Positions 1 to 56,496 are shown, counted from the first letter of the stretch. The stretch is DNA of 56,496 bases from a virus (IMGVR_UViG_3300027782_000104:1-56496); one strand, 5' to 3'. Notes: generated by a model not told the origin, from the letters alone. A program made the numbers and translations.

Positions 1-3000
1 GGCGGCGGCGGTGGCGGCGGTGGCGGCGGTGGCCCAGGAGGAGGAGGCGGTGGCGGAGGTGGTGGTGGCGGCGGAGGTGGTGGTGGTGGCGGAGGTGGTG
101 GTGGTGGTGGTGGCGGAGCAGGTGCCTGAACAAGCACTGTTGGCGTTGTTGATGCAGATCCACCAGGACCAACAGCTGTTACTGTTTCGCTCTTAGTTCC
201 AGCAGTAGAAAACGGATAAGGCAATGAACCAGAAGAAGAAAACAGCTGAGCGCCGTATGTACTTAGTGTCACATGTGTTGAATTCGTAGAACTCCAAGAT
301 AATGTTGAATTTTCACCAGTAAATATTACAGCAGGATTAAATGAAGCCGTAACTGTAGGAGCAGGTGGAGGAGGCGGCGGAGGAGCAGCTGCATCGCGAA
401 TTGCTACTGAAGAACTTGTCGCAACAATTGTTCCTCCTGTGCTTCCAGTTCGTAGATATACTACGAATGCTTCTGCATCATCAGAAATTCCGTCACTAAG
501 TGCTGTTCTATTGATACTGCCACCGCTACCATAAATTGTCACAGTACCGCTGCTAGAACCATCGGTGAAATCTGCAGCTCCTGCGCTTCCTGACGAGGTC
601 CAATAGAGTGTTGTTCCATCAGCAATATTCGTAGTCACAACAGAAAATGTTACCGTAGAACCTTCAGTGATTGAAAGCACGTCAGGATAAATTGCATATG
701 TTGGTGCTGGAGGAGGCGGAGGTGGTGGAGCAGGCGAAACATATCCGCAATACGGAGCGTTAGCTTGGAATAGAGTTGTAGTTTCTCCGTTATTTCCGTC
801 CGTATAGACTGAATATTGATCAAATCCTACGCAAGTATATCTTTTGAATAGACCAGCAGCAATAGGTGGAGGAGGTGGAGGTGGAGGTATAATTCCAACA
901 ACTCGACTACTATCAGCAGAATTTGTGATATTCGTAGAAATTATTTGTGTTTCTGTCATAGAAGAAGCAAAAATTTCTGGAACACGAGTAGATATAGTAA
1001 CGTCAGAAACGCCGGATTGTAACCCACTAGCATTATAATCACCTTCAGCTGAAGTAGTGAATGCGCCAAATGCTTCAGTATTTCTTGGATTATCTGTTAC
1101 TCTTAGTCTCTTAGTACCTACGTTAAATTTTAATGAAGAATCATTAGGAATTCTAAAGATAAAAAATACGTTGCCTGATGAGTTAGAAAACAGACTTGTG
1201 CCTTCCAAATTTGAAGGAAGCAAAGGAGCATTTGTGTTGGGATTTTTCAGACGAGTATTGTACTCTGATTCTGTCAAAGGAGTTATGTATGTGCTAACCA
1301 ATTTGCTATCAAAGAAAACGTACAAACGACTAGAAGGTTTTAGAGAAGACCCCTTAACAAAAATTTGTTTAGAACGCATAAAAGGTATAAGCGTTTGATC
1401 AACTATAACTTGTCCAGCTGAAGAAGTAGAAGTCGAACCTACTCGACCTGGCTTATATGTTGTGCGTGTCTGGGTGATTGGTGTAGTTGTAATAGATTCT
1501 GTTCTGAAACTTTCAACAATTTGTTTAGTACCATCAGCCAGAGTTTTCATTTCTGTTCCGCTGATAATATCTTGAGAAGCAGATGTTACAGGCACACCAA
1601 CAAATGAATTTTGCCATGCGCTTGGTTCTGTTTGCCAAGAATTCTGCATGTAATTCCAATTGTCTTGCGTGTTTTCTACTGGTACAGTTATAGCTGGTCG
1701 TGTTGTTGTGTCGAACCAATAATCATTATTGGGGTCGAGTGATAATGTACCTTTCCAGTTATATGAAGAACCAGAACAATTTCTTGTTGTAGTTCCGTAT
1801 GGTTGTTGAGCAAAAACTTTATGAGAATACGGTAATGTTACTAGATCACCAGCTGAAATTCCTGTAACAGCAGAAATAGTACCTGTAACGGAACCGTTTG
1901 TTACAGTTCCCCCGACAGCAAAATTACCTGTAGCATTCTCGATATAAAGTTTTGCTCCAACTTTATATCTTAGATAAGCAGTATTTCCACCAGAACTTAC
2001 TGTCATACCAGCAGTGAATGCTGGAGTAGAAGAAGTAAGAGTTACGATTTGATCACGCGATACACCCGTAGGCGTTACGTTCGTACGAACAACATGAGTA
2101 GAACCAGATGACCATGTTAGTTCTGTATTATCTACAGAAACAAGAGGACCTAATTCACCCTTAGCGCGATTGATAGAAGCCTTATAATCTAAATCAAATA
2201 CGTTTGCGATATTCGTGCCGTTGAATGCGTCTACAAGAATACCATTTTTGAAACGATCTAAACCATTATCGTCTGGGATCATCAGATCTTTAGAATTCTT
2301 TTCAAGTAGGGTTAGTGAAGTTAGATATTCCAGGCGATCAATACGGTCGCGCAGAACACCAATATCTTTCATGGTGAAGCGTTCGTTCTTAAGGCGCTTG
2401 ATACTGTTTGTTAAATCGGGACGATTGATCTGACGACCAACTTGTTCTGAAAGTGAAGGATAAGGCGCAAGAGAAATAACTGCTAGAGACATAGCATCAT
2501 CTGGCGCATATGGTGTTATAGGATTAAGAGAAGGTACGCCTTTGGTTATATCTATCGCACCTTCCTTGGTGATAGAAACTACGTCTTTTCTCTTTAGATA
2601 ATACGAAAGATCTGTTGTGAAATCTTGATTAGGGGGAGAATGATGCAGTCCTGTCACACCGCCAGATTGGAAACTAGTAGTGCCGATAGGATTTAAAGAA
2701 ACACCAGAAACTGTTGCATATACAGAATTAGCAGTATCAGAAACACGAGGACGGATGTCGATACAATTTCTTAGATCGTATGTAACACCGTTTGTCGGAG
2801 AAGTGAAAATCGGAATTTCATATGTGTAAATTTTAGTGCTGTCTACTCCAGCATTTGTATCGTCTATTGGATAAGAATTTACAGAAAAATATCCTACGCC
2901 AGTCGAATAGCTGTGTGTGAAATGATCAATAGAAACAAGCAAACGATCTGTACTCGTCAAACCTCCAGGTATTTGTGCGCCTGGTTTCTTAACAAGTTTC

Positions 3001-5390
3001 GCATGATCATAGTATGTGTCTTTCATACCAGTATCAATAGTAAAGTATTTGGTTACATCTTCACCATCTGCTGTGGTTGCGAAATTAGAACCAGTCAAAC
3101 GACGAACAGAATTGAGTTTAAATCCATCAGAAAGACCTAGAGGCCATGGACCTGTTGTGTTTCCAGCATACGAACCAATACCTAGTGATTTAGTGTTACC
3201 TGTTCTGATAAGAACCAAACGATCACGTGCGACAAGTTTAGCAGCTTCTTGCCCATCAATCTTATTGAGCGTAGCGATAACTGTAGCGTTTAATGAAGAA
3301 CCTAGAGTTTCGCTTAGTGCAAGATCTGCTTGACGCGAAGGAGTACCTGAAATAGAAATCGTACGATTACCATTTTTACCGACGCCCGCAAAATCTAAAA
3401 CCTGACCAGACTTAAATCGCTTGAAATAAGGCATATTTGTTTTAGAAGCTACAACTGTTCCGAAAACCTGCAGCTGTGTATCACTAACAACTCTACTTAC
3501 GACATAATCTCCACTGTTAGCAACAGCAATAATATCGCCAGGATTTACTTGAGTAGTAAACGCAGTTCCAGTACCACCGAAAGCATTAATTGTGTTTCCT
3601 GCAGTTGTTACGCTAACTGTGCCAGTAAGAGCAGCAGAGTTGGCAGTTCCGCGGGAAACAACATAAAAATCTGTACGAGTAGCATCATCACCTAAAGTTC
3701 CTGAACCGTCAAATGTCTCGGAATTCGTTCCACTGTTAATTGTTGCTGCACCAGAAGTGTTAAATGTAACATCAAAAGAACGATAAAATGAGAAATCGTT
3801 GTTGATACTACCAGCTGTGTTACGAACAGTTTTAATAGCATTTGCAGGGAGACGGAAAACTCCACGATCAAACGAAGGATCAGTTAAAGCAGCATTAGTT
3901 CCGTCAGAATTTAGTATATCAGCTTTACCTTTAGAACTACCACCAAACATCAAGCTCTGAACTTTGGTAAAGCTCTGACGAGCATTCATCTTGATATCTG
4001 TTAGATAAAACTTATATTGTGCGCTGGGTAAACCAGGAGTTCCGCTGTAGTATTCTACTCCGCGCACGCGAGCCGTGCCAATTTCATTTCCTGAAAGAGC
4101 AGAAGTAGAATAGCCTCCACCACTGATTGCATTCGATTGGCTATCGCGAAGAGAAATTACACTTTGTCTATCTAGATCCCATAATCCAACGACGTTGTCG
4201 CAAATTACATAATTGCTATAGTCGATAAGAGCTTTTGCCGATTCGATAGATTCGAAATCTGTAGCCTTAGTGATAGTTTTTCTAGACGATACGATTTTTT
4301 CAATATCGTAACCTTTGATATACGCTTTACCTTCACTGAGATTAACCGAAAGCTTTTCTGCGCTTCCTCCTACATAATTTTCAATCAATCCTCCATTTTT
4401 ACCTGATTTCAAATGTTCTTGTATAGAAACATTAAAACCTTTTACGATGTAGTCACCAGATTCGTCGTATGTGCGTTGAGCCATATAATCACGAATGGCT
4501 GCATAAGAAGGCTTAGTAGAAACAGACTGAACCAAACCATTGTCGACCTGCATCAATTCGATGAATGTATTTGACACTGCAGTTGTCAATGGGACTGCTT
4601 TGATGGTAGCTTCTAGCTTGAGACGAGCCGCACCTGGAGCAGAATAGTTATAGGAACCTTGTGCTGGGTCTAATAGCGTGTCGTCTGTTTGTTCGGTAAC
4701 AATTGTTTCGGTGATGTCAAAACCAACACGAACAGAAGGATACTGCGAATACTTATCCAGAATAACAGTCTGTTCGGGAACTCTGATGAAATGGTCTTTA
4801 GCGTAAACAATACCCGCGCCAAACTTAACGGCAGCACCTTGTCCGCCGGGAAGACTGTTATTATTAGACTGAGCGGCAGTAATTGTATTGGCTGTTAATA
4901 GCGGAAACCCTACAGCTGTTATGATTTCGTTAGCTTTGAAATATCTATAATCGGTTGTTGTATTGGCTGCAATAAATTTAATATGGAATGTCTTGAAACT
5001 AGGATTGTTAGATTCTGAGCCAGTAGAAACATTAACAACTTCAGCTAGAACACCAGAATTAGCACCCTTAATGACTTTACCTAGAAAATCAGACACATTA
5101 ACTGTATTTGCACCAGTAGAATTCTTATCTCTAATTTTTACATAAGCATAATTTGGGTCGTAGTTCATTTCTAAACCACGAACAGTTGAACCTTCTTTGA
5201 AGATATGACCCGCAAAACGATCAATCTGATTCTGAAGAATAGATTGCATCTGCGTAAGTTCGCGAGCCTGTACAGCCAATCCTGGACGAAACAGAATTCT
5301 ATGGAAATTCTTTTCTTCATTGAAATCATCGTAGTATGGATCTACGTTGAAATTTGTTGAGAGAGTTACGTTATTAGCTTCTGCGGCCAT
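1..5390 (-). CDS. Very large virion structural protein (VrlC-like/DUF4815), 3' end beyond the window
   Basis: Not in the ORF track because there is no stop in the window. ATG at 5390 reads MAAEANNVTLSTNFNVDPYYDDFNEEKNFHRILFRPGLAVQARELTQMQSILQNQI, typical of T4-like VrlC/DUF4815 proteins. Later motifs RTYDESGDY, RFTMKDIG and RFKNGILVD. Same frame at position 3 (poly-Pro). Confidence 0.88.
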   Translation of the reverse strand, partial: MAAEANNVTLSTNFNVDPYYDDFNEEKNFHRILFRPGLAVQARELTQMQSILQNQIDRFAGHIFKEGSTVRGLEMNYDPNYAYVKIRDKNSTGANTVNVSDFLGKVIKGANSGVLAEVVNVSTGSESNNPSFKTFHIKFIAANTTTDYRYFKANEIITAVGFPLLTANTITAAQSNNNSLPGGQGAAVKFGAGIVYAKDHFIRVPEQTVILDKYSQYPSVRVGFDITETIVTEQTDDTLLDPAQGSYNYSAPGAARLKLEATIKAVPLTTAVSNTFIELMQVDNGLVQSVSTKPSYAAIRDYMAQRTYDESGDYIVKGFNVSIQEHLKSGKNGGLIENYVGGSAEKLSVNLSEGKAYIKGYDIEKIVSSRKTITKATDFESIESAKALIDYSNYVICDNVVGLWDLDRQSVISLRDSQSNAISGGGYSTSALSGNEIGTARVRGVEYYSGTPGLPSAQYKFYLTDIKMNARQSFTKVQSLMFGGSSKGKADILNSDGTNAALTDPSFDRGVFRLPANAIKTVRNTAGSINNDFSFYRSFDVTFNTSGAATINSGTNSETFDGSGTLGDDATRTDFYVVSRGTANSAALTGTVSVTTAGNTINAFGGTGTAFTTQVNPGDIIAVANSGDYVVSRVVSDTQLQVFGTVVASKTNMPYFKRFKSGQVLDFAGVGKNGNRTISISGTPSRQADLALSETLGSSLNATVIATLNKIDGQEAAKLVARDRLVLIRTGNTKSLGIGSYAGNTTGPWPLGLSDGFKLNSVRRLTGSNFATTADGEDVTKYFTIDTGMKDTYYDHAKLVKKPGAQIPGGLTSTDRLLVSIDHFTHSYSTGVGYFSVNSYPIDDTNAGVDSTKIYTYEIPIFTSPTNGVTYDLRNCIDIRPRVSDTANSVYATVSGVSLNPIGTTSFQSGGVTGLHHSPPNQDFTTDLSYYLKRKDVVSITKEGAIDITKGVPSLNPITPYAPDDAMSLAVISLAPYPSLSEQVGRQINRPDLTNSIKRLKNERFTMKDIGVLRDRIDRLEYLTSLTLLEKNSKDLMIPDDNGLDRFKNGILVDAFNGTNIANVFDLDYKASINRAKGELGPLVSVDNTELTWSSGSTHVVRTNVTPTGVSRDQIVTLTSSTPAFTAGMTVSSGGNTAYLRYKVGAKLYIENATGNFAVGGTVTNGSVTGTISAVTGISAGDLVTLPYSHKVFAQQPYGTTTRNCSGSSYNWKGTLSLDPNNDYWFDTTTRPAITVPVENTQDNWNYMQNSWQTEPSAWQNSFVGVPVTSASQDIISGTEMKTLADGTKQIVESFRTESITTTPITQTRTTYKPGRVGSTSTSSAGQVIVDQTLIPFMRSKQIFVKGSSLKPSSRLYVFFDSKLVSTYITPLTESEYNTRLKNPNTNAPLLPSNLEGTSLFSNSSGNVFFIFRIPNDSSLKFNVGTKRLRVTDNPRNTEAFGAFTTSAEGDYNASGLQSGVSDVTISTRVPEIFASSMTETQIISTNITNSADSSRVVGIIPPPPPPPPIAAGLFKRYTCVGFDQYSVYTDGNNGETTTLFQANAPYCGYVSPAPPPPPPPAPTYAIYPDVLSITEGSTVTFSVVTTNIADGTTLYWTSSGSAGAADFTDGSSSGTVTIYGSGGSINRTALSDGISDDAEAFVVYLRTGSTGGTIVATSSSVAIRDAAAPPPPPPPAPTVTASFNPAVIFTGENSTLSWSSTNSTHVTLSTYGAQLFSSSGSLPYPFSTAGTKSETVTAVGPGGSASTTPTVLVQAPAPPPPPPPPPPPPPPPPPPPPPPPPPPPGPPPPPPPPPP
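3..119 (-). repeat. Poly-proline coding run (CCN)n with one Gly
   Basis: GGN-type triplets on + strand; in the frame of the 5390 ORF they read about 37 Pro codons. Confidence 0.9.
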
Positions 5391-5403
5391 GGATACCTAC
5401 CAA

Positions 5404-7206
5404 TTAAAAATTAATGATGACTTTAACGTCTTCTGTTTGTTCTAGCGCTCTACTAACAGGAGCTCTGTTTTCAGTATATATTACTAATCCGCTGTACTTT
5501 TTTAGAGCACCAGAAGTGACTGATTGCACGTTAGCAATTCTGGTACTAATAGAACCCTGAACGATTTCACCTATTTGAAACGAACCGCCTGTTCCGTTTG
5601 TTGTGATTCTAATTAATTTTAAATCACCCTTAGTTCTTGCACTATCAGTATTCGCGAAATATACTAAACGACCTTTAGCGCCACTCGACAACCCAGTTAC
5701 TACTTCGTCTGCAACAAAATCACCAGAAACTTCATTCACATTTACTCGTGTCGTCTGATCTAATGTAGAAACAGTAGCAGCAGAACCATTAGCTAACAAT
5801 GGGTCACGCATAATACCGATTAATCTGAAATCGTTATTTGTAGGAAACGTATTAGATTCGGCTCCAGAAACTCGAATATTCATTAAAATACTAGTAGCGT
5901 ACAATTCATCGACCGGATCACTGCCGTGCCCATTTCTAGGGGAAATTATAGCACGAGCAGTAGCACCATAACCATGTGATGAATTAGCACTAATCGTTAC
6001 GTTTGCAGTAGAATATGAACGACCCTGATTAATCATAGTTATCTTACGAACTCGACCAGCGAATGTATTAGATACGTATGCGTCCGAGCGAGATAACAAA
6101 GTGCCACCACTATCGCCTCGTATAGTGACCAAAGGAGAAATTATATATCTACTTGATGTGGTAGGTGTACTAGTGAAAGCAGAATTTACAATACAATAAT
6201 TGTTAGAACCATAATACTTAACGATTTTACGGACTTCACCTGAAGCGGGACCAGAACTAATAAAAAGCCCAGAACCATTATACACACCATCAACAACACT
6301 AGCGTCTGTTTTTAATGTAAATGCGGATTTACTAGAAACAGAAGCAAAAGTATTTGTTGTAGTTAAGTAATTAGCACCGTTCGCAATAACTTTAATGTAA
6401 TGTATAGCACCATTAGCAGCAGATGTCTGAACATCCCACTGATCACTACTATCATCAGCTGCTAGAGTTTTAACAGGGATAAAATCCGTAGTTAGAAATT
6501 TTAGTGCGCTGGCAGCAGTTATTGTATACATATATTTCCAACGATAACCATCAGTAGTAGAAATTATATCGTTGGTTACAACTCCAGTTGGTTCTACAGT
6601 AGATGCAGAATTTCTATTATTTTCAATACACTTATATACATTGCCTGCTGTTGTAGTAACATAATACTGCTTTTCATCAAGAATAGGATCTAAGTCATCA
6701 TATTCAGCATATGATGTGCCAGATATCCATTTATTTCTAGCAGCAACATGACTAACATCAGAAAACTGAATGCGTTTAGCCGCGATCATGTTTCGCCAAA
6801 TATCAAAATAGGTGTCTTGATATCTATCCACTGGAGCAATAGGCGTATAGTCTGAGTATGGTAAACGAACATATAGATTAGCACCTACTGTGGTTGTGGT
6901 AGTAGGTCTAATAGCAGAAATAAATGTTTGCGCGTTAGGTATAGAATGCACTCGCAAATCTTGTGAAGTGCCAGTAACTCGTACAATAGCTCCATTAGTC
7001 AATTCAGTATCAAAATACGTTCCGCTACCAACAACTGTATTAGATGTGCTGGTTATTTTTACTGTTCCTCTTGTAGGAACAGCATTTGCAGAAGCGTAAT
7101 TCTTACCGATAAAATAGTAATATCGAGTAGAAAGAGCTTCATTGAAAGATTCATAAAACTGAATCGCGTTGTGAATCCTAAAATGATGAGTTACTATAGC
7201 AGTCAT
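5404..7206 (-). CDS. gp8: Baseplate wedge subunit gp8-like
   Basis: Motifs YYYFIGK, WRNMIAAKRI, VYKCIENN, DGYRWKYMYTI, GHGSDPVDEL, NDFRLIG, YTENRAPVSR..QTEDVKVIINF; position next to gp7/gp6. Confidence 0.85.
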   Translation of the reverse strand: MTAIVTHHFRIHNAIQFYESFNEALSTRYYYFIGKNYASANAVPTRGTVKITSTSNTVVGSGTYFDTELTNGAIVRVTGTSQDLRVHSIPNAQTFISAIRPTTTTTVGANLYVRLPYSDYTPIAPVDRYQDTYFDIWRNMIAAKRIQFSDVSHVAARNKWISGTSYAEYDDLDPILDEKQYYVTTTAGNVYKCIENNRNSASTVEPTGVVTNDIISTTDGYRWKYMYTITAASALKFLTTDFIPVKTLAADDSSDQWDVQTSAANGAIHYIKVIANGANYLTTTNTFASVSSKSAFTLKTDASVVDGVYNGSGLFISSGPASGEVRKIVKYYGSNNYCIVNSAFTSTPTTSSRYIISPLVTIRGDSGGTLLSRSDAYVSNTFAGRVRKITMINQGRSYSTANVTISANSSHGYGATARAIISPRNGHGSDPVDELYATSILMNIRVSGAESNTFPTNNDFRLIGIMRDPLLANGSAATVSTLDQTTRVNVNEVSGDFVADEVVTGLSSGAKGRLVYFANTDSARTKGDLKLIRITTNGTGGSFQIGEIVQGSISTRIANVQSVTSGALKKYSGLVIYTENRAPVSRALEQTEDVKVIINF

Positions 7207-7793
7207 TAAGCAGAAGCAGTATAAGTTACGTTAAGTGTGTCGCCAGCAGTAACAACCTTATCGCCTACTGTGAACAAACCAGCAGAATATAGGGTTCCTG
7301 TTGAACCGGCCTTAGTAGCGTTGTTTGCGATGAACGCACCCTTAACAGTTCCAGCAACTGTGATTGTGAACACAACAGCATTAGAAGTTGCTTTAGAACC
7401 AGCTGAAGCAGCAGCGAAAGTGACTGCACAACGATTTGTCTGATTATAACCAGGAGCACGACCACCCTGAGCACCAGATTCAATCCATCCAGTATGCGAA
7501 GACATTGTGTCTGCAGCAGAAATGGCTGAATAACCATTAGCAGCAATCAAACCCATATACATCTGAGTTGTTTGCGAACCTACGCCTGTTCCGCTTAGAT
7601 AAGCGTTTAGAATGGCATTCTTACCTGCAGTCGTTACAGTGTTAGGAAATTCATCAGCCCACTTTACTCGACCGTTTGCATCAAGACAAACAGCTGTGTA
7701 TGTGCCGTGCAAATCTACAGATTCAGCCGAACCTGCGCCACGAGTTACGACTACGCTAGTAGAATCACCTGTATTAATTTTTTCGATAGACAT
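7206..7793 (-). CDS. Virion structural protein (tail-fibre-associated, beta-rich)
   Basis: 195 aa ORF with AGGGAG SD and a TATAAATA late promoter upstream. NTVTTAGKN...GDTLNVTYTAS pattern seen in phage tail modules. Confidence 0.6.
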   Translation of the reverse strand: MSIEKINTGDSTSVVVTRGAGSAESVDLHGTYTAVCLDANGRVKWADEFPNTVTTAGKNAILNAYLSGTGVGSQTTQMYMGLIAANGYSAISAADTMSSHTGWIESGAQGGRAPGYNQTNRCAVTFAAASAGSKATSNAVVFTITVAGTVKGAFIANNATKAGSTGTLYSAGLFTVGDKVVTAGDTLNVTYTASA

Positions 7794-7824
7794 CTTAATA
7801 GTACTCCCTTGGGTTAGGTACGTT

Positions 7825-7832
7825 TATTTATA
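7825..7832 (-). promoter_or_regulatory. T4-type late promoter TATAAATA
   Basis: Exact consensus in the intergenic gap 32 nt upstream of the 7793 start. Confidence 0.8.
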
Positions 7833-7846
7833 ATACGAAAAGATAG

Positions 7847-10800
7847 TTAGAATGGTTTAATTGACGAACTTTGTGTCACTGAACCAGTATTAGTTACGAT
7901 ATTAACTGCACTTGCGTCGATTGTTGGTGAATCTCCCAACATTAGATATTTCGTGTTTGGTATATTTGGTAGAGGTACGAAATTCGGCACTGTAATTGTT
8001 GTTGCGGTTGGGTTGTATACTGCTGTTCCTACAACTACTCGTAGGTTTGTCATATATCCAGGCCATGATCTTAGATAAGAAGCACCGATTCGTTTTGTGG
8101 CTCCAATATAATTTATGGAGTTAGTTAATGTTCCAGTCGAGCTACGAGTACCATTTAAGAACAGTGTTTCTGTAGTTCCTGATCTGACTAGAGCGAAATG
8201 ATACCATGTGTTTGCAGACATCGCTGGAACAGTATATGCCTTTTGACCTAAACCGCCATTGCCATCGCTAGTGAACGTTGTGCTGTTAGACACAAACAGA
8301 TTTATTGGTCCGACTGTGGTATCCCCTGTTATTGCTCCTAGTATCGAATAGGCGTTGGTGAAATCTGGTAGTCTAATCCAACCTTCGATAGTGTATGAAC
8401 TATCGTTCAGCGTGAATCCTGTATTAAGATCCAACATACGTGTTTCAGCAACACCGCCTGGGAAGCTCAAGCTACCGGCTACAGAATTACCAACATATAC
8501 TGTATCGTCAAGATTTAGAACAGGAGTTACGAATTCACTAATTTGTGTAGACTGATATACTGAAATCTGTACTGAAGCATACGGAGTAATTGCTCCGTTG
8601 TTTTCGGTTATTGCTCCGCTCGTTCTGTTAGCACCAACAACAGAATCTGTTGAAGTAATCGTTTCGCTTATGGAAGCACCAAGAGTTACTAGAGCACCAA
8701 TAGAATCTGTCGGAGTTACTGATTCGGCTCCTGTAGTTGCACTCGTTACTACACCACCAACAACAGAATCGTCTGAAGTAATAGATTCGCTAGTTTCAGC
8801 TGAAGTTACTCCGTAGCCTATAATAGAATCTGTTGATGTTATAGATTCAGTGATCACTGATGGGATTGAACTAATACCAACAACTGAATCTGTTGATGTT
8901 ATAGATTCAGCGAAACTCGCGATAGCTCTATTCGTACCAACAATAGAATCTGTAGCGGTGAATGATTCATCGTAAGCAACATTCTTGGTAACATAACCAA
9001 CCATAGTGTCTGTTGCTGTAATTGATTGGGCGCCAGTATCGAGTTCACCACTGGTGTAAATGCCTGCAACAGAATCTGTTGTTGTTATCGACTGAGTTCC
9101 AGTGTTTAGGTCAGATACATATGTCGCGTCATTTGTATTTGTTACAGTTATAGATTCTGTGCCAGAAGTTAGATTTACAGATCTGTAAGTTCCGTTAACA
9201 ATTTCAGTTGCGTCAACTGATTCTGTTGTTGTAGCAACAGCTTTGTTAGTAGAATTTAATGAATCTGTAGCACTAATCGATTCGTTATATGCAACATTCT
9301 TGGTAACATAACCAAGCATAGATTCTGTAAGAGAAATCGTTTCTGGACCTAAGATACCACTAGTGACTCTAGCACCAACAACTGTGTCTATTATTGAAAC
9401 GCTTTCGCTTAAACTCAATGCGAATATGCTTGACTGCGTTAGTGTTGTTAATGCTGGTGTGTTAACAGTTGCATTGATTTGATAATCAGCGAAAAGTTTT
9501 GTGCCAGAAGGATGTACTAGTTTTCTAACAACATCACGATACTTTTCTAGCAGTTCCGTTACACGAATAACATACGAAAATTCTTGATAATAGAAATTAT
9601 CTTGGAGCTTATTATTCCATGACAAGAAACCTTTAGTGTCAACATATTTTCCAGGATAATTGGTAACACCTGTTGGTTGCGCCAATCCTTCACCGCTATA
9701 GGTCTTTTTCTGTATTGTGTATTTCGTAGCAGCAGCACCACTCACAGAACGACCAGCATGACTAGTAGTGAACGAACTATTTCCCTGAGTAGTATTCAAC
9801 ATATAGGCTGCAGAATATTTGTTAAAATTAGAACCTCTAGTTAATATGTTAAGTTCTGCAATTTCACCAGTTATTGTATTCGCAACAGCAACAGCATTTC
9901 TACCTAGATATCCACCATATCCGTCATCTACATTTAATTTCGTAATTTCATCATCAATGATAGTGATCGTAGGAATAGTTGTATAATTTTTTCCTGGATT
10001 GATGATAGAAATCGCATTGATCATATAGAAACTCGCGGTGCTATATGTTAATGCAGACGCGAGCGTAGATGAAACATTAGCCGCAGCCAATTTACTATAG
10101 CCGTTCGCGCGAGCATTTACGTTTGTTCGTGCAGTAGAAACGAATGTTTGCGCACCACCAATAGAATGAACTCTAAGCGCTGTACTAGATCCAGTGATAC
10201 GAACAATATCACCAACAGCTAACTGAGAAGTGAATGCGCTACCGATACCATAAACAGTATTCGTAGAGGTTTTTGCTTTTAATATACCTGTTAATTTCTT
10301 AGTCACGGCAGCTGTATTAGCACCTTTACGAACAAAAAAGTCCGAATCAAGGCGAACGTTTTTCATATTCCCAATAATATCAGAATTCAATGCAGTAGGA
10401 ATAGCTTCTGGATAATAAGAAGCAACAACAATTTCTGTTCCTGTGCCATCACCATTTACTCGAACACGAGTGTTGTTTTTAGTGTATCCAGATCCACCCT
10501 TGACAATACGAGCAGTTATACCTGTTGCTTCTTTAACTCTAGTAACAATAGCTGTAGCTGTAGAAGTCGAACCTGCTCCACCAATTTCAATTAAATCGCC
10601 TGTATTATGGCGCGAACCGCCTTCTGTTATGTTGAATTGTGTGACAGGACCAATTTGCGCACTAACGGTAGCGTAATTATTGTTATCGTCGAATACTCTT
10701 TCGCCATCAACGAATGTTCCGTCGATGCTTTCTACCGTCATGTCGTAAATAATCATTCCAGAAGAAATGGTAGAAACTACTCCCTGAACAACAGCAGTTG

Positions 10801-11305
10801 CCCCAGAAACAGCACCTGTTACTTTAATACCTCCGAACCCTGAAGGATTAATGTTCTTAGGTTCGCCGACACGAAGCTTTGACTCTCTGAGCCAACGTCC
10901 GTCAGACGCACGTAGAATATCATCGCCTGGATAATAGAAATCTACTTCTTTATTGAAAAGCGCACGAAATAGAAAACGATACGATTCTGGAGTACCTCGA
11001 GATTTATAAAAATCGCGAATATTCTTAATCAAAAGGCGTTGGTCTACAAGAGCGTCCTTTGGTATACTTGGCATAAGTTCGCGACGAAAATATTCAACAA
11101 AAGAATCTAATGTTCTGTCAATATCACGATAATCACTAAGAGAACGTGTTGCGTTAACAACCTTACCGTTCTGTTCCATATACTCAAAATATGCTTTCAG
11201 AAACGAAACGAATTGCGGTCCTTCTTCGCGAATAAACCCAGGAAACTGAGATTCGATTTGAGAAGATAATTTCTTAAATGTTTCGTTTGCGCCAGCTATT
11301 GCCAT
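7847..11305 (-). CDS. gp7: Baseplate wedge initiator gp7-like with C-terminal repeat stalk and LamG/ConA-like domain
   Basis: N-terminal SQFPGFIREEGPQFVSFLKAYFEYME, FYKSRGTPESYRFLFR, ASDGRW. LQDNFYYQEFSYVI..VHPSG motif. Then ESITxTDS repeats and YTIEGW..NTWYHFALVRSG..GYMTNLRVV. Confidence 0.82.
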   Translation of the reverse strand: MAIAGANETFKKLSSQIESQFPGFIREEGPQFVSFLKAYFEYMEQNGKVVNATRSLSDYRDIDRTLDSFVEYFRRELMPSIPKDALVDQRLLIKNIRDFYKSRGTPESYRFLFRALFNKEVDFYYPGDDILRASDGRWLRESKLRVGEPKNINPSGFGGIKVTGAVSGATAVVQGVVSTISSGMIIYDMTVESIDGTFVDGERVFDDNNNYATVSAQIGPVTQFNITEGGSRHNTGDLIEIGGAGSTSTATAIVTRVKEATGITARIVKGGSGYTKNNTRVRVNGDGTGTEIVVASYYPEAIPTALNSDIIGNMKNVRLDSDFFVRKGANTAAVTKKLTGILKAKTSTNTVYGIGSAFTSQLAVGDIVRITGSSTALRVHSIGGAQTFVSTARTNVNARANGYSKLAAANVSSTLASALTYSTASFYMINAISIINPGKNYTTIPTITIIDDEITKLNVDDGYGGYLGRNAVAVANTITGEIAELNILTRGSNFNKYSAAYMLNTTQGNSSFTTSHAGRSVSGAAATKYTIQKKTYSGEGLAQPTGVTNYPGKYVDTKGFLSWNNKLQDNFYYQEFSYVIRVTELLEKYRDVVRKLVHPSGTKLFADYQINATVNTPALTTLTQSSIFALSLSESVSIIDTVVGARVTSGILGPETISLTESMLGYVTKNVAYNESISATDSLNSTNKAVATTTESVDATEIVNGTYRSVNLTSGTESITVTNTNDATYVSDLNTGTQSITTTDSVAGIYTSGELDTGAQSITATDTMVGYVTKNVAYDESFTATDSIVGTNRAIASFAESITSTDSVVGISSIPSVITESITSTDSIIGYGVTSAETSESITSDDSVVGGVVTSATTGAESVTPTDSIGALVTLGASISETITSTDSVVGANRTSGAITENNGAITPYASVQISVYQSTQISEFVTPVLNLDDTVYVGNSVAGSLSFPGGVAETRMLDLNTGFTLNDSSYTIEGWIRLPDFTNAYSILGAITGDTTVGPINLFVSNSTTFTSDGNGGLGQKAYTVPAMSANTWYHFALVRSGTTETLFLNGTRSSTGTLTNSINYIGATKRIGASYLRSWPGYMTNLRVVVGTAVYNPTATTITVPNFVPLPNIPNTKYLMLGDSPTIDASAVNIVTNTGSVTQSSSIKPF

Positions 11306-13191
11306 TAGAAGTTATATAACCTTCCGGTAGGAGTTAGCAATGTAGCTGTCTGACCCATCGTGTCTACGTTCGAAGAAACAGCAACCGTTTTACCTGTGTT
11401 GTCATCAATCACGTTAACGATAGTCTGAGACATTAATAAAATTTGATTTCGAATAGGAATGATATTGGGATTAACAGGAGAAACAACAATAGAAATTTCA
11501 GAACCAACAATAGTGCCAGGAACGAAACTATTAATATTCACCGTGCCAGTTTCGTAGTCTATGGTTCCTGCTGTATTGTTTGTGTATACTCTCGAAGAAA
11601 TCCCACCAATACCAGTCGTATGATAAATGCGAAGCGTACCATATCCATTATCATCGAAATATGAATTAAAATCAGCATACTGGAACTGCGAAGAAGTTAA
11701 GCAACCAAATGCAGAATTCTGTATAGTATCACTCAAAGAACCTAGTCTTTGAATCTTATGATTGAATTTCAATGTATATGAGTTGATGCCAGTAAAATTA
11801 GGCACAAATGTTTTTCTCAAACGAATATTTGCGTTTGTAGAAACGATAGCATCATCAACGCTGTCTAGAAAATCTAAGAATCTTGAATATCTAAAACGCT
11901 GACCAAATCTTGAAAGATAAGCACTTTCGTATGCTATGACTTTATTGGTTATAGCGTCAGCAATTTCACCAGGAGTTTTTGCAGTTTGCGAAGGAACATA
12001 ACGCACGTCAATTTCTGGCATAATATACAGATAAGTTGGATCAACAACTTCTACGTCAATTGATTGTACATTGAACTTACGAACAGAAGTACGAATATCA
12101 GTTTTGCGAGTTGTTGAGAATAGAGTTCCGGTTTTAGGTTTCGGACAAACAAATACTTTACCATATATCGGAGGAACGTTTTCTTCGCCACCCCAAACAG
12201 TAACAGCTTGAATATCTGGATTTTCACGAAGCAGAATACGCTCATAGTCGTATGATGTTACGCTACGATTTTGGGTTTCATATTGAAGAGGAGCATTAAA
12301 ACGAACCGACTCAATTGATTCGATAGCAGCACCACCTGAAGCACGACCTACTGGTTCGATGTATATGCCATTTTGTCCGTCAATAGTAGAACCAACAACA
12401 TTAAAGATATTAGCGCCATTTGGAGCTGCACCATTACAAACACGATAAGAAACAGCAACAACACTTGATGTGGATGGTAATTTACCTAAAACGCCATCAC
12501 CGAAAACAACTTTATATCTCTGCTCTTTATCCGCTTCTACGAAATATATCTGAGAACTAGAATTGATAGTCAATATGTCATCTACTTTAACGTAATTTTG
12601 TGTATTACCGCTCGTAGTGACAGTTACAGTGATGCTCGACGTATCTACGTTATCGTTAGGTAAAACGAATGATGTGTTAGATGCGCGATTGAATAAGAAT
12701 CTGTGAGTAAGCGGAACACCTTCTGTGATACGAATATATTCGGAAAATCCATCATCAGTGTTAGCCGTAATTGTGTATGTTTGAGGCGCAACGAATGTGT
12801 ATGAAGTTCCGTTAACTGATGTAGTGAACTTAGTGTCTTTAGCGACACGAATAGAACGGAATGTTGTATTCGCTACCGAATTCGTGAAGATAAGCTTGAC
12901 GTTCGCACTCGCGCCTCGCGCGCTCGTGGGAGTATATCCTAATTTTTTAGCATGAGACACAACGCTATCATAGAGCTGTGCTGTGTCTAAGAACGACTCG
13001 TTAGCAGCCATATTAACGTAGAACGCATTATAGTATGTGTTATATGCCAATAAGTCTAGAAGCGTTCCTAGAGCAGAGTCGTTAAAATCGTAGTCTGTGA
13101 ATTCAGGTTTAGCAGCAATGAACGTGCGCAGATTTGCACGAATCGTATCGTAATCTAATCCTGTTACTATGAGATCTGTATTAGCAGGCAT
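11305..13191 (-). CDS. gp6: Baseplate wedge subunit gp6
   Basis: LDYDTIRANL..FTDYDF..LLDLLAYNTYY..ANESFLDTAQ..HAKKLGY, FGDGVLGK, ESIESVRFNAP, WGGEENVPPIYGKVF. Confidence 0.95.
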   Translation of the reverse strand: MPANTDLIVTGLDYDTIRANLRTFIAAKPEFTDYDFNDSALGTLLDLLAYNTYYNAFYVNMAANESFLDTAQLYDSVVSHAKKLGYTPTSARGASANVKLIFTNSVANTTFRSIRVAKDTKFTTSVNGTSYTFVAPQTYTITANTDDGFSEYIRITEGVPLTHRFLFNRASNTSFVLPNDNVDTSSITVTVTTSGNTQNYVKVDDILTINSSSQIYFVEADKEQRYKVVFGDGVLGKLPSTSSVVAVSYRVCNGAAPNGANIFNVVGSTIDGQNGIYIEPVGRASGGAAIESIESVRFNAPLQYETQNRSVTSYDYERILLRENPDIQAVTVWGGEENVPPIYGKVFVCPKPKTGTLFSTTRKTDIRTSVRKFNVQSIDVEVVDPTYLYIMPEIDVRYVPSQTAKTPGEIADAITNKVIAYESAYLSRFGQRFRYSRFLDFLDSVDDAIVSTNANIRLRKTFVPNFTGINSYTLKFNHKIQRLGSLSDTIQNSAFGCLTSSQFQYADFNSYFDDNGYGTLRIYHTTGIGGISSRVYTNNTAGTIDYETGTVNINSFVPGTIVGSEISIVVSPVNPNIIPIRNQILLMSQTIVNVIDDNTGKTVAVSSNVDTMGQTATLLTPTGRLYNF

Positions 13192-13622
13192 TAGCGGACC
13201 CTATTAAGATTGACGTCCAGCGATACGTCGTTGAGTGTACCCACGTTTCGGAAACGTACAGTAACCGATAGTGCGTTTTCATCTGTATATTCTTTTACTG
13301 TTACTGATTCTCTGCCGTCTTCAGACTCGAGCTTCACTCTTGGCTCGTAGTTTCCGATAGCGATATTAACCATCGTCTCGAATTCTGATTTCGTGATAGA
13401 GTTGAAATTCTCAAACAAACGAGCACGAATATTGCCGCCGAATTCTGGGTGAAACGGGCGCTCGTAGTGATTTGTCATGACAAGATTCTTGACGGCTTGC
13501 TTAACGGCTTCGTCGTCTTTTTTGATTATTAGCTTACCAGTCGTAGGGTGACGTCTAAACGCAAGGTCGAAATCCCTGTTCGTCGCTTTATTAAGATATG
13601 CCGGCAGAGATTTCTTTTGCAT
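13191..13622 (-). CDS. gp25: Baseplate wedge subunit gp25
   Basis: DFDLAF..HP..AVKQAVKNLVMT...ERPFHPEFG..YEPRV. Confidence 0.93.
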   Translation of the reverse strand: MQKKSLPAYLNKATNRDFDLAFRRHPTTGKLIIKKDDEAVKQAVKNLVMTNHYERPFHPEFGGNIRARLFENFNSITKSEFETMVNIAIGNYEPRVKLESEDGRESVTVKEYTDENALSVTVRFRNVGTLNDVSLDVNLNRVR

Positions 13623-13650
13623 AAACCCTTTTCCTTTATCTTATTTATTC

Positions 13651-13679
13651 TTGACAAACAGTGGTATTTACATTATAAT
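13651..13679 (+). promoter_or_regulatory. Perfect sigma70 promoter, antisense to the late baseplate operon
   Basis: TTGACA-17 nt-TATAAT in the gap between gp25 and the upstream gene. Confidence 0.65.
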
Positions 13680-13690
13680 ATGAAATGTAA

Positions 13691-15142
13691 TCAGGCGTTA
13701 GTAATAGCTTTAGCAGCCCTTTCAGCCATATCAATAATATGCAAAGCTTCTGCCACAGTTGTGTTAGACTTTATCTGTGGATATTTCTTTTTCATATCAG
13801 CATAGCTCATAGAAGTGAGTTTACTATAGTCTGTCATCTGTTCCAGTTCAGCCATATGCTTTTCGATTTTAGCAGCAAGCTCTAGTCGTTTTTGTTCTTG
13901 TGCTAACAATTGTTGGTCGCGACCATATCCACCAGCGCCCCAGTTAACTGTATTCGCAGTATTTGTTAACTTCTGTTCGCCGTATGAAGTTTTTGCAGGT
14001 CCACTATTAATTAGGTTCGTTTGAGGTGCGATGGTTGACATCATCCCCATAAAAGCAGATAAAGGTTGAGTCAATGTCGCTAGAGTACCTCCAGCAGCTG
14101 CTTCGGCGAATAGATTTTTCATCTGTAATGCTTTAACAGGTTTTGCTGGATTAGCTGTTTTCTGAGGTTTAATAGCGTTTGCTGTAGGAGTTTTGCCTGG
14201 AATAGGGAGCATTTTCATTACTCCTCCAGCCAAATTCATATTCGGTATCATTGTATTTAGATTGATTCCGGCACCTGAAGCTGCTCCACTAATCATTTTA
14301 TTCGCTATAGCATTCACATTTATCATAGGAAATTTCGCAGCAATTCCAGCTGCTGAAGCTGCGAATGCGATAGGATTACTTGCTAAACCAGCAAGACCAG
14401 CAACCTGACTCTGAAGATTAACAACATTCTTAAGAGCGTCCGCTCCAGGAATATCAGACAATAGATTTCCATTAACAGCTTTAAATAATAAAGCAGCTGG
14501 TCCTTTTACTTGAGCAGTTAAGTGAGCTTTAACACCAGCAATTTGTCCTGCTATATTATGTGCACCTGCTGCGGCTGCACCGACTCCTCCTGGAAGTCCT
14601 GGGATTCCAGCTGTAACTGCTCCCATAGCACCTTTCATAGCTTCCATAGGACCATCCAATCCAGGAGGCACAAAACTTTTTGCTAATCCTGTTAGTGAAG
14701 ATAAACCACCACCAAGAGCACCTGCAGCTGCACCAGCAGCACCTCCTAATGCGCCTCCCAAAGCTCCTGCAGCAGCTCCTCCTAATGCATTTGCTGCTCC
14801 GCCTAATGCTCCAGCAGCTCCAGCCAATCCGGCGGCTCCAGCTAATCCACTAGCGAAATCTGCAGCTTTTGATGCGGCATTAAGAGTCGCCAATCCTTTC
14901 ATCACATTTGGATCTATTTGAAATGTTGGAGGTTTAAATCCCATAGGATTTGCGAGCATAGCTGCAGCATTTGCTTTATTAATCATGTCTGGATGTTTCA
15001 TACTCAAGTCATCAATCATGTCTTGAATTTTATCAGCACCTTTGTACATGATTTGCTGACCATTAATTGTATACATTTGTCCTGGAACTGCGTCTGGAAA
15101 AGCAGTTGCTATTTTATAATCTTGCGATACTTGATCTACCAT
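13691..15142 (-). CDS. Ala/Gly-rich hypothetical protein downstream of PAAR (probably virion-associated)
   Basis: Long ORF. The likely start (MVDQVSQ, 15142) overlaps the PAAR stop (TAATG). Low-complexity AAGALGG repeats. Confidence 0.75.
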   Translation of the reverse strand: MVDQVSQDYKIATAFPDAVPGQMYTINGQQIMYKGADKIQDMIDDLSMKHPDMINKANAAAMLANPMGFKPPTFQIDPNVMKGLATLNAASKAADFASGLAGAAGLAGAAGALGGAANALGGAAAGALGGALGGAAGAAAGALGGGLSSLTGLAKSFVPPGLDGPMEAMKGAMGAVTAGIPGLPGGVGAAAAGAHNIAGQIAGVKAHLTAQVKGPAALLFKAVNGNLLSDIPGADALKNVVNLQSQVAGLAGLASNPIAFAASAAGIAAKFPMINVNAIANKMISGAASGAGINLNTMIPNMNLAGGVMKMLPIPGKTPTANAIKPQKTANPAKPVKALQMKNLFAEAAAGGTLATLTQPLSAFMGMMSTIAPQTNLINSGPAKTSYGEQKLTNTANTVNWGAGGYGRDQQLLAQEQKRLELAAKIEKHMAELEQMTDYSKLTSMSYADMKKKYPQIKSNTTVAEALHIIDMAERAAKAITNA

Positions 15143-15432
15143 TAACCACCTGCGAATACGTTTGGAGAACCTGCAGCAACAGAAGTGCAACCAGAAATTC
15201 CGTCACCAATTCTACCGACACCTTTACCGTTTGCGAAAACAGTAGTAGAACCAGTTGTGATAGCTGCTGAATGGGACGGACAAGGAGCACCAGGAAGTAG
15301 ATGTGAAGTGTTTACGTCACCTTGACGACTTACGCCTATGCCGTTTATAAACACGTCTGAAGATTTTCCTTGCCTAGTCATTCCCGAACAATGAGCAACG
15401 TCTGCGTCACCAAATCTAGTTACTGCTGGCAT
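15142..15432 (-). CDS. gp5.4: PAAR spike-tip protein (gp5.4-like)
   Basis: MPAVTRFGD..HC..SDVFING..RQGD..H..GSTTVFANGKGVGRIGD..GC..VAAGSPNVFAG. Confidence 0.93.
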   Translation of the reverse strand: MPAVTRFGDADVAHCSGMTRQGKSSDVFINGIGVSRQGDVNTSHLLPGAPCPSHSAAITTGSTTVFANGKGVGRIGDGISGCTSVAAGSPNVFAGG

Positions 15433-15629
15433 TATTTCTTTTCCCTTTTCATAAGCTCTTTTAGTTTATCATTCCATTCGGCAATTTCATCGTGTTCATC
15501 ATGCGTATGAGGACCTTCAGAAATTTCTGGTAAAAACTGTATCACATGATCAAATGATTCAGGAATATCTTCGAATCGAGTATATTCTGTCAATATATTA
15601 TTGTTTTTGATAACAAACTTATATGCCAT
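15432..15629 (-). CDS. Small hypothetical protein beside PAAR
   Basis: 65 aa, translationally coupled to PAAR. EDIP..FDHVI.F.P..GPHT..EH..W...L..LM motif recalled from T4-like gp5/PAAR loci. Confidence 0.75.
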   Translation of the reverse strand: MAYKFVIKNNNILTEYTRFEDIPESFDHVIQFLPEISEGPHTHDEHDEIAEWNDKLKELMKREKK

Positions 15630-15638
15630 GATAAATCA

Positions 15639-16304
15639 CTAATTCAGATAAATGTTAGAAGCTGTTGCAGTCATGTTACCCGAAACACCAATACCTAATT
15701 CACCACCAGCACCAAGCCCCATATTATCAGCCGATACTATAGATACGTCACCACCAGAAACGATACCAGTTGAACCAGCAGTCATATTAGCCGAATCACC
15801 AGAAGTTGTTACATTTCGATTACCACCTACTGTTTCAACCATATTAGACCCTGTAATATGCTCACGTTCACCGCCAGTTCTATGTGAAGTTTTCCCATTC
15901 ACCTGAACACGTTGGTCGCCTCCAGTTTCTTGGAGATTATTTCCAGCCGAAACAACACGAAAATCACCATGCGTGACGATTTCATAATCACCTTTAACTT
16001 CCTGTTTCATACTTCCGGTGACATGAATGAACACATCACCATCAACAGTAAGATTGAACTGACCAGTAATCTTCTGATCTTTTCCTGCTTCAAGAAATTC
16101 CTGATCTTGTGCTACGACCTTACTGATACGAGCGCCGTCATCTTTGATTTCAATGTAAGTCCCGCTCGCATGATAAATATGAATACGTCTATCATTTGGA
16201 GAATTGTCTATCTCAATCTTATGACCAGCTTCAGTAGTTGTGACATGATTCCCAAGATATTTGGAACTACTACCACCTGGTTTTTGCTCTTGATATTTTG
16301 CCAT
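15639..16304 (-). CDS. Baseplate spike gp5 C-terminal beta-helix as a separate gene
   Basis: YLGNHVTTTEAGHKIEIDNSP..RIHIYHASGTYIEI, followed by 8-residue V.G repeats ending IYLN. Own AAGGA SD. Confidence 0.85.
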   Translation of the reverse strand: MAKYQEQKPGGSSSKYLGNHVTTTEAGHKIEIDNSPNDRRIHIYHASGTYIEIKDDGARISKVVAQDQEFLEAGKDQKITGQFNLTVDGDVFIHVTGSMKQEVKGDYEIVTHGDFRVVSAGNNLQETGGDQRVQVNGKTSHRTGGEREHITGSNMVETVGGNRNVTTSGDSANMTAGSTGIVSGGDVSIVSADNMGLGAGGELGIGVSGNMTATASNIYLN

Positions 16305-16314
16305 TATTTAATCC

Positions 16315-17118
16315 TTATCCAAATGGACTACCAACGTCCGTAGCTGCATTTCCAGTTCCGCCTGGATTGCTTTGAATCAATGCTTTTGTTTCATCAGGTG
16401 CTGCTCTCATTTCTGGAGTTGAGCTAGCAGCTTCAATTTCAGCAGAAGTTATACCAGCGAGAGCGTCTTTAGCTTGTCCAGCATCTGGCACTTCGATATC
16501 TGGGGCAGAAGCACCACTATCAGTAGATTTCATCGGATGTTTCTTAGGAGGAATAGGAGCAGTAGTAGCTTTCGCTCGTTTTTCTTTATCTATGATTCTA
16601 GCGTCCGAACCTCGTTCCTGATCTGAACGACCAGCGAGAGAAGTAGAACTATCATCATCAAGAGAAGGATGAACTGCAGGATTTCCACCCACACCATTTT
16701 GCCCACCAAACATTTTACCTACACTATCCATAAGTCCTGCGACTAATGCTACTTTTTGCAGAATAGTGAGATTTTTTTGCTGTTCTAGTATTTGATAAGG
16801 AACAGGTTCTATAATAAGTTCGCCATTCGTAGTATCTTTCGCGAGCGTAGCGCGAGTATTAACGTCTACGACTCTAGCTTCTACGTTATATGTTCCTTCG
16901 AATAATGGACTATCAAAATGAAGTTTCCACACATTAGGAGTAACTTTTTCATCAACACCTAGTTTACCATCAAACAATTTGTATACAACGTAATTGATTT
17001 CTACTTCGATAGTTTCGCGAGGAATTCCTTTAGCATCTATTCGAGTGTAATCAACTGTTCCCGTAAGAATAGGCATAGTGTTCGAAGTTCTTAAAGGTTT
17101 TACGGTGATACTCGCCAT
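16315..17118 (-). CDS. Hypothetical protein between the gp5 halves; N-terminal Ig-like domain
   Basis: 267 aa. P.LTGT...W.L....PL.EGTYNVEARVVD resembles a bacterial Ig-like fold. Coupled to the gp5N stop. Confidence 0.65.
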   Translation of the reverse strand: MASITVKPLRTSNTMPILTGTVDYTRIDAKGIPRETIEVEINYVVYKLFDGKLGVDEKVTPNVWKLHFDSPLFEGTYNVEARVVDVNTRATLAKDTTNGELIIEPVPYQILEQQKNLTILQKVALVAGLMDSVGKMFGGQNGVGGNPAVHPSLDDDSSTSLAGRSDQERGSDARIIDKEKRAKATTAPIPPKKHPMKSTDSGASAPDIEVPDAGQAKDALAGITSAEIEAASSTPEMRAAPDETKALIQSNPGGTGNAATDVGSPFG

Positions 17119-17507
17119 TACTTAGCACCTCCAGAACCTGGAGCTCCTTGACCTGCTCCACCTTTCTGTTGAATATGAGGCATTGTAGCAAGCACAACAG
17201 GAACCTGACCAGCAGCACCGTCCATGAAAAATCCTAGAACCTTAGTTCCTTCTGCAATTCCTGTTGGACTTTGACCTACTCCACTGATAGAAGCAGAAGT
17301 TGTAGGAGTACAAACATAACACCACGGAAGGTCTTTAGTAGGAAGAACTCCCTTATCTTGTGAATGATGTACGTCGATACGGACTTTGATTCGTCCGAGC
17401 TTTAGATTATCTTTTTGCCCTGAAAACTGACCAGAACCGCGATCTTCAACAGTGCCCATCCACCATTTCATGCCGTCCTGGCCCATTACTGTGCCTTCTT
17501 CAGCCAT
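17118..17507 (-). CDS. gp5: Baseplate spike gp5 N-terminal OB-fold as a separate gene
   Basis: WWMGTVEDR..D.LKLGRIKVRI..H..LPT.DLPW..SGVGQSPTG..EGT.VLGFFMDG..Q.PVVL; stops after 129 aa. Confidence 0.9.
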   Translation of the reverse strand: MAEEGTVMGQDGMKWWMGTVEDRGSGQFSGQKDNLKLGRIKVRIDVHHSQDKGVLPTKDLPWCYVCTPTTSASISGVGQSPTGIAEGTKVLGFFMDGAAGQVPVVLATMPHIQQKGGAGQGAPGSGGAK

Positions 17508-18757
17508 TATGCAACTCCCGAATTACCAGATGAAGATTTGTTTTTAGAATCAGATTTGCATTCTAAAATACAATTATATTTCATATCGTTTTCTTCTTTA
17601 TATATAATATGTTTTATAGAAGTAACCAAGAACGAACCGGAACGCTGGTCCAGTTCCATATTTTCTTGGTTGCCTGGAATATTGATTTTCACTTTAATTC
17701 CTGGTTTATATGCAGTGTTTCCAGGAACACGAATATTTATGACCAGATTATCTAGCTGAACAGCAGCAGACGACTGAGCTGCATGTTCAGGAAGCGAACG
17801 TTTATGCTCAGCAATTTCAGGGTCGCGCGAGTCGCGAAATTTACTTTTCACTTGACCTGGAGCTACGATTAGATTATATCTTTCACCACGACCACTGGTT
17901 TGCTTTTGAGTTAGTTGCGTAGAACCTGTATGAGTAGTATCACCTGCTCCGTCACGTTTACCTTTTTCCGACGAGTCGACTTTTCCTGTCGTGGGGTCGT
18001 AGAAATACCAGTGATCTGAATCTGCGCCATTATAGCTAGAATCTAAGCTATTGAAATCGCCTTTCTGGTCGAACGAAATGATTTTGAAATTAGGATCACC
18101 ACCAGCAGCACCGATGTTCTGAGCAGCATATGAAAATGTGTACTCGTCACCACCAGAAAGCATTTTATCTACTGTGCGAAAATGATATCCGTCGCGGTCT
18201 TGATAGAAAAGATAGTTAGACGCTTTTGCTTCAGCTGATTTGCCTTCTTTAGCAGCCCAACGAATAGCAGTGATTGGAGACTTACCAGTTCCATGATAGC
18301 TCTGCTTATCTTCAGTTTCTTCGTTAGTTGCTAGATCTTTTTTCAGAGTCTTAGTTTCTTTGGTGTATTCTTCGTGCCAATCTTTGACCATATCGGACAC
18401 TTTTTTGCCCTTATATGCTTTGACAATTTCTTTTTGATTCTGTTCGAGAAACTCTTGAGGTACGCAGTTGATATTAAACATGTCCTGATTACTTTTCACG
18501 CGCATGCGATTACCCTGCATTGCAGTTACGAAATTCATCTTGATCGTGCTTTTACGATCACCAAACATAATAGATACGTCTTCGCCGCCTTTAAGATTAG
18601 CTCTTTGATTGAATCCGCTAGAATCGTTAACAGTTAAATTACATGATGCGCAAGGTGCGTATATGCTTTCAAAATACTCCAGCATATTGATTAGCTGTTT
18701 GATTTCTTCGCCGTTAACAGATACCTGATTTAAATTGCCGCCGCCTACATCACTCAT
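17507..18757 (-). CDS. Baseplate hub protein gp27-like
   Basis: YFESIY..S..L.V.DS...L.GGE, YLFYQDRDGYHFRTVDKM, I.VPGN...PG, SGSFLVTSIKH; lies between gp53 and gp5. Confidence 0.75.
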   Translation of the reverse strand: MSDVGGGNLNQVSVNGEEIKQLINMLEYFESIYAPCASCNLTVNDSSGFNQRANLKGGEDVSIMFGDRKSTIKMNFVTAMQGNRMRVKSNQDMFNINCVPQEFLEQNQKEIVKAYKGKKVSDMVKDWHEEYTKETKTLKKDLATNEETEDKQSYHGTGKSPITAIRWAAKEGKSAEAKASNYLFYQDRDGYHFRTVDKMLSGGDEYTFSYAAQNIGAAGGDPNFKIISFDQKGDFNSLDSSYNGADSDHWYFYDPTTGKVDSSEKGKRDGAGDTTHTGSTQLTQKQTSGRGERYNLIVAPGQVKSKFRDSRDPEIAEHKRSLPEHAAQSSAAVQLDNLVINIRVPGNTAYKPGIKVKINIPGNQENMELDQRSGSFLVTSIKHIIYKEENDMKYNCILECKSDSKNKSSSGNSGVA

Positions 18758-19344
18758 CTTACATATGTACCTTCATCAAAAATATATGGATGCTGCTCTT
18801 TAATAAGAAGCGTAAAGTTAAGGTCTAATAGAAATATGTTTTTGTTATCGTCGTTTATTTTACTTTCATGTTCAAATATAGTAACTGCTTTGCGCTCTGA
18901 CGCGATCAGTGAAGTGTATGTTGTATAATCAACCGTAATAGTTTTTTCTTGAATGATGCGCTGAATACCAGATTCAGTTAAGAGCTGATAAGGCGTGATG
19001 ATTTGCTCATAATGGTGATTTGTTCTCATAGCGTATTCTACGCTGCCATATTTCTGTTTGATATATGAATTGAACTGCTCGTATGTACGAGGCCACTGGA
19101 AATAAGGATCATGAATTTCATTAGCAATTAACACAAGCCAATCTAGGGTCTGGTCACTATAGTATTGATAAGCCACAGTATCTGGACGATCACCATCTTG
19201 CAAAATATAATTATCGAAATGAACTTTCGCGTTCGATATGAAACTGGTCAAAGCAAATCGTCTAGTGATATCAGTAACACTAACAGATTTGGTTTCTTTT
19301 GGAATACGATACTTGATCGTAGGAAACGGTCTAAAATAAAACAT
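18754..19344 (-). CDS. gp53: Baseplate wedge subunit gp53
   Basis: YFRPFP.I.Y, DITRR, DGDRPDTVAYQYY...LDWLVL.AN.I.DPYFQWP, KYGS, HHYE. Confidence 0.92.
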   Translation of the reverse strand: MFYFRPFPTIKYRIPKETKSVSVTDITRRFALTSFISNAKVHFDNYILQDGDRPDTVAYQYYSDQTLDWLVLIANEIHDPYFQWPRTYEQFNSYIKQKYGSVEYAMRTNHHYEQIITPYQLLTESGIQRIIQEKTITVDYTTYTSLIASERKAVTIFEHESKINDDNKNIFLLDLNFTLLIKEQHPYIFDEGTYVR

Positions 19345-20331
19345 TTAGTTGAACCTTTGACCTGTTATGGGATCTTTGTAATCCAATGAATTCTTTGTGA
19401 TAATTTCGGTTTCTCTAAACGATAATGTTAACTCAATTTCGACAGGTGCAGGAATTCCACCGCCATTTGCGTCGCGAACATATCCAGCATAACCCTGGGA
19501 ATGATAATTCACTTTGATATCTGTACATACAGATGGGCGCAAATCGAATAGATACTCTGGATGATTAAACTTGATTTCAAAATACTCTGGATACTTGAAA
19601 AACAAACCTCCACCAACAAACTCTGGATGAGTATAGAATCTCATCATTTTAATAATATCGCGTATAGTATCCGACTCTTGGCGATTCTTAGGTGATAGTT
19701 TCCAGCTAAAACTATGATCACGAAAATCAACGCCTGTAAACAATAGTATTTTGTTAGGGTTTAGTGCAACACCACCAGCAGTTTTGAGCACAGCTGCAGC
19801 AACGTCTTCTCCACCTGCCGCCTTCATTCCTGCTTGAACTTTTGCATTCTGTCCGGCTATTCCTAATGCAATTCCTGCCATAGCAGCACCAGTCGCAGCT
19901 CCCCCACCCATTTCTTGATTACCGTACATTGCTCTATCGAATGGTTTTATTATAGAACCAGCAGCAGCACCTAAATCTTTTTTAGAATACTCAGGATTGT
20001 AGTCGGTAGAAAGATTAGAAGGCAAGGGTAAGAAAACTGAACCACCTGCAACGTTGAAATTACTTCCTATATTTACTCCAAACCCACTAAGAATTCCTGC
20101 TGCTAGTCCGTTTGTTTGCTTAGCAGTAAACGAAACCCAATGGTCTAGGTTGACTAGATCGTCTGGAAATGTTAATCTTGCGCCAGAAAACTGATCAGTA
20201 CCAATTCCCCCGTTAGCGAGTGAAGCTAGAGTAATACCCGCGCCAGCAAGCGCAGCAACAGCACCGACAGCTCCAACAGTTCCTATTGCAGTTCTTCTGG
20301 CAACTAGTCTGGCTAAACTTGATAAGGCCAT
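19345..20331 (-). CDS. gp48: Baseplate tail-tube cap gp48-like
   Basis: LPLPSNL, NPNKILLFTGVDFRDHSFSWKLSPKN..ES..I.DII, YP..F.I, T.I.VNY, P..IELTLSFRETEIIT. Confidence 0.85.
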   Translation of the reverse strand: MALSSLARLVARRTAIGTVGAVGAVAALAGAGITLASLANGGIGTDQFSGARLTFPDDLVNLDHWVSFTAKQTNGLAAGILSGFGVNIGSNFNVAGGSVFLPLPSNLSTDYNPEYSKKDLGAAAGSIIKPFDRAMYGNQEMGGGAATGAAMAGIALGIAGQNAKVQAGMKAAGGEDVAAAVLKTAGGVALNPNKILLFTGVDFRDHSFSWKLSPKNRQESDTIRDIIKMMRFYTHPEFVGGGLFFKYPEYFEIKFNHPEYLFDLRPSVCTDIKVNYHSQGYAGYVRDANGGGIPAPVEIELTLSFRETEIITKNSLDYKDPITGQRFN

Positions 20332-20351
20332 GCAGTATCCTTTCTTTTTTA

Positions 20352-20359
20352 TATTTATA
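20352..20359 (-). promoter_or_regulatory. T4-type late promoter TATAAATA
   Basis: Exact consensus 21 nt upstream of gp48, in the divergent gp48/gp4 gap. Confidence 0.8.
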
Positions 20360-20369
20360 TCGTATACAT

Positions 20370-20822
20370 ATGAGTATGGCTACTTACAAAGGCAGATTCG
20401 TCCCCAAAAATCCCGCAAAATACAAAGGCGATCCTACGAAAATCGTTTATCGATCGTCGTGGGAGCTTCGCTTTATGAAATATCTCGATGAGAACTCAAA
20501 CATTATCCAATGGGCATCGGAAGAACTAGCTATCCCATATAAGTCCCCGCTAGACGGACGATGGCATCGCTATTTCCCAGATTTCCTCGTGCGCATGCGC
20601 GATCGCGAGGGAAACATAACTGTCAAGATGATTGAGATTAAACCTCGCTCGCAGTCGGTCCCACCTACTCCTAAGAATAAAGGTTCTAAACCAACCAAGA
20701 GATATCTACAGGAAGTAGCAACTTTCGGAATAAATAGTGCTAAGTGGCACGCAGCTAAAGACTATTGCGAAGACCGTAAATGGCAATTTGTTGTGCTTAC
20801 AGAAAAGGAATTAGGGCTTTAA
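20370..20822 (+). CDS. gp4: Head completion nuclease gp4
   Basis: YKGRFVPKNPAKYKGDPTKIVYRSSWE..WASEE..IPY..HRYFPDF..IEIKP..N.AKW.AA..C..F.VLTEKEL. Start at 20370 or 20376. Confidence 0.93.
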   Translation: MSMATYKGRFVPKNPAKYKGDPTKIVYRSSWELRFMKYLDENSNIIQWASEELAIPYKSPLDGRWHRYFPDFLVRMRDREGNITVKMIEIKPRSQSVPPTPKNKGSKPTKRYLQEVATFGINSAKWHAAKDYCEDRKWQFVVLTEKELGL

Positions 20823-21436
20823 TGGTTGCTTACATATTCGACACAATCGTTAAACGCGGAGCTAAGGCTGGTGTTAATCCTTCTATTAAAAAGAGTAGTC
20901 GTGATTGGTTTCGCGAGCAAGCTAAAACCGTAACAACCGCAAATCCTACTCGCATGATACGCAGTAATGCTGCTAGGATGACTGATAAACCTCTGATTGG
21001 TCGTATGTATCTATTTCAGTACGACCCAAAAACTAAGGATAAACTCCCATATTATGACAGATTTCCTTTGGTCATCCCTATCGGTTCTAACAGAACTAAC
21101 GGATTTGCTGCGAGCGGAGGGTCATTCCTCGGACTCAATCTACACTATCTACCGCCGGTTCTTCGTGCTAGATTAATGGATGCACTTTATAAAGTTGCGT
21201 CTACAAAAGAAATCGATGAAACAACCAGACTGCGAATATCGTATAATATTCTAGCTCAGGCTACTCAATATCGTTTCTTTAAACCATGCATCAAACGATA
21301 TCTGATTTCACAGACACGCAGTAAGTTTTTCTACATAGAGCCTACAGAATGGGAAATGGCTTTGTTTCTGCCTCTTGATAGATTTGTTGGCTCAACAAAA
21401 CAACGCATTTATCGCGATAGTCGCAGCAGGATTTAA
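20822..21436 (+). CDS. gp2: DNA end protector gp2
   Basis: GRMYLFQYDPKTKDKLPYYDRFPLV, FLGLNLHYLPP..R, CIKRYL, EWEMALFLP. Start overlaps the gp4 stop. Confidence 0.93.
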   Translation: MVAYIFDTIVKRGAKAGVNPSIKKSSRDWFREQAKTVTTANPTRMIRSNAARMTDKPLIGRMYLFQYDPKTKDKLPYYDRFPLVIPIGSNRTNGFAASGGSFLGLNLHYLPPVLRARLMDALYKVASTKEIDETTRLRISYNILAQATQYRFFKPCIKRYLISQTRSKFFYIEPTEWEMALFLPLDRFVGSTKQRIYRDSRSRI

Positions 21437-21438
21437 CA

Positions 21439-22128
21439 ATGCCATTTAACATCGCAGATTTCAATTCGTCCATCGCTAAGTCTGGAGTAGCAAGCACTTC
21501 TCATTTCGAAGCTATGATTCTTGGGGGACCTGGATCATACACGAGCGGAAGAGGTATGTCTACTACGAACGTGCTTTCATACTTTGGTTTAGAAGAAGGT
21601 ATGCGATTTCGTATCGAATCTCTTAATATGCCTGGCAGAAATTTAACCACATTAGACCAGAATTATCATGGTCCAACTCGTGCCATGCCTTATAGATTTA
21701 CTCAACAACCAGTTTCTATGACAGTTATCCTCTCGCGCGACATGCGTGAGCGCGAAATATTCATGCGTTGGCAAGATTACTTCGTAGGACATTATCGCGC
21801 TAATCCTAATCGAAATGTTATGAGGGGTCAGTTCGACACGAAGTATTATCAGGGTGGAATTGGAACTGTAAAAATCCTACAATATTCTATTCCTCTTGAT
21901 GAAAAAGTTAAATCTAACAACGATACTTCTGGTAACAACTATACACTACAAACAGAAATCCTACTAGAAGAAGCATTCCCTATTTCTGTTCATGATATCG
22001 CTATGGCTTGGGGTGATGAAGGATATGGTAAGCTTCAGGTAGAAATTAGATATCATCGTTCAACAGAGTTAAATCATACGTTTCCATATACGAGTTTGTT
22101 TGACATGGATAAATCAAACAGAAGATAA
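21439..22128 (+). CDS. Baseplate tail-tube initiator gp54-like (tail-tube fold)
   Basis: ES.NMPGR.L.T, PY......V.MT, F..WQD, L.EAFP.SV..I.M.W; position between gp2 and gp26. Confidence 0.75.
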   Translation: MPFNIADFNSSIAKSGVASTSHFEAMILGGPGSYTSGRGMSTTNVLSYFGLEEGMRFRIESLNMPGRNLTTLDQNYHGPTRAMPYRFTQQPVSMTVILSRDMREREIFMRWQDYFVGHYRANPNRNVMRGQFDTKYYQGGIGTVKILQYSIPLDEKVKSNNDTSGNNYTLQTEILLEEAFPISVHDIAMAWGDEGYGKLQVEIRYHRSTELNHTFPYTSLFDMDKSNRR

Positions 22129-22141
22129 CATGAGGTGAATT

Positions 22142-22846
22142 ATGGCATTACCTAAAATCGCAGTTGCTAAATTTGGACTAGAACTACCATCTACAGGAAC
22201 CCGAATCACATTTAGACCGTTTCTTGTGAAAGAAGAAAAGATGCTGCTTATGGCTGCACAATCGGAAGATTCGCTTTCGATGATTGATGCAGTTAAAGAC
22301 GTAATCGCAGCATGTACCGATGATGTTAATGTTGAGAAAATTCCATACTTTGATTTGGAATATCTGTTTCTCAATATCCGAGCTAAATCTGTTGGCGAAA
22401 TCGTTAAGTTAGAATATCGTCACACTGGTGGAGTAAATTATCAGGGGATAACATGCGAAGCTGTTACTCCTGTAGAAATCAACCTCGAGCAAGTTAAAGT
22501 TGATAAGTTGCCTGAGCATACTACGAAAATTCAGCTAGACGATAAGCTCGGTATGGAAATGCGTTATCCTACTATCAATGACGTTCGTAAAGTCAGTGAA
22601 GGCAGTGACGAAATTGAAATGCTGGCTAAGTGTATTCTTCATGTGTACGATGATGATAACATTTACGAACCAGACAATATCGAAGACTCGGTTAATTTCA
22701 TCGAGTCGTTGAACAGCGCTCAGTTCACTAAGATTATGCAGTTCATTGGAACTATGCCAAAACTACGCCACTCGTTTACTTACAAATGTAAGGGATGTGG
22801 TCAGGAAGATAAGGTGACGCTGGAGGGAATGGCTGATTTTTTTTAA
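22142..22846 (+). CDS. gp26: Baseplate hub assembly protein gp26
   Basis: MALPKI..LPSTG..I.FRPFLVKEEK.LL.A, FDLEYLFLNIRAKSVGE, MRYPT, MPKL.H..C..CG..LEG..DFF. Confidence 0.92.
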   Translation: MALPKIAVAKFGLELPSTGTRITFRPFLVKEEKMLLMAAQSEDSLSMIDAVKDVIAACTDDVNVEKIPYFDLEYLFLNIRAKSVGEIVKLEYRHTGGVNYQGITCEAVTPVEINLEQVKVDKLPEHTTKIQLDDKLGMEMRYPTINDVRKVSEGSDEIEMLAKCILHVYDDDNIYEPDNIEDSVNFIESLNSAQFTKIMQFIGTMPKLRHSFTYKCKGCGQEDKVTLEGMADFF

Positions 22847-23028
22847 TGATCCTCTCTCATAATACTCTTGCGAATTACTACCAGACCAATTTTTCGTTAA
22901 TGCAGCACCACAAATACTCGCTGAGTGACATAGAAGGTATGATTCCGTGGGAGAGGGATATCTATGTTAAAATGTTGGTTGAATATCTTGAAAGGTTAAA
23001 AGACGAACAAGAAAAGCAAAGGCGATAA
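22846..23028 (+). CDS. gp51: Baseplate hub assembly catalyst gp51-like
   Basis: L.NYYQTNFSLMQHHKYSLSDIE.MIPWERDIY...L. Confidence 0.88.
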   Translation: MILSHNTLANYYQTNFSLMQHHKYSLSDIEGMIPWERDIYVKMLVEYLERLKDEQEKQRR

Positions 23029-26000
23029 ATGGCCAAAGATAAAAGAATTGTAGCAGGCGTTATAAGCGATACGAAATACTATTACGCAAGTGATGGTTCG
23101 GTCGTTGACGAAGATGGTAAACCAGCACCTGCTAAATTCGCGGCTATGTTTCCGCCTATGCCTGAGCAGAAACCTGAACCTGTCAAGGAAACGAAACCTA
23201 AGAAAACACGTCGCAAACTAAAAGACCTTGCGGGTAGAATTAAGAACTCGAAATACTATTACGATGCCGAAGGCAATGTCGTAGACGAAGAAGGTAAACC
23301 TGTAAACGAAAAACTCGCTGGATATTTCGGTAAGCGAGAAGAGCTGCGTAAAGACATACCTAAAGTAGAACCTAAGAAACAAACTGATATGATTGACGGC
23401 AAAAGATTGCGAGTCATAAATTCAGAAATAGGTAAAGCTATACGAAGCACGCAAAATCTCGTACAGTCTAACGAAATAATTCAAGATAAAATGACGACTA
23501 TGTTTGACTCGTTTAACGACGTAGTCAAAACACTAGGCGACCAGAACGACGCGATCGTACAACGACTAATTCAACAGAACCAAGAGTTTCAAGATAAGGT
23601 CATAGAAACATTATCTGGAGTTCCGGGAGCTACAAAAGCAGGTGGTGCTAAACCAAAAAAGATAAATCCTAGAGCAGTTGGTGGTTCTAAGGCAGCTAGA
23701 GGAACAGAACTCAAAGTAAAGACAACCAATTATCGCGAAACTCGTAAACAAGAAGTCGAAGATCGCGCGCGACGCATAGCTGAGATTAAAACTAAACGCG
23801 ATATTAAATCTATAGTTGTTGGTTCTTTGATAGGAGCAACTGCTGGTATTGGTGCTGGCGCATTAATTTCTGCTATCACGCCTAGCACAACTGCTCCATC
23901 AACTCCTACTCCTCCAGGAGGTGCTCCAGGAGGAACTACTCCTAGTGGTCCAGGCGGAGGTAACGGAGACACGACTCCTGGCAGCGGAGGCATGACTCGA
24001 CTAAAAACTAAGAGCGGAAAAGCATACGAGGTCGACTCTAAATTCGCTGCTAATTTCAAAGGATTTGTTGACGAGCTCGAAGCCGCTGGATATCAAATCA
24101 AAAGTATTGGAGGATACAGTCCGCGCCCAGGATGGCACGGAAAAGGTATGGCGATTGATATTAATCCCGACCAGAATCCTATGCTCATTAATTCTGGCGG
24201 TAGAATTATAAACAAACTCACTGGACAAGAGTCTAGTAATCTAAAGAATTCTAAGTATCCATTTGGTTACGGTACTGATAATTTCGGTTCTATTGACGTA
24301 AGTTCTATGGCTAGAAAATGGGGACTTGGTTGGGGTGGAAATTGGAAAAGTTCATCAGACACAATGCACTTTTCTGCTGGAGCAAACGAAGGTGGAACTG
24401 GAGTTGTGCCTGAAGGAGGTCCTCAAGTTGCGGTTAATGGTGGCGCAGGTGCAGGTTCTCCTACAGGTGGAATAGCACCAGCACCTGCACCTGCGCCACC
24501 AGGAACAGGAACAGGTGGAGTAGGTACTACTCAGGCTCCGGGAGCAGGCTCTATATCAGCAGGAACATCTGGTGCTGGTGCGGCTCCAGGAACTATCGCA
24601 AGAATCAATGAAGTAGGTCCTGGATATAATGTTGTTCAGCTTGGTGATGGAAGCGTAGAACGTCGCGCAGGCGCACGAAACTGGAGAAACAATAATCCCG
24701 GAAACATTGAATACGGCAGCTTTTCTAAATCAGCTGGTGCGATAGGTTCTGATGGTAGATTTGCTATATTCCCTTCGTATGAAGTGGGTCGTGCTGCTAA
24801 AGAAAAACTATTGTTCGAAGGTCGTTCTTATAGCGGAATGAGTATTCAGCAAGCGATATATAAGTATGCTCCTCCTAGTGAAAATAACAGTGCTGCTTAT
24901 GCCGCGAATGTAGCTGCTGCAGCGGGTGTTTCACCTTCGACTGCATTGACAGCTTTGAATGCTGATCAAAGAAAAGCCATGCTCAACGCTATGGAAAAGG
25001 TTGAAGGATTCAGATCAGGAAAAATTACAAAAGTCAGCGAAGGCAATACTCAAGTTGCTTCAGCTGGAACTCCTCCTAAAGCATACGCCGCTGGTGATCC
25101 ATATGTTCCTAACACTGGACCAGCAATCGTTGGTGAAAGAGGTCCTGAATTAGTCATAGGTAAAGATGGTTCGTCTAGATTAACAGGAGACGGTCCTCGT
25201 ATTGAAAACTTGAATCAGGGTGATTCTGTTGTTCCTGCTGATAAGACCAAAAAATTAATGGGTTATGCTGAAGGCACGTCGGCTGACATTACGAAATTAT
25301 TGCCAGCCGTTAATTATGAAATGGATAAAAACTCCTATTTCAAAAAAGGAGAACTTAACAGATATGAAACAGATCCTCGTCCTGATCTACCATTAGGATC
25401 ATCAGCAGATCTGTTTTATAACGGTGATGAAAAGACTAGAAAAGCGCGACTACTAGATTATCAAACTAATCCAGATTCTGAAGGTAAATCAGCATTTGAA
25501 GCTGGTTATCAGTATCGTGGTTTTAGTAACATGTATAATAAAGCTGGTGATATCGGCAGACCTGAAAAGAAAATGAGCGACGTATCTTACAGCGAACTCA
25601 TCGAGCGTTCGAAACGAGCTGATGTTGAAACATTAAAGCCTGGTGAAGGAATCTTTGGATATGCTGAAGGCACATCTTCTGCGGATATCTTAAAGCTATT
25701 GCCAGCCGTTAATTATGAAATGGATAAGAATTCGTATTTCAAAAAAGGAGAACTTAACAGATACGAAACTGATCCCCGTCCCGATTTACCATTAGGTTCA
25801 ACAGAAGATTTATATTTTAACGGCGATGAAAAGACAAGAAAAGCTAGATTATTAGATTATCAAACAAATCCTGATTCTGAAGGAAAAACTGCATTCGAAG
25901 CAGGATATCAGTATCGCGGTTTCAGTAATATGTATAATAAGGCTGGCGATATTGGTGGACCTGAAAAGAAAATGAGTGATACTTCGTATAGCGAGCTGGT

Positions 26001-26670
26001 CGAACGTTCTAAGCGACCTGATGTTGAAACACTAAAGCCAGGTGAAGGTGTTTTCGGTAAGCTTGAAGGATATGCTGAAGGAACTTCTAATTCTAAAGAT
26101 TTTGAATTTTTAAACTATAATCCTCTCGGTGGTTTCGTCAACGATAAAAAAATTGACCAATCGCTTGTTCAGTTTAGACGTCGCGCGCATGGGCAACGTA
26201 TGTCTGAATCTTCGGCGGAAGATAGAAAAGGTTTCGAACGAATTCAAAAAGGTGCGAGCGGTGAAGATTATGGCGCACATAATAGAACATTTTATTATGA
26301 AAAAGATATCCCAGGGCTCAACGGTTTAACTAGAAATTCAGTAACCGCAACAGGATATTATAATCCTATTACGGATAAACATTATTCACCAGAGTCTGGT
26401 ATCAAACAAAGTCAACGTAGTTCTCCAGAAGCAATTAAAAGCAAACTTGAAATGTGGAACATAAACGCAAATGCGATGTCAGAACAAAATGCAATGCAAG
26501 AATATACTCAACCTCCAGCAGTGAAAACAGTAGTAATTAATAACAATAGAACAAACAACGTAACAAAAACAGTCAATCAGGGTTCATCTCTACCTCAGTT
26601 AGATAGAAACGAATCAGCTAATCCGCTCGCACAGGGTGGCAATAAACGTACTGCTATGGGAGCATTCTAA
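23029..26670 (+). CDS. Tape-measure/hub-like virion protein with M15-type peptidase and lysozyme-like domains
   Basis: Follows gp26/gp51. Coiled-coil N-terminal region; GGYSPR..WHGKGMAIDINP..WGGNW..DTMHF (peptidase M15); RNNNPGNI..GRFAIF..YAPPSENN (lysozyme-like); GPAIVGERGPEL (tape-measure C-terminal motif). Confidence 0.78.
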   Translation: MAKDKRIVAGVISDTKYYYASDGSVVDEDGKPAPAKFAAMFPPMPEQKPEPVKETKPKKTRRKLKDLAGRIKNSKYYYDAEGNVVDEEGKPVNEKLAGYFGKREELRKDIPKVEPKKQTDMIDGKRLRVINSEIGKAIRSTQNLVQSNEIIQDKMTTMFDSFNDVVKTLGDQNDAIVQRLIQQNQEFQDKVIETLSGVPGATKAGGAKPKKINPRAVGGSKAARGTELKVKTTNYRETRKQEVEDRARRIAEIKTKRDIKSIVVGSLIGATAGIGAGALISAITPSTTAPSTPTPPGGAPGGTTPSGPGGGNGDTTPGSGGMTRLKTKSGKAYEVDSKFAANFKGFVDELEAAGYQIKSIGGYSPRPGWHGKGMAIDINPDQNPMLINSGGRIINKLTGQESSNLKNSKYPFGYGTDNFGSIDVSSMARKWGLGWGGNWKSSSDTMHFSAGANEGGTGVVPEGGPQVAVNGGAGAGSPTGGIAPAPAPAPPGTGTGGVGTTQAPGAGSISAGTSGAGAAPGTIARINEVGPGYNVVQLGDGSVERRAGARNWRNNNPGNIEYGSFSKSAGAIGSDGRFAIFPSYEVGRAAKEKLLFEGRSYSGMSIQQAIYKYAPPSENNSAAYAANVAAAAGVSPSTALTALNADQRKAMLNAMEKVEGFRSGKITKVSEGNTQVASAGTPPKAYAAGDPYVPNTGPAIVGERGPELVIGKDGSSRLTGDGPRIENLNQGDSVVPADKTKKLMGYAEGTSADITKLLPAVNYEMDKNSYFKKGELNRYETDPRPDLPLGSSADLFYNGDEKTRKARLLDYQTNPDSEGKSAFEAGYQYRGFSNMYNKAGDIGRPEKKMSDVSYSELIERSKRADVETLKPGEGIFGYAEGTSSADILKLLPAVNYEMDKNSYFKKGELNRYETDPRPDLPLGSTEDLYFNGDEKTRKARLLDYQTNPDSEGKTAFEAGYQYRGFSNMYNKAGDIGGPEKKMSDTSYSELVERSKRPDVETLKPGEGVFGKLEGYAEGTSNSKDFEFLNYNPLGGFVNDKKIDQSLVQFRRRAHGQRMSESSAEDRKGFERIQKGASGEDYGAHNRTFYYEKDIPGLNGLTRNSVTATGYYNPITDKHYSPESGIKQSQRSSPEAIKSKLEMWNINANAMSEQNAMQEYTQPPAVKTVVINNNRTNNVTKTVNQGSSLPQLDRNESANPLAQGGNKRTAMGAF
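25261..26067 (+). repeat. Tandem duplication of a ~132-aa domain
   Basis: GYAEGTS(S)ADI.KLLPAVNYEMDKNSYFKKGELNRYETDPRPDLPLGS...DVETLKPGEG occurs twice (starts 25261 and 25657); a third GYAEGTS at 26068. Confidence 0.95.
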
Positions 26671-29285
26671 TGGCTATATCGAAACTCGTTAAGTCAGGTC
26701 AGTCATTTGATCGTCCCAGCGTTTCTGCATTCTTTGGTAAAGCTGGTCCTGCGAACGATAATCTACAGAAACAATCAGATATGTTTTCTGGAGGTAATTT
26801 CGTCAGCAGCATCACGAATATGTTGCAACAACTTAATGGTCAGTTGCAAAAACTACAAGAAACTTCTCAGAAAACGATACTTGCGTTCAATAAGATAATC
26901 AAAGATATTCGCGACGTTAAAAAAGATATCGTATCAAAGTTTCGCATCGTTAACAACGAATTGAATTCTAACAAACTTGATTTCGTCAATGGCATACGAG
27001 GAGGCGAACTACCTAAACCAATAACAATGCCAGAACCAGGAACTCCTGTTCCTGCGAACGCACCTGCGGCTGCAGCAGCTGCTCCTGCTGGCGGTGGATT
27101 TGATTTATTTTCTTCACTAGCAGATTTGCTAGGCGGTGCTAGTTTATTAAAAGATCTTATCAAGTGGGCTCCAAGAATTGCTCCTATACTTGGTTCCGCA
27201 ACGGTAATTGGATTAGCTGGATATGCTACATTTGAAGCTTTCAAAAAGGCTATGTTTAGTATAGCCGAAATCGCTGATTGGGTTGAAGAAAAGCTTGGGT
27301 TGAAAAAACTATACAAAGAACGTATGGAAACTCAAGAATATAAGGATATGCAGGACACGCAAACTAAGATCACCGAAGACGCTCGCAAAACGAACGTTGA
27401 TAAGGGTGATCGTATTAAGATGATGCAGAAAACTCTTGATGATAATAAGCTGCAAAAGAAAGACGTTAAGACTCTACAAGGCGATATCATTACGATGATT
27501 GATGGTCGTCAGTTTGATATTAAAACTCAAAAACCAGTAGAAGCAACACCAGACACTACTACGGCTGCTCCTGCTGCAACACCTGCTGCTACTACTCCAA
27601 GCGCACCAACCGATAATGCGCAAACTCCTGCTGCAGCAGCACCTGCAGCAACTGCTCCTACTCCTGGAGGCGCAGCAGAAGATAAGAAAACTCCCGAAGC
27701 TCCAGCAGGCGGTGGAGGCGGAAGCGGAGGCGAAGGTGGTGCAGGAGGTTCTCCTGCAGCTAGCGCTCCTGCAACTACTCCTGCTGCTCCTGCTGGCGGA
27801 GGTGGCGGAGGTGAAGGTTCTCCTGCAGCTAGTGCTCCTGCGACAACACCATCTGCTCCTACTGCAACACCATCTGCGCCTGGTTCTAATGCTCCCGCAC
27901 CTATGCCTGCTCCAGCTGCTCCATCAGCAGGAACTGGTGGTGTAGGTTCTATTCAAGCACCAGGCGCAGGATCGCCAACACCAGCAACCACACCTCCTGC
28001 TGCTACTCCTCCCGCCGCACCTCCAGCAGGAACACCAACTCCAACAGCTAGACCTACTGGAGATGAATTAAAAGCTTTAGGAGGAATAGAAAGAACAACT
28101 CCAACTGAGCAAGCGCAGCAACAAGCACAACAGAACACTGCTGCTATTCAGAATCCTATGGCTCTTATGGCAGCTAAGATGGAAGCTGCTAAACAAATCG
28201 ACGAAAATAAACCGAAAGCTGCCGAACCAAACACAATTGTTAAAGGTGAAGCACCTGTTTATACCGCTATGGGCGATCTTGCGATGCCAGGAACTCCTGA
28301 TCAAAAGTTTGTTGGATCAGGAAGAGGTTCGGTTGTTGAAGGATTAAACGACAGAGCTAATGCTCAAGCAGTTGGTTCTGGTCGCGGTTCTGTCATCGAA
28401 GCTCCTGGAGCACGAGCAGCTGCTAATGCGCCGAAACCAAAACCAGCTGCTCCTGTTGCCTCTGCACCTGTAGTAGATCCGCACGCTAAATCTAAAGCAT
28501 TATTCCAAGAAGTGTTGGATATCGAAAAGCAAGGTGGTAACAGCACAGCAAAATATTTTGAAGCTGATAAACAACGTATGGCTGAACTTGCTGCTATTAA
28601 AGATAAACCAGCAGAAGGGGCTCCAGCGGCAGCTAAGAAAACTGCGCCTAAAAAAGAAAAAGAAATGTCCGCTATGGACAAAATGCGTATGGGTCGCGGT
28701 GCTGGTGATCATACTGCTCCTATGGGATTAGGAGACGAATCTGCTGGATATACAGGAGCTGCGGGTGATATACTACAGGCTGGATTAGATCAACAGAAAG
28801 CATTAAATGCTGGACCCGAACCTGGATATAGCGGAAAAGGTGGTCAAGTTCTACAGACTAATCTTAATGATGCAGCTGTTGTTGAAGCAGAACAGCAAAA
28901 AGAACGCGCAGCAGCTGCACAGAAAATGCAAGCAGTTGACGACGCTGACATGGCTCGCGCTCCAGGTGAACGCTCAGTCATGGCAACAGACCAAGCTAAG
29001 ATAGAAGCTATTAAATCTGGAGTGACTCCAGCTGCTGCTGGTGCAAGAACATTACGTCAAGCTGGAGCACAAATTGGCCCTAAACCAGCAGACTTAGAAC
29101 CTCCACCGAAAATGTCAGATCAAGGTGCAGGAGAACCTCAAATTCAAAATAACAACCAGACGCAAAATAGTGGAACATCTTCTGGTGGTGAAGGTAATAA
29201 TGTTGCTGGGCAAAACCTTCCTATGAAAGCAACTAATGATTGGTTGAAAGATTTTATCGAACGTCAGCAAATATCTTATCAATAA
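26670..29285 (+). CDS. Second tape-measure/hub-like protein, Ala/Pro-rich
   Basis: 871 aa, coupled to the previous stop. Coiled-coil N-terminus, hydrophobic segment, long low-complexity linker, NNNQTQ near the C-terminus. Confidence 0.65.
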   Translation: MAISKLVKSGQSFDRPSVSAFFGKAGPANDNLQKQSDMFSGGNFVSSITNMLQQLNGQLQKLQETSQKTILAFNKIIKDIRDVKKDIVSKFRIVNNELNSNKLDFVNGIRGGELPKPITMPEPGTPVPANAPAAAAAAPAGGGFDLFSSLADLLGGASLLKDLIKWAPRIAPILGSATVIGLAGYATFEAFKKAMFSIAEIADWVEEKLGLKKLYKERMETQEYKDMQDTQTKITEDARKTNVDKGDRIKMMQKTLDDNKLQKKDVKTLQGDIITMIDGRQFDIKTQKPVEATPDTTTAAPAATPAATTPSAPTDNAQTPAAAAPAATAPTPGGAAEDKKTPEAPAGGGGGSGGEGGAGGSPAASAPATTPAAPAGGGGGGEGSPAASAPATTPSAPTATPSAPGSNAPAPMPAPAAPSAGTGGVGSIQAPGAGSPTPATTPPAATPPAAPPAGTPTPTARPTGDELKALGGIERTTPTEQAQQQAQQNTAAIQNPMALMAAKMEAAKQIDENKPKAAEPNTIVKGEAPVYTAMGDLAMPGTPDQKFVGSGRGSVVEGLNDRANAQAVGSGRGSVIEAPGARAAANAPKPKPAAPVASAPVVDPHAKSKALFQEVLDIEKQGGNSTAKYFEADKQRMAELAAIKDKPAEGAPAAAKKTAPKKEKEMSAMDKMRMGRGAGDHTAPMGLGDESAGYTGAAGDILQAGLDQQKALNAGPEPGYSGKGGQVLQTNLNDAAVVEAEQQKERAAAAQKMQAVDDADMARAPGERSVMATDQAKIEAIKSGVTPAAAGARTLRQAGAQIGPKPADLEPPPKMSDQGAGEPQIQNNNQTQNSGTSSGGEGNNVAGQNLPMKATNDWLKDFIERQQISYQ

Positions 29286-29309
29286 AAAAGGGAGGGCCGA
29301 AGCCCTCCC
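29284..29309 (-). terminator. Rho-independent terminator after gp32
   Basis: Minus strand GGGAGGGC-TTCG-GCCCTCCC-TTTTTT (cUUCGg tetraloop) at the convergent junction. Confidence 0.92.
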
Positions 29310-29343
29310 AGGTAGTCGTAGGGGAAAGGAATAAACCCTACGA

Positions 29344-30249
29344 TCAATCGTCATCCTCAGCCAGTTTGTTGAAGAAATCCAAGTCGTCATCGTCTGCTGC
29401 CTTCATAGGCTTAGCTGGCGTTGTCTTACCTACTGCAGGCGCTGCTACGGGGCGAGCAGTAGGACGTTCAAAAGGGATTTCGTCTTCCTCAATCTTACGA
29501 GAATTAGGCTCAGATAACACCTTATCCAAACGAGCCTTAAGATCAGCATAAGACTTGAACTTATCCGGGGCAACCAACTCAGCGAGTGAGTACTCACCTT
29601 TCCAGATAGCTTCCATGTTATCGTCATCGTCAGACAGCGGAGCAGACTCGGAGAACTCGCTCTTATCGTAGTTACGATAACCTTCAACCTTGCGAATCTT
29701 GAGCTTGAAATCAGCTCCGTTCCACAGGTCAAAAGGATTCATGGGAGTCTCATCCTCGAACTGAGGATTCATCTTTTCATTGATCTTATCGAAAATTTTC
29801 TTACCGAACTTATACAGGAACACCTTGCCTTCGTTCTCAGGATGAGCAGGATCCTTGACAACGTAGATATTGGCGATATAAGTCAAACGACGCTTACGCT
29901 GACGTACGATTTCCTTATCCTTGTCATTACCTGAGTTCCAAAGCTTGGAATTCATTTCAGATACAGGATCGGGTTGATTAAGAGTAGTAAGAGAGTTTTC
30001 GATATACCATCCGCCTGGACCCTGAAATCCATGATTCCAAAGACGAACCCATGGGAGTTCTTCGTTCTGGGGAGCAGGGAGGAAACGAATAACAGCATAG
30101 CCGTTACCGACCTTATCAACTTCAGGTTGCCAGAAACGATCGTCTTCGTTCGACGCAGTTTCCTTATTAGCAAGCTTGTTGATTTCTTTGGTCAAACGCT
30201 CGAGAGAAGAAGTGCGCTGACGCTTTAGAGCAGAAAAAGATTCATTCAT
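29344..30249 (-). CDS. gp32: Single-stranded DNA-binding protein gp32
   Basis: DDRFWQPEVDKVGNGYAVIRFLPAP, HGFQGPGGWYIENSLTT, YKFGKKIFDKI, YRNYDKSEF, acidic C-terminus. Confidence 0.97.
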   Translation of the reverse strand: MNESFSALKRQRTSSLERLTKEINKLANKETASNEDDRFWQPEVDKVGNGYAVIRFLPAPQNEELPWVRLWNHGFQGPGGWYIENSLTTLNQPDPVSEMNSKLWNSGNDKDKEIVRQRKRRLTYIANIYVVKDPAHPENEGKVFLYKFGKKIFDKINEKMNPQFEDETPMNPFDLWNGADFKLKIRKVEGYRNYDKSEFSESAPLSDDDDNMEAIWKGEYSLAELVAPDKFKSYADLKARLDKVLSEPNSRKIEEDEIPFERPTARPVAAPAVGKTTPAKPMKAADDDDLDFFNKLAEDDD

Positions 30250-30302
30250 TGTATGTCTCCGTATTTGTTGTATATGTGTATAACTGTCTTATCCACTTGA
30301 TC

Positions 30303-30331
30303 ATAGTATATCATTATATAGTCATCGTCAA
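30303..30331 (-). promoter_or_regulatory. sigma70-type promoter of gp32
   Basis: TTGACG-17-TACTAT. Confidence 0.65.
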
Positions 30332-30921
30332 GAAAGAAAAACGCTCTTCATGACTTTTTTTATCACTTCACGGTCAATGCGAACAAAAGGCCTGTACTTA
30401 GATAGTTGACGATACACCTCAGGCCATATGATAGGATCGTCAATTAATGCGTTCCACTTTTCGAGCATATCGCCAGTAAATACGTCGAACGCAATAATAG
30501 TTTCTGCTTTGATTTTCCCACCCAGATACATTTTCATTAGAGCAGGATGGGTATCAACGCATGTCATGCACTGTTTCCAGTCGCCATTGTCTCTTATATA
30601 TTCTAGGTCTTGCTTGAGATGATATGAAAAAGTTTCCATACGACCTTTCCAGGCATTGTAGACTTTCTCGGACTCAGGACCAGACATTTCACCGACCCAA
30701 CGAACGCCAGCTTGTGAAACGAAATTCGCTACAAAGAAATCAGTCAGCTCGTTATCATCGTACTTGCGCTCGAGCTTGCGAAACAGAAACTGATCTTTGC
30801 GCTTTAGAAATGACTCATCAGATATCTTGCGGACCTTGCCGCCGTACTTGATAAAGTCGTAGTCGCTAGTGAAATGGAGCTTGAGTGCTTGGTATTTTTG
30901 GTAGGCTTTAATTCCTTCCAA
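30328..30921 (-). CDS. gp59: Helicase loader gp59
   Basis: Y..Y.ALKLHFT.DYDF.KYGGK...F.KRKD...F.KL, FFVANF, ET...D, KY.PF. Confidence 0.92.
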   Translation of the reverse strand: MEGIKAYQKYQALKLHFTSDYDFIKYGGKVRKISDESFLKRKDQFLFRKLERKYDDNELTDFFVANFVSQAGVRWVGEMSGPESEKVYNAWKGRMETFSYHLKQDLEYIRDNGDWKQCMTCVDTHPALMKMYLGGKIKAETIIAFDVFTGDMLEKWNALIDDPIIWPEVYRQLSKYRPFVRIDREVIKKVMKSVFLS

Positions 30922-31912
30922 CGACCCAACCTCTTTCTTGCATTCTGGTGATTCTATATGGTTTCACGAGCTCCATGACACCAGACTGATTGGAACGGAT
31001 TTCTTTCTTCATGATAGTATCATACACATCACGACTGATATAGAGCTTATCATCCCAAGGCGTATACGAAACGCAACAATGCACCATATCAAAATGTTCT
31101 ACGAGCTTTTGTCTAGTAGGATACTTGGTCGTGATGAACTGCAACTTAGTGATCGTATCGAACGCAGTATATTCGATGCTATCATTATCCATATAGTTTG
31201 AGCTGCCTTCCTTGATGATTTCGCTGGAAGGATTCTTAAACTTGACTTGCTGAATATGCGTATGAACCATATCCTTAGTTTTTTTATCGTTGAGAATAAA
31301 CACGTCGATATCGCGTGGAGTATCACCATGAAATAGCGAAGTCCAGCAACCACCAGCGATAACAATATGCTTACTGTACATAAGCTCGCTAGGAATATAC
31401 ATCCAGTATTTTTGCTTAAGATTTTGCTTAGCAGTAGTGATAAGAGCTTGCTCGTAAGGACCAAACGTCTTATCGCGAGCTAAGATTTCTTCATCACTCA
31501 GAGGAGTATAACCGACATGACCAGTAGAACTGATCATAGGAGAATATGTTGTTTGTATAGTTCCTGAACCACCACTACCACCACCCCAACCTGCGCCTTG
31601 AGCGCCTGGAAAAACTATGCCACCTATCCCAGGATTAGCCGCTTCTCTAATGATATCGCCAAGTTTGTCAATAGGTACTGCCATGATATTACTGATAGCC
31701 TCTAATATAACTTCGTAGGGATCTTTTGCGTCTTCTAGTGCATATCTAGTTATTCTTTGTGCATTTTTATTATCTGTATTGACGATAGTTAAATCATCGG
31801 TCAAAGGACTAGTCGCAAACACAATGTTGGGAAGTTTAAGGCTTCGAATAAACTGCCCAAGATCGCGCATCGTTGTGTAGCTGTTTTTTCCGGTAACGTA
31901 TGTTATAGCCAT
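30908..31912 (-). CDS. Hypothetical protein with C-terminal nucleotidyltransferase-like domain
   Basis: IAGGC.TSL....PRDIDVF (GG..DxD), LQFI, FDMVHC, R..RM..RGW. Confidence 0.6.
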   Translation of the reverse strand: MAITYVTGKNSYTTMRDLGQFIRSLKLPNIVFATSPLTDDLTIVNTDNKNAQRITRYALEDAKDPYEVILEAISNIMAVPIDKLGDIIREAANPGIGGIVFPGAQGAGWGGGSGGSGTIQTTYSPMISSTGHVGYTPLSDEEILARDKTFGPYEQALITTAKQNLKQKYWMYIPSELMYSKHIVIAGGCWTSLFHGDTPRDIDVFILNDKKTKDMVHTHIQQVKFKNPSSEIIKEGSSNYMDNDSIEYTAFDTITKLQFITTKYPTRQKLVEHFDMVHCCVSYTPWDDKLYISRDVYDTIMKKEIRSNQSGVMELVKPYRITRMQERGWVVGRN

Positions 31913-32151
31913 TAGATTGGTAACCGTGATCCAGTGCGTTTCAGAAGATTAAGAGTAGTCGCTTCTGCTGCGAGTAACTTACGCATAGAAGGAGTCATTA
32001 GCTTGGAGACGTTTTCGAACTCCAAACCAGTCTTTTCACAGACATCAGTAATCGCTTCGAGATAGCTCATACCTTGTTCGCCGATACGATTTTCAACTAA
32101 TGAAATGAAGGTGTTCGCGCTCATCACGCTCGCGACTACTGTTTCTGTCAC
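31912..32151 (-). CDS. gp33: Late transcription coactivator gp33
   Basis: F...VE....MSYLEAI..VCE...E.E.V.KL....L..EA..LNLL......LPI. Confidence 0.88.
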   Translation of the reverse strand: MTETVVASVMSANTFISLVENRIGEQGMSYLEAITDVCEKTGLEFENVSKLMTPSMRKLLAAEATTLNLLKRTGSRLPI

Positions 32152-32744
32152 TTGTTATATCCCTCAGGCATATGTGAAAGTCCGTATGCTTGAATCTGTT
32201 CGGGAGTACGATCGCAGCCACGACACTTATTAGTCATTGGGTCGATATCGCACACATTGCAGCAAGGGGATACAGATGAAACAGTATAAGCATAAGTCTT
32301 TAAGTCTGGATAATTGATATTTTCCAAACCCGTAGTGTTCATAGTGACTTGACCACTCATAGAATTAAGCTTTTCGATTGTTGTGGATGGTGTAGTTGTT
32401 CTACCGCCGACGCTCTTGCGAACGATATCTTCGCTCAGAGGTTCGGGATAGTAGAGTTCTAATGCGACACAATCATCGACGCAGTTGAACCAATGAAACT
32501 CGCCAGGAGAAACACTAGTAAAGTCACCTGCTCTGAGAGTAGTGACATCAGTGAGCTCGTAGTTATTTTTTCGTACATGGATTTCCAAAGTTCCTGAGAT
32601 GACGTAGAATCCGTTCCATTTGTGTACATGCTTATGCTCCGAACACTTGTAGCCAGCCTTGATATTGATCTTGTGAAGTTCGACAAGTGGATTCTGAATG
32701 ATTACGCTGGTGTCGCCCCAGACTTTTCCGGTGATATTTCCCAT
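32148..32744 (-). CDS. Cupin-domain protein fused to a DUF1289-like Cys motif
   Basis: GKVWG..CSEHKH.HKWNGFYVISG..PGEFHWF (cupin); C-terminal SPCCNVC.IDP...C.GC.RT.EQI. Confidence 0.7.
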   Translation of the reverse strand: MGNITGKVWGDTSVIIQNPLVELHKINIKAGYKCSEHKHVHKWNGFYVISGTLEIHVRKNNYELTDVTTLRAGDFTSVSPGEFHWFNCVDDCVALELYYPEPLSEDIVRKSVGGRTTTPSTTIEKLNSMSGQVTMNTTGLENINYPDLKTYAYTVSSVSPCCNVCDIDPMTNKCRGCDRTPEQIQAYGLSHMPEGYNK

Positions 32745-33586
32745 GCCTTTTCCGCCTTTCTCATGCTCAATTTGTATTTAACAACGCTATCCAACTCTAC
32801 TAAATCATATACTAATTTGTAGAAGTCGTCAAGATAAATCATGTTGAATCCATCACTAGGCGCAGTACGAGGAGCCTGATGCACTTCGAGGAATACAGCT
32901 GATACGCCAACAGCAACAGCAGCGCGAGCCATAAGAGGAACATACTTACTTTCGCCAGCAGAACTAGTCCCGTGTGCGCCTGGGAGCTGGACCGCATGCG
33001 TACAGTCCATGATAACGCTGTTAGTATATTGCTTCATGATATCCAGCGAACGGAAATCGACTACGAGATTGTTGTAGCCAAATGTTGTTCCACGCTCAGT
33101 GAATAGATATTTGTCACAACCGAACTTGCGCAGTTTCTCGGCAACATTACGCATTTCCCACGGGGATAGGAACTGACCTTTCTTCACGTTGACTGGCTTA
33201 CCTGTTTCTGCAGCCGCCGCAAGAAGGTCAGTCTGACGACAAAGGAACGCAGGAATCTGAAGAATGTCAGCATTCGTAGCGCCACATTGCCAGGGTTCGT
33301 GAACGTCCGTGAGAACCTCGATTCCTCGAGCACGGACGGCCTCCATTCCGTAAAACGCCTCGTCGAAGCCGCCACCTCTATTACTATCCGCGGAACTTCG
33401 ATTCGCTTTATCGAAAGAGGTCTTATAGATAAAGTTGATCTCACGACCAAAATCATCTCCAATACGTTTACAATCAGCCTTTAAATGCTCTGCCATCATA
33501 ATAGCATGTTCTGTAGTTTCAAATGCACAAGGACCAGCAATGATACTTAGCGGCTTATCGTTATGACAGTTTTCATAGAAACTCAT
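32702..33586 (-). CDS. kdsA: KDO-8-phosphate synthase
   Basis: IAGPC, K.SFDKANRSS, QIPAFLCRQTDLL, NVKKGQF, ERGTTFGYNNLVVD, D.THAVQ, F.EVH, SDG. Confidence 0.95.
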   Translation of the reverse strand: MSFYENCHNDKPLSIIAGPCAFETTEHAIMMAEHLKADCKRIGDDFGREINFIYKTSFDKANRSSADSNRGGGFDEAFYGMEAVRARGIEVLTDVHEPWQCGATNADILQIPAFLCRQTDLLAAAAETGKPVNVKKGQFLSPWEMRNVAEKLRKFGCDKYLFTERGTTFGYNNLVVDFRSLDIMKQYTNSVIMDCTHAVQLPGAHGTSSAGESKYVPLMARAAVAVGVSAVFLEVHQAPRTAPSDGFNMIYLDDFYKLVYDLVELDSVVKYKLSMRKAEKAWEISPEKSGATPA

Positions 33587-33589
33587 TTT

Positions 33590-34264
33590 TTAATCCCACA
33601 GTGCGCGATAATATCTACCGAAAAGCTTAAAGGCGTTTACCTTACGCTTATCAAACTTAGCATTCTCTTCGTGATACTTTTCCCAAGAAGCACGATTTTC
33701 TGGCGACTCATCAAACGGAACACCTTCCATTATCTTACGAGTATATGCACTAGGGCTTTCTGGTGCATCAGGGTCTTCGTTTGCTTCCTGATAAAACGCC
33801 CAAATCATTTCGTCAAGAATCCAATCCCAACGAGCTTCGTGTAGACTATCTGTGCCGCCATAGTTCTTTTCTTCTTCAGTCAAAGGCGGTGCAGCAGTAG
33901 AGCGCAAATGCTCAGGTACATCTTCATCGTCAACCCAAGGCGAACCATGCTTAGTCGCCTTCATCTGAACGAGCATAGGGTGAATGATAAGCGATAGTGT
34001 ATGATCCATTGACCACGTATCATAGTTGTCAATACGAATCTTAACTTTGCGCTTTTTCTTCGACTCAATCCAGTTGCAAAAATTGCAAAGCCAATTGACT
34101 TCAGACAACCAATCACCAAACTTATCGTGAGCTTTATAATCCCAGCGCTCAAGACGAGGATCATTATCATCAAAGATACCGCGACGATCAATCCAAAAGA
34201 AAATCTTATCAGCGATCTGATATGGACCAACCCAGTTTCTGTAGGGACCAATATGAATTTTCAT
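33590..34264 (-). CDS. Conserved phage hypothetical protein
   Basis: 224 aa. DTWSMDHTL..II.PML.Q, HGSP.VDDEDVP..LR, RWDWILDEMIWAF, LFG.YY..LWD. Confidence 0.8.
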   Translation of the reverse strand: MKIHIGPYRNWVGPYQIADKIFFWIDRRGIFDDNDPRLERWDYKAHDKFGDWLSEVNWLCNFCNWIESKKKRKVKIRIDNYDTWSMDHTLSLIIHPMLVQMKATKHGSPWVDDEDVPEHLRSTAAPPLTEEEKNYGGTDSLHEARWDWILDEMIWAFYQEANEDPDAPESPSAYTRKIMEGVPFDESPENRASWEKYHEENAKFDKRKVNAFKLFGRYYRALWD

Positions 34265-34267
34265 GTA

Positions 34268-34483
34268 TCACCAGTTCTCGTAATCAGTAATGTCTTTCCA
34301 GAGACCTTCGCCTTCAGCAGTTTCAATTTCTGCGCGAAGACAAAAGCCGATACCTGTGCTTCCGCCGATAAGAGTAATCTTGTGAGGCTGAGGGTCCATA
34401 GGCTTGATCCACTCAGTCAAAGATTCTAACTCTTTAGGACTAATCATTAGTTGATACTTACGTTCCACGCGATCCTCATCCAT
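34268..34483 (-). CDS. Hypothetical protein
   Basis: Start moved to the ATG downstream of the tRNA; ends EGLWKDITDYENW. Confidence 0.65.
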   Translation of the reverse strand: MDEDRVERKYQLMISPKELESLTEWIKPMDPQPHKITLIGGSTGIGFCLRAEIETAEGEGLWKDITDYENW

Positions 34484-34498
34484 ATCATGCTCCAAAGT

Positions 34499-34574
34499 TG
34501 GCTCGGGGTGATGGGCTCGAACCACCAACACGCAGATTCAAAGTCTGCTGTTCTACCAATTGAACTAACCCCGA
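34499..34574 (-). tRNA. tRNA-Gln(UUG)
   Basis: Cloverleaf TCGGGGT/ACCCCGA acceptor stem, AGTTCAATTGGTAGAAC D-arm, GCAGA-CTTTGAA-TCTGC anticodon arm, GGTTCGAG T-loop, encoded CCA. Confidence 0.95.
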
Positions 34575-34578
34575 ATAA

Positions 34579-34809
34579 TCACTTGTTCATATGTTCCGTA
34601 AGCAGTTGAGTAACAGTTTTAACAGTTGGATCAGCTGGTTCATCAACGAACGCCATGAGCTGTTTAGCCTTAGTGATAACTGAATCCACATCTGGATACT
34701 TGCGTTTTGCGTCGCGCTTAACTTCCTGCGCGAAAAGATATTCCTGGTCGCACATAGTCTGTGCCATCTGAAGAACTTGGAAACGAAGCTGCTTATCATT
34801 ATCGGTCAT
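34579..34809 (-). CDS. Hypothetical protein
   Basis: 76 aa with GAGG SD; LR..VL.MA...YP....VI.KA..L..FV. Confidence 0.75.
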   Translation of the reverse strand: MTDNDKQLRFQVLQMAQTMCDQEYLFAQEVKRDAKRKYPDVDSVITKAKQLMAFVDEPADPTVKTVTQLLTEHMNK

Positions 34810-34817
34810 AATTTACC

Positions 34818-35351
34818 TCAAGGATTATTAGGTGATTTAGGTACATCAAACACAAACGTGATACGGTCAACGTCTGCTATATTTTGCGCCGAATGAACCT
34901 TCTTATTATCGAACCAAAAAAAAGTCCCTGGAGTAATAATATGCTCTTCGCCGTCTACTTCATAAAGATATTCACCTTGCAAAGCGAAATGATATCGGTC
35001 TCGCGTAAGATAGTATTTTCCGTCATCAGTGTGACTTCCCATAGAACCACCGACTTCTAATCTAAAGAAAGCTGCTCGAGAAATCTTTGTGATATTCTTA
35101 GATATAAGCCAATTACGGATTTCAGTGTATTTATGGTACAAAGGCGTGAACTGTTGCAGTTCTGTGTCTTTAGGATTATCTCCAGCTGATTGTACTACAG
35201 CCATAACAAGAGGAAGAAATCCATATGGTTTTAAATTTCCTGCGATGTTATCGTAGGTTGATACTTCGTTCCAGTCGTCTGGATTATCTAACACCTGCTG
35301 AAGAACAAGTTGATATGGTTCATTACGCCCAAGAAATCTGAAATTCGACAT
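34818..35351 (-). CDS. 2OG-Fe(II) oxygenase, Asp/Asn beta-hydroxylase-like
   Basis: R..F.RL..GG....HTD.G.YY...DRYH..L.G, G.F.WFDNK..HSA.N..D.DRI...FD. Start moved to 35351, outside the tmRNA. Confidence 0.82.
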   Translation of the reverse strand: MSNFRFLGRNEPYQLVLQQVLDNPDDWNEVSTYDNIAGNLKPYGFLPLVMAVVQSAGDNPKDTELQQFTPLYHKYTEIRNWLISKNITKISRAAFFRLEVGGSMGSHTDDGKYYLTRDRYHFALQGEYLYEVDGEEHIITPGTFFWFDNKKVHSAQNIADVDRITFVFDVPKSPNNP

Positions 35352-35367
35352 GATATATCCTATGAAA

Positions 35368-35680
35368 AAGTGAGGGGATTCTGTTTCCAAGCTCCCCCCG
35401 AGCTCATACTTACGCCGCTAGTGCGTAAGAGATAGGTGCATTGTCGTTTGCATCTAGAACGTCGCTTTGGTCTACTCGTACCTTTATCATCAATAATCGA
35501 GCCTATTTCGCCCCCATCAAAGATACACCGGAAAATCCAACGTGCTGGCGGATTTTTATGGGATAGCCAGCACCCTCGTAGCCTAACGAAGTTAGAAACC
35601 CAACCGATGTATCCGTGGTGGAGGCGTCGGGTACTGCCCCCGAGTCTTACTGACTTATTCCGAACGCCTCAACAACCTTA
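35368..35680 (-). ncRNA. ssrA: Circularly permuted two-piece tmRNA
   Basis: Minus-strand order: T-arm/acceptor GACTCGGGGGCAGTACCCGACGCCTCCACCA (ends 35616); ~100 nt intervening segment; 5' acceptor GGGGGCGAAATAGG (starts 35515, G3-U70 pair); tag frame ANDNAPISYALAA* (35451-35410). Outer ends approximate. Confidence 0.92.
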
Positions 35681-35685
35681 GCGTA

Positions 35686-35820
35686 TTATTTATAATACCA
35701 CTTTACAGGTGGATTGTCAAGAAGGAATTTCCTAGCCTGAGTCTCAGACCAGTTATTGATACAGATATGTCGCGGACAATCCCAATAGATAAAAGTCCAC
35801 GAGCTATAATGCTCACTCAT
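35686..35820 (-). CDS. Small hypothetical protein (44 aa)
   Basis: Manual translation MSEHYSSWTFIYWDCPRH...VKWYYK*; overlaps the upstream stop and fills the gap. Confidence 0.45.
   Translation of the reverse strand: MSEHYSSWTFIYWDCPRHICINNWSETQARKFLLDNPPVKWYYK
35687..35720 (-). promoter_or_regulatory. Overlapping sigma70 and T4 late promoters for the tmRNA
   Basis: TTGACA-17-TATTAT (35720-35692) overlapping TATAAATA (35694-35687). Confidence 0.75.
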
Positions 35821-35995
35821 CTATATTCCTAGTCTGCCAATCAGGCACGAAATCTAGCCAATCTTCTGCTCTTTCTGGATAAGCGCGAAGGAACAAAATA
35901 ACTCTATGAACGAAATACTTGGTATTATATTTAGGATCAGTCATGATTTCCATATCACGAGTGATCCTATCTTGCTTATCGCTCCACTCGCTCAT
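35813..35995 (-). CDS. Hypothetical protein
   Basis: 60 aa, ATGA-coupled to the exonuclease, GGAG SD. Confidence 0.65.
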   Translation of the reverse strand: MSEWSDKQDRITRDMEIMTDPKYNTKYFVHRVILFLRAYPERAEDWLDFVPDWQTRNIDE

Positions 35996-36687
35996 GCTAT
36001 CTCCATTAAGGCTTTACGAACTCGATACTCGTGATCGTCGCGCACGCGAATGAGATCAGCCACGTAGTCGTTTCTCTCGCCATGAAAAGCCTGAAACTCT
36101 GCGTCTTCTGTCACCATAAGGATAACGAAATTTGGCGTTCTGATGCCAGTGTGCTCTTCGAACATGATTGAATAAGCCGTGGCTTGTAGGAAATAATCCT
36201 TGATCATGTCGCGAGTTTTCATCCGCGTGGCTGTCTTAAAATCGACTACGGTGACTTCACCGTTCCACTCACAGATTAAGTCTGCTGTCCCCGCGAGCCT
36301 GAGAATATCTGAGAACATTGGCGTTTCAGACGCATAGACAAGTTGCAGATTTTCGTCAATACACTTTTGAACAGGACGAAAGTATGAGAGCGTCGTAGGT
36401 AGTATTTTTCTTGCATCTATTTCATCTCCGAGAATATATTTTTCCATGAGATTATGAAGAGCGGTCCCCCTACTAGCGGCTTGTCTGCTTATCTTGTTAG
36501 CTTGTTCTTCGCCAACACGAGCTCGCCACTCAGCAAGAGATTTCTTCTTCTCTGGTTGAGAACCAAGGACGGTTGTTATTGATGGATATATGTTACCATC
36601 GGGGGTCGAATAACGACGCCCCAATGATGTGTTGATTTGATGAGCTTTTGGTAAATCAATGTGAGGACTAAATTCAAACTTTTTCAT
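35992..36687 (-). CDS. PD-(D/E)XK exonuclease
   Basis: R.Y.TPDG..YPSITTVL, W..RVGEE.AN, RGT.LH...E, AGTADL, VDFKT, YFLQ..AY..M.EE.TG. Confidence 0.88.
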   Translation of the reverse strand: MKKFEFSPHIDLPKAHQINTSLGRRYSTPDGNIYPSITTVLGSQPEKKKSLAEWRARVGEEQANKISRQAASRGTALHNLMEKYILGDEIDARKILPTTLSYFRPVQKCIDENLQLVYASETPMFSDILRLAGTADLICEWNGEVTVVDFKTATRMKTRDMIKDYFLQATAYSIMFEEHTGIRTPNFVILMVTEDAEFQAFHGERNDYVADLIRVRDDHEYRVRKALMEIA

Positions 36688-36698
36688 GTTATTATATA

Positions 36699-37472
36699 TT
36701 ACGCAATAATGCCGCGTTCCTCAAGTTCTGTTCTTGTTATGATATAATCTTTAACAAACCCAGAACGAACGATATCATTTTTATCGAACTTGATGATATC
36801 GAAAGATTTCATTTCAGCCGCGACCTTGAGCAAAATATGCATTCCGCTGCCTTCACGAGTATAGTCCTTTTGCGTAAAGTCACCACAGAAAATGACACGA
36901 CATCCTTCACCCACTCGAGTCATTACCGTATGGATTTCGTGGTCGCTCATGTTCTGACACTCATCAATTATAATAATGTTGTCGCGAAATGTCAAGCCGC
37001 GTAGGAATGACGTTGTGTCAAATTGAATATAGCCGTTCTGCTTGAGCCAGTCGTAAGGCTTATCACAGACTTCTGATACGATCCCTTGATAAGGGCTTTC
37101 GTATACAGCAGCCTTATCCTTAGCGTTGCCAGGCAAGAATCCAATATCACGAGTTGGCACTACGCTGCGTAGGATAACGATTGGCTTGGGTGCGTCACCA
37201 TTAATCATAGCATTCAGTGACAACCACAGAGCAAGAAACGTCTTACCTGTTCCCGCGCATCCGTGAAGGATTAGATTTCTGTCGTTATGGAACGCATCAT
37301 ATGCGATACGTTGTGCTGCGGTCTTAGGGGATATACGACTCAGACTAGGAATCACGGGTTGTCGATGATTAGTCGGACCTCGTGTTCTCTTTTTTTGTTT
37401 TCGTTCTTTTCTCGTCAAATACTTACTTGCTTCGGCTTCAAGGAATGCTTCGTCTATGATTGCAGGCTTCAT
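36699..37472 (-). CDS. phoH: PhoH-family ATPase
   Basis: GCAGTGKTF, RS.VPTRDIGFLPG, SFLRG.TF, IIDECQN, TRVG, GDFTQ, DIVRSG.V. Confidence 0.95.
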   Translation of the reverse strand: MKPAIIDEAFLEAEASKYLTRKERKQKKRTRGPTNHRQPVIPSLSRISPKTAAQRIAYDAFHNDRNLILHGCAGTGKTFLALWLSLNAMINGDAPKPIVILRSVVPTRDIGFLPGNAKDKAAVYESPYQGIVSEVCDKPYDWLKQNGYIQFDTTSFLRGLTFRDNIIIIDECQNMSDHEIHTVMTRVGEGCRVIFCGDFTQKDYTREGSGMHILLKVAAEMKSFDIIKFDKNDIVRSGFVKDYIITRTELEERGIIA

Positions 37473-37540
37473 GTCTGCTCCGATTGTTATTGTTAATGGG
37501 AATCATAACGAAAGAGAACGAGTCTGTGTCGTAGTACCTC

Positions 37541-37774
37541 CTAGAATGTGTTGACAGTTGAGCGGGGATGTCGTTTCTTGATGGTTCTCAGAATATCTCT
37601 GAACCCCTGATCAGGTTTATTTTTGCTGGAAATGACGCCCGCTACGATTGGGGGAGCGCTGAGAACTTGACGCATATGCGGTTTTTCCGCTAAAAGAGTT
37701 TCTAGTGCAGACCAAGACATGAACTCGGTCGTCACTTCGCCAGTTTCTGTGTTTTCAAGATTATATGTTGGCAT
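37541..37774 (-). CDS. Conserved T4-like small protein (FmdB-like)
   Basis: MPTY..ENT.TGE....MS, P...Q....P, KPD.GF.D.L..IK..HP. CTAAATA late-like motif upstream. Confidence 0.7.
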   Translation of the reverse strand: MPTYNLENTETGEVTTEFMSWSALETLLAEKPHMRQVLSAPPIVAGVISSKNKPDQGFRDILRTIKKRHPRSTVNTF

Positions 37775-37786
37775 CTTATCCTTTAT

Positions 37787-38470
37787 TTAGCTATCGATGA
37801 TAACTTCACTGAGTGAGGGAAAATAGAAAAGAATATTAGTCCATGCCATCTGAGCAATCTCGCGATGTTCTTTCTGAGTCGACGGGTCCATTCTCACTTG
37901 GCAATAATGGATCCAACTGCGAAGGCTACCAGCCATATACATCCGACTAAGAATAAGTCCCTCAGGCAGTACAGCACGAGCTTGCTCCTTGGCAATTCCG
38001 TGTTCGATTGCCCATGTGTATGCTTCGGTTGCTGCAAGTCTAACAAGGTGTTGTTCTTTTTCCCAATCACTGGCAAGTTTTTCGTCGTTCGTTTCAACCG
38101 AGTTCTGTCGATTTTTTGTGTCTTGTAGACGGGCTTCACGGGTAACGAACCCCATGTCTTGTGTTGGATCTGCATAACGCTGACTAAACTCCTGAAAGCG
38201 GAATGAACGGTGACGCAGAATCTGTCGACCGATATCGCGTGTCGTACTAATTTCCATACAAACATCAACCATCTCGAACGGAGACCAGTGTTTATGCTTC
38301 GCGAGATATTTCAACAGTTTCGTAGCAGTCAGGTGATTATTTTGATTGCTAGGATTACTCACGCGAGCGACGTATGCGATGAACTCATCTACTGTTAGTT
38401 TCTGTGGACCACCTGGAGCGTCTGTCCAGATAGTAGGTTCACTTACAGCTACAGTCTTTACGGTTTGCAT
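37787..38470 (-). CDS. thyX: FAD-dependent thymidylate synthase
   Basis: ARVSNP.NQ, HWSPFEM, RQILRHRSF.FQEFSQRY, AKEQARAVLP, GSLRSW.HY, TQKEHR. Confidence 0.96.
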   Translation of the reverse strand: MQTVKTVAVSEPTIWTDAPGGPQKLTVDEFIAYVARVSNPSNQNNHLTATKLLKYLAKHKHWSPFEMVDVCMEISTTRDIGRQILRHRSFRFQEFSQRYADPTQDMGFVTREARLQDTKNRQNSVETNDEKLASDWEKEQHLVRLAATEAYTWAIEHGIAKEQARAVLPEGLILSRMYMAGSLRSWIHYCQVRMDPSTQKEHREIAQMAWTNILFYFPSLSEVIIDS

Positions 38471-38693
38471 TCTTGTTCCCCAATGCTTCATTAACTAATT
38501 TCACTGCTTGCGAAAGACTTTCTTCTACAAACCATTCTTTTTCGTTCGCACCATTCATACAGAAAATTGTAGTTGTTAATCCACCCTCAGGCCCGCTTCT
38601 GCGAGACTCATACAAAGTTAGAATATGATTTGCGTTAATATATACAGGCTGATCTAGATGATTCATATTAAGATTGGTGAACTTGACTAGCAT
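38439..38693 (-). CDS. Small protein, FlbD-like
   Basis: VKFT.LN...PVYIN..HI......T.I.......VEES...V; tentative resemblance. Confidence 0.5.
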   Translation of the reverse strand: MLVKFTNLNMNHLDQPVYINANHILTLYESRRSGPEGGLTTTIFCMNGANEKEWFVEESLSQAVKLVNEALGNKNANRKDCSCK

Positions 38694-39216
38694 TAAACCA
38701 CTCCGGTGTTTCACGGCTTGTCCATTTCGCGAACCGTGCTTTATGATTTATATAGTATGTGCGATAGCCCTCAATAGGATCAGGACGCTTACAATCATCA
38801 GGCATCGCTTGAGGAAATTCGTAGACAGGACCATTCTTGAGACTGTTAGGCTTGTGGTGCAAAGTCTTCCACAACATTTCGCATTTGTGTACCTTGTTGT
38901 ACCGATGACGATATTCATTCAGTAGCGCACGGAATAACATTACAGCCCACACATAATTATCTGACGACTGCATCACCCACTGAGTGCAGGGATGTCCGAC
39001 ATGAGTAGCCTTGTATAGTGAAAGCTCGCGATCGTCGTGCAGTTTCCAACGCTTGATCTTACGACCAGACGATGCGTCGGTATACTCTTCGCCGTCAAGA
39101 ATACGATGCGCCGTAGAAAGCATTTGAGCTTCCTCGAGAATCATCTTGACCACATGCTTATCGCAGTGGTACTCTGCGGCTTTGAGTGGATTCTGGTCTA
39201 GGATAAATCTGTTCAT
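38668..39216 (-). CDS. Pyrimidine-dimer glycosylase/DenV-related protein
   Basis: MN.F.LD..P..AA..HCDKHVVKMILE.AQMLSTAH, YKATH..HPCT.W, EY..RY.K.H, PQAMPD, YR.YY...K..FAKW. Confidence 0.8.
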   Translation of the reverse strand: MNRFILDQNPLKAAEYHCDKHVVKMILEEAQMLSTAHRILDGEEYTDASSGRKIKRWKLHDDRELSLYKATHVGHPCTQWVMQSSDNYVWAVMLFRALLNEYRHRYNKVHKCEMLWKTLHHKPNSLKNGPVYEFPQAMPDDCKRPDPIEGYRTYYINHKARFAKWTSRETPEWFNASQVHQS

Positions 39217-39434
39217 TTGCCAATCTTGCTCATTGATTTTCTGCCGATGGTTTCATTCACTCGCGCTCTGATATAAGCATTTTCCCAAGTCCACGACTCA
39301 CCCGTGTCATCTTGGAAACACACCCACATCAGGTCATTTTCAATACCATAGTCAATCAGGAAATGTGCCATTGCTCTACCCTTCGGTGTCATCAAAGGAA
39401 TAGGTGGATTCAATTGCGTTATGGTATTGCTCAC
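39213..39434 (-). CDS. Hypothetical protein
   Basis: 73 aa, coupled overlaps; QLNPPIP..TPKG...AHFLIDYG.E..L.WV. Confidence 0.8.
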   Translation of the reverse strand: MSNTITQLNPPIPLMTPKGRAMAHFLIDYGIENDLMWVCFQDDTGESWTWENAYIRARVNETIGRKSMSKIGK

Positions 39435-39868
39435 ACCTTCACTCCCAAATATTCTGCGATTCGATGCGTCAACGAAATCTGATTGGTTTCAGCTTGCCGT
39501 GTCGCTCGCCGTTCAAAATACATACGCATTTTAGCCACTTCTGTGATTGATTTCATGTTGCGAATATCGGGATCAATATCATTGAACCTGACACCTGAAA
39601 ACCCCATGCGCCAATCTTTCATTTCGTCTGTAACTCTATCAGCAATCCACTTAGCGGGATCACTAGTGATTAGCGATAGCTGTTCCTGCATGTCTTTGAT
39701 ATATCCACTGGTATCTTTTACCATAGGAGTAGAATATGATTCTTTGGCAATCGAATAACCAATATCATAGGTCTGAGAAGGAACAGGATTCATATCTGAT
39801 TGAACGCCAAGAGTTGAAGCACCAACAGCACCAAGACCTAGAAATGATAGCATACTACGTCTATTCAT
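39431..39868 (-). CDS. Hypothetical protein with twin-arginine-like N-terminus
   Basis: MNRRSMLSFLGLGAVGA; GAGG SD. Confidence 0.7.
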   Translation of the reverse strand: MNRRSMLSFLGLGAVGASTLGVQSDMNPVPSQTYDIGYSIAKESYSTPMVKDTSGYIKDMQEQLSLITSDPAKWIADRVTDEMKDWRMGFSGVRFNDIDPDIRNMKSITEVAKMRMYFERRATRQAETNQISLTHRIAEYLGVKV

Positions 39869-40010
39869 CGTTGTCAACCTCTAATATCGCATAGACGATA
39901 GGCACAATCTTGCGATATATCCAACGCTCTGGTTCTTCAAAACGAATCACAGGTAGGATATCATCTTCTTTATCCACCCAGTGTGGATAACATAACCAAG
40001 CAAGCTTCAC
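39861..40010 (-). CDS. Small hypothetical protein (49 aa)
   Basis: Manual translation MKLAWLCYPHWVDKEDD...EVDNDE*; GTGA overlap with the YccA stop. Confidence 0.55.
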   Translation of the reverse strand: MKLAWLCYPHWVDKEDDILPVIRFEEPERWIYRKIVPIVYAILEVDNDE

Positions 40011-40708
40011 TTTCTATCTCCCAACAACTGAAGCAGGTTCACAAAGATATTGATGAAGTCTAGGTAAAGATTGAGAGCGCCAAAGATGCCAGCCTTGCGG
40101 ATTTCTTCGTCGTCATTTAGTTCGTAATACTTCTCTTTGATATCCTGCATGTCATATGCGGTGAAGCCAACAAAGATAAGCACACCGATAACGCTGATGG
40201 CAAAAGCCATAATGCTACTCTGTAGGAACAGATTGACAACACCAGCGATCATCAAACCAATAGCGCCCATCATGAGGAACGAACCCATGCTACTGAGGTC
40301 ACGCTTGGTTGTGTAGCCGTACAATGCAGTAGCACCAAATGTTGCAGCACTAATGAAGAACACATTAGCAATGCTGCCCAGCTTGAATATCATAAAGATG
40401 CTACTAAGGCTCAGGCCCATCAAAGCAGAGAAACAATAGAGCATGGTCCTTGCTGTGCTAGACGACATACTATCTGCCATGTACGAGAACAGGAACACGA
40501 ATGCAAGAGGCGCAAAGATAGCAACCCACTTGAACGGTGTTCCCCAAATAGCTGCACCAATCTCAGGTGTGAGACCAATGTATGCGCTGACAACCGCACT
40601 GATTAGCAATGCGATTCCCATATGATTGAACACACCAACGAGATATGTTCTCAGACCCCAATCAACGACTGGTGCTGGGTATGCGTGTGATTCGTTTTGA
40701 TATGACAT
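40007..40708 (-). CDS. Bax inhibitor-1/YccA family membrane protein
   Basis: About 7 hydrophobic helices; GLR.Y...V.N.M, YGYTTKRDLS.MG.FL.M, TAYD.Q.IK, GAL.LYLDFIN.F. Confidence 0.93.
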   Translation of the reverse strand: MSYQNESHAYPAPVVDWGLRTYLVGVFNHMGIALLISAVVSAYIGLTPEIGAAIWGTPFKWVAIFAPLAFVFLFSYMADSMSSSTARTMLYCFSALMGLSLSSIFMIFKLGSIANVFFISAATFGATALYGYTTKRDLSSMGSFLMMGAIGLMIAGVVNLFLQSSIMAFAISVIGVLIFVGFTAYDMQDIKEKYYELNDDEEIRKAGIFGALNLYLDFINIFVNLLQLLGDRK

Positions 40709-40718
40709 TTGATTTCCT

Positions 40719-40964
40719 TTACCATTCTGGACCAGTTGTCTTTTCGGTACGCTCATAGATATAGCTGAAGTCTACGCCATACGCAGGAACGACCAATAGC
40801 TTCTGCGGCATGTTGTTGCCATCACGCTCACCGAGAACGCCACTAATGAATATAGTATCAGGAAACTTGTCTGGTGTCAAGCGACGAAGGATGTTAGCCT
40901 GCATATCGCACTTCTTTGTAAGGCGTTCAATCTCAGCTTCCAACTCTGCTACACGGTCAGTCAT
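40719..40964 (-). CDS. Hypothetical protein
   Basis: Likely start MTDRVAELE with GGAG SD. Confidence 0.65.
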   Translation of the reverse strand: MTDRVAELEAEIERLTKKCDMQANILRRLTPDKFPDTIFISGVLGERDGNNMPQKLLVVPAYGVDFSYIYERTEKTTGPEW

Positions 40965-41259
40965 CTTTCCCCTCCAGTGCTTTGCGCGTTTCCGGCTTAA
41001 GATAGTGCCAGTCCGCCCGTGCAAGATACCCTGCCACATCATCCAGCGCCGCCTCCAGCTTCTCGATATGATTGGTGGCTTTATTGAAAGCATGGAAATA
41101 CAACTTAAATTGGCTTTCCAGTTTTTCGATGCGCTGTTCTTTATCAGCAATGGTCTGCTTCATTTCCATGATGCCGCCAGGCCCAGAAGTGAGTCGTTCA
41201 TTTTCTTTCGCAACAGCCTCAGCGAATTGCTCAAGCGGCATTTCAAGTTTGTGATTCAA
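40957..41259 (-). CDS. Hypothetical coiled-coil protein
   Basis: 100 aa with repeated IEKLE. Confidence 0.65.
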   Translation of the reverse strand: MNHKLEMPLEQFAEAVAKENERLTSGPGGIMEMKQTIADKEQRIEKLESQFKLYFHAFNKATNHIEKLEAALDDVAGYLARADWHYLKPETRKALEGKDD

Positions 41260-41479
41260 GTTCGTCTTCTCCTGGATGGATAGTAAGTGTTGCTTCTCTT
41301 AGTCTATAACCTCTGTCATGCCATCTCTGTATACGGGTAGGGCGTTCGATATCATGTACCTCGTGCCCAAGCTTTCTATACCATGCTTCACCAGCAGTGG
41401 GAGCAAATGTCCAGTATCCAAGCGCATAGGCTGCATCGCCAGGAGGAACAATCACGAATCCTTTGATTTCTTTGGTCAT
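41243..41479 (-). CDS. Hypothetical protein
   Basis: ATGA-coupled start MTKEIKG. Confidence 0.6.
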   Translation of the reverse strand: MTKEIKGFVIVPPGDAAYALGYWTFAPTAGEAWYRKLGHEVHDIERPTRIQRWHDRGYRLREATLTIHPGEDELESQT

Positions 41480-42165
41480 TGATAGAATTTCCAATATGTT
41501 TGTTGATACATACCGAACGGGTGTTTGTTGTTGATATTCTTATAGATGAGCGCGAAATCGCCCGCGATAGACTGACGAATCCCTTTCTGGTCACCCATAT
41601 GAGTTGTTGAGTGAATGAGTTTAGAAGGGAAAATATAAAGCTCGCCTTCTTTAGGAATGAAGTGATAATTTTTATCGTTGTACCGATTAGAACCTTTGCA
41701 GTTCGGCGGTTCGCCTAATGTCTGGTCGAACCCATAATGAAAAGGCTCATTTATGTTTGGTCGGTAATCGTGAAAATTTATAGACTGACAATTCTCTGGA
41801 GTGTTTACATAATAGATAAACGACAAATGATGATCAGCATGACTATGAGCCGGAACAATAATCTGATTATCGCAAAACGAAAACCATGACTTCGCTAAAG
41901 CCAAATAAAAATTATCTATTTCCATATTGAGTTCCATGATATAGAGTTTAGCACAAACAGCCACATAATCATAGAACTCTTCGAACGCCGGTTCGTGCTG
42001 AACTTGATTATATCCATAATGTTCGCCTGTCAAAAATCGACCATCCTTATCATAGTGGCCATACTTTTGATATTTACGTTCGAAGAGTTCTTTGAACTCA
42101 GTGTGCTTTTCATATTCGAACGTACATACGAGCGTAGGATATAATTCATGTTTGTTCATTATCAA
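41476..42165 (-). CDS. Putative 2OG-Fe(II) oxygenase
   Basis: LYPT.V, SWF, HSH...HLSFIYY, P.EG.L.IFPS.L.H, R.SIA.D. Confidence 0.82.
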   Translation of the reverse strand: MIMNKHELYPTLVCTFEYEKHTEFKELFERKYQKYGHYDKDGRFLTGEHYGYNQVQHEPAFEEFYDYVAVCAKLYIMELNMEIDNFYLALAKSWFSFCDNQIIVPAHSHADHHLSFIYYVNTPENCQSINFHDYRPNINEPFHYGFDQTLGEPPNCKGSNRYNDKNYHFIPKEGELYIFPSKLIHSTTHMGDQKGIRQSIAGDFALIYKNINNKHPFGMYQQTYWKFYQ

Positions 42166-42848
42166 ATCTCCACGATCTTCGGAGCATAACGCCAGTAATC
42201 GTCACGCTCATTCTTGTAGCCACGAGGATGGCAGATCACGCGAGTATCGCCAATCATGTAGTCGAAGTCATCATGCGTGTGCCCGTGAATCCAAAGCTTA
42301 GGTGGCTTTTTCATATTGAGAATCTGTTTCTCAAGATTATTGGCAAAGCACACATTATGCGGATCGTTCATGTAGCGTTCGTGCACCGAACGCATCGTAG
42401 GCGCATGGTGCGACACGATGATATCAGCGTCCATACCGAACAGGAAATGTTTGTGCATTTCGTGGGCTTCAATCATAGCTTTTTGCGTGAGGTCTGAGAT
42501 ATAGTAGCAATCAATCAGGCCTTTCTTGTAGGTGTACCACGCCAGATTGTCCTGCAAGTTTGTCCATAGAGTAGCACCAGCAATGCGAACACCGTTGACC
42601 TCGCGCAAGATCGTGTGATACTTGGCATCCGAGAATGTGTTGCCATAGTAATCGTGATTACCATGGATAGCCAACATATGGTCGTAATGTTTCGAGCAGA
42701 ACGCTGCACGAGAAGCCGCGTCCTCGCAGATATCGCCGGCGCAGATATAAAACACGTCTGCCTCAGGCTCGAAATCCCAAGGCGTTTCTTCCGTCTTCAC
42801 AGTCTTGTACATGTGAAGGTCTGACATAATGCCAATTTTCATAGTCAT
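42162..42848 (-). CDS. Calcineurin-like metallophosphoesterase
   Basis: SDLH, AGDI, GNHDYY, GATLWT, SHHAP, WIHGHTH, PRGY. Confidence 0.92.
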   Translation of the reverse strand: MTMKIGIMSDLHMYKTVKTEETPWDFEPEADVFYICAGDICEDAASRAAFCSKHYDHMLAIHGNHDYYGNTFSDAKYHTILREVNGVRIAGATLWTNLQDNLAWYTYKKGLIDCYYISDLTQKAMIEAHEMHKHFLFGMDADIIVSHHAPTMRSVHERYMNDPHNVCFANNLEKQILNMKKPPKLWIHGHTHDDFDYMIGDTRVICHPRGYKNERDDYWRYAPKIVEI

Positions 42849-42867
42849 CTCCTCAATTCATATGACT

Positions 42868-42896
42868 ATTATAGTCCGTTTCATGTCGTTCGTCAA
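42868..42896 (-). promoter_or_regulatory. sigma70-type early promoter
   Basis: TTGACG-17-TATAAT. Confidence 0.75.
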
Positions 42897-42899
42897 GAC

Positions 42900-43061
42900 T
42901 TACCAGTGACGTATCACGCCAGCAATGATGAACATATTCGTGATGATGTACGACAAAATGATAAGAGTACGGATAAGGGCGACCCTATCCGACTCTGTAT
43001 CAGTGATGCCATCTTTTCTGCCGAGAGCCTTAGCCCAAAGACGCCATAGTCGTTTACGCAA
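42900..43061 (-). CDS. Small membrane protein
   Basis: WRLWAKALG...SD.VA.IRT.I...TN.FIIAGVIRHW; start uncertain. Confidence 0.55.
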   Translation of the reverse strand: MRKRLWRLWAKALGRKDGITDTESDRVALIRTLIILSYIITNMFIIAGVIRHW

Positions 43062-43150
43062 AATACTCGTTCCAGTATTCCACCACATCAGCCCAAATCC
43101 TAGGATTATAGCCCGACTCAATCATGTCCAGTTCTACGTGGATTTCAAGT

Positions 43151-43414
43151 TCACTTTGCACCAAAGTATGCCTCCTGCTGGAATGGGTCCATGTAATACT
43201 TAATGATACGCTTTAAGGCTGCACGAATGCGCCTAAAGTCTTTCATGTCTTGAAGCTCATAGCGCTCAAGCTTTTCGCCATTCTTGTGACGAAGCTTAAG
43301 AGCAGCATATGATTCACAGTTGCTTTCGTATGACTGCTTAAGATTCTCAAGAGTAATCTTGTCTGAAAGCTCGTAGTCGATTTGGATAGTAAGTGACTGA
43401 CTCATTTTTCCCAT
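43151..43414 (-). CDS. Hypothetical protein
   Basis: 87 aa ORF in the co-directional gene chain. Confidence 0.65.
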   Translation of the reverse strand: MGKMSQSLTIQIDYELSDKITLENLKQSYESNCESYAALKLRHKNGEKLERYELQDMKDFRRIRAALKRIIKYYMDPFQQEAYFGAK

Positions 43415-43881
43415 GGCTCCTTAGTCATATGTTCATAGCAAGTGTGACGGTATTTTCCGTCTTCGGTAGGAAATCCGCAGCTGGTAACTTCATAGCACCC
43501 AGGCTCGTCGCAACAGTTGAGGACTTCTTTAAGTTCATGGAAATGATATTCTTTCATATCATCACCATGTTTGAATGCTCCTTCGAGCATACGCCTAGCA
43601 TTAGGCAAAGCTTCGGCATCAAACTCATTACTGATGAATAGTCCATCGCTACACAATGGCGCATACGCATCAGGACCAAAGCCAAGTCGTTCGTAAATCA
43701 GATAGCGATACGAACCACCTTCTTTGCCGTGGTCTGCAATGTGCTTCATAACCCAACGAGTCACTGCGAGCTTCATATCATAGTCGCATGATTCCGCGAG
43801 TTTGTCAAGATCTTTTTCACGCTCAGCCATTGCTTCACCTATCTTTGCGAAAGCTTCCCACATGTCATCTTTATCGGTCAT
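43402..43881 (-). CDS. Hypothetical protein with C-terminal Cys/His motif
   Basis: GGSYRYLIY..LGF...AY; CCDEPGC...CG......Y..TC..H. Confidence 0.7.
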   Translation of the reverse strand: MTDKDDMWEAFAKIGEAMAEREKDLDKLAESCDYDMKLAVTRWVMKHIADHGKEGGSYRYLIYERLGFGPDAYAPLCSDGLFISNEFDAEALPNARRMLEGAFKHGDDMKEYHFHELKEVLNCCDEPGCYEVTSCGFPTEDGKYRHTCYEHMTKEPWEK

Positions 43882-44035
43882 TGTTGTTTGCTTTCACTTC
43901 TGCTTCGAGTTCTTTGATACGCAAACGAAGCTGATCGTTTTCGCGTTCGAGCCTTAGCACTTCCTCAATGAGCTTTTCCACTTCCTTTTCGACAGTGGCT
44001 AGCATATTATCGTACGAGTTCTTAAGTCTGCTCAT
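43871..44035 (-). CDS. Small coiled-coil protein (54 aa)
   Basis: Manual translation MSRLKNSYDNMLATVEKEVEKLIEEVLRLERENDQLRLRIKELEAEVK...*; ATGA coupling. Confidence 0.6.
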   Translation of the reverse strand: MSRLKNSYDNMLATVEKEVEKLIEEVLRLERENDQLRLRIKELEAEVKANNNDR

Positions 44036-44247
44036 GGGAACATATCCACTATTCGGTTGGTTTGCTCATCGACTATACGGACGCGAGCGACAAGACCAGT
44101 CACTGGTTGTGAGAATCGCGATTTGGCAGCATATGCACGAGGCACATATACCTGAGCATCATTTTGCACAGAACCTTCACATGTTGCCCAATTATTAATC
44201 ACTGAACCGATGACGTTCACTATCATATATTCAATGCGGACTGTCAT
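44032..44247 (-). CDS. Hypothetical protein
   Basis: 71 aa in the operon chain. Confidence 0.6.
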   Translation of the reverse strand: MTVRIEYMIVNVIGSVINNWATCEGSVQNDAQVYVPRAYAAKSRFSQPVTGLVARVRIVDEQTNRIVDMFP

Positions 44248-44248
44248 A

Positions 44249-44599
44249 TCAAAACTCTTTCCATATGTAGGTCGAATTCTTGGTTTTGAACTTCACAGTC
44301 CAGTAGCCATCATCATTAACCGACTCCTCAGTGATCTCGGTAATCGGTGTGGTCTGCCAATAATCTTGCGCGGAGTATGTGCGCCCATACGGTGAGCCGA
44401 CGCGAACACCATATCCAATCATAGGATAGTCAGCATTCTTTACAGCCGTGCCGCTCTCAGCGTCAAGGATTTCACACATAGGCCCGGAGTCACCAGCACC
44501 ATCTTTGTCACGTACCAACGAATATCTAGGCATAGGTCTATCTTCTCCACGACTTGCAGCCATCAGCTTCTTCGATTGATATCCAGGCATCACTTGCAC
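44249..44599 (-). CDS. Hypothetical protein
   Basis: Y.L.R..DG, VGS...RTYS.QD.WQTT.ITEI, F.T.NS.Y.W. Confidence 0.7.
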   Translation of the reverse strand: MQVMPGYQSKKLMAASRGEDRPMPRYSLVRDKDGAGDSGPMCEILDAESGTAVKNADYPMIGYGVRVGSPYGRTYSAQDYWQTTPITEITEESVNDDGYWTVKFKTKNSTYIWKEF

Positions 44600-44973
44600 T
44601 CCCGAACATGCTTGCAGTCTTTACGGAAACCAAAGCCAACACAGGTGCAGCTCCAGTGCGAACCATCACAGGTAACAGTGTATGACGAGCCAGGCTTCGA
44701 GCCTTTGACGATGAAAGTCTTGGATGTGGGCGTGACGGTAGCACCTTCAAACTCAGCACGATAGAATGTGGTCCTAGCCTTCTCTATCACGCGCACGGGA
44801 AACTTGGCATCACCCGTAGACAGGCAGAAAACATCAGGACCAAAGCCTTTGAGATTGGGCACGATGGTGCCAGTGTACTCGTTCCATTCGCGAATAACGC
44901 CATTAGCATACGCTTTGACATTACGAGCATCGCGAACCATAACAGTTACCACGTCACCGATATTCATGCCCAA
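44590..44973 (-). CDS. SWIM zinc-finger protein
   Basis: V.GS..G..Y.V...W.CTC.GF.FR..CKH. Confidence 0.8.
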   Translation of the reverse strand: MGMNIGDVVTVMVRDARNVKAYANGVIREWNEYTGTIVPNLKGFGPDVFCLSTGDAKFPVRVIEKARTTFYRAEFEGATVTPTSKTFIVKGSKPGSSYTVTCDGSHWSCTCVGFGFRKDCKHVRECK

Positions 44974-44990
44974 TCCCCTATCTATGAGTA

Positions 44991-45019
44991 ATTATAGCTC
45001 ACTCAGCTTTAGGTGTCAA
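44991..45019 (-). promoter_or_regulatory. sigma70-type early promoter
   Basis: TTGACA-17-TATAAT (perfect). Confidence 0.8.
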
Positions 45020-45445
45020 GACTGAATTTTCGGCTACTGCTTCGGCCCAGGTATAGTTGCGAACAGGAACCTCTTCCTTGAGAGCATTAGCAACAGCCTT
45101 TTCCGCCAACTCCTGATAAGCTTCAGAGTAGATAGTATCGTGCTCATACAAGAACATGAGGCAACACATAGCATGGGCTAGATGACTACGCCCAGTTTCA
45201 CGATCGTTGGCTTCACCCATCTTCCAGGACCAGAGATGGCGCTGAAGAGCGTCGAAGTACCTACGCTTCGCGTCAGGAACGTGAATCCAGTTGTCACGCT
45301 CGTACTTCTGAGCGCCAAGAGTAAGCACGTCTACTGTAGCCATAAGAGCATAAGCGGGAAGCAAACCATACTCCAGCTTATCACCATCGAATTTGCGTCC
45401 ACCAGAATTTGCGTTCTGTGAAGCCTTTACTGCGTCATCATTCAT
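44999..45445 (-). CDS. dATP/dGTP diphosphohydrolase-like protein (DUF5664)
   Basis: G.KFD..KL.Y.LLP..L...V.VLT.GA.KY...NW....RY.DA..RHL..W..GE..D.E.G..HLAHA.CCL.FL. Confidence 0.85.
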   Translation of the reverse strand: MNDDAVKASQNANSGGRKFDGDKLEYGLLPAYALMATVDVLTLGAQKYERDNWIHVPDAKRRYFDALQRHLWSWKMGEANDRETGRSHLAHAMCCLMFLYEHDTIYSEAYQELAEKAVANALKEEVPVRNYTWAEAVAENSVLTPKAE

Positions 45446-45690
45446 TTCACTTTCTCCTCATTTGAAATCACAACAAACTCATCGGCTATGCGATAGAAAT
45501 GCTCAGCCATTTTACGCGAACCATACGACTCTTTCCACGCATACACAGTAGTATCAAATGCTGTCTGTAGAACGAGTCGTGTTGCTTTGCGATCATCCAT
45601 TCCGGATTCTTTTAAGCGATCAGCTTCCTCGAATATGAAATCGAGAAATCTCATTCGAACCAGTGCTTCGTCAAAATCTTTTTCGCTCAT
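45442..45690 (-). CDS. Hypothetical protein
   Basis: 82 aa, ATGA couplings on both sides. Confidence 0.65.
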   Translation of the reverse strand: MSEKDFDEALVRMRFLDFIFEEADRLKESGMDDRKATRLVLQTAFDTTVYAWKESYGSRKMAEHFYRIADEFVVISNEEKVK

Positions 45691-45935
45691 GCGGGCATAT
45701 CCATGTCTAGGAATTTGCGCTCTAGGAACTTGCGGAAGTTCTCAGGCGTGTCTGTTATATATGACTGACGAATTTGCCACAACACGCGATCGCTATTCGT
45801 TTCGCGAACTTTCTCTTCGTCTTTATCAAGCACCACGTATCCGCGATACTCCAGTTCGTCGATAAGATCTTCGCTATCGAAGTCGTCGATATCAACGTCT
45901 ACGTCTACGTCAACAGATACGGTCTTACGCCTCAT
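45687..45935 (-). CDS. Hypothetical acidic protein
   Basis: VDVDVDIDDF..EDLI.ELE.RGY. Confidence 0.7.
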   Translation of the reverse strand: MRRKTVSVDVDVDVDIDDFDSEDLIDELEYRGYVVLDKDEEKVRETNSDRVLWQIRQSYITDTPENFRKFLERKFLDMDMPA

Positions 45936-46104
45936 ATTCCAGCTCCACTTCCTCGACCCAGTTATCAGCGCGAACCCATCGCTCGTTCGTGTTTATATAG
46001 CGAATGCGTGCCTTAGCTTCCTCGTATGAGTCGAAGACTTCGGTCACATATTCGGTAGGTTCACCAATTTCGCGATGCGTCACATTGATACGATATGCGG
46101 TCAT
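45925..46104 (-). CDS. Hypothetical protein
   Basis: Start MTAYRIN after a GAGG SD. Confidence 0.6.
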   Translation of the reverse strand: MTAYRINVTHREIGEPTEYVTEVFDSYEEAKARIRYINTNERWVRADNWVEEVELEYEA

Positions 46105-46111
46105 GATAGCC

Positions 46112-46378
46112 TCACTTAGGGAAGAGATATGAATAAGCCAGCGAACCACTCACGCTCGCGCGAACCTTGCGCTCACCGTTCGGTTCATCATACGCAGTCA
46201 GGCAGAACCCGCCGGTAGAAAACGAGTTGGTCTTGTGCATATAGGTGTATGCCATAGAAACCATGAAAGACCTGAAATCTTCCCATGACTTATAATCCAG
46301 GTTCTCCGAACCCATCGAAGGATTCATCACGAACACAGCTTGAGCGGTCTTGTCGAAATCGTACTCGTCGATATTCAT
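46112..46378 (-). CDS. Hypothetical protein
   Basis: 88 aa, ATGA-coupled. Confidence 0.65.
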   Translation of the reverse strand: MNIDEYDFDKTAQAVFVMNPSMGSENLDYKSWEDFRSFMVSMAYTYMHKTNSFSTGGFCLTAYDEPNGERKVRASVSGSLAYSYLFPK

Positions 46379-46626
46379 TGAGCAGCTTCCTCTTGTTCCA
46401 TACGGTTATAGGTTTCGGCGAAATAGTCGCGAGCGACCTTACGAGCGTAGACCTGATTTCCGCCACGAGCGTTGAAATCCATGAAAGTCTCGACAAGCGC
46501 CCAAGCGCCGGGACGAACTTCGCTGAACACTTCGAACGTGGCAGAACCGTTCCAGCGGATAGCCATATCCAACCACTCGTCGTGAGCTACGATAAAGCCG
46601 TCATTGAGCATACGATGAAATTCCAT
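46375..46626 (-). CDS. Hypothetical protein
   Basis: Start MEFHRML after a GGAGG SD. Confidence 0.65.
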   Translation of the reverse strand: MEFHRMLNDGFIVAHDEWLDMAIRWNGSATFEVFSEVRPGAWALVETFMDFNARGGNQVYARKVARDYFAETYNRMEQEEAAQ

Positions 46627-46636
46627 ACTAACCTCC

Positions 46637-46888
46637 TCAGAGCAGATCGTAGATTTCGCCATCGGCGTGGCGGAACAGAACTTCTTCCATTTCGTCGCTG
46701 TCGATGAACGACACGGTAAACTCACCCATGATACAGATACCGAAGTCACCGAACTCGCCGATAAGGTCGCCCTCGTCAGCACCGGCAAAGCCCTGGAGCT
46801 CGCCTTCGGAAATCTGACGGAAATCGACGGTATCGAGCAAGAGCTGGGCGTCGACTACGGTACGCGGTGCGGAGATTGAGATTTGCAT
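46637..46888 (-). CDS. Hypothetical acidic early protein
   Basis: First gene after the promoter at 46944; AAGGAAA SD. Confidence 0.65.
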   Translation of the reverse strand: MQISISAPRTVVDAQLLLDTVDFRQISEGELQGFAGADEGDLIGEFGDFGICIMGEFTVSFIDSDEMEEVLFRHADGEIYDLL

Positions 46889-46915
46889 TGGCTTTCCTTT
46901 CCTCATTTATACCTT

Positions 46916-46950
46916 ATTGTAACTCAGCTCGACCGGATTGTCAAGCCCCT
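46916..46950 (-). promoter_or_regulatory. sigma70-type early promoter
   Basis: AGGGGC-TTGACA-17-TACAAT. Confidence 0.8.
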
Positions 46951-47152
46951 ATGCGTAGGCAGCGAAACGAACACCGCCTACGGTCAACTCAATCAGATAC
47001 CGATCGTACTCGACGATAGGGTCGGACTCGAGATAATCGCGAACGAAAATCTCAGCCTCAAGATAGGTGGGAAAAGAGGCGATAGCCTCGGGCAGCTCGT
47101 CGGAGCCGTAGAACGAACCGTAAACGGTGAAGGCGCGAGGATAGGCGGACAT
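46949..47152 (-). CDS. Hypothetical early protein
   Basis: 67 aa with AGGAG SD and its own promoter. Confidence 0.65.
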   Translation of the reverse strand: MSAYPRAFTVYGSFYGSDELPEAIASFPTYLEAEIFVRDYLESDPIVEYDRYLIELTVGGVRFAAYA

Positions 47153-47189
47153 TGCGAAGCTCCTGCTCGGTTAACTCAATTTATACCCT

Positions 47190-47225
47190 ATTGTACCGCG
47201 TATATTCGTAGTTGTCAAGGCCCCT
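47190..47225 (-). promoter_or_regulatory. sigma70-type early promoter
   Basis: AGGGGCC-TTGACA-17-TACAAT. Confidence 0.8.
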
Positions 47226-47230
47226 AAATG

Positions 47231-47261
47231 AAAAAAAGCGCCCTTTTTAGGCGCTTTTTTT
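47231..47261. terminator. Bidirectional rho-independent terminator
   Basis: A7-GCGCC-loop-GGCGC-T7. Confidence 0.8.
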
Positions 47262-47273
47262 GTAATTTTCTTG

Positions 47274-47549
47274 TTACAGACGTAACAGTTTTTTAGCGTT
47301 TCGTAACTCGTTGGTGGCGGTTCGTAAATCGAAATCGGCATGATTTTGGTGGAATTTTACTTTACCCTCGATTTTATTTATTACGGCCATTACTTGAAAT
47401 TTGGTAGTAAAATCAGAGGCTTGAAGTAAACGCTTGGCTTCGATTAAATCTAAACTATACTCGACCCATTTTATAGTAGGGTTGAACTTAGCCGCGCCAC
47501 CTTTATACTTTTTGGCGGGGGTATTATACTTGAGAAATAGCTTTGACAT
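47274..47549 (-). CDS. Basic hypothetical early protein
   Basis: 91 aa with AGGAG SD, own promoter and terminator. Confidence 0.7.
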   Translation of the reverse strand: MSKLFLKYNTPAKKYKGGAAKFNPTIKWVEYSLDLIEAKRLLQASDFTTKFQVMAVINKIEGKVKFHQNHADFDLRTATNELRNAKKLLRL

Positions 47550-47575
47550 TTTAGCGTTCTCCTAGCTTACCCCTT

Positions 47576-47610
47576 ATTCTAGCTCGGCTAGGGCTAATTG
47601 TCAAGCCCCT
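47576..47610 (-). promoter_or_regulatory. sigma70-type early promoter
   Basis: AGGGGC-TTGACA-17-TAGAAT. Confidence 0.8.
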
Positions 47611-47975
47611 TTTTCTTGCTTGACCGTAGCCTTATCTTCGTGGGTGAACTCGAATCGTAGCCCAAACGCCTTGATAACATGCTCGTGCGCCATGACGCGC
47701 AGTTCTTCGACGCTAGTCGTCTGCCCTAGGAACTTGTTGTTGTTCTTGAACCAACCATAATACAGACCGTCTTCCTTGACGATGTTGACAGGAATGAACG
47801 CCTTATCAGCGTCGTCGAAATCAAGCATGTCATCCGATGAAATGGAGCCAACGACTTCTGGTCCGTCTGGGTTGATGTTGAAATACTTGCGCATGAGGAA
47901 TCGCGCGAAAAAAATTCCAGCCATCCAGCTAGAAGCTACGAGTACGATATTGGCGATATAGTGAACGGGATCCAT
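47601..47975 (-). CDS. Membrane-anchored hypothetical protein
   Basis: N-terminal hydrophobic helix; Y.W.....FLGQ. Confidence 0.7.
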   Translation of the reverse strand: MDPVHYIANIVLVASSWMAGIFFARFLMRKYFNINPDGPEVVGSISSDDMLDFDDADKAFIPVNIVKEDGLYYGWFKNNNKFLGQTTSVEELRVMAHEHVIKAFGLRFEFTHEDKATVKQEKGA

Positions 47976-47984
47976 TCGATTTCC

Positions 47985-48821
47985 TTATGCGAAGAACGAG
48001 TCGAGATTGTTAGTGAACTGGGAACTCTCGTATGCCTTTTTCCACTGGATACGGACTTCCTTGCGATTTTCCATTCCCATCTTACCCCATGCACCTTCCT
48101 TTTCTACGACATCCACGAACTGTGGAAAATACTTTCGGAGCTCGTTCGCAGCTTGTTCTTGCAGTTCCTTATTGCGGAACGTGGAGTTGCCACCTGCGCT
48201 GTTATGATTATAATTGAAAAAGTATTTATAGATAATGGCGTTCTTGAATCCCTTCGTCAGCATTGACAACGTGATCCAGTAGTCTTCATAGAGCTTGATG
48301 CTCTTGTTCTGCTGATACATCCCGTCGAAACGAATCCCCTCGCGCTCCATCCAGTCTGTGCGTAGTCCGTACGTCGCGTATGCGCGACCCACTTCCTTGA
48401 TGTCCTCCTCCACGTGATTGTTTCCACCGCGAGCAGAAAAGCCGACTTGCATATACTCTTCGAGCATACTGTCGACCAAAGCATACATCCTCAACCATTC
48501 TTCTTCTTCCATCCCGTTGAACTGCTTCAGCTCTTCGTTACGCCAACCAAACGTAGCAAGGTCGTCAATGAACCAGACCTTTCCCTTGCCTACAGCAGGA
48601 TTGTCAATACAGCGTTGCCTAATATCAGCAATCCCATCAATATCACTGGGATTAGCAATAATACGGATACTATCAGGAATATGAGGTCGAAGGTTGGAAA
48701 CGCGATCTTCTCGCGTGAAAACATAGACGTTCTCGTGGAGCGTCTTGGGAATCTGAAAAACTGCACGTTGGTTATCCTCGCGCATGAAGGTTGTGATGAT
48801 AATCTTAAGGGGTAAACTCAT
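47985..48821 (-). CDS. TET-associated (GREB1-like) glycosyltransferase
   Basis: I.T..R, GIA.IRQ, WFIDD (GT-A DxD), EDY...L..L..G, GGNS..R, L...FP..V, I.WKKA; in an operon with the TET/JBP gene. Confidence 0.78.
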   Translation of the reverse strand: MSLPLKIIITTFMREDNQRAVFQIPKTLHENVYVFTREDRVSNLRPHIPDSIRIIANPSDIDGIADIRQRCIDNPAVGKGKVWFIDDLATFGWRNEELKQFNGMEEEEWLRMYALVDSMLEEYMQVGFSARGGNNHVEEDIKEVGRAYATYGLRTDWMEREGIRFDGMYQQNKSIKLYEDYWITLSMLTKGFKNAIIYKYFFNYNHNSAGGNSTFRNKELQEQAANELRKYFPQFVDVVEKEGAWGKMGMENRKEVRIQWKKAYESSQFTNNLDSFFA

Positions 48822-49197
48822 TCTGGAATCCTTCGAGTGTCATGGCTTTATCGTCGATGTACCACATTCCATATGGCTTACCGAACACGAGTTGGTCGAA
48901 TGGGATTTCGTTGCGGTCAAGCCAATCTACAGTGATTTGGCTGAGCTTATTGAAACAGGTCTCAACATCATTTAGCTGAGAGCGCATATGGCGCGCAGTC
49001 AGAATGGTGATGTACCATCCGTTCTTGTGACACTCGCGCAACTTTTCTACGATAGGAGTGTTTGGCGTAGTGGAACCATAACGAGTACGCGAATCCTCGA
49101 TAGATACGTCAGCGAAACTGAGCGTATCATCGAGGTCGAACACTAGGCTTTTATCATACAAATCCGCTGTCTGCGGACGCCTTACGATACAGTGCAT
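48805..49197 (-). CDS. Small HAD phosphatase (capsule-biosynthesis-phosphatase-like)
   Basis: FDLDDTL, TAR.M, WL....IP.D.L.FGKP, YIDDKA. The real start may be the TTG at 49161. Confidence 0.85.
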   Translation of the reverse strand: MHCIVRRPQTADLYDKSLVFDLDDTLSFADVSIEDSRTRYGSTTPNTPIVEKLRECHKNGWYITILTARHMRSQLNDVETCFNKLSQITVDWLDRNEIPFDQLVFGKPYGMWYIDDKAMTLEGFQNEFTP

Positions 49198-50749
49198 AGA
49201 AAACTTCCTGATTGGTCCTGTTATGTGAATGAAGTGGTATCATACTCAAAAACAGAGACGCTGTCAAGAACAAAGTTAAACGCCAAACCTTATCGCCATA
49301 TTTGGCTACGAAAGCAGTCTTGTAAGCTTCACGCGCAGCTTCTTTGCCAGCATCAAAGATTATGATATCGTCGCCTTTCTTGACATAGAGCTCAGCGTCG
49401 ATATAGTCGTAGGGATAGTAGGCGGAATGTGTGAGCTTGGCTAAGTCATACAGAATATTACCATACGCATCACCACGAGGGTCGATGAGCTTTATCTGTT
49501 TGCTGCCAGGATGATAGAAAATGTTCGAGAAGCAGAAATCGCCATGCGACAACGAGTCAGACCAATGAACAAGAGTTTCTTCGTCTTCCTTCATTTCATC
49601 GAACTTGCGCAGGAACTCACGCGCATGGTCGAAATCGAAATCAGGAAGCTCTTGTTCAATCATGAAGAATCGTTCCCAGTTCTTTTCGGACATCTTATTG
49701 AAGAACTCGGAATAGACACCTGGCTTATAGTAGAACCTGAACTTATCCAAGATATCAAACAACTTGGTATAGATTTCTGTCCAGAAGATTGGGTCAGATT
49801 CAAGATACAGATAAAGCTCACGCAACGTAGGACTATCAATACGCTCCATCGTGTAGGTAGGACGTCCGCTTTCTACGCTACCATATGGTTTCTTTTCAAG
49901 GATACGCGGAGTCAGCAACTTGATAGGAGTCGGAAGATTTTCGTACCAGTTCATCTCAGCATGAATCTTAGCTGGTTGCATATGAGACGACTTGGTGATA
50001 GTCGTTCCCTTATCCGTAGCATGAACCTGATTAAACTCACGCGAGTTCTTGATGCCGCGATTCTCAAGATACTCTTGCAACGTACCAAAGTCTTTGATAC
50101 TGATTTCCTTAACCTGAATTTCTTCCTTAGCCGTATAACGTGTCATGGCGTACGAAATCTGAACCTCACCATCACGCACGCGAGCGCTGTAGATTGCTTC
50201 ATGCAACGACTCACGCAAAAGCGCACCATTTGCGAAATAGTAAACTCCGCTCACGGCAAGATTCGTAGGAGGCTTATCAGCAGGCTTATCATGAAATGCT
50301 CTGATGCGATTATCACCCACTTCAGCCATACACCAGCGATTCCAGTCAGGAACTTTCTGTACGCTAATCCAAGAAACAGAACCTGTAGCGAACCACATAT
50401 CAGGAACAGTCTTGACGATGATATCACTCAACAGAACAAGAACTGGCTCGTTGATAGTTTCAGGAATACCGCAGTAGATAGATACGGCAGGACCACCATT
50501 TCCGATATCAACATAGTCTTCGAAACGAATCCTATCATCGTCCGGATAATACATCTTCACAATCTCAATGATGCGATGACCCTGATGACCCGTAACGATC
50601 GTGACGATACGAGCACCAGCTTCAAGCGCGAAACGGATGTTATGAACGATGATAGGAATTTCTTGATACGGCAGGACGCACTTAGGATAGTTCTTACCGA
50701 GTTCGTTGAACCGAACGCCGCGTCCTGCCGCAGGAATCACACAATGCAT
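49154..50749 (-). CDS. Sugar-phosphate nucleotidyltransferase fused to an APH/choline-kinase-like domain
   Basis: N-terminal VIPAAGRG.RF..L....PK..LP, LSD, AVSGVYYF, DFGTL. C-terminal R.FN, K...E..WY..LP, HGDFCFSNI, IDPRG, YD.AKL.HS, SLFLSMIPLH. Confidence 0.88.
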   Translation of the reverse strand: MHCVIPAAGRGVRFNELGKNYPKCVLPYQEIPIIVHNIRFALEAGARIVTIVTGHQGHRIIEIVKMYYPDDDRIRFEDYVDIGNGGPAVSIYCGIPETINEPVLVLLSDIIVKTVPDMWFATGSVSWISVQKVPDWNRWCMAEVGDNRIRAFHDKPADKPPTNLAVSGVYYFANGALLRESLHEAIYSARVRDGEVQISYAMTRYTAKEEIQVKEISIKDFGTLQEYLENRGIKNSREFNQVHATDKGTTITKSSHMQPAKIHAEMNWYENLPTPIKLLTPRILEKKPYGSVESGRPTYTMERIDSPTLRELYLYLESDPIFWTEIYTKLFDILDKFRFYYKPGVYSEFFNKMSEKNWERFFMIEQELPDFDFDHAREFLRKFDEMKEDEETLVHWSDSLSHGDFCFSNIFYHPGSKQIKLIDPRGDAYGNILYDLAKLTHSAYYPYDYIDAELYVKKGDDIIIFDAGKEAAREAYKTAFVAKYGDKVWRLTLFLTASLFLSMIPLHSHNRTNQEVFYALYRKASADSGFV

Positions 50750-50763
50750 AGTATATCTCCTTC

Positions 50764-52185
50764 TTAGAAAGTTTGCTCGAGACCAAGCTTATTTAGAACC
50801 TCGTTTGCCTGCTCTAAGAATCCGTTATGACCAAGATAGTTCGCCCACTCTACTGTATCCCACATTCCAGGAGACACACCATTCCAGCTATCAGAGAGCA
50901 CACCTTGTTCATTCTTAGGACGGTCTGGATGCTCCTTACTATCGCGACGCATATACACAAACTCGCGACGACATTCTTCATACTTACGCGAACCACAACT
51001 AATCATAGACTCACGGAAATACATGACCACACTCATACGCTCGAAACCTTCTTCGTAGTCGAACGCAGGTGAGTTGCTATGAATACGATGAGCATTCATC
51101 ATAATCATATCACCGGCGCGGATATCAACAGCAACGCGGAACTCGGGAAAGCAAAGATAGAAACCATTATATTGCTTACCATTATCAAGAACGAGTAGAT
51201 TGCTGAATCCCTTAGGAATATTAACGCCTGGAGTTTCGTAGCATTCACACAGATCACCAACATCTCTATGAGCAGCAGTACGAAAATCGCGATTGATAGT
51301 TAGAGTCGTATAGACAGTATTACCGATACGCCAATCTTCACCGATTTGCTTCATAGCTTCCGCTTGACCTGCCCAGCGAATAGGGACTTCGCGCTTGAAT
51401 ACTTCATTAGCAGCTTCGAACAGAGCAAGAGAAGCTTCGTATTTATCTTTGTTGTTCGATTGCCATCCAGTTTCACGGCAGAAAGGAATACGTGGATATC
51501 TATCCATGAAACCACCAACACCAGAACGAACACCATTAGCATACGTTGTGTCTGAAATCATGTCGAACAGGATATGATGTGCTGCTTGACGACGCTCGTT
51601 CGCATTCTTAGTACGAACATCAGCATACCACTTGTCGAAGTCAAAGTCAAGAGCTTTAGTTTTGCCTACTATCCAGATAGCGCCTGCACGAACGTCACCG
51701 TTTTCTTTATTTCCACCAGCACCACGACCTTGCAAAGGAGTATCGGGGGTGTTTTCATAAATTTCTTGCAGTCTATCTTGGTCGTCTATAGAACGAGTCG
51801 AACCCTGAGCAAGATACTGTAGAACTGCTTTTTCGCGTTCAGTCACCCAACGGCGAGAACCTTCACCGTCAGGCAATTTCTGAAATGCAGTATCGCGTTC
51901 GGCTCCAGCAGCGAGACCGCGATTATCAGACATCATAGCGCCACTACGCAAATGTTTGAATGCGGCGTCTGTCATTTCTTTAGGGAACACATTCTTACGA
52001 AACTTGCATAGCAAATTACGTTCGCTATGCTCTTCTCCCAAAGCTAACTGAAATGGCGTCAACGGCTCATAGACGTCTGTATCTTCTGTTAGCACCAAAT
52101 CATAACAATCATGGTCTAGAAACTTGCCTAGTTTATCATTGAGTTGGTTCAACTGTGAATGTTCGAGATAGATTTTCTTAACCAT
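50764..52185 (-). CDS. TET/JBP-family 2OG-Fe(II) dioxygenase (pyrimidine 5-methyl hydroxylase)
   Basis: SGV.GFMDR.PR.P.CR.T, TVYTTLTIN..FRTAAHRD.GD (HxD), L.FPE..VAVD...GD...M..H..H.N, R.S.V.Y.RE.M..C. Confidence 0.85.
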   Translation of the reverse strand: MVKKIYLEHSQLNQLNDKLGKFLDHDCYDLVLTEDTDVYEPLTPFQLALGEEHSERNLLCKFRKNVFPKEMTDAAFKHLRSGAMMSDNRGLAAGAERDTAFQKLPDGEGSRRWVTEREKAVLQYLAQGSTRSIDDQDRLQEIYENTPDTPLQGRGAGGNKENGDVRAGAIWIVGKTKALDFDFDKWYADVRTKNANERRQAAHHILFDMISDTTYANGVRSGVGGFMDRYPRIPFCRETGWQSNNKDKYEASLALFEAANEVFKREVPIRWAGQAEAMKQIGEDWRIGNTVYTTLTINRDFRTAAHRDVGDLCECYETPGVNIPKGFSNLLVLDNGKQYNGFYLCFPEFRVAVDIRAGDMIMMNAHRIHSNSPAFDYEEGFERMSVVMYFRESMISCGSRKYEECRREFVYMRRDSKEHPDRPKNEQGVLSDSWNGVSPGMWDTVEWANYLGHNGFLEQANEVLNKLGLEQTF

Positions 52186-52215
52186 GGTAAACTCCTTCTC
52201 CTAAATTCGATACCA

Positions 52216-52794
52216 CTATGTATGCTTTAGAAGATTCTCATAAGTGTTGATAAACACATTTTTACCATATACTGGATTAATTGTCAAGTCATTTGGGAAA
52301 ATAAAAATGAAGTCAACCTCAGGATGTTGGTTTACAAGCCATTGAACATAACGAATACGTCCGGGATTATCATTCGCGCTCGCGCGAGTTTCCATACCAT
52401 AGTTATCTGTGCCATGATAGAGATTAGACACAGACTGATTAGCATCACTAATCATAAAGTCAAAGCCCATGCAAATCAACTGGTCGAAATCCAGCTTGAT
52501 TGCTTCGCGCATAGCATTGACACCAGCATTACTGCGCGGGCGTCCTTGATTACAAGAAGCTGGTTCCCAGCGTTCATCAATCGGTGGAAAGATAACACGT
52601 TTCGATGGGAAATCAGAACTTTCAATTTCTGTCATGATGCCGTCGTCGATAGCAACAAGATAATCAGGAATCGAGTGGTCTGGGAAATCTCTATAGAGCG
52701 CATTGCATCCAAAGATAGTCCCGTATGGTTTCAGCCTCGTGAGGTCAAACGACTTACGAGACGTACCATTACCGATGATAAACGCTGTATTCAT
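52216..52794 (-). CDS. Rossmann-like GT29/MptE-like protein
   Basis: AFIIGNGTSR..FDL, GCNALYRD..PDYLVAID, G..A...A, GFD. Confidence 0.6.
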   Translation of the reverse strand: MNTAFIIGNGTSRKSFDLTRLKPYGTIFGCNALYRDFPDHSIPDYLVAIDDGIMTEIESSDFPSKRVIFPPIDERWEPASCNQGRPRSNAGVNAMREAIKLDFDQLICMGFDFMISDANQSVSNLYHGTDNYGMETRASANDNPGRIRYVQWLVNQHPEVDFIFIFPNDLTINPVYGKNVFINTYENLLKHT

Positions 52795-53264
52795 TTCTTA
52801 GCCTTTGCCGCCTTAGTTGTCTTAGGTTGTGCTGTATCCCAATGACCAGCAAGATTAGGGAATGCTTGCTTAACTGCTTCCATGCTGATATTGAGCTGCT
52901 TATTTTTCATGCGTAGAATCAACTTAGCATCACGAGGATCGACCGATTCAAGCACCTGAATGAAAAGCTGCTCGCGCTTAATAGTCTTTACTGTGCGACC
53001 TTCATCGGTGTCTACGAAATAGATAAGTTTCTTGCACTCAGAGTAAAACTTTTCTTCCTGATCAGCTGCTTCAAACAGCGGAGTATATGGAGGGTCGGTT
53101 TCAGGAAGCAACCACTTGCATCCAGGGTCCATACCATAACCAAGCACAATCTTTAGTGCGTATGAAGAATGCAGATTGAGAAAATCAACCTGTCGTTCTA
53201 CGGTTGTTTGAGCTTCAATCTTTTCGATGATCGAAGACATACATTTTCTTGAATCAAGCGCCAT
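52791..53264 (-). CDS. Conserved T4-like hypothetical protein
   Basis: LK.VL...DP...W.LPE..PPY, L..FV, KREQLFIQ.LE.VDP.DA.L...MK.K. Confidence 0.8.
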   Translation of the reverse strand: MALDSRKCMSSIIEKIEAQTTVERQVDFLNLHSSYALKIVLGYGMDPGCKWLLPETDPPYTPLFEAADQEEKFYSECKKLIYFVDTDEGRTVKTIKREQLFIQVLESVDPRDAKLILRMKNKQLNISMEAVKQAFPNLAGHWDTAQPKTTKAAKAKK

Positions 53265-53571
53265 CGTCAATCTCCATTTCTTGTGAATCGTAGTCGATAT
53301 AGTTTATATATGAAAATTTTCTGTCATCATCCCACGACGCGAGATAATCATTATCTTCATTGAATAACTTTATATACTCATCGCGACTGATTTCATAATG
53401 AGAAATCACAGGACTTGGTTCCAAGTGTTTCTGACTGAATTCTTTGAATTCGAAATTTTGTTCTTGCATAATAACTTCGTCGAGCGCATGGTCAATGTCG
53501 TCTTCTACTTCAACAACATAGCGCATACGATACTGCGAAAGCACTTCAACCATAACAAGTTTCTTAGTCAT
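53254..53571 (-). CDS. Hypothetical protein
   Basis: V.VE..SQ.RMRY.VE, EFSQ.HL, DNDYL..W. Confidence 0.75.
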   Translation of the reverse strand: MTKKLVMVEVLSQYRMRYVVEVEDDIDHALDEVIMQEQNFEFKEFSQKHLEPSPVISHYEISRDEYIKLFNEDNDYLASWDDDRKFSYINYIDYDSQEMEIDDGA

Positions 53572-53981
53572 TAGATATCGCCTTCCTTACGATTCTGTGA
53601 GTAGAACGGATCAAACGTACCGCCGGGATAACGAGCTTCAAGCTTAGTCACGTTTCCTGCGATCACTTCATTCGGATCAATCTGCAACGCATTACACGCA
53701 TTAGTCCAATACCAAATCACATCGCCGAGTTCCTTGATAAGATGCTGACGAGTTTCCTCGGTGTAAGGTTTACCCTGGAACAACACCTTCTTGATGATTT
53801 CCTGAGCTTCGCCTGCTTCACTGGTCATGCCAATCATAGCCGTAAGCAACAGAGGCACATTGATGATATTATCCCTATCATAGTGTATTTGCTTCACTCT
53901 GTCAAGAAATTCCGCACATACGCGACTTTCTTTGCTCGTTACAGCCATAACGAACTCAGCATACTTAGCCATATCAATCAT
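53571..53981 (-). CDS. mazG: MazG-like nucleotide pyrophosphohydrolase
   Basis: LLTA.IG..SEAGE..EI.KK..FQGK, L.KELGDV.WY, N..KL..RYP.G.F. Confidence 0.88.
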   Translation of the reverse strand: MIDMAKYAEFVMAVTSKESRVCAEFLDRVKQIHYDRDNIINVPLLLTAMIGMTSEAGEAQEIIKKVLFQGKPYTEETRQHLIKELGDVIWYWTNACNALQIDPNEVIAGNVTKLEARYPGGTFDPFYSQNRKEGDI

Positions 53982-54256
53982 TCTTCAAGTTCTCCAGTAG
54001 GTAATAAGATTTGTGTTACTTTTAAATCATTCATGTCTCGTTGAGCTATTGGAAGAGGAATCCACTCAGGCGAACCCTGACGCTTATATTGAATCTCGTG
54101 GCGCAGAATATCCCACGTTTTCTTTTCAGCCGTAGTCCATCCCCAATAGTTTACTGCGCGGATATCAATCACAGCATTATCAAGTTTCGCCTTGAGGCTT
54201 CGAATCTCTTTTTCCATCGCAACGATATCACGTTCGATACGATCTGTATCACTCAT
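53978..54256 (-). CDS. Hypothetical protein
   Basis: 92 aa, coupled to rnh and mazG. Confidence 0.65.
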   Translation of the reverse strand: MSDTDRIERDIVAMEKEIRSLKAKLDNAVIDIRAVNYWGWTTAEKKTWDILRHEIQYKRQGSPEWIPLPIAQRDMNDLKVTQILLPTGELEE

Positions 54257-55134
54257 CAGAATTCTCCGATAGCTTCAGTGAGCGTACGCAAACGATTCTT
54301 GATGAAGTAGTTAAGAATCATGCTGCGCGGCAGTCGCTCGTAGTTTTCATACGCCTCAACGATTTCTTTCTGTAGATCCTGAGGAATATAGTCGAAGTCA
54401 ACCATGACACGATTACGCTCATAGTTCGACAGCATCCCTGGAGTCGTACAATATGTAGCATAGTCAAGCATAGTCCATTCTTCCAGCTTTTTCTTAGGAA
54501 GAGGTTTCTGGCGCTTACCATCTACAACGAACGTGTCGTCATCAGAAAGGAAATTAGGCACACCGTCACCAGCGTCACCCTGTAGAATATGATACTGCTT
54601 GAACCGAGCAGGATTCACATCAGGCGTGATGAACTTCTTAGCGATTGGACTGTACTGTGTGATGTTACCGAACTGCTGCAACTGCATGAAATCCTTATCA
54701 CCTGATACGATAAGGATGCGTTCGGCTGTGTTGAGAAACGAGCCACGAGCATTACAGATAGAACCAATAATATCATCAGCTTCAGCTTTCTCAAAACGCA
54801 GTGTGATGTATGGCATATTATCACGCATCTCATCGCGAATCTTGTTCAGAGAAGTGAAAATAACATTCCAATCGTGGGGCGACTTATCGCGGGACTTTCT
54901 ACGAGCAGCCTTATAGTGAGGAAATACGTCACGACGCCAGTACGAGTAGCCATCGCAACAGATTACGAGCTCACCATACTCTTCACCGAACTTTTTCTTG
55001 TATAGTCGCAGGCTCGACAGGACCATATGGCGGACCATTTCCTCGTCGAGCTGCTTTTCATTATTAGCCAATTGCATCATGATATTGGAAATCATGACTT
55101 GACTGAAATCTACGAGGATCATACCAAACTCCAT
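54256..55134 (-). CDS. rnh: T4-type RNase H / 5'-3' exonuclease
   Basis: ILVDFSQ, WRR..FP.YKA.R, EADDII, SGDKDF.QL, GD.GDGVPN.LS.DD, N..RN..L/MVD...IP. Confidence 0.95.
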   Translation of the reverse strand: MEFGMILVDFSQVMISNIMMQLANNEKQLDEEMVRHMVLSSLRLYKKKFGEEYGELVICCDGYSYWRRDVFPHYKAARRKSRDKSPHDWNVIFTSLNKIRDEMRDNMPYITLRFEKAEADDIIGSICNARGSFLNTAERILIVSGDKDFMQLQQFGNITQYSPIAKKFITPDVNPARFKQYHILQGDAGDGVPNFLSDDDTFVVDGKRQKPLPKKKLEEWTMLDYATYCTTPGMLSNYERNRVMVDFDYIPQDLQKEIVEAYENYERLPRSMILNYFIKNRLRTLTEAIGEF

Positions 55135-55144
55135 TTCATAACAT

Positions 55145-55173
55145 ATAGTACCACGTCAGCGACGAGATGTCAA
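55145..55173 (-). promoter_or_regulatory. sigma70-type promoter of rnh
   Basis: TTGACA-17-TACTAT. Confidence 0.7.
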
Positions 55174-55544
55174 GCTGGTTCTGGATCTGGTTCGAACTCA
55201 TCATCGTCATTATCATGCGCAAACTTCACACACTTGTCTACGATTTCCTGGAAAGGATGATGAATATCATACGTGGCGTACAAAGTAGAACGCACAGTCT
55301 CCACTACAAAGCCAAAGTTCTTATCAAACACCTTCGTCTGAATATCAAAGCCTTCTTCATGAAACTCAGAAAGCAAATGAAGGGCTAGCTCGTGTACGAA
55401 CTCATCGACGTATTTACGATCAGCCTCTTCATTCTTTTCTGCTTCCTCGATAGGAACTAGGCGTAGTCTTGTCGTGGGAAAAGGAATGATATTGTCCTCA
55501 CTTGACTGCTCGGAGGATGACGGTGGTTTCGTTGACTCGTCCAT
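55170..55544 (-). CDS. Hypothetical protein
   Basis: NIIPFP..., E..RS.......HHP.Q. Confidence 0.7.
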   Translation of the reverse strand: MDESTKPPSSSEQSSEDNIIPFPTTRLRLVPIEEAEKNEEADRKYVDEFVHELALHLLSEFHEEGFDIQTKVFDKNFGFVVETVRSTLYATYDIHHPFQEIVDKCVKFAHDNDDDEFEPDPEPA

Positions 55545-56496
55545 TCGGTGCACTTGCTTTCGTTGTTACAGAGTTGAAACTGCGCTCAGCGCTTTTGGAT
55601 GTACTGGTAGTGATGCTTGGCAGAACATCTGCTGGCTTACGCAGTTTCTTCTGCAACGAGGCTTCGGTGAAGTTCTGAAGAGTAGTGCCTTTCAGCGATA
55701 AGCCTCCCTCGCCCGCGACGTAGTGGGAAAGGACGTTGTATTTAGTGTTGAATGTCCAGAGCTCAGTTGCACCAACAAGCTTGGATGGGTCGATAGATAC
55801 GATCTTGAGAGCCGTATCTTCTTTCTGATACTTGATCTTTGATACGACCTTATCAGCCGACTTCGGTTTAGCCACACGAGGCTTACGAGTCACAGCCTTA
55901 CGCTTATTCGATACGATAGATTCGCAATCGCTGATGATACCAGCAAACATAGCAATGCGTTCTTTAAGCTTCTTTTTTGTGAAGTGACGATAAGCATACT
56001 TGAGATCTGGGTCTTTAGTCTTTTCAGCTTCCTGTAACTCCGCGAGAGTTGGTCTGTAATAGTCAGCGATAGCCTTAGCTTGATTAGGCTTAACCTGACG
56101 AGTATCTTTAAGCCATGAGTAGAAATTCGCTGACCATTCCTCGTCTGGATTATGGTCAATCATTTCCTCGATGTCAGCAATAAGGCTATCAGCAGGATTC
56201 TTTACGAAACTGACCTTAGCCGCCGCAGCTTTCTTTTCTTCTTCGGTGATAGCGATACCAGACTCGACGAGCTTAACCAAGTGATCGTTAAGCTGCGTAC
56301 GAAGCTTTTCGTGTTCTAAGCCCATAGAAAGCATACGAGCAACCTTACACATGGTAAAGTTGAGTTTCCAGTCTACGTTCTTGCCAACCATAGTCATAGC
56401 TGCTTTGGACATACCGCTGTCAAGCATGTAGACCATGAGGTACTCGCGCGCGAACTTGGCGTCGAGGAAATAGTTGTACCAGTTATAAGCCGAGGC
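55498..56496 (-). CDS. Conserved T4-like hypothetical protein, 5' end beyond the window
   Basis: The frame is open to the window edge (ASAYNWYNYFLD...). L.SIDP...VGA..LW.FNTK, KGTTL.NF, K.LRKP, NGR.NE...ILR. Confidence 0.8.
   Translation of the reverse strand, partial: ASAYNWYNYFLDAKFAREYLMVYMLDSGMSKAAMTMVGKNVDWKLNFTMCKVARMLSMGLEHEKLRTQLNDHLVKLVESGIAITEEEKKAAAAKVSFVKNPADSLIADIEEMIDHNPDEEWSANFYSWLKDTRQVKPNQAKAIADYYRPTLAELQEAEKTKDPDLKYAYRHFTKKKLKERIAMFAGIISDCESIVSNKRKAVTRKPRVAKPKSADKVVSKIKYQKEDTALKIVSIDPSKLVGATELWTFNTKYNVLSHYVAGEGGLSLKGTTLQNFTEASLQKKLRKPADVLPSITTSTSKSAERSFNSVTTKASAPNGRVNETTVILRAVK

Follow-up and report, generated by a model that had tools for sequence, protein, structure and literature searches.

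Phage gene clusters that pair TET/JBP dioxygenases with glycosyltransferases were reportedly recognised by Iyer in 2013. In the ADP-heptose route of HldE and GmhB, a kinase acts at the anomeric carbon of a sugar that carries a terminal (omega) phosphate, a HAD phosphatase removes the distal phosphate and nucleotidyl transfer completes the donor, with the kinase and nucleotidyltransferase (NTase) fused. Phage clusters of 5-methylpyrimidine dioxygenases (5mYOX) and glycosyltransferases, together with base J of trypanosomes, are treated in the text available from Burke 2021, the Pyle 2023 preprint and O'Toole 2026, and APH and HAD domains appear among 5mYOX neighbours in the Fig. 9 legend of O'Toole 2026. 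For contig 53, the preprint text of Pyle et al. (bioRxiv 2023) describes a HAD-APH fusion, a cytidylyltransferase and a GT-B enzyme that yield mono- and di-heptosyl-5hmC. In phages HY126, RB69 and DLP3, an NTase-kinase and a HAD protein make UDP-arabinofuranose via a 1,5-bisphosphate, as stated in the text of PMC13326640, citing He et al.; the Afh genes named there (RB69 gp52:53, gp51 and gp55; DLP3 gp82, gp81 and gp83) include an arabinose-5-phosphate isomerase. A three-step phage donor module is already known from AfhE/AfhF and is not new. Here we report a locus of four genes which probably forms one DNA-hypermodification operon of a T4-like phage, combining TET oxidation, synthesis of its own NDP-sugar and DNA glycosylation.

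The locus lies in a viral stretch of 56,496 nucleotides (IMGVR_UViG_3300027782_000104:1-56496), referred to as the window, which covers approximately 35% of a genome. According to the ORF listing of the window, all four genes are on the minus strand and are transcribed in the order TET, NTase-kinase fusion (hereafter NTK), HAD and glycosyltransferase; 14 nt separate genes 1 and 2, genes 2 and 3 overlap by 44 nt, and genes 3 and 4 by 17 nt. The overlaps imply co-translation, as judged from the gene layout, and a ribosome-binding site, GGAGAAGGAG, precedes the ATG of gene 1. An earlier note on this DNA had placed four packed or overlapping minus-strand genes at 47985-52185, and the ORF listing reproduced its frames exactly; its four protein assignments (TET/JBP, NTase-kinase, HAD and glycosyltransferase) also agree with the domain profile matches.

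Gene 1 (50764..52185, 473 aa) is a TET/JBP-family 5mYOX. Its residues 231-392 matched the Pfam family Tet_JBP (PF12851) with an E-value of 1.6e-13 and 50.6 bits, above the cut-off of 34.9; all ten aligned homologues matched the same family, and phrog_24024 was matched at E 7.3e-99. Residues 1-230 form an N-terminal region outside the dioxygenase domain (approximately 231-392). In the alignment of ten sequences (A5), H306-x-D308, H366, H369 and R383 are invariant; we take the HxD...H residues (H306-x-D308, H366/H369) to be the Fe(II) triad and R383 the 2-oxoglutarate-binding arginine. No sequence relative of gene 1 was found in the PDB.

Gene 2 (49154..50749, 531 aa) encodes NTK, a fusion of a sugar-1-phosphate NTase (residues 1-230, approximately) and an APH/choline-kinase-type sugar kinase (approximately 235-531). 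The N-terminal domain matched Pfam NTP_transferase over residues 4-229 (E 2.5e-9, 37.5 bits, cut-off 21.2) and also NCBIfam sugar-1-phosphate NTase families, and profile searches of the PDB retrieved GalU and RmlA at E-values of about 1e-17. The kinase domain gave a weak match to Pfam APH, below the cut-off, over residues 380-440 (E 0.0074). Among 16 NTK homologues no variation occurs in the kinase motifs HGDxxFxN and DPRG, in G9, G11, R13 and K23 of the NTase, or in H402, G403, D404, N409 and D423 of the kinase. The AlphaFold model had a pLDDT of 88.6, and its top Foldseek matches were UDP-glucose pyrophosphorylases, aligned on the N-domain. PDB and Foldseek searches found no close solved relative of the kinase domain, and its substrate specificity therefore cannot be read from structure.

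Gene 3 (48805..49197, 130 aa) is a small BcbF/AfhF-type HAD phosphatase, whose motif I (DLDDT) occupies residues 21-25. Its best NCBIfam family was TIGR01689 EcbF-BcbF (E 7.3e-16), at 58.3 bits against a cut-off of 162; it matched PDB entries 1xpj (E 2.9e-15) and 9iqw, a 'capsule biosynthesis protein' (E 0.0028), and phrog_1238 (E 2e-19). Gene 4 (47985..48821, 278 aa) is a TET-associated glycosyltransferase of the TAGT family. The window protein scored 26.7 bits against Pfam TAGT (PF20691; E 6.1e-6), 0.8 bit under the cut-off of 27.5, and ten of 11 family members matched at E <= 0.001, the best at 8e-11; phrog_842 was matched at E 1.5e-41. The predicted model (pLDDT 85.1) has a GT-A fold, with Foldseek matches to the GT-A enzymes ppGalNAc-T2, GnT-I, TarS, TarP and RmlT (E 2e-6 to 1e-4, TM 0.4-0.56), and the acidic pair D86-D87 is invariant in the family alignment (A3). 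The glycosyltransferase assignment of the earlier note is upheld by fold and by family; the window protein itself stays just short of the Pfam cut-off.

The four genes recur together in other phages. Of 54 related phage loci, 47 have NTK next to HAD, and the remaining seven are truncated within NTK or at its edge; TET occurs in 32 of the 54 and TAGT in 27, and both are always contiguous with NTK-HAD when present; the glycosyltransferase adjoins TET in all 27 loci that have it and enough sequence. The block occurs in three gene orders, TET-NTK-HAD-GT, GT-HAD-NTK-TET and TET-GT-HAD-NTK, across approximately 35-95% identity, and this joint recurrence in distantly related phage contigs places the grouping beyond chance. 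In a quick tree the TET-linked NTKs (15 rows) group together as a single clade with SH-aLRT 99. Elsewhere the NTK-HAD pair accompanies a thymidylate-synthase homologue, a dCMP deaminase, a GT-B-like gene and a C5-methylase (L024), a thymidylate-synthase homologue and a dUTPase (Enterococcus phage 9183), or an AGT-type DNA alpha-glucosyltransferase (L048; PF11440, E 3e-32). One locus has the kinase together with an NTase-HAD fusion (L058) and another a HAD-GT2 fusion (L062), domain fusions that would tie the pathway steps together. All four are also present in a phage in culture, Stenotrophomonas phage DLP6, whose DNA a review table lists as restriction-enzyme resistant (PMC8228603).

From the domain identities, intact catalytic motifs, linkage and homologies we infer the following scheme, in each of its enzymatic steps as in its acceptor and sugar. 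Once the phage DNA has been replicated, the TET/JBP enzyme would hydroxylate a pyrimidine in it at the 5-methyl group. The C-terminal kinase of NTK would phosphorylate the anomeric position of a sugar already bearing a terminal phosphate, the small HAD phosphatase would then strip the terminal phosphate, and the N-terminal NTase would convert the sugar-1(2)-phosphate so formed to an NDP-sugar. The TAGT GT-A enzyme would move this sugar onto the hydroxymethyl group, and the product, a glycosylated pyrimidine resembling base J, may shield the phage DNA against host nucleases. The earlier note had read the locus as a DNA-hypermodification operon, for which domain identities and conserved linkage argue at the sequence level, and its three-step kinase, NTase and HAD route to an NDP-sugar agrees with the experimentally characterised AfhE/AfhF phage pathway, which has the same architecture.

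The base to be oxidised is somewhat better explained as thymine, giving 5hmU. A C5-methylase was searched for and not found in the complete DLP6 genome, the window contained no methylase and no ParB, and no thymidylate-synthase homologue was found in relatives; in the text of O'Toole et al. 2026, T-dioxygenase activity is inferred for phage 5mYOXs that lack an adjacent C5-methyltransferase. Together these points favour thymine. The alternative, 5mC to 5hmC, comes not far behind, and 5mC could be the substrate in the window's lineage since the two closest long relatives (G406 and G407) encode a C5-cytosine methylase (174-177 bits), tens of kb from the cluster.

For the sugar, the leading single candidate is a phosphate-locked furanose, namely fructofuranose from fructose-6-phosphate, a tentative choice; arabinofuranose ranks behind it as an unlikely one, and the remaining probability falls to other sugars. 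The fructose route in full, from fructose-6-phosphate through fructose-2,6-bisphosphate and fructose-2-phosphate to NDP-fructose, with a ketofuranose placed on hydroxymethyl-pyrimidine in DNA, is possible but doubtful as a whole. It has the bacterial relatives of the pair in its favour. Among 401 genomes sampled from one order, 26 had a bona fide BcbF (169-228 bits). In all 20 bacterial loci examined, the gene next to BcbF was homologous to NTK over its full length (phmmer E 1e-19 to 1e-30); this partner is called BcbE-type for its place beside BcbF rather than by comparison with the sequences so named in P. multocida or K4. The pair is found as well in a capsule (kps) locus of E. coli, where the bacterial triad lies with GalE-like and UDP-sugar dehydrogenase genes, and it matches the window at E 3e-27 (NTK) and E 4e-25 (HAD, 35% identity). 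With RB69 the likeness is remote only (HAD against gp51, 27% identity, E 3e-8; kinase core against gp52, E 7e-6; NTase not significant), and because the window pair is much closer to the BcbF-type capsule/LPS pair, the resemblance to BcbE/BcbF pointed out in the earlier note proves sound. Deletion of kfoE in E. coli K4 strips fructose from the capsule, according to the text of PMC8858990. Fructose-6-phosphate is a metabolite that no host lacks, not even the Gram-positive one of phage 9183, and the absence of a phage isomerase fits this. Against this, NTK is only 20-26% identical, and the HAD approximately 35% identical, to the bacterial counterparts, the HAD remains well below its family cut-off, the window clade is separate from the bacterial clade in the quick tree, a biochemical role of BcbE/BcbF was found nowhere established in the texts consulted, and the literature matches listed describe no activated fructose donor. 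Were the module instead a functional orthologue of AfhE/AfhF, it would draw arabinose-5-phosphate from host KdsD/GutQ and make UDP-D-arabinofuranose, and the DNA would carry an arabinosyl-hydroxymethyl-pyrimidine. This reading, improbable on balance, has in its favour the sole biochemically proven activity of a phage NTase-kinase and small HAD pair, as given in the text of PMC13326640, the abundance of the AfhE-type gene in T4-like phages (374 records), the remote homology to gp51 and gp52, and the placement of the window HAD and gp51 in one PHROG annotation group (phrog_1238, 'phosphoheptose isomerase'). However, AfhE-type clusters retain a SIS isomerase by the pair (RB69, Lazarus and S-SRM01), while a SIS isomerase was not found in the window, DLP6 (complete), 9183 (complete), G407 (90%) or G406 (78%), with RB69 positive as a control, and a search up to 8 kb from NTK in each of the 54 phage loci (L001-L054) gave no gp55 homologue. 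AfhE-type sequences also form a separate and very distant clade in the quick tree, and the acceptor chemistry differs.

It is also conceivable, at low probability, that NTK-HAD is uncoupled from TET and the glycosyltransferase, serving a virion-protein or host-envelope glycan or boosting a common donor, with the glycosyltransferase using host UDP-glucose. Bacterial NTK-HAD homologues do work in capsule and LPS loci, the pair of cyanophage S-SRM01 lies inside a fucose/glycosyltransferase glycan cluster with no obvious DNA-modification gene, and TET homologues occur without an NTK match in Caulobacter phage Cr30 and others. Many phage TAGT-type enzymes use host sugars in E. coli, according to the text of Pyle et al. 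2023. The contiguity of the block in its several orders, the monophyly of TET-linked NTKs, the recurrence of NTK-HAD beside genes for DNA hydroxymethylation or glycosylation of three independent kinds and the gene overlaps speak for the coupled operon instead.

Taken as a DNA-hypermodification operon, the locus consists of parts of known kinds, and the combination of the four genes has not been previously characterised. No described case of an NTase-APH fusion and a BcbF-type HAD with TET was found in the main texts consulted, and supplementary datasets may list such contigs. Like phage 5mYOX clusters and base J, the window has Tet_JBP beside a TAGT/GT-A enzyme, and its lack of an adjacent C5-methylase and of ParB recalls the ParB-independent T-dioxygenase subclass described in the text of O'Toole 2026 as 'frequently associated with GTs'; characterised 5mYOX clusters mostly use host nucleotide sugars, whereas the window encodes a candidate donor route of its own. 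Contig 53, compared by its description in the preprint only, likewise requires a phage HAD, an APH-type kinase and an NTase to place an unusual sugar on a hydroxymethyl base made by TET, but with a HAD-APH rather than NTase-APH fusion, a cytidylyltransferase and a GT-B fold. HldE/GmhB has unrelated kinase and NTase folds and is an analogy only. With BcbE/BcbF(/BcbG) and the Kfo-type genes of capsules that bear fructose, and with their homologues in LPS-core loci, the window shares an EcbF-BcbF HAD next to a larger partner; the bacterial partner, of approximately 525 aa, can be aligned with NTK from end to end and keeps all kinase motifs. Phage NTK retains the G-x-G-x-R...K NTase signature, which the bacterial N-domain has lost, and a separate NTase-like gene of approximately 243 aa is added in ten of ten bacterial loci (hhalign probability 96.5% to the phage N-domain); this third gene is absent beside the phage pair, whose context is DNA metabolism and whose proposed acceptor is DNA rather than polysaccharide. 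With AfhE/AfhF it shares an N-terminal NTase and C-terminal kinase with intact motifs beside a small 1xpj-like HAD, in a T4-like phage near DNA glycosyltransferases, and the logic of sugar-omega-phosphate to 1,omega-bisphosphate, sugar-1-phosphate and NDP-sugar. The two differ in that the window and its near-complete relatives have no isomerase, the glycosyltransferase is a GT-A TAGT instead of GT-B, and the acceptor would be made post-replicatively by TET, whereas a ThyA homologue makes the 5-hydroxycytosine acceptor of Afh pre-replicatively.

The cluster at 47985-52185 on the minus strand of the window is a real, coherent, predicted DNA-hypermodification operon, built from parts of known kinds: a TET/JBP-type 5-methylpyrimidine dioxygenase (5mYOX), a TAGT-type glycosyltransferase and a donor module resembling AfhE/AfhF, the nucleotidyltransferase-kinase and HAD pair of phages RB69, DLP3 and HY126. 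What is new is their combination, the absent isomerase and the kinship to the bacterial capsule-locus genes BcbE/BcbF; published contig sets may already list operons of this type. The window is a viral record of 56,496 bp, by estimate about 35% of a genome, and its genes include T4-like ones for baseplate, tail and RNase H. The ORF list places the dioxygenase gene (TET, gene 1) at 50764-52185 (473 aa), the nucleotidyltransferase-kinase fusion (NTK, gene 2) at 49154-50749 (531 aa), the small phosphatase gene (HAD, gene 3) at 48805-49197 (130 aa) and the glycosyltransferase gene (GT, gene 4) at 47985-48821 (278 aa), all on the minus strand; the coordinates and gene order in the earlier note agree with it exactly. 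TET and NTK lie 14 nt apart, NTK and HAD overlap by 44 nt, and HAD and GT by 17 nt; a strong ribosome-binding site lies upstream of TET. A promoter and terminator scan returned 28 promoter-like sites against 11.9 expected, a result that carries no weight as evidence. No match to the cluster was found at the DNA level among 50,697 phage records, and its relatives were found at the protein level only.

Immediately upstream of TET lies a 192-aa ORF (52216-52794, minus strand) with a match to phrog_30607 over its N-terminal part only. An ORF of equal length precedes TET in four other phage loci (L005, L012, L020 and L049), the likeness being one of length and position only, and the 192-aa ORF could be a fifth operon member. 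Elsewhere in the window, a 1213-aa protein (23029-26670, plus strand) has as its sole matches a central endolysin/tape-measure-like segment (phrog_873, phrog_2276); it is followed by an 871-aa protein (26670-29285, plus strand) with no PHROG match, and both genes lie on the strand opposite to the neighbouring baseplate genes.

Gene 1 matched Pfam Tet_JBP with 50.6 bits (cut-off 34.9) over residues 231-392, as did all ten aligned homologues above the cut-off, and the alignment showed H306-x-D308, H366/H369 and R383 to be invariant; no family was assigned to residues 1-230. In the subclade of the window, an insert of about 11-13 residues (residues ~312-325, around CECYETPGVNIPK) stands right behind the HxD motif and is absent from the other TET-linked subclades (alignment A5). 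The N-terminal domain of gene 2 is a sugar-1-phosphate nucleotidyltransferase (Pfam NTP_transferase, E 2.5e-9), with NCBIfam matches to GlmU, RmlA and GalU-type families; in a PDB profile search GalU and RmlA matched with E of about 1e-17. Its C-terminal domain gave a weak APH match (E 0.0074); nevertheless, the kinase catalytic loop H402-G-D404...N409 with D423 and, likewise, the nucleotidyltransferase signature G9-x-G11-x-R13...K23 are invariant in 16 homologues with identities down to 32%. The AlphaFold model of this protein is confident (pLDDT 88.6); in Foldseek its N-terminal domain groups with UDP-glucose pyrophosphorylases, the top ranks all being nucleotidyltransferase matches to that domain. 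A kinase acting on DNA hydroxymethyl groups, after the manner of the P-loop 5-hmdU kinases, was considered and rejected, since the domain is APH-type and has homologues in polysaccharide loci.

The product of gene 3 is a HAD phosphatase of minimal size in which motif I reads DLDDT; the NCBIfam family that it matches best, TIGR01689 ('EcbF-BcbF capsule biosynthesis phosphatase'), gave E 7.3e-16 and 58 bits, far below the 162-bit cut-off. Among solved structures 1xpj is closest (E 2.9e-15), and 9iqw, a 'capsule biosynthesis protein', comes next; our literature search found no paper mentioning PDB 9IQW. Gene 4 fell 0.8 bit below the Pfam TAGT cut-off, while 10 of 11 family members match TAGT; its model has a GT-A fold (pLDDT 85.1), and D86-D87 is invariant. 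PDB sequence searches with the GT and TET profiles returned no relatives.

Viral contigs were scanned with the NTK alignment, yielding 52 loci; the GenBank records of DLP6 and Enterococcus phage 9183 brought the total to 54. The HAD gene adjoins NTK in 47 of these (phmmer); in the other seven the contig breaks off within NTK or at its edge. Of the 54 loci, 32 have TET and 27 have TAGT, each always contiguous with the NTK-HAD pair, in three gene orders: TET-NTK-HAD-GT (the type of the window), GT-HAD-NTK-TET (DLP6 and others) and TET-GT-HAD-NTK. Between these groups NTK identity falls to about 35%. Such preserved adjacency with shuffled order over wide divergence is strong evidence that the four genes act as one functional unit. 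A quick maximum-likelihood tree, built without the split RB69 gene and without L029, L049 and L052 (three of the 31 NTK cluster representatives, each under 450 aa), groups the TET-linked NTKs in a single clade of 15 rows (SH-aLRT 99); two rows of that clade labelled as TET-less are contigs cut just upstream of GT.

Stenotrophomonas phage DLP6 (KU682439.2) carries GT, HAD, NTK and TET in a row. Its 126-aa HAD gene (5607-5987 in coordinates of locus L001; E 2e-23 to that of the window) is unannotated and lies between AAY80_028, a TAGT homologue annotated 'hypothetical', and AAY80_029, a nucleotidyltransferase-kinase homologue called ModA ADP-ribosyltransferase in the DLP6 paper; AAY80_030, annotated 'SNF2 DNA repair protein', is a TET/JBP homologue. 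A review table lists DLP6 DNA as restriction-enzyme resistant (PMC8228603), and the primary paper describes tests of 18 enzymes on it. DLP6 is cultured and has the same four genes, so that sugar and base are directly readable from the phage DNA.

No C5-methylase was found in the window or in the complete DLP6 genome, and a search for ParB found none. A 5mYOX with no adjacent methylase is probably a T-dioxygenase according to O'Toole et al. (2026), and by this argument thymine, converted to 5hmU, is modestly favoured as the substrate of TET. The two closest long relatives of the window, G406 (78% complete) and G407 (90%), each encode one C5-cytosine DNA methyltransferase (174-177 bits; G406:C1:17410-18453, locus L102, and G407:C1:51010-52053, locus L101), tens of kilobases from the TET cluster; this enzyme may feed TET or act as an independent anti-restriction methylase.

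The resemblance of the kinase and phosphatase genes to BcbE/BcbF, offered from recall in the earlier note, was borne out by the best family of gene 3 and by the bacterial loci. In 401 genomes sampled from the order holding one bacterial match, TIGR01689 scored above its cut-off in 26, and the neighbour of bona fide BcbF was a homologue of the NTK of the window in 20 of 20 returned loci (phmmer E 1e-19 to 1e-30). All ten extended bacterial loci have the order HAD, ~525-aa protein, ~243-aa protein. The alignment of the ~525-aa proteins with the phage NTK spans both from end to end and shows all kinase motifs kept, but the G-x-G-x-R...K signature is gone from the N-terminal domain of the bacterial proteins (L089-L098, alignment A4); the ~243-aa protein is a nucleotidyltransferase-like homologue of the phage N-terminal domain (hhalign probability 96.5%). 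As a relative of the phage TAGT the latter was rejected (hhalign probability 0.5%); its 243-aa E. coli counterpart (L108) is labelled 'glycosyltransferase family 2' in RefSeq. By alignment, the bacterial triad looks like a pseudo-enzyme nucleotidyltransferase domain with a stand-alone replacement, so that the phage NTK looks like a compact version whose N-terminal domain is putatively still catalytic.

One bacterial locus lies amid LPS-core genes (WavE, Kdo transferase, heptosyltransferase, O-antigen ligase), and fructose is present in the LPS core of V. cholerae. In region 2 of a kps capsule locus of E. coli, the same triad is accompanied by a GalE-like epimerase and a nucleotide-sugar dehydrogenase; the triad's proteins matched those of the window with E 3e-27 for NTK and E 4e-25 (35% identity) for HAD, far better than the RB69 pair does. 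From the family name and the locus make-up, the bacterial NTK-like neighbours are presumably BcbE or KfoE. The P. multocida type B capsule is reported to need BcbE and BcbG for its fructose side chain, the role of BcbF being predicted (PMC13552107), and K4 chondroitin is described as unfructosylated after kfoE deletion (review PMC8858990). In a literature search, 25 of the 54 matching papers, judged on titles and abstract openings, dealt with metabolomics or other subjects, and no activated fructose donor (UDP-, CDP- or GDP-fructose, or fructose-2-phosphate) was found among them.

The HAD-NTK pair is a portable donor cassette whose surroundings include at least three kinds of DNA-base chemistry. 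In TET-less loci it adjoins a thymidylate-synthase homologue, dCMP deaminase, GT-B-like protein and C5-cytosine methylase (L024), a thymidylate-synthase homologue, dUTPase and thymidylate kinase (Enterococcus phage 9183), or an AGT-type DNA alpha-glucosyltransferase (L048; PF11440, E 3e-32). Two bacterial MAG contigs carry fusions, namely a 366-aa NTase-HAD protein beside a stand-alone kinase (L058, 8929-10029) and a 231-aa HAD-GT2 protein (L062, 6525-7220), which link the transfer of the sugar with all three steps of donor synthesis. In Synechococcus phage S-SRM01 (L106, 2769-5181) an SIS isomerase, nucleotidyltransferase-kinase and HAD lie within a GDP-fucose/fucosyltransferase/GT2 cluster, and in cyanophages the cassette may serve non-DNA glycans as well.

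In the donor logic we propose, a terminal phosphate would hold the sugar as a furanose, which would then undergo anomeric phosphorylation, distal dephosphorylation and nucleotidylation. Both arabinose-5-phosphate and fructose-6-phosphate fit this logic; fructose would pass via fructose-2,6-bisphosphate and fructose-2-phosphate to NDP-fructose. Fructose or another central-metabolite sugar is favoured over arabinose because the pair is closer to the capsule type than to AfhE/AfhF, because no isomerase is encoded and because one phage with the module has a Gram-positive host. A search for an SIS domain found none in the window, G407 (90%), G406 (78%) or the genomes of DLP6 and 9183, both complete, and the RB69 control was positive. 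Gram-positive hosts are not known to carry arabinose-5-phosphate isomerase. The kpsF family scored above its cut-off in 3 of 14 control genomes. Given the low identities to the bacterial pair and the lack of a known activity of the bacterial enzymes, fructofuranose is a tentative leading candidate and arabinofuranose a doubtful one, the rest of our expectation going to others (ribose, a hexose, heptose). The fuller proposal, that in the clade of the window and DLP6 a TET-made 5-hydroxymethyl-pyrimidine, probably 5hmU, carries fructofuranose activated as NDP-fructose by BcbE/BcbF(/BcbG)-type machinery that is both compact and fully active, is one that we consider unlikely. If true, it would provide a single-protein handle on the undescribed activated-fructose donor of fructosylated capsules and LPS cores, the first ketose-modified DNA and, with fructose on 5hmU, a base J counterpart in a bacterial virus.

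The cluster joins two separately studied lines, post-replicative TET/JBP hypermodification and phage nucleotide-sugar synthesis by nucleotidyltransferase-kinase and HAD, a module so far tied to arabinosylated 5-hydroxycytosine. Its donor module is homologous to bacterial genes genetically tied to capsule fructose side chains, and the phage fusion enzyme could reveal the biochemistry of the BcbE/BcbF family. New glycosylated bases are relevant to phage escape from restriction and CRISPR, phage engineering and enzymatic DNA labelling.

The earlier suggestion that the operon supplies its own sugar donor holds in kind but is not new, as judged from the accounts of AfhE/AfhF (PMC13326640) and of Pyle et al. 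The same nucleotidyltransferase-kinase and HAD architecture is reported for phages RB69, DLP3 and HY126 (PMC13326640, NAR 2026), where AfhE (RB69 gp52:53) is a bifunctional protein with an N-terminal nucleotidyltransferase and C-terminal kinase and AfhF (RB69 gp51) a small HAD with best PDB match 1xpj. Fed by an SIS arabinose-5-phosphate isomerase, they convert arabinose-5-phosphate via the 1,5-bisphosphate and arabinose-1-phosphate to UDP-arabinofuranose for DNA arabinosylation, biochemistry that the same source credits to He et al. (PMC13326640). According to the preprint of Pyle et al., heptose is placed on TET-made 5hmC only when GT-B, cytidylyltransferase and HAD-APH fusion are all present; in O'Toole et al. 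(2026), APH and HAD are named as domains that occur near phage 5mYOXs. RB69 is remote from the window: HAD identity is 27% (E 3e-8), the kinase core matched with E 7e-6 over 136 residues and the nucleotidyltransferase had no significant match. None of the 54 phage loci (L001-L054) has an RB69 gp55 homologue at 8 kb or less from NTK, and no thymidylate-synthase homologue was found in DLP6, G406 or G407. In the quick tree the AfhE-type proteins (Lazarus, JS98, S-SRM01) form a separate, long-branched clade apart from the NTK of the window. In AfhE-type clusters (RB69, Lazarus, S-SRM01) the SIS isomerase stays adjacent to the pair. The hydroxyl acceptor differs as well, involving a ThyA homologue in the AfhE/AfhF phages, whereas in the window it would be made post-replicatively by TET.
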